A DNA stretch of 63,851 bases, filler included, from Octopus bimaculoides (Eukaryota), in NCBI RefSeq assembly GCF_001194135.2. It is 5 parts of 4 records of this genome, joined end to end, with 100 filler letters (N's around TTAATTAATTAA, not from the genome) between each part and the next. Parts side by side here need not be neighbours in the genome. Positions count along the whole stretch, not along the records: positions 62,349 to 63,851 come from NW_026338588.1; 4 more parts are not named here. One strand, 5' to 3'. Below the pieces are notes generated by a model. The model searched no databases and was not told where the DNA came from. It saw nothing but the letters and a program-made list of their open reading frames with translations. This document shows, in pieces, positions 1-63,851 of this stretch (position 1 is its first letter; every line of letters starts with the position of its first letter). The position numbers and the translations under genes are program-made.

Positions 1-25790: not shown

Positions 25791-26534
25791 CGTCTACACA
25801 CTTACCCTATAACTCACGTACATCCATAAGTACATACGTGCATACTCACATACATACATATATACATATATACATACATGTGTATAGGCATGCACACATG
25901 CATACGCATGTACACAGATGCATACGCGCACACATGNNNNNNNNNNNNNNNNNNNNNNNNNNNNNNNNNNNNNNNNNNNNNNNNNNNNNNNNNNNNNNNN
26001 NNNNNNNNNNNNNNNNNNNNNNNNNNNNNNNNNNNNNNNNNNNNNNNNNNNNNNNNNNNNNNNNNNNNNNNNNNNNNNNNNNNNNNNNNNNNNNNNNNNN
26101 NNNNNNNNNNNNNNNNNNNNNNNNNNNNNNNNNNNNNNNNNNNNNNNNNNNNNNNNNNNNNNNNNNNNNNNNNNNNNNNNNNNNNNNNNNNNNNNNNNNN
26201 NNNNNNNNNNNNNNNNNNNNNNNNNNNNNNNNNNNNNNNNNNNNNNNNNNNNNNNNNNNNNNNNNNNNNNNNNNNNNNNNNNNNNNNNNNNNNNNNNNNN
26301 NNNNNNNNNNNNNNNNNNNNNNNNNNNNNNNNTAAATCGATTAAAATTATCGAAAATCAATTCTATTCAAAAATACAGCTAATCTTCAGGTCAAAATACA
26401 ATAATAATAGTAAATAAATGTATATATCAACCAACAATAAGTACCAAATGAATTTATATAAAATACTTATTGTATAAAGATAGAAAAATATTATTAAAAA
26501 TATCAAAATAATAAACATTCCATAATCAACCCTA

Positions 26535-26965
26535 CATCCATTAAGCTCTGCAGTAATTTTGGGAGCTGTACTTTTGTGATCCTTTCTAACATTTCGCGTA
26601 AGAGTCCGACGCTCCCTATCTGAATGTTTTGGCTTTCTTCTGAAGTTTTGTTTTGACGAGGAGGTTTACCCTTTTCTCAAAGGCTGTAATTTCTTTCGAG
26701 AAAGTACTTCTTGATATACCAAACACTTCAGCTGTTTTCGTTACGCTAGCGCTTCCCATACGAGCACCAACAACTTGACATCTTTGAAAGTCCGATAGAC
26801 CTGTCATTTTTAATGAATCTTAATTACCTTTTTTTGATGACATCTGAAAATAAACAGCAATTTTAGCAAAACATATTAAGCAACGCTAATAATAAATCAA
26901 AAGACATAAAAATAAACAAGCTTTTGCTATGCTGCTAGGTGTTTCTATTATTTTGTCCAACCCTG
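26535..26965 (-). mobile_element. Tc1-family transposon 5' end: TIR plus N-terminal HTH of transposase (pseudogene)
   Basis: Terminus TA|CAGGGTTGGACAAAATAATAGAAACACC at 26965. MTGLSDFQRCQVVGARMGSASVTKTAEVFGISRSTFSK, then frameshifted KQNFRRKPKHSDRERRTLTRNVRKDHKSTAPKITAELN, a Tc1 paired-HTH signature. Confidence 0.88.
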
Positions 26966-27639
26966 TATATATATATATATANNNNNNNNNNNNNNNNNNN
27001 NNNNNNNNNNNNNNNNNNNNNNNNNNNNNNNNNNNNNNNNNNNNNNNNNNNNNNNNNNNNNNNNNNNNNNNNNNNNNNNNNNNNNNNNNNNNNNNNNNNN
27101 NNNNNNNNNNNNNNNNNNNNNNNNNNNNNNNNNNNNNNNNNNNNNNNNNNNNNNNNNNNNNNNNNNNNNNNNNNNNNNNNNNNNNNNNNNNNNNNNNNNN
27201 NNNNNNNNNNNNNNNNNNNNNNNNNNNNNNNNNNNNNNNNNNNNNNNNNNNNNNNNNNNNNNNNNNNNNNNNNNNNNNNNNNNNNNNNNNNNNNNNNNNN
27301 NNNNNNNNNNNNNNNNNNNNNNNNNNNNNNNNNNNNNNNNNNNNNNNNNNNNNNNNNNNNNNNNNNNNNNNNNNNNNNNNNNNNNNNNNNNNNNNNNNNN
27401 NNNNNNNNNNNNNNNNNNNNNNNNNNNNNNNNNNNNNNNNNNNNNNNNNNNNNNNNNNNNNNNNNNNNNNNNNNNNNNNNNNNNNNNNNNNNNNNNNNNN
27501 NNNNNNNNNNNNNNNNNNNNNNNNNNNNNNNNNNNNNNNNNNNNNNNNNNNNNNNNNNNNNNNNNNNNNNNNNNNNNNNNNNNNNNNNNNNNNNNNNNNN
27601 NNNNNNNNNNNNNNNNNNNNNNNNNNNNNNNNNNNNNNN

Positions 27640-27693
<54 letters not shown>

Positions 27694-27844
27694 GTACAAA
27701 ATTTTATATCTACCTATATACATGTATATATATATACACACATGTATATACATATATATGATATATATTTGTATTTACATATATATATATACATATATAT
27801 ATATACATATATATATGTATATATACATATATATATACATATAC

Positions 27845-27947
<103 letters not shown>

Positions 27948-28446
27948 CTTTATCGACCCTGCAGCGCTCTGAACAACGAAACACCTGGAAAGTAACAGCA
28001 ATATTAATATTTGTCGTTGAATCCTGTTGCCTCATAAAAGGTAAAATACAAAAGTGACAGCTTTGAATTATTCACTGTGTGCTCAGGAAGGTTTAATTAT
28101 TAATGTAATAATAATATTCGATAAATTGATTTCCTTATTCGTCATTTAATACGAAAATATTGATGAGATTATACAAACAGAAACTTATTTTTGGTATGAT
28201 ATTTCTTGCTTATTTGCAATTGCTTATCTTCCCAAGATCTTATGAAGAATATCAAATAGAAGATGAGTGCTTTAGGAAAAACCTGTATTTAAAAGGAATT
28301 CTATACTCATTTCAAAAACTTAAACATTTACTCCCCACCTCTCTCTCTCTCCCTCCTCAAATATGGTAACACAATGCCGAACATTACGAATTTGTAATCT
28401 CTTTCAGAACCTAAATTGCTGATAATATCATATATATATATATATA

Positions 28447-28488
<42 letters not shown>

Positions 28489-28901
28489 CATACGCATACA
28501 TACATACATACATACACACCACGCACACAATCTTGTATCTACACATTTATATCATTTCATATATCATATAACCAGATGATTTTTTAAAGCCTGTTTTCCC
28601 CGTTATGTATAAGGGAGAAAGTATGATATCATACATCAAATGTCCTCTAAAAGAGGAAATTGAGGCACAAAAATACGTTAGATACTTACTACAGAAGAAA
28701 TATAATGTAACTGGTAGAGGTGAAAGAATAATATGATGAAATAAACATGTTTATAAATGGCCTTAATAAAAGAGAGCATTCTTGAATTTTATCTTATTCA
28801 TGTCATTCCTGGAGTCCAGTCTCAGTTGCTCGCTGCGCAATCCATTAACTCAGATAACGCTAGTTCATTGGCTGAGCAGGTTGGGTTTTCTTTTTTAAAT
28901 T

Positions 28902-29572
28902 AATGGTTTCAACATTTGACACAGGGCCAGTAGTTACTCAAAGGAAGGGGAAGTCGATTACATTGATCCCAGTCTTTACCTGGTAGTTATTTTATCGATC
29001 CCCCAATGGGATGAAAAGCAAAGTCGATCTCAGTGAGATATGAACTCCAAACGTAAAGACGGACGAAATGTTGCTAAGTATTTTGCCCGACGGCCTACAC
29101 TTTCTGCCAGCCCGCCGCCTTAATGTCCAAAATCAATATTGGTTTCAAATTTTGGCAATGGGCCAGCAATTTCGGCGAGGAGCAAGACGATTACATCGAC
29201 CCCAGCGCTCAACTGCTATTTGTTTTAGTGACCCCGGAAGGATGAAAGGAAAAGTCGACTTCAGCGGAATTTGAAATCAGAACGTAGCGGCAGACGAAAT
29301 ACCGCTAAGCAATTTGCCCGGTGTGCTAGCGATTCTGCCAGCTCGCCGCCTTGATGTCCAGAATAAATATTTATTTTTTTATTGACTTCAAATTTTGGCA
29401 CAAAGCCAGTAATTTCTGTGGAGGGGTCAGTTGATTACCTCGACCACTAATACTTATTTTATTGACCCTGAAATGATGAAAGGCAAAGTGGACCTTGGAA
29501 GGTATCGAAGAAAGACGAAACACTGCTAAGCATTTTACCCGGCGAACTAAAGATTCTGTCAGCTCACCACCC
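28902..29572 (-). mobile_element. Head-to-tail trimer of SINE type D (28902-29121, 29135-29352, 29381-29572)
   Basis: Three successive copies of ggatgaaa(g)gcaaagtcga...gaa(a/c)tcagaacgta...ctgccagctcgccgcctt. Confidence 0.9.
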
Positions 29573-29742
29573 TATAGATTGTAAGTATTGGGTTTTAAAA
29601 AATCCCTTTGGTTAGGAAGAAACAGAGACTTCCTGTAAGACTCGAATTCATATCTGTAAACATGACAGAATATGTGGGTTGGAACCCCATGGGTAGCTTT
29701 CGATATTTTAACCCTTTATTTTCACATTCTTTATAGATTTAT

Positions 29743-30005
29743 CTTGTGGCAAGGATGGCCCAGCTGAATAATGGGCCTACTCTAAACATACGCTTGTAAG
29801 CCGGAGGCGCTGAAGAGTGCGGTACCTACCTGAGGTGCCCTTGGCAGTTGTGAGGACCAGTATGTATTGGGCTATTGATTAGTCCGGGTGAAACACCCCC
29901 TTTTGGGGAAATTTTATTCTTTAATTTTTTTGTTGTTAATTGTCCCTTGTGCTATGCTGCCCCTTTTTGCTTTGTGCTCGGCCCTGATAGCCAGCAACGA
30001 AAAGA
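29743..30005 (+). mobile_element. Short 3' end of a LINE related to the 23250-23815 element
   Basis: LVARMAQLNNGPTLNIRL* (stop 29797-29799) parallels VARMARMTDEATLTMIL*; followed by a UTR ending ttgtgctcggccctgatagccagcaacgaaaaga. Confidence 0.55.
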
Positions 30006-30297
30006 TTCTTTACAGTTTTATTTATTTCGTGTTCCACAGTTAAAATTGAGTTAATACACGTCTCTCAGCGTCTCTTAATTCTTATGACATTATTTATCTT
30101 GTTTTCGTAATATGTTAAAATACTTTCTAAGGTTTCCTGTATTTTCCCGAGGACTGATTATAACACTTGTACCTGTAGAAATTAGAATTTAGAAAACTGG
30201 CAATGGCGTGTTTCCTGTTGTTACAATTGTAATGAAATAAAACGGAAACCTGGAGAGATATTTAGCCAGAATGAATAAATGAGTACAATAAATAATT

Positions 30298-30329
<32 letters not shown>

Positions 30330-30483
30330 AGAGAAAAGAAGGGCAGTAATGCAGAGTGAAGGAAAATAATTATAATCAATTATAAAGAAGACGAAGAAGA
30401 AATAAGAAGATGGAATTTAAAGAGGACATAAAAAGAAATAAATGATGCAAAGAATTATATATATGTGTGTGTGTGTATATATA

Positions 30484-30517
<34 letters not shown>

Positions 30518-30580
30518 AATGTATATGTATATATGTAGACATGAATATATATATATATATATATATATACATTTATATAA

Positions 30581-30614
<34 letters not shown>

Positions 30615-31146
30615 NNNNNNNNNNNNNNNNNNNNNNNNNNNNNNNNNNNNNNNNNNNNNNNNNNNNNNNNNNNNNNNNNNNNNNNNNNNNNNNNNNNNNN
30701 NNNNNNNNNNNNNNNNNNNNNNNNNNNNNNNNNNNNNNNNNNNNNNNNNNNNNNNNNNNNNNNNNNNNNNNNNNNNNNNNNNNNNNNNNNNNNNNNNNNN
30801 NNNNNNNNNNNNNNNNNNNNNNNNNNNNNNNNNNNNNNNNNNNNNNNNNNNNNNNNNNNNNNNNNNNNNNNNNNNNNNNNNNNNNNNNNNNNNNNNNNNN
30901 NNNNNNNNNNNNNNNNNNNNNNNNNNNNNNNNNNNNNNNNNNNNNNNNNNNNNNNNNNNNNNNNNNNNNNNNNNNNNNNNNNNNNNNNNNNNNNNNNNNN
31001 NNNNNNNNNNNNNNNNNNNNNNNNNNNNNNNNNNNNNNNNNNNNNNNNNNNNNNNNNNNNNNNNNNNNNNNNNNNNNNNNNNNNNNNNNNNNNNNNNNNN
31101 NNNNNNNNNNNNNNNNNNNNNNNNNNNNNNNNNNNNNNNNNNNNNN

Positions 31147-31174
<28 letters not shown>

Positions 31175-31177
<3 letters not shown>

Positions 31178-31215
31178 GCAAAGATACCCGGCGTTGCTCG
31201 GGATTAAAATAGCAT
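31175..31215 (-). mobile_element. Helitron 3' terminus (hairpin plus CTAR)
   Basis: Minus strand CCCGagcaacgcCGGG tatctttg CTAA; canonical Helitron subterminal hairpin 8 nt before a CTAG-like end. Confidence 0.75.
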
Positions 31216-31619
31216 AGTTTGTATATAATACATTACAGTTATGTTGAAACAGGTGATATGGGAAAGTGCAGCATTGACCGCAAAACATTTGTGGGTTAAA
31301 GGGAACCAATGAGGTGATAGACTTGCCCTTGAACTTTGACGTCGTCGTAAATTCATGTTTATCTATCTTTTTAGATGCACCAAACGATGTCATTTGCAGA
31401 GTTGTATCGTGTGATATTGTTCAGAAAATCCTTTGACTGGATGGAAATGCCTTCTAGAGGATCCATAAGAGATTGAGAAGGAGCTGGGAGTGATAGTGAT
31501 GTTACCTGAGCAGCACAAACCATTTGTTTCATTTGAAAATTTTAAAGCTTTAGAGAAAAGACTTTGTGTTTGACACACCAATTTGGACAGAGTTATTATT
31601 TTTATAAGAATAGGCTTTT

Positions 31620-31710
31620 AAAAACTAAGTACTGGGATCAATTCGTTCGACTAAACCTTTCATTGCGGTGCCTCGGCGTGTCAGCAGTCTAATCACTGAA
31701 ATAAAATTAG
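31620..31710 (+). mobile_element. SINE-related repeat type C fragment
   Basis: aagtactgggatcaattcgttcgactaaacctttcattgcggtgcctcggcgtg...aatcactgaaa. Confidence 0.5.
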
Positions 31711-33021
31711 GAGCAAAAGTTTGCAAAGAAGTTTCATTCGGTTCACGCTTTATAGCAGATTATCTAGGTCACAGCACTTATTATAGAATATAGTTTCCCT
31801 AAAGTGCTTGTGTTTACCCTTAAAACCAAACTTTACAGCTCCCTTTGGCAAGTATTCCCTGATTCACTTGGCATGTTTCTGTTAAATCTATGTGAAAAGG
31901 GGGGGGGGCGCTGGAAGTCCCTTTTCTCTACAAAAATCTTTTCAGTCCCCTCTCTCCCTCTCTCTCTCTTTTACTCTCTTTGTGTTCCTCCCCTCTATGA
32001 TCTATTGCTAACCTATGACTTTCGCGGCTTTACTCTGGCAAACATCCAATGCAACAGTAATCAATCTTTGATTAATAACATTCCTGCTGTAGGTTATACA
32101 TCTTGTTTACCTTGATGTAGATAAACAGTTGCTTCAAAGGGATGCAAGCTTTGAGCAACAAAATCCTTTTCAAAAAAAAAAAGACATCCATAACAGTAAC
32201 AACGACAATAGTAGCAATAATAACAGCTACAATAGCAATGCTAGTAAGAATAACATCAACGAGTAGAATACATATACCAATAACAAAAACAATGGGATGT
32301 TATTTAATAAGGAATATCAGTTTCAAGCATTTACCTATTGCCGGCTGTATCTTATGTTCTACGTCCTCCTTATCTTCTACTCACACCTCCAATAATATCA
32401 ACCTTCTTGATAATTTACATAGGTTGTAGATTTTCTTGGTTTGGCTCTCAGCCCATCTCCTGTCAAAACTAACTTTCGGAAGAAAAAAAAAGAATTAATA
32501 AAACTTCTCTCCCTCTCTTTCGCTTCTTCTTTTTTTTTTTTTTTTTTTCTTTCACTAGTACATAACTTTCAACTTATCTTCTGATAAACACAATCATGTG
32601 TTTATGCTACAATGCTGTGGAACTTGATAGGATTTCGAAACTTCTAAAGCAATGTTCTTGAACTCAATATTCATCTCCAACTCGATTCTTGAGAAATACT
32701 CACAGAGCTTTATTTGGCCTTCGCAATTTTCTGAACACTATTTTATCCCTGAGAGAGAGAGAGAGAAAAACAGAAAACAACAGAATCCCCTCTAAACTGA
32801 ACCGAGAGAGATTGTTGCATGATCCCAACAGTTACCCTTTGTTCTAAGTCGGGACTCAAGAGTGACTTAGCTTGGGATCCCAAGGCAGTGTTTCCCAGCC
32901 CTTTCGTATCTATGGACCCCTTTGGTTTCTATTTTACTCAGATGGACCCTCTTAGCCAACCGATGTTTAAAAAACCCTCTATTTTTATAATAAATATCAT
33001 TAGGCATTGTGTAAAAAAAAA

Positions 33022-33172
33022 TCGGGGTCAATTAAATAAGTACCAGTTACGAACTAGGATCGATGTAATCGATTTAATCCCTTCCCCCAACTTTGAAGCT
33101 TTGTGCTTCCGGTAAAAAGAATTATTACAATTATTATTATTATTATTATTATCATCATTATTATTATTATTA

Positions 33173-33241
<69 letters not shown>

Positions 33242-33460
33242 GGGCGGCGAATAGGCAGGATCGTTAGCATGCCGGGCAAAATGCTTAGCGGCATTTCGCC
33301 TGTCTTTTCGATCTGAGCTCAAATTCCGCCGAAGTCGACTTTGCCTTTCATCCTCCCGGAGACGACAAATTAAGTACCTATCAAGTACAGGGATCGATGT
33401 GATTGACTATCCCCCTCCCAACAAATTCCAGGTCTTGTGCCTATAATAGAAAGGATTATT
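33022..33460 (+). mobile_element. SINE type D 3' half, (ATT)n tract, then full SINE type D with (ATT)/(AGT) tail
   Basis: 33022-33125 ggggtcaattaaataagtaccag...; 33241-33460 agggcggcgaataggcaggatcgttagc...gtcttgtgcctataatagaaaggattattatt. Confidence 0.88.
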
Positions 33461-33489
33461 ATTATTATTAGTAGTAGTAGTAGTAGTAA

Positions 33490-33526
<37 letters not shown>

Positions 33527-33879
33527 CAACCGTTTTTCTTGTGTTTTGTTGACATTGTTATCAGAGTGTGGTGAAGCAATTATTTTCTTAGAATTGCTAT
33601 CAACATGAACAGCTTGACATCATCCGGTCATTATTTCGGATAACATTCTAACGACGCCATCATCTCCACTGACATAGCGTTATCTTTCCTCATATCAATG
33701 ACGTCATCTGGTGACGTTTTAACTGCACCAGGGAAAAGTTTTGACGTCATCAGATGATGAAAGGAACTTTTCGAAATAAAATTTACCAATATGAATTGCA
33801 TCTAAGTGAGATGTCACTTGAAAATCTTAACCATTATATAAATTAAACTGAAACATTTGTGTAGTCAATTCAAATGAGC

Positions 33880-33995
33880 GTGTGTGTGTGAGAGAGAGTG
33901 TGTGTGTGTGAGAGAGTGTGTGTGTGTGAGAGAGTGTGTGTGTGTGAGAGAGTGTGTGTGTGTGAGAGAGTGTGTGTGTGTGAGAGAGTGTGTGT
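33880..33995. repeat. Higher-order 18-bp unit (GA)3(GT)6, about 6 copies
   Basis: Direct reading; produces the SHTHTL repeats of ORF 33827-34012. Confidence 0.85.
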
Positions 33996-34112
33996 GCATC
34001 ACGTGATCGCATGATCGACTGGACTATAAGGATGTTGTAATATATCGCTTGTCACAATGCGCTTTACATGGTTATTATATACATGTGTGGTGTGTGTGTG
34101 TGTGTGTGTGTG

Positions 34113-34498
34113 TGGAGGCGCAATGGTCCAGTGGTTAGGGCAGCGGACTCGCGGTCATAGGATCGCAGTTTCGATTCCCAGACAGGACGTTGTGAGTGTT
34201 TATTGAGCGAAAACACATAAAGTTCCACGAGGTTCCAGCAGGGGATGGTGGCGAACCCTGCTGCACTCTTTCACCACAACTTTCTCTCACTCTTACTTCC
34301 TGTTTCTGCTGTGCCTGTAATTCAAAGGGCCAGCCTTGTCACACTGTGTCATGCTGAATATCCCCCGAGAACTACGTTAAGGGTACACGTGTCTGTGGAG
34401 TGCTCAGCCACTTGCACGTTAATTTCACGAGCAGGCTGTTCCATTGATCGGATCAACCGGAACCCTCGACGTCGTAAGCGACGGAGTGCAAACAACAT
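34113..34498 (+). mobile_element. Full-length tRNA-derived SINE type A inserted in (TG)n
   Basis: Head ggaggcgcaatggtccagtggttagggcagcggactcgcggtcataggatcgcagtttcgattccc (A and B boxes), body and tail ...gacgtcgtaagcgacggagtgcaaacaac; TG repeats on both flanks. Confidence 0.92.
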
Positions 34499-35289
34499 GT
34501 GTGTGTGTGTGCATGACCGTATACATATATACATGTGTATATGTGTGTGTATGCATGAATGTATGCATATATACTTGTGGTTGTGCGCATGACCATATGA
34601 ATATATACGTGTGTGTGTTGTGTGTGTATCACGTGATCGTATGATCGACTGAACTACAAGGATGTTATCATATATCGCTGGTCACAATGCGCTTTTCATG
34701 GTTATCAGCTTTCGAATGATGGTTTTGAGAACTGCTAGACTACACCTTTGTGTTGAAACCATCAGAAGAGAGTCGCTTGAAAAACAAGTCTGCGACGATT
34801 GGCACCTGCGCGATTAGTACCAGAAAAAAAAACATTAATATGAAACCTTCTACTGAAAGCACTTTTAAATAAAGGCTTTAGAAATACACAATGCTATTTG
34901 TAACAACGATATTTTGTGCTTTACACACAATGTTTCACTATCTATTCATCGACACCTTTGTACGTCTACCTATTTAATATATTGTATCAGAACACACGTA
35001 ATTTAATATTTACCCAAGATGTTTTGTCTATTGAAGACACCCATTACTTAAAGACTTAGAAACAGTTGCGTTGATAGGACTCATTGAAAAAAAAATCAGA
35101 ATTTTTTTATTTATTTGGTGAAGAGGCCGTAGGTCATTTTTATAGCGGGGGCGTATGGGATAGGGAGCTACTTGACTGACTTCATTTTTGTGTATTCTTA
35201 CATCCAGACTTCCTTCTAGTAAAGTCAAATGGCACTCCTCTTTCTTGCTTGTTCATTGCCTGGATTAACATTTTTTGTTTAGGTGCTGG

Positions 35290-35650
35290 ATAGCCACGTG
35301 TTAAGAAGCTGGCTGCATTACCATAACATCTCAAGTTCGATCATTCTGCGTGGCATCTTGGGCAAATATTTTTTTTTATATATAGCCACGAATGGCCCCA
35401 TAGACTGTGAGTGAAATTGCGTAGACGGAATCTGTTGGATTGATTGTGTCGAAAATTCAACTGTAAAACCTTGTCACTCATATTTTGCCCGAGAATTACG
35501 TTTAGAGTATCAAAACTTCACCGGAGGCATGCTTTACTTATCACATCATTTCACAGAAACGTTATGTTTCTGCGGAATACTCAACCAAGTATCCATTAAT
35601 TCAGAATTCAGTTGATCTAACGACTGAATCCTCATCATCGAACGACGGAA
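35290..35650 (+). mobile_element. Degenerate SINE type B followed by degenerate type A tail
   Basis: caagttcgatcattctgcgtggcatcttgggcaaa...gtgagtgaaattgcgtagacggaa, then aaccttgtcac...ccgagaattacgtt. Confidence 0.55.
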
Positions 35651-36039
35651 GTTCGTTCACTTTTTCCATAAGTACCTGCATTTTGTGTGGTCATTGTCTG
35701 GTCATTTTGTGTGGTCATTTTGTGTGATCATTGTCTCCTTATTGTGCCTTCTTTTATCTTTAATATGGACAGTGCTGCAAGGACTGATTCTCATTGTCAA
35801 CATGTTCAGCAAAACATCATTTCAGTAGTATTTTCCAGATTAAAAATAAATCAAACTCAGTCCTCGTGACGTACCTCCTTTCAATGACTAATTACTTTTG
35901 ATTCAGTAGGTATTCCCTTTTCTCTCTCCTATATGTAAAATAGCCATTAAAGCTCATGTATTTTATTTTTTCTCCGTCCATTTAAGCACTAATCTACTAC
36001 GCTTTCTCAGTTCTCTCCACCATCCTAAGCTCAGAGATT

Positions 36040-36255
36040 GTTGGTTTCAAATTTTGGCAGAAGGCCAGCAATTTCAAGGAGGGGACAAGTCGGTGAGATC
36101 AACCTCAGTGTTTTACTGATACTTATTATTTTATCGACTTCGAAAGGATGAAAGGCAAAGTCGACCTCGGCGGAATTTGAACTTAGAACGTTAAGACGGA
36201 CGAAATACCGCTGAGCATTTTGCCCGGCGTGCTAACGATTCAGCCAACTCGCTGT
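36040..36255 (-). mobile_element. SINE type D with apparent 14-bp target-site duplication
   Basis: Near-consensus core; flanks cctaagctcagaga (36024-36037) and cctgagctcaggga (36256-36269), 12/14 identical. Confidence 0.92.
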
Positions 36256-36859
36256 CCTGAGCTCAGGGAATATTAACAATCCTTTCATGCGGTCGGTGAC
36301 ACTGTCTCACCTACCACCACTACTGACGCCATTACTGCCATCATCTGAAGTGGGTTACATTATAATCAGATTCCTTTATTAAATATCATTTTATATTTCT
36401 TTACAAGGTCAATGTTTAAAAAAAAACTGTTTGTAAATAGAACAACTTATAAAACAATATAAATTCACCAATGAAAGCAAATACTGATAAATATACTTCT
36501 GTGCGTATGCATGAAGTAAATTGTGTATATATCTATATTCACATATGTACATATGTATGTATGTACGTATGCACGTATGTATGTATGTATGTGCAAGAAT
36601 TCAACTCAGATACTTTCACTTCTTCTGGGCTATTAATGTCTAACTTTTTTCTGATTTTCTTTTCTTTATCATATCACCACTTGCAACGAACGAATCCTGT
36701 TTATTCAGTAACGAAGTTATTATATTGCTATACATTTCTAATAAGATTAACTTCTAATAATTTATAGATTTGAGATATGAACTGCGTGTTTCGGAATTTG
36801 TGTGTGAGCATGTTTGTGTGGAAGGTAGTGTCTTATATGTGCATCTATCTATCTATCTA

Positions 36860-36890
<31 letters not shown>

Positions 36891-37944
36891 NNNNNNNNNN
36901 NNNNNNNNNNNNNNNNNNNNNNNNNNNNNNNNNNNNNNNNNNNNNNNNNNNNNNNNNNNNNNNNNNNNNNNNNNNNNNNNNNNNNNNNNNNNNNNNNNNN
37001 NNNNNNNNNNNNNNNNNNNNNNNNNNNNNNNNNNNNNNNNNNNNNNNNNNNNNNNNNNNNNNNNNNNNNNNNNNNNNNNNNNNNNNNNNNNNNNNNNNNN
37101 NNNNNNNNNNNNNNNNNNNNNNNNNNNNNNNNNNNNNNNNNNNNNNNNNNNNNNNNNNNNNNNNNNNNNNNNNNNNNNNNNNNNNNNNNNNNNNNNNNNN
37201 NNNNNNNNNNNNNNNNNNNNNNNNNNNNNNNNNNNNNNNNNNNNNNNNNNNNNNNNNNNNNNNNNNNNNNNNNNNNNNNNNNNNNNNNNNNNNNNNNNNN
37301 NNNNNNNNNNNNNNNNNNNNNNNNNNNNNNNNNNNNNNNNNNNNNNNNNNNNNNNNNNNNNNNNNNNNNNNNNNNNNNNNNNNNNNNNNNNNNNNNNNNN
37401 NNNNNNNNNNNNNNNNNNNNNNNNNNNNNNNNNNNNNNNNNNNNNNNNNNNNNNNNNNNNNNNNNNNNNNNNNNNNNNNNNNNNNNNNNNNNNNNNNNNN
37501 NNNNNNNNNNNNNNNNNNNNNNNNNNNNNNNNNNNNNNNNNNNNNNNNNNNNNNNNNNNNNNNNNNNNNNNNNNNNNNNNNNNNNNNNNNNNNNNNNNNN
37601 NNNNNNNNNNNNNNNNNNNNNNNNNNNNNNNNNNNNNNNNNNNNNNNNNNNNNNNNNNNNNNNNNNNNNNNNNNNNNNNNNNNNNNNNNNNNNNNNNNNN
37701 NNNNNNNNNNNNNNNNNNNNNNNNNNNNNNNNNNNNNNNNNNNNNNNNNNNNNNNNNNNNNNNNNNNNNNNNNNNNNNNNNNNNNNNNNNNNNNNNNNNN
37801 NNNNNNNNNNNNNNNNNNNNNNNNNNNNNNNNNNNNNNNNNNNNNNNNNNNNNNNNATATATACATAAATACATAAATGCATACATACATACATACATAC
37901 ATGCATACAGAAATGTGTGCGTACTGTGTATGCATCTGTAGAGG

Positions 37945-38021
<77 letters not shown>

Positions 38022-38377
38022 GCATACATATTAACTTACACGCAAATACACACAAAATTAACTGAATACCTTCAATATACCTATTTGCATCATGCAAGGA
38101 CGGTTATCCACCCCTTACAACACCCGTTATCTTCACTAGTTATGCCTCCCACTTTCTATAAGTTATGCTAGAAATAGCATCTCGATACCACACTCTTACA
38201 TCCTCTTCACCACACAAAATGAGTGGGTGGAATTTGAAGTGGTAACAAAACACGACAATTTAATAGCTATATACTCTTTCTCCCTCTGTCTCAGTATAGC
38301 TTTCTCATATGTGTGTGTGCATTTGTGTGTGTGTGTGTGTAGCTACATTATTTCCTCTCTCTCACTCTATGTATGTG

Positions 38378-38412
<35 letters not shown>

Positions 38413-38512
38413 NNNNNNNNNNNNNNNNNNNNNNNNNNNNNNNNNNNNNNNNNNNNTTAATTAATTAANNNNNNNNNNNNNNNNNNNNNNNNNNNNNNNN
38501 NNNNNNNNNNNN
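38413..38512. other. Scaffolding linker artefact N44-TTAATTAATTAA-N44
   Basis: Same 100-bp construct as 21438. Confidence 0.95.
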
Positions 38513-39492
38513 ATATATATATATATATATATATACACAAAGGCTCGTCGAGACGATAAGAACACGGCGTATAATATTACAATGTATGTAAGTAGGCAAA
38601 CACTTCGAACAATTATTACGTTTCGGACAGTTGTTTATTTATCGGTCAATGAAAAGTAGATAGGAAAAATGAATGGAAAATTACGTGAAAAGCATGCGGA
38701 TGGTATGGGCTGAGTGGTTTTGGTATATTACAAGTTCGTTCAGTTACGTTTTACAACCTCAAAAGTAGAGAATTAGGAGAGTATAAGAGGCTAATCATTA
38801 TGCTCACAATATCCCTTTATATATGTGCGTACATTCTTTGACTGTGTGTGTGTATGTGTGTGGTCCTTGTCACTCATTCGCACATGTACCTTTATAGTTT
38901 GTATACAACACACGCATACATACATACATACATACATGCATGCATACATATATANNNNNNNNNNGTGTGTGTGTGTGTGTGTGAGTGTGTGTGTGTATGT
39001 ATATATATATATATGTATATACACACACAACCATATGCATATACAAACACATACGCACACACCCACACATATATATCTCATATGTTGTGTAAATATATGT
39101 ACATGCATATGTGTGTGCATGTGCGCGTGTGTGTATGTGTACGCGCGCGCGTATGTGGATATGTGTGTCTGTGTGTGTGTATGTGTGTATGTGCAAATGA
39201 AGTGTTGTCTAGAAGACGACAAGAAAACCACAAATAAAATCACATTGTATATAATTACCATAACCGTGAAAAATTTGAATAGTGTTACATTTCGGACAAC
39301 CGTTTGTCGTCGAGAAGCAGCAACAAGGAGAGATAAATAGGCCATCGGTTACTGTCGGATGACATCATTTCCTTCTGTTGAAAGCTGCATTCGCCAAAGC
39401 CAAAGGATGAAGACGCATTTACCTTTACATGTATTATGCTATATTATATTATTTGATTTAACATCACATTGTATTTTCTTTTCTTGTGTTAA

Positions 39493-39544
<52 letters not shown>

Positions 39545-40444
39545 NNNNNNNNNNNNNNNNNNNNNNNNNNNNNNNNNNNNNNNNNNNNNNNNNNNNNNNN
39601 NNNNNNNNNNNNNNNNNNNNNNNNNNNNNNNNNNNNNNNNNNNNNNNNNNNNNNNNNNNNNNNNNNNNNNNNNNNNNNNNNNNNNNNNNNNNNNNNNNNN
39701 NNNNNNNNNNNNNNNNNNNNNNNNNNNNNNNNNNNNNNNNNNNNNNNNNNNNNNNNNNNNNNNNNNNNNNNNNNNNNNNNNNNNNNNNNNNNNNNNNNNN
39801 NNNNNNNNNNNNNNNNNNNNNNNNNNNNNNNNNNNNNNNNNNNNNNNNNNNNNNNNNNNNNNNNNNNNNNNNNNNNNNNNNNNNNNNNNNNNNNNNNNNN
39901 NNNNNNNNNNNNNNNNNNNNNNNNNNNNNNNNNNNNNNNNNNNNNNNNNNNNNNNNNNNNNNNNNNNNNNNNNNNNNNNNNNNNNNNNNNNNNNNNNNNN
40001 NNNNNNNNNNNNNNNNNNNNNNNNNNNNNNNNNNNNNNNNNNNNNNNNNNNNNNNNNNNNNNNNNNNNNNNNNNNNNNNNNNNNNNNNNNNNNNNNNNNN
40101 NNNNNNNNNNNNNNNNNNNNNNNNNNNNNNNNNNNNNNNNNNNNNNNNNNNNNNNNNNNNNNNNNNNNNNNNNNNNNNNNNNNNNNNNNNNNNNNNNNNN
40201 NNNNNNNNNNNNNNNNNNNNNNNNNNNNNNNNNNNNNNNNNNNNNNNNNNNNNNNNNNNNNNNNNNNNNNNNNNNNNNNNNNNNNNNNNNNNNNNNNNNN
40301 NNNNNNNNNNNNNNNNNNNNNNNNNNNNNNNNNNNNNNNNNNNNNNNNNNNNNNNNNNNNNNNNNNNNNNNNNNNNNNNNNNNNNNNNNNNNNNNNNNNN
40401 NNNNNNNNNNNNNNNNNNNNNNNNNNNNNNNNNNNNNNNNNNNN

Positions 40445-40493
<49 letters not shown>

Positions 40494-41376
40494 GTATTAA
40501 TGTTTTATACAAATAATAAGGGTATGTGTGCGAACGAGTGAGAGGGGCTTTGTTTTGCACAGGAAGTCGTTATCAGTGTGAGATTTTGTTACGAGGGAGG
40601 TGGTCTTGCTGGAGGAAATGCCAAAGGAAATGAACACGGTTATTAATTCTAGCAACGATGGCTGCGTTTAGTCCGTAAATCAATTGTTGATTACAGTGCA
40701 ACGAGAAATAGGAAATATTTGGTGAAAGCAGAAGGTTGTCGGTAGGTTCGGCGTGAAAAATTATAATTATGAGATTGAAGTCGGTGTGATCGTATGTTAC
40801 TACGTTGAATGTCTGAAAAATGCGATCATCCGGCTTGTGTGTGACAATGAAAAAAGGAAATATGGTCTGGAATGTTACGTAAATTGATATCACGTCTGAA
40901 ACAATGGAATCTTCAGGAAAGGTATCGAGTTATTTAAAAGTTTAAGTTAAAGCGTACGGTTGTTTTACACAATGGTGCTTTCATAAAGTTAAGATAGTGA
41001 ATATAGAGATTTCGAGGTGGTGAGCATATGAGGTAAATTGGGCTATATTCGGTTAATGATAGAGGTGCGATGAATGAGTGCGTTGAATGCTGGTCAGAAG
41101 CAATCCTGTTCTGTGAAACAGTGGGATACGCGATGTGACTCAGTGGCTCACACTTTGACGCTCGGCTACAAATTTAGCTGCGATGCAGGATGTGCGTGTA
41201 TGGACCACCGGAGATCGAGTTCGCGCGAGTGTGTTTGCGTATATTCTTTTACTCAACACCAGTTTGAGGAATATATANNNNNNNNNNNNNNNNNNNNNNN
41301 NNNNNNNNNNNNNNNNNNNNNNNNNNNNNNNNNNNNNNNNNNNNNNNNNNNNNNNNNNNNNNNNNNNNNNNNNNNN

Positions 41377-41424
<48 letters not shown>

Positions 41425-42480
41425 GGGGGAGAAATTAAGAGAAAAAGGCTGATATAGCTTTTTACCACCTTTACGCCTGTTTCAGTCATTGAACTCTGCC
41501 CATGCGTTCGTGTATGCGTGTGTATAATAATTGATAGGGAAGGCGGAGTGTACTGTAAGCTCTCTTTAGCTCGACGATCGTTTCTGCTAACATCAGCACT
41601 GCGTCTTTGTGGGTGGGGAACGTTATAATGGAATCGAATGCACCTCGCAGTGCAACAGAAACATCATCAGATCACATAATACGTCATATTATAAAATCTC
41701 CTATCGAAACTTCAATTCACGCACACGGTGCTGTTTGATATGCAATAACAAACTCTCTCTCTCCATTTTTTTTTCTCTCGCTCTCTCTTTCTCACTGTCT
41801 CTCTCTGGTTTTTACCAGTTCTTTGATAATGGTATCGCTGAAAATATTGCGCACTGAATATATGTATATATATGTCTGAATTTTATGATGAATTTCTATC
41901 CAATAATGCATTCATTTTTTAGCACGATATTCTTGAAGAAGTGTATAAATATTTAGGTACTTAATATGTGTATATGTTATTGTAAGTGCTTCGTCTTGGA
42001 AGTAAAAAATCAATTTCTCGCACTTTTATCTGAACTGATGACTCAAATTAAAAATTATGCTAATACTTCTGAGACATGTTTGACATAGAATTTCAAATGA
42101 GAGTTCGATTTTACGATGATAAATGTGCATCAGCAACTCGTATGTGTATGTGGATGGGTGGTATATGCCATTGTAGTTTGTGGATGAGTATATAGATTTG
42201 ACGTATATATTCTTTTGTGTCCGTCCACTTTTATTCTCTTGCCGTGTCAGACCACTGGTTGAAGACATTCTGACTCTCGAATCTCAGTACCACTATTGCT
42301 ATTGTATGCTTTTTGTTTAGTTACTAAACGGCTTAGGGGCCTCTGATGTTATGTACCTCCCCAAGTGGTATTTGAATTTATTTCATTTCGTTCCGTATAG
42401 AATCTGATGCATTGGAAAGAAAATTAGCGAACCAATACATAACTTTGTATAGGAAACTTTTCCATATTATGTTTTTGTCC

Positions 42481-42900
42481 AAGACAGCGAGCTGACAGAA
42501 GTGTTAGTACGCCGGACAAAATACCCAGCGGCATTTTGTCCATCTTTACGTTTTGAGTTCAAATTTCGACGAGGTGAATTTTGCCATTCACCCTCTCGGA
42601 GTTCGATAAAATAAGTACTTGTTGACTACTGAGTTTGATGCAATGAATTTACTACTTACCCCCAAATTACTGGCCTTGTGCCAAAATTTAAAATCAATTT
42701 TATGTTATTGCTCAAGGCGGAGAGTGGGCAGAAAAGTTAGCACGCCTGGCAAAATGTTTAGCAGCATTTCGTCTGTCTTTACGTTCTGAGTTGAAATGCC
42801 GCCGATTTCGAGCTCAATAATATAAGTACCAGTTGAGTACCCGCTCCACCAGAATTGCTGGCCTTGTTCCAAAATTTAAAATCAATATTATGTTATTAAT
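42481..42900 (+). mobile_element. Tandem dimer of SINE type D (42481-42712, 42714-42900; second internally deleted)
   Basis: Both copies end ggccttgt(g/t)ccaaaatttaaaatcaat(t/a)ttatgttatt. Confidence 0.85.
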
Positions 42901-42949
42901 GAGGACCATGTATCTGGCAGCATGCAGTAACACTCATCGCTAAAATTTT

Positions 42950-44270
42950 GTCACTATTCTGTCTAAATTTGTATATGCACTTAAACAAAGATCTTCCAAT
43001 TAAATTCTACCGCGAATCTTCCCGTCATTCCTGTTATCGAGTAGAGTCTTGCATTTGAAACGACGTGTCCCAACAGTATCGCTTTATAGAATCAATTGTT
43101 TTCACTAGCACTGTATAGATTGTGTAATACAGTAAACAAATTTACTTTACCTGATGATCATAATTTAGTGTTGAAAAATACAGATGGCTTATAATTTGTG
43201 CTTCACACAGATGGAAAGTAAATTCCATTTCTGTCTTTCTAAATGTTTTTCTCCAATAGTTCCTTTAGTTTCTTAGTCATATGAACATGAATTCACGTGT
43301 CATATCTCATTAGAATTCCAGTATCACACCTATTCTAATACTGAAATTGCAAAAACTCCTACTCATGTGTATCGATGTTGTAATGTGCTTCAAAGCTGAT
43401 AGCGAAGTATTTGAAAATTTCTATTACAGAATTTAATTAACCATTTATACTGAGGTGTTTCGTTTCGGCTTTTAGCAGCATCGGGGAGGGTATTTGCTAT
43501 TTATTCTAAAGAATTACCATCTTCATGGTCGTTCCACTTACTACAAGCAATAACCGAATTGTCCGGAAGTGGAAGCCCTCTGCCTTTAAAAATGAATGGA
43601 TGCATTTACTTATTCTATAATAATACTTAAAGGAAAACTAAATTATTATGACCTGATTGTCTTTGATTTAATAGATGTTGAATATAGGCTGACCTGGGAT
43701 TAAACTAAACTTCAGTGACTTGTATCCAGTTGTCATGCTTAGATAACGTATTTCATTGATCGAATTAAAGAATATCCTCATAATGTACAACTAAGCTATG
43801 TTAACATTTTCAGGCTTGACTTTATTAGACACTCTAATTTAACGAAGTGACAATGTTGATTTTAACTGAAATTGTGCTGGTTAACAATTACTAATTAATG
43901 TTTCTCTCTGATATCAATCAGTTTCTCAATGATAATTCATTCCACGGTTTTTCAAGTACGAAAATACAGCTTCAGCATTACCATTCCGCTATGAAGTAGC
44001 ACGTATTATATCTACTTGCAAGATTCTGTAGACTAATTACCTTCTAGGAATCTTTAAATGTTTTGTTGCATGTTAATCGTTGGTCGGAAATTCATCACAA
44101 GCTGTTATTGAATTAGAAACCTTGTCAAGCTCGTAGATATTGGATAATGTTGTTATGAAAATACTAGCTTCTGGTATAAAAACATTAATGTAAACAATAC
44201 AAGACTTTTATTCAATTCTAATTGTAATGAGGGGGGATACATCTTTCGTACAATAACGGTATGCGGTTTC
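42950..44270 (-). mobile_element. Highly decayed LINE reverse-transcriptase remnant (CR1/L2-like)
   Basis: Only motif ghosts in the expected order on the minus strand (QH.F..KST, YLS, then agtataaatgg...ttcaaatacttcg resembling ING...FKYLG); no open frame. Confidence 0.3.
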
Positions 44271-44822
44271 TACCCAAACTTGATTAAATTCCAAAGCGGT
44301 ATATAGTCAGAAAAAAATACACATGTATATATATATATATATATATNNNNNNNNNNNNNNNNNNNNNNNNNNNNNNNNNNNNNNNNNNNNNNNNNNNNNN
44401 NNNNNNNNNNNNNNNNNNNNNNNNNNNNNNNNNNNNNNNNNTCCGATCTTATACATACATACACAATTGGTGTTTTTTTCTTAGGATGTAAACAATTACT
44501 TTGTTTAAAGTTTAAAAATAATTGCCGTCCTAAATTTACCAACTGCTCATTATATGAGACTATGTATAGTTTTCGTTAGACGTCCATATGCACCGATTCA
44601 CCACTAAATCTGCTTTAAAATGTAGCGTCAGATTACACAATATAATTTATCCTATTATAAATTTTACCTCAGTATTGAACTAATTATAAACTTCTGTCTT
44701 CTCAAAACAGAGTTACGGTTTTTATAGGTGTGTGTCCGTGTCTAGCTACACGTATGAGCATCTCCATTGAAGAAATTTGCTAGGGCAGTGAGTTTACATA
44801 TGAAGCCATGGAATGTTTTCTT

Positions 44823-44858
<36 letters not shown>

Positions 44859-45031
44859 ACTATCTATCTATATATCTATCTATCTATCTATTTAACTAGC
44901 TAACTATCTATTTATGTATCACTCTCACTCTCTCCACAAACACACACAATCAAGCACACACACACACACACCCACACACACACACACACACATACACACA
45001 TGAATGTGTATCAAATGAGTACTTTTGAATA

Positions 45032-45339
45032 TCTATACTATAAAAGGCAGATTTTCTGTGTGTGTGTGTGTGTATGTTTAAAACTCATACATTTACACAA
45101 TTCCAAATTTCTTGAATTAAACAATCGCAATTAATATTCTAAATACAATTTGTTAGGTCACTGCGTCATTTTTTTCACTAACAAGATTTAATTAATATGT
45201 GTACTATTTTAATATATTTCTGAGACTCACTTTATATATTACTCTCACTATTCCGTCTGTTACATGATTGCATGAATTTACAGTAAATCCGAAAGCAACT
45301 GGGTAGCTTTGAAACTCATTCATTTCTATAAGTTACTAG
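45032..45339 (+). mobile_element. Short non-autonomous Helitron
   Basis: A|TCTATACTATAAAAGGCAG 5' end, internal (TG)n, decayed ccgaaagcaactgggta subterminal motif, ends CTAG|T; sits between A and T with no TSD. Confidence 0.6.
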
Positions 45340-45399
45340 TACCAGTAATTATTGCTTTGTGAATGATAAATACCTTCACCGGATGTGTCTTAGCTTTAT

Positions 45400-46500
45400 A
45401 TAGAGAGCAACGAAATTAAATACTAAAATGCATGTTGACATATGATCGACTTTGAAAATTGTAGATAAGTTTGACATATAATCATCTTTATGTCTGCCAG
45501 TAAAATGTTGCTAAATTCTTTTTTTCCAACTTGGAAGAGATTAAATATAAATTTGTCTAAGGTAGGAGTTGAACATCGTGGAGCATATCGAAAGCTTGAC
45601 AGATGCATTTCTTTTCGTATATGTACCAATTAGCTACTTTTCGTACTTTCATACGTGGTTGTGCATAAAATCTTTATTCCATAAACCCTTTTGACCCATA
45701 ACATGTTCCAAATATCAATACGTCGTATAAATATTATTCCTTTCAGAAATGTTAGAATGAGGGTTATCACCTTTGGCACCAAGAGCAGTAAAACGTGATT
45801 AATATATCGCTATGTCTAATATGCAAGATAAAATGTAAATGACATTGTATTTCTGGTTATTCTTCTTTGTAAAATGGGTTGAGTATCAAAATATCATCGA
45901 ACGCTGATGTTCGTGATAGACAAATCGAAATCCGAAATATCTCACTGCTGTTGTGACGTCAGATAATTATTCATTTACTTCCTATGGTTTCGATTTCTCT
46001 TCGTGGATGATGTATGCCAAATTTATTTGAGATGTATGTGAACACGAAGAAATGTAATTAGTGTGAATCTTAAAATAAATATATTTAGCAAGATCCAAAA
46101 ACGAGTATCAATCATATTGTTAATCTTAAACAGATTATAGTTTGTCTATAATCTGTTGAAGTAACGTAAAATGAAATAAATAAATATTTGCAATTCAAGT
46201 ATTATCAGGATTACAGAAGTTTAGCTGAGCATAATTCCATTCCAATCGATTTTCCACAATTTGGAAATGATACGTAAGAAATAGTGAAGAAATTATTCGT
46301 CAGCCATACTTATTGTCCAAAGACAGTTAAAAACCGGGACTGTAAAATTTAATGAAGATCTTAATGCCGTATTAAGATCTTAAATTATTATCAATCAAGC
46401 AGTCATATATTTGTACGCTAATTAATTATATAAGTCTGTTGTCTTGGCTACTACATTCGTCATTCGATAAAATATCTTTAATTATAACTTTCATGAAGGT
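45400..46500 (+). mobile_element. Highly decayed LINE reverse-transcriptase remnant
   Basis: aaacccttttgac (K.FD ghost) near 45685, FLFVDDV at about 45995-46015 (RT catalytic LFADD-like), QFKY near 46192, in the correct order. Confidence 0.35.
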
Positions 46501-46999
46501 GTACTAATATACTATAGAACATACTACAAGGGCATTAATTTTAAGAATGGAAATCTCATAAATGTTTTCTAGCGTTTGTTAAGATAGGATCAGGCAGGTT
46601 CCCGAAATATATATTCCTTGAAATGTGTAGATATTGAATTACTTCAGAAAATACATAAATTCCCGCAAACTGTACCATATTGTTAAAGGAACTGTTTGTA
46701 CTCGAATGAACAATATAAGCTCAATGCTTCAAATATAGACGGGAAGGTGTAAGCATACTATTTGGAATATCGAATTTTTCTAGAATATAGATATACATTG
46801 ATTTTAAAATATGAGAATCCTACAAGAAAATAAGATGGATGCGCATCCTATATCTATTATTATGAGAGAAACACAAGCTCGTTGGAATGCGTTCGCTGTC
46901 AATAATAAAGTAATTGAATGAGATATGATATTAATATAATGTAAATATACACATGTGTGTGTATGTGTGTGTGTGTGCGCGCGTGTGTGTGTGTGTGTG

Positions 47000-47041
<42 letters not shown>

Positions 47042-47733
47042 GAACTTAACGAAAGTGTCTCGGAAACAGATGTCTCCTTTTGTAATTACTAATATGTATG
47101 GATGACCAAAATTATTCATATTCAGGAAGGGTCCGGTTTCATTTTATATATTATTTCATAATAATGCATTGGAATGTCGGTTGTGTGAGGTTTCATTAGT
47201 GACCTTCTCCTCCATATATTTTTCAGAGATAGTGTCATTATTTTTGTTTTTTTTACTATCATAATGATATTTGTAGCCAAAAATACCCCGGTTCTGACTA
47301 CTTTCGTTTTGTGCAAATCTCGAACTAAATTATCTAAAGTTTTCCTTCTGAGTTTATGGTTCTACTGTTGATTTGATGAAGTTTAATTGACATTTCGAGT
47401 AGGGCACTGACCGTATAGTCACTTTATTCGTTAGCAAAGATTTAGTAATGCTTTTAATGTTTCATACATTCTCATTATTAACAAAATGTTAAAGTATGAG
47501 TCATTCGATCAGGAGTAATCATTAGATTTGTCGTAAGGAATAATATACACAGACAAATTCATTTCTATTTATCAGGGACTAGGAAAATATGCGTCTAGAA
47601 CCTCGACATTCCATGTAAAAGCTACTGAACCGCTTAGAAATCATCATGCCGCGAGATTTCATTGCTTAGCATGTTAAGATTCGTGCATGCCATGAAGCAA
47701 ATCCCAACAGAATACTACATATGCTAACAATAA

Positions 47734-47774
<41 letters not shown>

Positions 47775-48880
47775 TATTCTGAGGTCAGCAACCTATTCAA
47801 ACAGAATTATGACAAAAGATACATCAAGTGTTGGTGCATCTGTTAAATGTATTGTTAAACGCATATAAGATGACATGATTCCCGAGAGAATAAGATACGA
47901 CTTGAGCGAAATTTGGCTGCTACACCTGTCAAATATAATGACCACTTAGAGAGGCACTTTTCGATGGGTCGTTCATTTTATTGAGGCCCTGTTTAAAAGG
48001 GCTGAGTATTACTTCAGAAAAAAGAAAAGTGTGGGAGAGGTGAATATGACATTTATTCGGTAGTTGTTTTTTCTAAGGTGATTATCTACTTCAAATACGT
48101 TGGAGTTTGATGACTTGAATTACGAATAACTTAATTTTAGAATATATATATGAATATGCATACATATATANNNNNNNNNNNNNNNNNNNNNNNNNNNNNN
48201 NNNNNNNNNNNNNNNNNNNNNNNNNNNNNNNNNNNNNNNNNNNNNNNNNNNNNNNNNNNNNNNNNNNNNNNNNNNNNNNNNNNNNNNNNNNNNNNNNNNN
48301 NNNNNNNNNNNNNNNNNNNNNNNNNNNNNNNNNNNNNNNNNNNNNNNNNNNNNNNNNNNNNNNNNNNNNNNNNNNNNNNNNNNNNNNNNNNNNNNNNNNN
48401 NNNNNNNNNNNNNNNNNNNNNNNNNNNNNNNNNNNNNNNNNNNNNNNNNNNNNNNNNNNNNNNNNNNNNNNNNNNNNNNNNNNNNNNNNNNNNNNNNNNN
48501 NNNNNNNNNNNNNNNNNNNNNNNNNNNNNNNNNNNNNNNNNNNNNNNNNNNNNNNNNNNNNNNNCACGTAAGAGAAACATTCACAGTTTCGCTGCATTAC
48601 GTCAAATAATGTTATTAGAAATACTATTCATAAATTGACAGCATCTTTGTGCTGTCTGAAAAAATAGCAAAGAAAGTGTAAATTCTTTTCAAAACGAATA
48701 CTTCTTTATTTACAATTATAATTCATCTTGGTGCACAGAATTCCTCTGACATAGCATGACGTTGCCCCATTGGAACCGTTTGCCAAGAGTTTGAGTTAGG
48801 TGTAAACAATATATACATATACATACATACTTACATACATACACCCATATATATAAATATACTGCCTGAGTGAATGCTCA

Positions 48881-48915
<35 letters not shown>

Positions 48916-49018
48916 GAGTGTGTGTGCGTGTGTGTGTGTGTGCGTGTGTGTATGTGGGGGTGTGCGCCTGTGCATATACGTGTGTATATTATTTCATGAC
49001 TGCTGTATTTGAATAATA

Positions 49019-49079
49019 CATATACCTGATGAACAAACACTTGCCGGAAAGTGTTGAAAATATCACTTATCAGTATGTG
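49019..49079 (+). ncRNA. Near-intact type I hammerhead ribozyme (U16.1>C, bulged helix II)
   Basis: catatac CTGATGA a(caa)acactt gccgga aagtgtt GAAA ata tcact tat C A gtatgtg: helix I 7 bp (one G-U), helix III 3 bp. Confidence 0.5.
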
Positions 49080-50094
49080 ATATTGAGTAACTAAAGATGG
49101 TAGCACAAGAGCGTGATCCCAGTAACAAGGTCCATCTTAAATACGATTCAATTTGTGCGTTGATAATGTAGCTTTATGTTATGCTGCATAATACCAAGGT
49201 GTTATAAGTGAATCTGCACTTCTGCATGTATTCAATCACTGAGAAGCATTCACAGCCAAATGCGTAAGTGTTGAGCATAGAATGAATACAATATGATGAT
49301 TCAGCGCCAGAACCAAGCGGATTTTATTCACTTTTATTCGCTAGAAGTAATGTCTTGCATTCGATTTAACCGTGAAATCTCGTTGTTGCCTTGTTGACCC
49401 ACCTATATTTATTCATGTCTTCTTGGGAGAGTTCCTAATATGAGCATATTAAAAGATTATATCACACTACTTATAGACAAAAAGTGTTTGGCTTTGCTTT
49501 ACTTAAAATACATCAAATCATCTTCATTTTTTTTTTAAATGGACATTACAGTTAAATATATATAAGCCGGGCTAAAATTAATCGATCGTCATCAGGAGTT
49601 TTCAGTTTCTATGTCATCAAGTTCAAGTTAGCCTTTCATCCTTTCGTTAACGAAATAAATTCCAACTGAGCACTAACGTAGGTGTAATGGACTAGACCCT
49701 CCCCGTAAAATGTTAAGCGTTGTCTCTTTAGCAGAAGAAAAAATAAACATCTGACTTCTGACGCGAATGCAAAGAAAAGCCTACAAGTTGCATTTCTAAA
49801 ATGTAAAATACACAGTGACAAACCAATATGCATGCTGACATGAATGAATATTTAAGCACTCATACAAATAGTCATATACACAAGCTGATCCGACAAACAT
49901 GCATTCACACATACACACATCTATATCATTGAGCAAGATTTGATATGGGAGTCAATCCATTCCTTGCTAACTCAGAGTTTTGTCTAAAGTGAGGTTATTT
50001 TCGGCTGCCATCAGCATTAGTAAAGAACCCAGCCACAGAAGCAGTACATCCTGGCAATTTTGATATATACCACCCCACCACACAAAATGGAATA

Positions 50095-50255
50095 GCTGCG
50101 TCGTTAAGAAGCACTATTCACAGTCATGGAGTTTCAAGTTCAGACACTTTGCGAGGAAAAGATTGAAACTTATTGCACTATTACCCCGGCCTATCGAGTG
50201 CGTTGTGTCGGAATCTGTTAGGCGAAAACTCAGAGAAGCCCGACATACATATATG
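50095..50255 (+). mobile_element. Degenerate SINE type B
   Basis: gttaagaagcactattcacagtcatggagtttcaagttcag...ggcgaaaactcagagaagcccgac followed by the (TATG)n tail. Confidence 0.55.
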
Positions 50256-50321
50256 TTTTTATGCTTGTATGTATGTATGTATGTATGTGTGTATGTATGT
50301 ATGTATGTATGTATGTATATG

Positions 50322-50363
<42 letters not shown>

Positions 50364-50559
50364 CATATATACATATANNNNNNNNNNNNNNNNNNNNNNN
50401 NNNNNNNNNNNNNNNNNNNNNNNNNNNNNNNNNNNNNNNNNNNNTATATATATATATATATATATATGCATATGATAATCTCTATTAAGTTGAAATGTTC
50501 TGGTGACGTAGATGGAGCTCCGGCGAATGCTAATTGTATTGCAGAGTAGGATAAGGTGG

Positions 50560-51200
50560 GAGATTTTTACTTATTAAATTTGTAATTGTTTTATAATTCA
50601 GACTTCGGTTATTCATAAAGAGCAATGCGACTAGGTGTGTTTCTTTAAGTTTGTCAGGTTTAGGTCTCGGGTTTGTTTCTATCTTTTTAATTTTAGGGGT
50701 TCACGCAAAAAAGTGTAGATAGGAAAGAAATTCAGTTAGTCAGTAGTTTTCTACTTGGTTTAGTTGTTGATGGTTTTATATTGACACAAATGGTATTTAA
50801 CTTACTTTCTATTTTCATTTGATAATGTCTAGGTTATAGTTTAGTGTTCAGCCCAGTATTTAATCCTTTGTTAGTTGGTGTGTTTATTTAGGTGTGTCAC
50901 TTTGTAGGTTACAAAGTTGTTAATGTTTCACAGATGAGTGAGAATACGTGGAAATATTAGTTGGTCAGCAGATTTCTTTATTTGCTCTTGGCATTATTTA
51001 GATTTAACCTGTTTATATTGGAAACGTAGAGTTTATCTCGACTCATTGGTTCAGCTAAAGTTTCCTTTTTTTTAAGTTCCAGCAAAACGGTTATAATTTT
51101 CTGAAATAATGTTCTGAATATGTTGTAGTGTTTTTAATGCATTTAGAGATCGTTTGCTTAGGTAATATAACTTTTATAACGAAGATTATATTTCTAGAGA
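50560..51200 (-). mobile_element. Possible decayed L1/Tx1-like RT remnant
   Basis: Minus-strand ghosts ttcctatctacactt...gaaccccta (LS.LLF..EPL-like); strong strand asymmetry. Confidence 0.25.
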
Positions 51201-51295
51201 AATATCATTTTTCTCAAAATAAGAAAAAAAAAACATTCAGTAAATCTTAATCATTCTGTTAGCACTGCGAGAGAGAAAGACAGAGAGAGTTACAT

Positions 51296-51390
51296 AGGTG
51301 TGGCTCTGTGGTATGAAGTTTGCTTCACAACCACTTGATCCTGTGTTATCTTGGGAGAGTGTTTTTTCCTTGTACTATAGCATTGCGCCA
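51296..51390 (+). mobile_element. SINE type B head fragment
   Basis: aggtgtggctctgtggtatgaagtttgcttcacaaccac...ttgggagagtg...tactatagc. Confidence 0.55.
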
Positions 51391-51429
51391 ACTAACATAT
51401 ATATATATATATATATCACACAAGCATGC

Positions 51430-51469
<40 letters not shown>

Positions 51470-51569
51470 NNNNNNNNNNNNNNNNNNNNNNNNNNNNNNN
51501 NNNNNNNNNNNNNTTAATTAATTAANNNNNNNNNNNNNNNNNNNNNNNNNNNNNNNNNNNNNNNNNNNN
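51470..51569. other. Scaffolding linker artefact N44-TTAATTAATTAA-N44
   Basis: Same 100-bp construct as 21438. Confidence 0.95.
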
Positions 51570-51681
51570 ATATATAATTAATAAGTCTTAGGGTAGCAAA
51601 AAATTAAGAAATTTAATTTATTTCCAGTGGTGTAGCGAGAAAAAAATTAGTCAACAGACTATATATTATTCATGTAAAACA

Positions 51682-51947
51682 CAGTGTACATTTAATACAC
51701 ATTAGAGATGCCCATAAAAAGACATCTGATCCGCTGGAAAGAGCAGCCAAAACTCTACACCACAAAATTAGGGATAATTGCGAAAGGAATGAAAAATAAA
51801 ATCATTTACCATATAGGTGGTAAATGTTTTTATTTTTCATTCCTTTCGAAATTATCCCTAGTTTTGTGGTGTAGAACTTTGGCTGCTCTTTCTAGCGGGC
51901 CAGATGTCCTTTGATGGGTATCTCCAATGTGTATTAAATGTACACTG
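51682..51947. mobile_element. Foldback MITE (Tc1/mariner-type CAGTG termini), 130-bp arms, 6-nt loop
   Basis: Left arm 51682-51811 is the reverse complement of 51818-51947 with scattered mismatches; the right end is followed by TA, the left is preceded by CA. Confidence 0.9.
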
Positions 51948-53043
51948 TATTTTATATATTTATATATATATTAGACAAAATGAGATAACAAAGTGAAGAC
52001 TCTGAGGAGTTTTCAGGACATTTATAAGGAAAAAGATTTAGACGTAGCCTTACAGCTGTTTCCTTTTCTCACTCCTTTCACCCTTTCTTCACCTTTTCTC
52101 TTCGCTCATTTTCCTTTTTCTCTTTTTGCTCTCTTTCTTCCTCTCATATTCTCTTCCTGTTTTCATTTTGACCTATCTCCTCATTCTACACACACACATC
52201 TCTCCCTCCAACTATCTATCCACAAATACTACCAATACATTCTCAAAGTTTCATTCACACCACAAACCCTTTCAAATGAGCAACACAGAATCCACGGCTA
52301 CATGCTTTGAAATTACTAAACATGAACAACCGAATATTAAATGTTATATTCAAACAAATTGTTTACACGATACTTCAATTAGAATTTCCCATTCGGTAAT
52401 AATAAACCAATAAAAGACACCTTAATTCAACAAAAGTTATGACCAAGTTATTATCTATATCTACTGGCAAAGCAAATACTTTTTGTGATCAAAGAAGCAA
52501 TTACGAGATTAAAATTCCAAAAAATATCGATGAAAGAAATCACTTATTCAATAATAGGCATAAAGATAGAATTTTAAATTCAGATTTTTTTAGATCATCG
52601 AGATTTTGAAAAGTGTTGTACAAAAGCTAAAATATGATTTTGATGCTGTTATGATGAAATCATGGATTCCAGGAAAGAATCATATTAGAAAAGTAATATT
52701 TTTGTGGATGTATTCGTGAGTGCTTGCAAACGCGAATGAATTATGCGTGATTATGTGTGATTATATATTCGTGTATAAGAGCACCGTAGACATGAGTATA
52801 CACATCAAATAATTCAAAAGAAAAACGTTCAAAGGAATTTAAAGCATATAAACAGCAACTAAATTACGTTTGGGAGACTGAAACATTGCTGGAGAGCACT
52901 GAATGGAGCTATTGAGATAAGAACACTCAACATGACAATAAACAAATTTAGAAACAAGTTTAACCTCGATTCCTACAACTTGAACAATTGAAAGCATCTT
53001 TTATTTTTCTAAAGCATTTCTGCTGGAAATATTTTCTTAACTC

Positions 53044-53083
<40 letters not shown>

Positions 53084-53954
53084 AAATCTTAGACGGATAA
53101 AAATGTCTTTAGGTAAAAAGAATGATAGGTGAAAAGAATGATAGCGTTAACAAGAATAGCGTTAAGATGCAACGATATTTCTGATGCAAGCTTCACTTGA
53201 GTTGCAACCGTCACCACCACCACCACCACCACCACCACCACCACTAATACTACTACTACTAGTACTACATGTTGTCAATGTATTTTGAGAGTTTCTATTG
53301 CACCGCTAAACACATCAAGCTGGAACTTACAGTTCCATAGGAAGAGTGTTATGAAAAGAAAAAAAATTGCAAAGAGAGAAACCAACCGGAAAATATAAGA
53401 AAACTGGTAGAAAGTTGCCATAATAGAGGCTCGAATACACACTGTACCCATAGAGTCGAGCTGGTGAAACTTTACAGAATGCTCGCACTGCAAAATCCTT
53501 AAATGATTGGTTAGTAGAGGAGCAACTATATAGAAAATCATTGAATCCTCTAGGGAAACTGCTGAGAAACCTATCAAGTGAATCGAGATTAACAGGGCCG
53601 AGCAATGGATCGTTAACGTTGCAACCAAGCTGGTACCTGATCAACATAAGCTGCGTAACGCGGACGAAAATGTCTTATGCTGAAAGACATGAACCACCCG
53701 GATTAAGAGTTAAATGTCAGTTAAAACGCCTTGTTAGTACCTTCAACTCGTTATTTACTCAGTTCAAATCCAACCATGGCTATCATTGCTCTAGTGTCCA
53801 TAAAATAAAGTATCAGTCAAGTGTTAGGAGCGAGAGCATCGTCTAACGCCACGCAACTCAAAATTATAATAATGCCCAAATCAGTAAATCATTAATCATC
53901 ATCATCATCATCATCATTGTCGTCGTCGACGTCGTCGTCGTTGTTGTTATTATT

Positions 53955-54335
53955 CCTTCGTAACACAGCGTAGGTAAAAATGCACCGAAGTCTTTAGTCA
54001 TCTGTCAAGTCACAACAAGTACCTCAGACAGATAATACTTTCCTTAAGATGTGCACTGTCAAATACTTGGCAAGATTTCTTTCACTCCTTATACAATGCT
54101 CTATGCTACTTAGTCCTCTGCCACCATTCATTCTTTTCATACACAGTCTGTTTACGTTTGCTTTAAGGTGTAGCACCGCATACAGCGTCATCAACTTTCT
54201 CATCCTTCTATCCAGTGTTGATATTTCCTCCTTAGTCCATTTGAGGGTGGACGCATTATATCCCACCACCGCAACTCCCCATATTTCCAAAGGTGAATTA
54301 TTCAAACCCCAGAGAATTCTTCTCAACACATGGCT
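53955..54335 (-). mobile_element. R4/Dong-type LINE copy A (RT thumb fused to C-terminus, plus 3' UTR)
   Basis: WGVAVVGYNASTLKWTKEEISTLDRRMRKLMTLYAVLHLKANVNRLCMKRMNGGRGLSSIEHC then directly TVHILRKVLSV*; triplet-repeat tail at 53890-53955. Confidence 0.82.
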
Positions 54336-54344
54336 ATGATGCTA

Positions 54345-54572
54345 CCCCACTATTTCTGCTCGTGATCAGAGGTGCACATATCATCAGCCACTAAAGTACA
54401 TGCTCAACTGGTTAAGATCAAGCAACTGACTAGCAAATCTGTGGTATTGAGTAGAATATTTGCTGTGGCCCATCTTTTATACCAAGACAAATCAATATAC
54501 ATGATAGCACCTCCAATCAATTAAGATAAGAATCCATGAGAACCACTGTCTGTTGCCGCATCAGGGCATTTA

Positions 54573-54575
<3 letters not shown>
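54345..54575 (+). mobile_element. Unclassified interspersed repeat 3' end with (ATT)n tail
   Basis: catgctcaactggttaagatcaag...gcatcagggcattt followed by attattatt; recalled as a common Octopus repeat, not verified. Confidence 0.5.
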
Positions 54576-54611
<36 letters not shown>

Positions 54612-55490
54612 GATTGACATTTCCTTTGTATTTGTACACGTTAGCTTCAAGTCTTACCCATAGAACTCAAGAGACAAAAAGTTAGAATTTCATGGCGTTA
54701 TTGCTAGGGTGCCATACATTTGGTTTTGTTCATAGTATTGTTTTAAAGAATGTTTAAGGAAACATAAGAAAATTATGAGGTTTTTAAACGTTTAAGATTA
54801 CATAGACAGTATTTTACGTAGGATATGGGCAGTTCCCATGAGCACTATCTTTTGAATTTCTGCCATTTTGGAGTTTCCTGGTATCTGAGCTAGGTAGCAG
54901 TCAGCCGCATTTGGTCTCATTCCTAGGGCACCTATGACAACAGGTATAGTTTTAGTCTTGGGGTTTCACATTTTGCCAATTTCTGTTTCAAGATCTCTAT
55001 ACTTGCTCAGTTTTTGGTAGGTCTTGACAGATACATTTATATCGATTGGGATAGTCATATCAATGAAGAGGCATGATTTTTTTTTATCTGAAGTCTTTTA
55101 ACATATTGTCTGGCCTATTTGCATCTATCTTTCTGTCAGTTTGAATGGTTAAGTTCCAGAGGGTAGAGATGCGATCATTTTCAAGCGCTGGAGGTATTCC
55201 TACTAGTTTTTATCATGGGGCAGGTCCAGGTTTTTGCAAATTACTCAGTGAATATATTGTCTATCATGCCTGTTGAGATACTCTGTAGACGCACGAAGAC
55301 TGCACATAGAGACAACAGGATCAATGGTTTCGTTTTGTTGTTGACATACGCGACTTGTTTAGCAGCTGCCGTTCTTTAATATGTTGGCCTGGTAGTTTCT
55401 TGTAGGTAAGCATTGATCTTGGGCTGCTATGATAAGCCCTTCTGTTTCTGATTTTGATTTCTGATTTCTGATAAGTGAATTGCAAATACA
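54612..55490 (-). mobile_element. R4/Dong-type LINE copy B (Zn-knuckle, RLE endonuclease, 3' UTR), 5'-truncated
   Basis: GLIIAAQDQCLPTRNYQANIL...RVCQQQNETID...NRPDN...FIDMTIP...KLSKY...IPVVIGALG...GTAHILRKILSM* (stop 54798-54800); stops and frameshifts present. Confidence 0.88.
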
Positions 55491-55556
55491 ACAAATTCCA
55501 GAATCATACGTATTAGAAACAAGCACAGAAAAAGCTAAGCGTATGAAAACCCGTGC

Positions 55557-55629
<73 letters not shown>

Positions 55630-55631
<2 letters not shown>

Positions 55632-56745
55632 CTATTAATCTGCATGTTTGTTGCAGTGATTCATCGAGACACACCCAGCGTCCTAAGGTGAGTGAATAAT
55701 GAGAGGTATCAGAGTATGGCTGAAAGCTTGAGAAGGATAAGTGACAGGTTATGTAGCGAAATATCTTCATGTAATACAGCACATGCATTTAAATTGATAG
55801 GGGTTTTCTAAAGATGTGAGCAGTAATTGCCAGCACAGTCTTTTGGATTTCTCTGAGACATGGTTCTCCTGGGATGTTATCTAGATATTTCTGACATCCC
55901 TTTTTTATTATACCTTATGCACCTACAATAATAAGAACAGTTCCTGCTTTAAGATGCCACATCCTTTGTACTTAAATTTCTAGGTGTTTATATTTACTTA
56001 GTTTGTCAAATTCCTTTGCAGATATATATTTATTAGTGGGAACACATCTATTCGTCTACAAGTATTTTCTTCCAACTTTGTAATAATTATATCTGGTCGA
56101 TTAATCTGGATCGTTCTGTCGGTGTTGACAGGAAAATCCCAGAGGATAGTGAGATTTTTACCTTCAACGACTGGTTCAAGATAATGTTGATACCAGTAAA
56201 ATGGAGTATCGATTTTTTATTGTTTATATATTTTCTAATATAAACTCTGTCTTACCCTATTGTGGCGATTTTTGTATTCGTTTGATGTCAACACAGAACG
56301 TCACTTAACAAGATTGTCCCTTGTTTCCTCAAATGTGTCACAGAATCTGCATTTAGAATTAGAACTCTTTTGAAGAACGTTAGCCTGGTAGTTTCTGGTA
56401 AGCAAGCTTTGATCTTGTGCTGTCAACATGAAAGCTTCAGTCTCTGCTTTCAGTTCTGAACTTCTCAGTCACTGATGGATAGTTCCTTGGTTTACATCAG
56501 CATTTCGACTTCGAAGAGTATACTGTCCATGCAGAGGCTTCGGGCACCGCTGTTCCTCAATTTGTTTCTGTCAGTTCCATTTCGCAGTCTGCTTCATCCA
56601 TTTCGCTTGTTTGGTGGCAGTGGTCTCGGGGTTTTCTTCTAATTCAGAGTTATGGCCGAGTTCCCTTGCGAATTTGCAAGCTTCTTTGACAACAGAATGT
56701 GTCTTTTTGCTGCTGTCATATTTGCATATAAGCCGCAGCATCCAG
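55630..56745 (-). mobile_element. R4/Dong-type LINE copy C (post-RT region, Zn-knuckle, RLE, 3' UTR), 5'-truncated
   Basis: KPLHGQY...LKAETEAFMLTAQDQSLLTRNYQ...KCRFCDTFEET...ILWDFPVNTDRTIQINRPDII...KLSKY...TAHIFRKPLSI* (stop 55789-55791); (AAT)n tail at 55558-55628. Confidence 0.88.
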
Positions 56746-56747
56746 TG

Positions 56748-56788
<41 letters not shown>

Positions 56789-57339
56789 TATTATTATTAT
56801 TATTATTATTATTGCTAGTAGAAAGACCGCCCTCCGGGAGGTTTTCTGCTAGCCATTCGATAATATTTCCACATTTGATTCCCAATTCTAGTAAATGTTA
56901 TGATATCTTACGTCTAATTATTTATTTGTGTAATAGTGCTCACTTGCTTAGTAAATATTGCTTTCATTATTTTATCAGTCATAATCTCTCTTTTTTAAAG
57001 AGTTGATCTGTTATATATATTTATCACAAATAACAGGTAGAACTTACATAGGTGTACATACATAGATAGATAGGTAGACAGATAGATAGATATAGGGAGG
57101 GAAAGATACACACACTCACGCACACAAAAGTTTGGTGCTGTGAGAACACAAGGGAATGACGGCTCCTTGCTTTTTCAAATATACCCGAATTTAAAATGAT
57201 CTAATATAACGATATCATTCATTCAGCATGTGTTTGAAATATGCCAAAACAATTTACTTCCACACAAATAAATGTTACTTTGCAAATAATTTATGTGTTA
57301 ATTCTATTTACTGAAACTTGCTAAAGAGCATATTTTGCT

Positions 57340-58400
57340 TCAAAGTAGTATCTCCTTGTAGACACAATTGTCAGTAATCATACTGTTTCCATTTCTCTCA
57401 GCCAATATTATTACATTAGCCTTCTTTCGAACTCTTGATAATGCAACATACAGCTGACCATGTGAGAAGAATTGTGCCAAAGATATATTCTAATTTGTTC
57501 AAAAGTCTGTCCTTCTGCCTTGTTCCATTTCTTGAGATATATGTACTCTTCTTGGGATTAGCAGAGTTGATCCTGCATGAGGACGAGAAAAACCCTCAGC
57601 CTTAATAACATGATCATGTAAACTGACAATGATGTAGTGTGTGCCATTGCAATGTCCATTAGTAGCAACTAAATTTCTCAGAAGCATTATGCATCGTTTT
57701 TCTTCATTTTGAGAATGTGTGGTGGAAACCCTGATGGTGTAAGCTTGTTGATGAACTCGAATGTGTACAGAGTTTCATTATCAACTGTATCTGAGCTTCT
57801 GTATATTTTTAGCTCACCAGGGATTCTGGTCAACAGAAAATCATTCACAAATTGTACTACTTCATTTGTTGGATTAACGATGGTTCTATTTGCAAGCCAC
57901 ACAGAGTTTGTGAGGTTATTTTTAAGGTGAGCATATACAAAATCACACAGATCTGAAAGAGTACCATTTTCAAGATAAGGGTAGTTTGATTTTGAATTCA
58001 CCTAGGCTTTGCTCACCAGAAATGTTACTATTTCCTACATCAAGAAGGTAATTAGCAAACTCTCTTTCATCAGAATAACCTTCTGTAAGAAGTCTTAGAT
58101 TGGTTGTCAACTCCAGTACTTCCACGTGATCGCAAAGAAAAGATCTATTTAATTTTGCATCAACAATCTGTGATCCGACACTATTATTTTGAAACAGAAT
58201 ATCCTCCTCCCGAGATCCCCTAACAAGTGGGTCATGTGTAGCGGAAACAGAGTCATATCTACGTCTCCGTGCAAATTCAGGCGTCTGTTTCAGTCGCTTG
58301 CCCTGGTTTCATCTGATTCAGTTACCCGTCTTTCTCTCTACCGTTGCGCCTTTGCTGCTAAATTTTCTTTTCCAGTCGCATATTACATATGTTAAAAACT
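57340..58400 (-). mobile_element. Internally deleted Helitron Rep/Hel ORF remnant (N-terminus joined to PIF1 helicase)
   Basis: HVEVLELTTNLRL...FANYLLDVG; WLANRTIVNPTNEVV..VN...IPGELKIYRSSDTV...EFINKLTPSGFPPHIL; MLLRNL..NGHCNGT; NKAEGQTF; FSHGQLYVALSRV; TDNCVYKEILL* (stop 57340-57342). Confidence 0.9.
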
Positions 58401-58512
58401 ATCTTGTTTAGCGTGCTAGAAATAGCAGCGATCACATAGTTATTATCGTAAGGCTTATAGCGTTCCAAGTAGCCATACCAACAAAATCACTTCTTCATTT
58501 CAAACCAAAAAT

Positions 58513-58779
58513 TATACCGGTATATCAAAGAATTTTCATTTTATCAAAAATATTCATCTAAAAAACTCCTGAAACTGATAATATTCTGGAAATTGTACCT
58601 CGTATCAAAGTTATAAAGCTATTTTGTGTAATAGCATGCATTCATTCAAAACAAAATCTCTTAAAAAATATACCGGTATATTAAAAATATTTCATTTTAT
58701 CAAAAATATTCATTTAACAAACTCCGGAAACTGATAATATTCTTGAAATCGTGTCTCGTATCAAAGTTATATAGCTATT
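58513..58779. repeat. Direct repeat with 156-bp period (58513-58623 and 58669-58779)
   Basis: tataccggtatat...ttttatcaaaaatattcat..aa.aaactcc.gaaactgataatattct.gaaat.gt..ctcgtatcaaagttata.agctatt occurs twice. Confidence 0.9.
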
Positions 58780-58843
58780 AGTGATGAAAATAGAGGCAAG
58801 CGAGAATGAGAGACTGTTGCTAATAAAAACAAAAAAAATGTAT

Positions 58844-58925
<82 letters not shown>

Positions 58926-59454
58926 ATACATACATGGTAAGTCTTGACAATTTTGAGAAAAGCCATTGTTGTAAAAAAAAAGTGCGTCTCTAGGCTATCA
59001 GAGTCTGGTAGGAACAAAGAATTTAATTATCTCTAAATGTGCAGGAAATTAGTATTGGAAGAGTAAAGTACAGAGAATTTGGAGGAGAATGAATTTGTAG
59101 TGCAAAGAGAATAAGCTGAATGTCGGAAAGGAGGGCTACCGTTGTTAAGAACAAGCAAATCACCCTTTTCATTCTGATTGTTATTCTCCTTCCAGCCCTC
59201 AAAGTTTGCTTCATTCTATTTCTGCCTTCTCATCTTTCTAGATAATTCAGAGTTCTGGTAATACTTCGTTCCTGTCACCCAAAATTCGTTTCTCTCTATT
59301 TCTCTATTTCTTCCTCTCTCTCTTCTCTTTCTGTCTCTCACTCTCTCTTTCTCACTCTCTCTTTCTCTCCCTGTTTTTGGGAAGTAATATTATCATTAGT
59401 AAAGCACACACACACACACACACACACACATTTCACACTCACACACATTCACAG

Positions 59455-59725
59455 AGAGAGAGAAGGGAGAGACAGAGAGAGACAGAGAGACAGAGAGAGA
59501 CATAGAGACAGAGAGAGAGACAGAGAGAGAGACAGAGAGAGANNNNNNNNNNAGACAGAGAGAGAGACAGAGAGAGAGACAGAGAGAGAGGGGGAGAGAG
59601 AGGGGGGAGAGAGACAGAGACAGAGAGACACAGAGAGAGAGAGACAGAGAGAGAGAGAGACAGAGAGAGAGAGAGACAGACAGACAGACAAAGAGAAAGA
59701 AAGACAGAGAGAGAGAGAGAGAGAA
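59455..59725. repeat. Compound (GA)n/(GACA)n tract
   Basis: Direct reading. Confidence 0.9.
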
Positions 59726-62039
59726 ATGCATAACATGCTTGTCGAAACACCCTTACCCACAGAAACCTATTATTGACATACTGAAACTATGTAAATTGTC
59801 AGTATGCAGCGAAAGCGTGAAGGCAAAGTGATGCCAGCATGTGCGTTAGATTAAATTATTTATTCCATGTTTCAAAATTCATTCTTTAAATGAAAGTTAT
59901 TACGTTTAAGTTCAAAGAACGTTTAAATTGAAAGAACGAAAATATTCTGTAATATGATAATGTATACTGCTATTTGTACTCTGGGTTATATGTTCGATAT
60001 CCTTTGATTGCTGAACACTTTTATTCTTTTTCTAAATAGACATAATTCGATATGATTCTCAAATAAAATCGATCCTAAAACTGTGAAATCAATGCCCCAC
60101 TTAGAGCGTTTTACCAATTATTTTAGTCAAAACGTTTTAAAAATTCAGAATTTTGATCTTTTCATATCATGACATTCAACAATGTACGGTTTGGAGCTAT
60201 TTGTGTTTATCATCTATGGTGGATACTCCCACGCTAGAGGTAGCAGTAATTCACTCCAGCTCGCAATATATAGAAAAATAAGTGGCAACCAAACACTGAT
60301 CTTGCAACAAGCAAATTAGCTAGTCAGAAAATCTCTATAAACTGAGAAATAATGTTCATCGCGACCTCAACATAGCTGTTCCGTAGGAAACGACGTTACA
60401 ACCAATTTAACCCCAAAGATCTCGAAACTGTACAGTCTAATGTCCCGTCGCTGGAAGATGATAAGAGCTCGCCCCCCTGCTTGCAATATATATATCGGGA
60501 GCAGGTTGTTTGTGCGTGCGTGTGTGTGTATTTTTATATATATATATATATATATNNNNNNNNNNNNNNNNNNNNNNNNNNNNNNNNNNNNNNNNNNNNN
60601 NNNNNNNNNNNNNNNNNNNNNNNNNNNNNNNNNNNNNNNNNNNNNNNNNNNNNNNNNNNNNNNNNNNNNNNNNNNNNNNNNNNNNNNNNNNNNNNNNNNN
60701 NNNNNNNNNNNNNNNNNNNNNNNNNNNNNNNNNNNNNNNNNNNNNNNNNNNNNNNNNNNNNNNNNNNNNNNNNNNNNNNNNNNNNNNNNNNNNNNATATA
60801 TATATATATAGTAGTATCAACGCTAAGCAATGATGAAGAATGAACGAAATTTATGTTAGTTGAAATATGTTTGACATATTTCTACTTCTGAAGGCAGCTG
60901 CCGCGTAGACAGAATTCTCGCTTATAATAAAATGACTCTCAGACGCGTTTTTCTGGTGCTTTTGCCTTACTCAGTAGGAGATGTCGAACAGAGATAACTC
61001 TGACAGATTCTAAAGCCGTAGCGTTATCTTAACAGGCTCAATAAATATCAGTGACTGAGTTGCGCTCGCTGACCACCAGACCTGAAACAAAATACAATAT
61101 CTATGCGAAGCAATGGTGAGGAATATTTGTTATTACTATAATCAAGAATTTCTTCCCGTTAACTGCTGCGACTTTTCATTTAAAAGTAGAAATATGTAAC
61201 AAACTTGTTTTACCTAACCCTAATGTTCATATATTTATACACGCATCTTTGCACTTACCTGTACTTACTTTAGTATCCTTTATGACGACTTTTACCATCT
61301 AAGCAGTATATGTGTACAGTAATTCGATCGTGTTTTCACTTTAGCCTTCTCGACAGTATCTGAATTTTTTAACACCACTGTATTGTCTCTGTAAACAAGC
61401 TGCAAGTCTTTTAACACTTAATGAAAATACATCAGCTCTGATGGTATTATATTTGATTTGAGCAATTAGCCGCAGTACTATAAAGACTAGCGTCACAAGT
61501 CTATTTTTCCTTCTCTTCCAAATTCAATAGTATTAAGAACTAATTGATGAATGCTGTTGATTATTAATAGTGGAGAAAAAGCTATGATGCTTAATGTTTG
61601 GCTTTCTTTTATTTCATTTGAGTGTGAAACGAATAAATAATTTAGTTTTATGTTTAGATATTAGTTAATGAAGTGGTGACCTAATACGCCTAGCAGTTCA
61701 ATATGTCATGAGAAAGGTTTTTCTTAGTAATAAAATAAAACCGTTTTATATGGGTGTCATGGGTACAAGGTGCAAAATATTGCTCATATACAGAAACTTC
61801 ATTTGAAAACTGGGTGCTGGAATTGAGAGGAAGAAATGAGGCAGATACTAATAATTTATTTGAGAAGTGCTACACTCATAAACATAAACACAGTAGAAAA
61901 TACGTCACGGTCACCAGAATATGTTACGAGGAAGGATGACTTCCTTTTTCTTGATATATGTACAATCTGTATGTATTTGGTGAGGTTTTATTCATAAAAG
62001 TCGAAAGCACCAGGTTAGCATTGCTGCATTTAACAGAGA

Positions 62040-62130
62040 TTTAGTAACCAACAGTCGTTCGAACATGGTTTGATAGCCATGTAGTCTCGATTTCAGTCCC
62101 ATCTCAAGACAAGTTTCGGCAAGTGTTTTC
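62040..62130 (+). mobile_element. Degenerate SINE type B fragment
   Basis: ccatgtagtctcgatttcagtcccatc...tttcggcaagtgttttctgttctata. Confidence 0.4.
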
Positions 62131-62159
62131 TGTTCTATATTTGAGAGATGAGGACTTAT

Positions 62160-62248
62160 GTACATTATATACATTATTTCCATTTGACGAATATTTGTCC
62201 TCATCTTGTTTGCTGTTAACACAACGTTTCGGCTGATATACTCTCAAG
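62160..62248 (-). mobile_element. Penelope-like terminal repeat fragment carrying half a hammerhead, cut by a gap
   Basis: Minus strand ...gagtatatCAGCC GAAA CGTTGTGTTA...; the CUGANGA half would fall in the N gap starting at 62249. Confidence 0.5.
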
Positions 62249-62348
62249 NNNNNNNNNNNNNNNNNNNNNNNNNNNNNNNNNNNNNNNNNNNNTTAATTAA
62301 TTAANNNNNNNNNNNNNNNNNNNNNNNNNNNNNNNNNNNNNNNNNNNN
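62249..62348. other. Scaffolding linker artefact N44-TTAATTAATTAA-N44
   Basis: Same 100-bp construct as 21438. Confidence 0.95.
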
Positions 62349-62383
<35 letters not shown>

Positions 62384-62857
62384 ACACACACACATTTGGA
62401 CAAATACGCATAATTCGATTAGTGTGTTTAAATGTTGAGTAGAGCGTCGGCACAGTTTAGGCTACTTATTGTCAGCCGCAGTTGTGGTATACTTTCGTTG
62501 GATCTACTTCAGGAACTCCGCAATGACAACATAATAGTATTAATTAATAGAAGGATATTGTTGCATTTCCCTCGGAAGACTCGCACTCGCAGAGATAACA
62601 CAACGAGTTGTCCAATTTAATTATTACATTTATTATTCAATTACATACAAAGAACGCACTCACCCAATGTTCGTTATGAATAAACAAGAATCATGTCCGC
62701 CATATATATCCATGACATTTTACTACCCTAGTCCTTCAGAACAACAACAATGAAACAATGAACTCAGACGAACCACAGTGACACACGGAACGTCAGACGA
62801 ATTACATATCTAACAGTCCATATAACAGATATGGATTTCGAATTAGACTTTTATTAG

Positions 62858-62902
62858 GTACGACATATGTTTCGACCCATCAGTTTGGGTCTCTTCAGGT
62901 AC
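62858..62902 (-). ncRNA. Minimal type I hammerhead ribozyme (Penelope/retrozyme style)
   Basis: GUAC-CUGAAGA-GACCC(AAACUGAU)GGGUC-GAAA-C(AUAU)G-U-C-GUAC: all core nucleotides present, G10.1-C11.1, GUC cleavage triplet, palindromic helix III ACAUAUGU, AATAAAA 3 nt downstream. Confidence 0.8.
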
Positions 62903-63207
62903 ATTGATAAAGAAGTCTTACTAGTGATTTTTAATGCCGGCTGGCTTGTTGTTATGTGCCCATCAAGTTCGAGAATGAATAAATGCAAATAATATTATAG
63001 AAACACTAAAAATACCAATATGAACGTGGAAATCATGCGTTCCAGTTTCGATAAAATGACCTAATCAGCTTTCGCTGTCATAACTGCTTAGAGGAAAAAG
63101 AAGGTAGAAAAGAAGATTAATACATAGAAAAGTAGTTTTATGTTCGTGCATTTATACACACACACATATATACATATACATACATACATATATACATACA
63201 TACACAG

Positions 63208-63242
<35 letters not shown>

Positions 63243-63420
63243 CATATACATACATACATACATACATTTACATACATACATACCTACATACATATATGGA
63301 CATACATGTATACACAAACTCATATATGTAGGTAATATATGCATATACATACACACATGAAGACACACAGACACAAAGACACACACATTATACACATACA
63401 CTCACACACTCATATGTATG

Positions 63421-63460
<40 letters not shown>

Positions 63461-63851
63461 CATATACATACACATATACATACATATATAGATACATATA
63501 TATATATCTATATAATTAGGCATGCGCGTCCTTATAACACATTATCCCGGAAATGTCAGCTATATTCCGAAGAGTAACTCAATATTGTTAGCAAAGGAGC
63601 GCATTATAAACAGATTTACGGAACAATTACCCATGTGCCTGTATACAGCTAAGCATATTCCATACTACAATCTAAACCAAATATAACTAATGCAAACTTA
63701 ACGCCTACAACTCGGATTAATTCCTCTGAGTTAAGACCTCATATAATAAAAAAGAACAGTATCCGAATAACATGTATTTAGACATGTAACTGTACAATCC
63801 AGTATATAAAGTCTGTCATACCGGCCATGATGAAATACCACAAGGTATAGA

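What the first reader, a model, noticed from the sequence alone, without database searches (positions are those of the whole stretch)
62858..62902. Complete minimal hammerhead ribozyme hidden on the minus strand
Seen: minus strand 5'-GTAC CTGAAGA GACCC AAACTGAT GGGTC GAAA C ATAT G T C GTAC CT AATAAAA-3'. Every invariant hammerhead core position is present: CUGANGA at 62898-62892, a 5-bp helix II closed by G10.1-C11.1, GAAA at 62873-62870, and GUC with predicted cleavage between 62862 and 62861. Helix I is 4 bp (GUAC/GUAC). Helix III is the self-complementary ACAUAUGU. Established: minimal type I hammerheads with a short palindromic helix III that cleave mainly as dimers mark the terminal repeats of Penelope-like elements and metazoan retrozymes or satellite RNAs, often just before a polyA signal. 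Inference: this is a solo Penelope/retrozyme repeat that may still cleave, or generate ends for, any host transcript reading through on the minus strand. With the two other hammerhead-like sites it suggests a dispersed self-cleaving RNA system in this octopus DNA.
Basis: partly seen in the sequence, partly recalled or inferred. Interest (0 to 1): 0.85.

Follow-up and report, generated by a model that had tools for sequence, protein, structure and literature searches.

The report
Lone type I hammerhead ribozyme motif
The minus strand really does carry a complete hammerhead self-cleaving RNA motif of the kind already known by the hundreds to thousands in invertebrate genomes, most likely a stranded single copy left by a Penelope-like or retrozyme-type mobile element, so it is real but ordinary.

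Summary
Window 62904..62856 (minus strand) matches Rfam Hammerhead_1 (RF00163) at 36.5 bits, above its gathering score of 34 (E 3.9e-7).

"Minimal" is imprecise. Helix III is a 2-bp stem with a palindromic tetraloop (AC-AUAU-GU), as in canonical invertebrate type I hammerheads. Helix II can reach 6 bp. The 4-bp helix I can continue through an internal loop into about 10 more pairs.

Helix III is nearly unformed in a single copy. Two copies are predicted to fold into the classic double hammerhead.

The copy is solitary in the 1503-nt piece:
- No second hammerhead and no unit repeat.
- No RT or GIY-YIG remnant.
- No tRNA or pol III boxes.
- No homologous copy in any collection I could search.

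The Penelope/retrozyme origin is therefore the best-supported inference from the literature, not something shown here. Penelope-like elements are abundant in octopus, and the giant squid genome has 235 Hammerhead_1 hits.

Verdict: a new member of a known kind, of low interest. A single copy can cut a read-through minus-strand transcript after C62862 but cannot release a circle.

The parts
62856..62904 (-). Complete type I hammerhead ribozyme motif (Rfam RF00163 Hammerhead_1, full-length match)
   Evidence: 36.5 bits against a gathering score of 34, model positions 1-45 of 45, E 3.9e-7 and 5.2e-8.
62892..62898 (-). Core box C3-A9, CUGAAGA
   Evidence: Sequence read; aligned to the CUGAnGA consensus.
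62874..62891 (-). Helix II hairpin GACCC-AAACUGAU-GGGUC. It has 5 bp, or 6 bp with A62886-U62879, and is closed by G10.1-C11.1.
   Evidence: Base-pair probabilities 0.996-1.0. It is the only helix in the centroid structure.
62870..62873 (-). Core G12 A13 A14 plus A15.1 (GAAA)
62863..62870 (-). Helix III, the self-complementary octamer ACAUAUGU. In a monomer it is a 2-bp stem with tetraloop AUAU. Between two copies it forms an 8-bp duplex.
   Evidence: Monomer pair probability 0.03-0.04. The duplex alone is -7.0 kcal/mol, and the double hammerhead is the cofold MFE at -29.6 kcal/mol. Loop 3 is palindromic in 37 of 50 class members.
62861..62862 (-). Predicted scissile bond, 3' of C17 (62862) and 5' of G1.1 (62861)
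   Evidence: Position of GUC in the Rfam alignment, combined with established hammerhead chemistry. Cleavage was not tested.
62858..62861 (-). Helix I 3' strand GUAC. It pairs with GUAC at 62902-62899.
   Evidence: pair probability about 0.44. All four pairs differ on both sides from the commonest pair of the class yet remain Watson-Crick.
62899..62902 (-). Helix I 5' strand GUAC
62845..62918 (-). Possible extended stem I. The order is GUAC/GUAC, internal loop CAAU/CUA, UUAU/AUAA, bulge CU, then AGACUU/AAGUCU. This has the layout of 'loop 1 plus closing stem' in natural type I hammerheads.
   Evidence: MFE and centroid of the 86-nt fold. The overall z-score is only -1.18, so this is a prediction and is not significant on its own.
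62850..62855 (-). AAUAAA hexamer starting 6 nt after the cleavage site. It lies in the 3' strand of the extended stem I.
   Evidence: The piece has 5 AATAAA over both strands, so adjacency by chance is a few per cent. No function is shown.
62773..62834 (-). Strand-specific 62-nt hairpin downstream of the hammerhead (23 pairs, many of them G-U). It may belong to the same RNA-level element.
   Evidence: -21.1 kcal/mol, z -4.6, 0 of 200 shuffles. The plus strand gives only -10.3 kcal/mol, z -1.5. In my scan of 378 windows it ranked second (z -3.7), so it is a mild outlier.
62349..62394 (.). (CA)23 microsatellite on one side of the unique block that carries the hammerhead
   Evidence: period 2, 23 copies.
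63149..63514 (.). Compound (AC)n/(ATAC)n/(AT)n microsatellite on the other side of the unique block
   Evidence: It also causes the spurious sub-threshold mir-297 and mir-466 hits.

Best explanation
This is a genuine type I hammerhead ribozyme motif of the metazoan class, present as a single stranded copy in AT-rich non-coding DNA. It was most likely left by a Penelope-like element pLTR or by a monomeric non-LTR retrozyme derived from one.

Inferred mechanism: if the minus strand is transcribed by read-through, the RNA forms the three-way junction. The 2'-OH of C17 (62862) then attacks its 3' phosphate. This leaves a 2',3'-cyclic phosphate on C62862 and a 5'-OH on G62861.

Helix III is only 2 bp in a monomer. 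Efficient cleavage therefore probably needs one of two things:
- pairing of the palindromic ACAUAUGU with a second copy, giving a double hammerhead in trans;
- stabilisation by loop contacts through the extended stem I.

With one site only, the RNA can be cut but no unit-length or circular RNA can be released. This copy is therefore most likely a non-mobile relic.

Shown: the motif, the intact core, the helices and the predicted energetics. Inferred: the origin from a mobile element, transcription, and cleavage.
For: - Rfam Hammerhead_1 is matched above its gathering score over the full model.
- Chance expectation is very low (and scaling of the E-value).
- I compared it with 50 distinct canonical type I hammerheads recovered from metagenome contigs, most with the helix III AC-AGCU-GU; I take them to be coral-type from sequence resemblance, not from sample records. 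The helix III architecture is the same. Loop 3 is palindromic. The four inner helix I pairs and pair 10.2-11.2 are kept through changes on both sides.
- Dimer-dependent folding is predicted.
- The copy is solitary. There is no second hammerhead at E up to 10 and no unit repeat.
- The neighbourhood is non-coding.
- Literature:
  - Type I hammerheads in animals sit in PLE pLTRs and non-LTR retrozymes, and most occur as dispersed single motifs (PMC4209133, PMC7761336).
  - Retrozyme monomers are spread evenly along chromosomes, and retrozymes derive from pLTRs (bioRxiv 10.64898/2026.07.22.740005).
  - PLEs are a substantial repeat class in octopus (PMC13282606, PMC8967140).
  - The giant squid genome has 235 Hammerhead_1 hits (PMC6962438).
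- The unique block that carries the motif lies between two CA/TA-type microsatellites. This fits the microsatellite insertion bias reported for PLEs (PMC8557442), but only weakly.
Against: - No homologous copy of the flanks could be found, so repeat status, element boundaries and family are unproven.
- No RT or GIY-YIG remnant lies within 947 nt upstream or 507 nt downstream on the minus strand.
- The flanks are not unusually self-paired, unlike retrozyme circles (z -0.5 and +0.7).
- Loop 2 is 10 nt against 5-7 nt in the class sample, and helix I is only 4 contiguous bp. The canonical loop 1-loop 2 contacts may therefore be absent and activity may be low.
- The monomer MFE is not the hammerhead fold (-9.8 against -7.9 kcal/mol).
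- Microsatellites make up about 29% of the piece, so flanking by them is expected fairly often.
Confidence: 0.7

Rival explanations
1. It is the 3' (or 5') pLTR remnant of a truncated autonomous Penelope-like element, as opposed to a retrozyme monomer. In a PLE the hammerhead would process tandem PLE transcripts.
For: - PLE pLTRs always carry hammerheads, and most genomic copies are dispersed single motifs thought to come from truncated PLEs (PMC4209133, PMC6765202).
- The short helix I (4 bp) and longer helix II (5-6 bp) are PLE-like traits.
- PLE variants in flies, rotifers, shrimps and mosquitoes have a small palindromic helix III (PMC4209133).
- PLEs are abundant in octopus (PMC13282606).
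- The block is flanked by microsatellites (PMC8557442).
Against: - No RT or GIY-YIG signal appears in any frame of the piece.
- A helix III of the canonical invertebrate kind is present, whereas typical metazoan min-HHRs lack it (PMC4209133, PMC7761336).
- This cannot be separated from the retrozyme reading, because retrozymes themselves derive from pLTRs (bioRxiv 10.64898/2026.07.22.740005).
Confidence: 0.35
2. It is an exapted host ribozyme in an intron or 3' UTR. It would regulate a host transcript by cleavage just upstream of a poly(A) signal, in the way of the mammalian Clec2 3' UTR or the intronic HH9/HH10 hammerheads.
For: - AAUAAA begins 6 nt after the cleavage site and lies in the predicted stem I extension.
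- The core is fully intact.
- Retrozyme copies that overlap exons tend to lie in 3' UTRs (bioRxiv 10.64898/2026.07.22.740005).
Against: - No coding sequence or gene feature is detectable in the piece.
- AATAAA is common in this AT-rich DNA.
- No conservation data are available.
- The best Rfam match is the generic Hammerhead_1 family. The two lower-scoring overlapping matches to other families of the same clan were left out of the table and are not named.
Confidence: 0.07
3. It is a chance match to the hammerhead consensus with no shared ancestry or activity.
For: - A relaxed descriptor gives about 2 hits per Gb per strand in random sequence, so a multi-gigabase genome is expected to hold a handful of look-alikes.
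- The monomer does not fold into the hammerhead as its MFE, and the z-score is only -1.18.
Against: - The covariance-model score is above the curated threshold, with about 2e-4 chance hits expected per 2.7 Gb (scaled).
- It has features beyond the descriptor: an 8-nt perfect palindrome at helix III, GUC, and a helix II/loop 2 start (GACC-CAAA) like the canonical consensus. None of these appeared in 1 Gb of random sequence.
- Cephalopod genomes are known to hold hundreds of real copies (PMC6962438).
Confidence: 0.04
4. It is a SINE-like, pol III-driven element that carries a hammerhead, like Schistosoma Sm-alpha.
For: SINE-like retroposons with type I hammerheads exist in schistosomes (PMC6765202), and SINEs are very abundant in octopus (PMC13282606).
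Against: - No tRNA-like gene was found.
- A-box and B-box patterns occur no more often than chance. The only B-box-like match is the hammerhead's own GGGUCGAAAC.
Confidence: 0.04

Closest known systems
Canonical metazoan type I hammerheads of non-LTR retrozymes (coral Acropora, mussel Mytilus, axolotl HHR_Amex2; Rfam RF00163)
   Same: - Type I topology and an identical conserved core.
- G10.1-C11.1 closes helix II.
- Helix III is A15.1-U16.1 and C15.2-G16.2 capped by a palindromic tetraloop. Here it is AUAU, against AGCU in the coral-type sequences.
- Helix II/loop 2 starts GNCC-CAAA.
- The context is low-GC and non-coding (36% GC).
   Different: - It is not in a tandem array. There is a single copy in 1.5 kb.
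- Helix I has 4 contiguous bp instead of 6.
- Loop 2 is 10 nt instead of 5-7.
- The flanks are not highly self-paired.
[quoted passage not shown] 2017)
   Same: - Short helix I (4-5 bp) and a longer helix II.
- Palindromic 15.2-16.2 and loop 3, with predicted function as a dimer.
- Most genomic copies are dispersed single motifs.
   Different: - It has a real helix III.
[quoted passage not shown]
- No RT/GIY-YIG ORF or pLTR repeat is nearby.
Newt satellite 2 and ASBVd double hammerheads (Forster et al. 1988)
   Same: A weak helix III with a palindromic loop. Two copies are predicted to pair into an extended helix III, with both active sites formed.
   Different: Those occur in tandem or multimeric RNAs that supply the second copy in cis. 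Here no second copy is within reach.

Membership tests
Hammerhead ribozyme, type I (Rfam RF00163) | Conserved core: C3 U4 G5 A6 N7 G8 A9, G12 A13 A14, A15.1-U16.1, H17 | tested here: met
   All positions are present: CUGAAGA, GAAA, A-U, and C17 in GUC.
Hammerhead ribozyme, type I (Rfam RF00163) | Three helices around the core with the open end at helix I, and a score at or above the curated gathering threshold | tested here: met
   36.5 bits against 34, over the full model. Helix I has 4 bp plus 1, helix II has 5-6 bp, and helix III has 2 bp plus a tetraloop.
Hammerhead ribozyme, type I (Rfam RF00163) | Mg2+-dependent site-specific self-cleavage 3' of position 17 | not testable with these tools
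   Only folding predictions are available. The monomer disfavours helix III and the dimer favours the active fold.
Hammerhead ribozyme, type I (Rfam RF00163) | Loop 1-loop 2 tertiary contacts of canonical natural hammerheads | tested here: inconclusive
   An internal loop (CAAU/CUA) and a closing stem are predicted in an extended stem I. However, loop 2 is atypically long, and 3D contacts cannot be assessed.
Metazoan non-LTR retrozyme | Head-to-tail tandem repeats (units roughly 150-450 bp, up to about 970 bp), each with a type I hammerhead | tested here: not met
   There is no second hammerhead even at E up to 10 and no unit-length direct repeat, within 947 nt on one side and 507 nt on the other. 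A monomer derivative is still possible.
Metazoan non-LTR retrozyme | Unit RNA predicted to be highly self-paired and expressed as circRNA | tested here: not met
   Flank folds give z -0.5 and +0.7. Expression is not testable.
Metazoan non-LTR retrozyme | Multi-copy family in the same genome | not testable with these tools
   No eukaryotic genome collection is on hand. Exact and protein-level look-ups found nothing.
Penelope-like element (pLTR) | Adjacent ORF encoding RT and a GIY-YIG endonuclease | tested here: not met
   All six frames are full of stops. A Pfam scan of nine of the twelve frame translations of the two unique stretches (all six of 62395-63135 and the three minus-strand frames of 63515-63851) found no RT or GIY-YIG. 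The piece is short, so a more distant ORF is not excluded.
Penelope-like element (pLTR) | Direct pseudo-LTR repeats or tandem/inverted partial copies | tested here: not met
   No such repeats occur in the piece apart from microsatellites.
Penelope-like element (pLTR) | Min-HHR traits: helix III absent or minimal, an extra nucleotide between 9 and 10.1, long helix II, short helix I | tested here: inconclusive
   The short helix I and the 5-6 bp helix II fit. The extra nucleotide is absent and helix III is present (PMC4209133).
Sm-alpha-like SINE with hammerhead | Pol III A and B boxes or a tRNA-like head upstream of the ribozyme | tested here: not met

The most novel reading that the evidence does not exclude
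The roughly 750-bp unique block 62395-63150 is one small non-autonomous, PLE-derived element inserted into a (CA)n/(TA)n microsatellite. In it the hammerhead, the AAUAAA buried in the hammerhead's extended stem I, and the strand-specific downstream hairpin act together. Ribozyme folding would then compete with use of the poly(A) signal and set the 3' end of the element's RNA. That would make it a cephalopod-specific variant of retrozyme/PLE 3'-end processing.
Probability: 0.08. Interest if true: 0.45.

Novelty: new member of a known kind. Interest (0 to 1): 0.2.

Why it matters
It matters little on its own. It is one more genomic instance of the best-studied small ribozyme, in a clade where automated annotation already reports hundreds.

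It would matter modestly if genome-wide analysis showed a cephalopod family of hammerhead-bearing repeats. Such a family would extend the link between retrozymes and Penelope-like elements to cephalopods and supply another source of ribozyme-made circular RNAs. The open literature I searched does not describe cephalopod hammerhead repeats beyond one Rfam count.

Tried and rejected
- **Exact ORF look-up.** I looked up ten ORFs of the piece in the 15-billion-protein collection, hoping to reach longer contigs. None is on record.
- **Protein search.** I searched with the 46-aa read-through translation across the hammerhead, to catch ORFs called on sister copies. No candidate was found.
- **Exact helix II 25-mer.** It has no match in metagenome contigs or genome contigs.
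- **General canonical pattern in metagenome contigs.** It returned 120 loci, most with the coral-like AC-AGCU-GU helix III. They are useful as class comparators but share no flank similarity with the piece.
- **Helix II-specific pattern in viral contigs.** It gave 13 hits on IMG/VR viral contigs that I did not examine further; I assumed they are unrelated phage hammerheads.
- **Supplements of the PLE paper.** None are held, so no octopus PLE consensus was available. The Lunse et al. 2017 paper is not held either.
- **Coding remnants.** The Pfam scan of the translated frames found nothing.
- **tRNA and pol III boxes.** No tRNA gene, and no box pattern more frequent than chance.
- **Retrozyme-like global self-pairing of the flanks.** Not seen.
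- **microRNA hits.** The mir-297, mir-466 and similar hits all lie in the AC/AT microsatellite. They are far below gathering scores, so I rejected them as low-complexity artefacts.

Full report
**Observation.** The piece is window 62349-63851: 1503 nt, no N, and 36% GC in its unique part. The minus strand between 62904 and 62856 reads 5'-AUGUAC CUGAAGA GACCC AAACUGAU GGGUC GAAA C AUAU G U C GUACCU-3'.
- CUGAAGA at 62898-62892.
- Helix II at 62891-62874, closed by G10.1-C11.1.
- GAAA at 62873-62870.
- The self-complementary ACAUAUGU at 62870-62863.
- GUC at 62864-62862, with the scissile bond between 62862 and 62861.
- Helix I GUAC/GUAC at 62902-62899 and 62861-62858.

A scan of the piece against all 4227 Rfam families gives a full-length match to Hammerhead_1 (RF00163) at 36.5 bits. 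The curated gathering score is 34. E is 3.9e-7 for the piece and 5.2e-8 for a 201-nt stretch. No other family in the piece reaches its gathering score. The mir-297 and mir-466-type hits all lie in the AC/AT microsatellite and are far below threshold.

**Chance.** I made three estimates.
- The Infernal E-value, scaled to one family and a 2.7-Gb genome, gives about 2e-4 expected chance hits at this score. This is my arithmetic.
- I wrote a relaxed descriptor: CUGANGAG, helix II of at least 4 bp, GAAA, helix III of at least 2 bp, H17, and helix I of at least 4 bp. It found 2 hits in 1 Gb of random sequence of this composition. None also had a fully palindromic helix III, GUC and the CC start of helix II. 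A bare descriptor match would therefore occur a few times per cephalopod-sized genome, but this particular match would not.
- The canonical pattern CTGANGAGNCCCAAAN{1,8}GGNCGAAAC has one hit in the window and none in 100 shuffles.

The motif is real.

- Helix II can add an A62886-U62879 pair, giving 6 bp and a 6-nt loop.
- Helix I has a further A62904-U62856 pair beyond a U.C mismatch.
- In an 86-nt fold, both the MFE and the centroid continue helix I through an internal loop (CAAU/CUA) into UUAU/AUAA, then past a CU bulge into AGACUU/AAGUCU, spanning 62918-62845. That is the layout of 'loop 1 plus closing stem' in natural type I hammerheads. The fold as a whole is not better than shuffles (z -1.18), so I treat the extension as a prediction only.
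- The AAUAAA at 62855-62850 lies in the 3' strand of this extension.

**Folding.** As a 49-nt monomer, the hammerhead fold costs -7.9 kcal/mol against an MFE of -9.8. Helix II is certain (p above 0.99), helix I is intermediate (about 0.44), and helix III is almost never formed (0.03-0.04). Two copies cofold into exactly the double hammerhead as the MFE. That structure has an 8-bp intermolecular helix III, both helix I duplexes formed in trans and both helix II hairpins, at -29.6 kcal/mol against -19.6 for two monomers.

It does not settle the matter. PMC7229834 describes a 2-bp helix III capped by a tetraloop as the invertebrate form, and a coral retrozyme monomer there self-cleaved efficiently (about 0.8 per min). 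The review states that most invertebrate type I hammerheads form a stable helix III and cleave as monomers (PMC7761336).

**Comparison with the class.** The canonical pattern retrieved 120 metagenome loci, most carrying the helix III AC-AGCU-GU that I take to be coral-type. From these I extracted 50 distinct complete motifs. Against them, the window's motif:
- keeps the four inner helix I pairs through changes on both sides;
- has A-U instead of the common U-A at 10.2-11.2;
- has a palindromic tetraloop in helix III (AUAU against AGCU; 37 of the 50 are palindromic);
- differs in its 10-nt loop 2 (5-7 nt in the others);
- differs in having only 4 contiguous helix I pairs.

Several columns were fixed by my search pattern, so only helix I, pair 10.2-11.2 and loop 3 are informative. 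The motif sits between the 'canonical' type I hammerheads of retrozymes and the 'minimal' hammerheads of Penelope-like elements. The minimal ones have a short helix I and a long helix II, but usually no helix III and an extra nucleotide after position 9 (PMC4209133). 'Minimal' is therefore imprecise.

**Surroundings.**
- The piece has no second hammerhead, even at E up to 10.
- It has no unit-length direct or inverted repeat apart from microsatellites.
- It has no ORF longer than 62 aa in unique sequence, and all six frames are full of stops.
- It has no Pfam domain in the nine frame translations I scanned, so no RT and no GIY-YIG.
- It has no tRNA and no pol III boxes beyond chance.
- The flanks are not unusually self-paired (z -0.5 and +0.7).
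- The unique block of about 750 bp that carries the motif lies between (CA)23 at 62349-62394 and a compound AC/ATAC/AT microsatellite at 63149-63514. This fits the reported bias of Penelope-like elements for insertion into microsatellites (PMC8557442). Microsatellites make up about 29% of this piece, so the fit is weak.

**Search for relatives of the locus.** I could not retrieve any copy of the flanks.
- Ten ORFs of the piece are not in the protein collection.
- A protein search with the read-through translation found nothing.
- The 25-mer of helix II has no exact match in the metagenome or prokaryotic genome collections.
- The metagenome hammerhead loci share nothing with the piece beyond the motif.

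No eukaryotic genome collection was available.

**What it most likely is.** The literature says the following.
- Type I hammerheads in animal genomes belong to pLTRs of Penelope-like elements and to non-LTR retrozymes, and most occur as dispersed single motifs (PMC4209133, PMC7761336).
- Retrozymes derive from pLTRs, and their monomers are spread evenly over chromosomes (bioRxiv 10.64898/2026.07.22.740005).
- Penelope-like elements are a substantial repeat class in octopus, with an expansion dated to about 56 My ago (PMC13282606, PMC8967140).
- The giant squid genome has 235 Hammerhead_1 hits (PMC6962438).

The best explanation is a stranded single copy from that family of elements (confidence 0.7). 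The split between a truncated-PLE remnant and a retrozyme monomer is undecidable here.

If the minus strand is transcribed, the RNA can cut itself after C62862. One site alone cannot release a unit or a circle. Efficient cleavage probably needs a partner copy in trans or tertiary stabilisation.

Less likely readings are an exapted 3'-end or intronic ribozyme (0.07), a chance look-alike (0.04) and a SINE-like element (0.04).

**Verdict.** This is a new member of a known kind, of low interest (0.2). The most novel reading still open is a small PLE-derived element in which ribozyme folding competes with the buried poly(A) signal. I put it at about 0.08 probability, with interest of about 0.45 if true.

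Noticed in passing
window 62773-62834, minus strand: A 62-nt hairpin (23 pairs, about a third of them G-U) begins 27 nt after the hammerhead cleavage site, on the same strand. The tool gives -21.1 kcal/mol, z -4.6, 0 of 200 shuffles. The plus strand gives only -10.3 kcal/mol, z -1.5. No Rfam family matches it. In my scan of 378 windows it ranked second (z about -3.7), so it is only a mild outlier. It could belong to the same RNA-level element or be a miRNA-like hairpin.
   Followed up: partly
window 62845-62918, minus strand: Helix I of the hammerhead can be extended through an internal loop into about 10 more base pairs. The 3' strand of that extension contains the AAUAAA hexamer (62855-62850). 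Folding of the ribozyme would therefore bury the putative poly(A) signal.
   Followed up: partly
window 62349-62394 and 63149-63514: The unique block of about 750 bp that carries the hammerhead lies between two CA/TA-type microsatellites in the same orientation, as if inserted into one compound microsatellite. Penelope-like elements are reported to prefer microsatellite targets, but microsatellites fill about 29% of this piece.
   Followed up: partly
window 63137-63535: The AC/AT microsatellite produces many sub-threshold Rfam microRNA hits on both strands (mir-297 at 55 bits against a gathering score of 90, plus mir-466, mir-3149 and mir-1277). These are low-complexity artefacts, not genes.
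   Followed up: yes
loci L001-L120 (metagenome contigs): Most contigs retrieved with the canonical pattern carry type I hammerheads with the helix III AC-AGCU-GU and a 6-bp helix I, which I take to be coral-type. Many come from a few samples (ERZ1740055, Ga0126343). A few contigs hold two copies, for example L076 with two copies 980 nt apart and L099 and L111 with copies on opposite strands. This probably reflects animal host DNA in those metagenomes.
   Followed up: no
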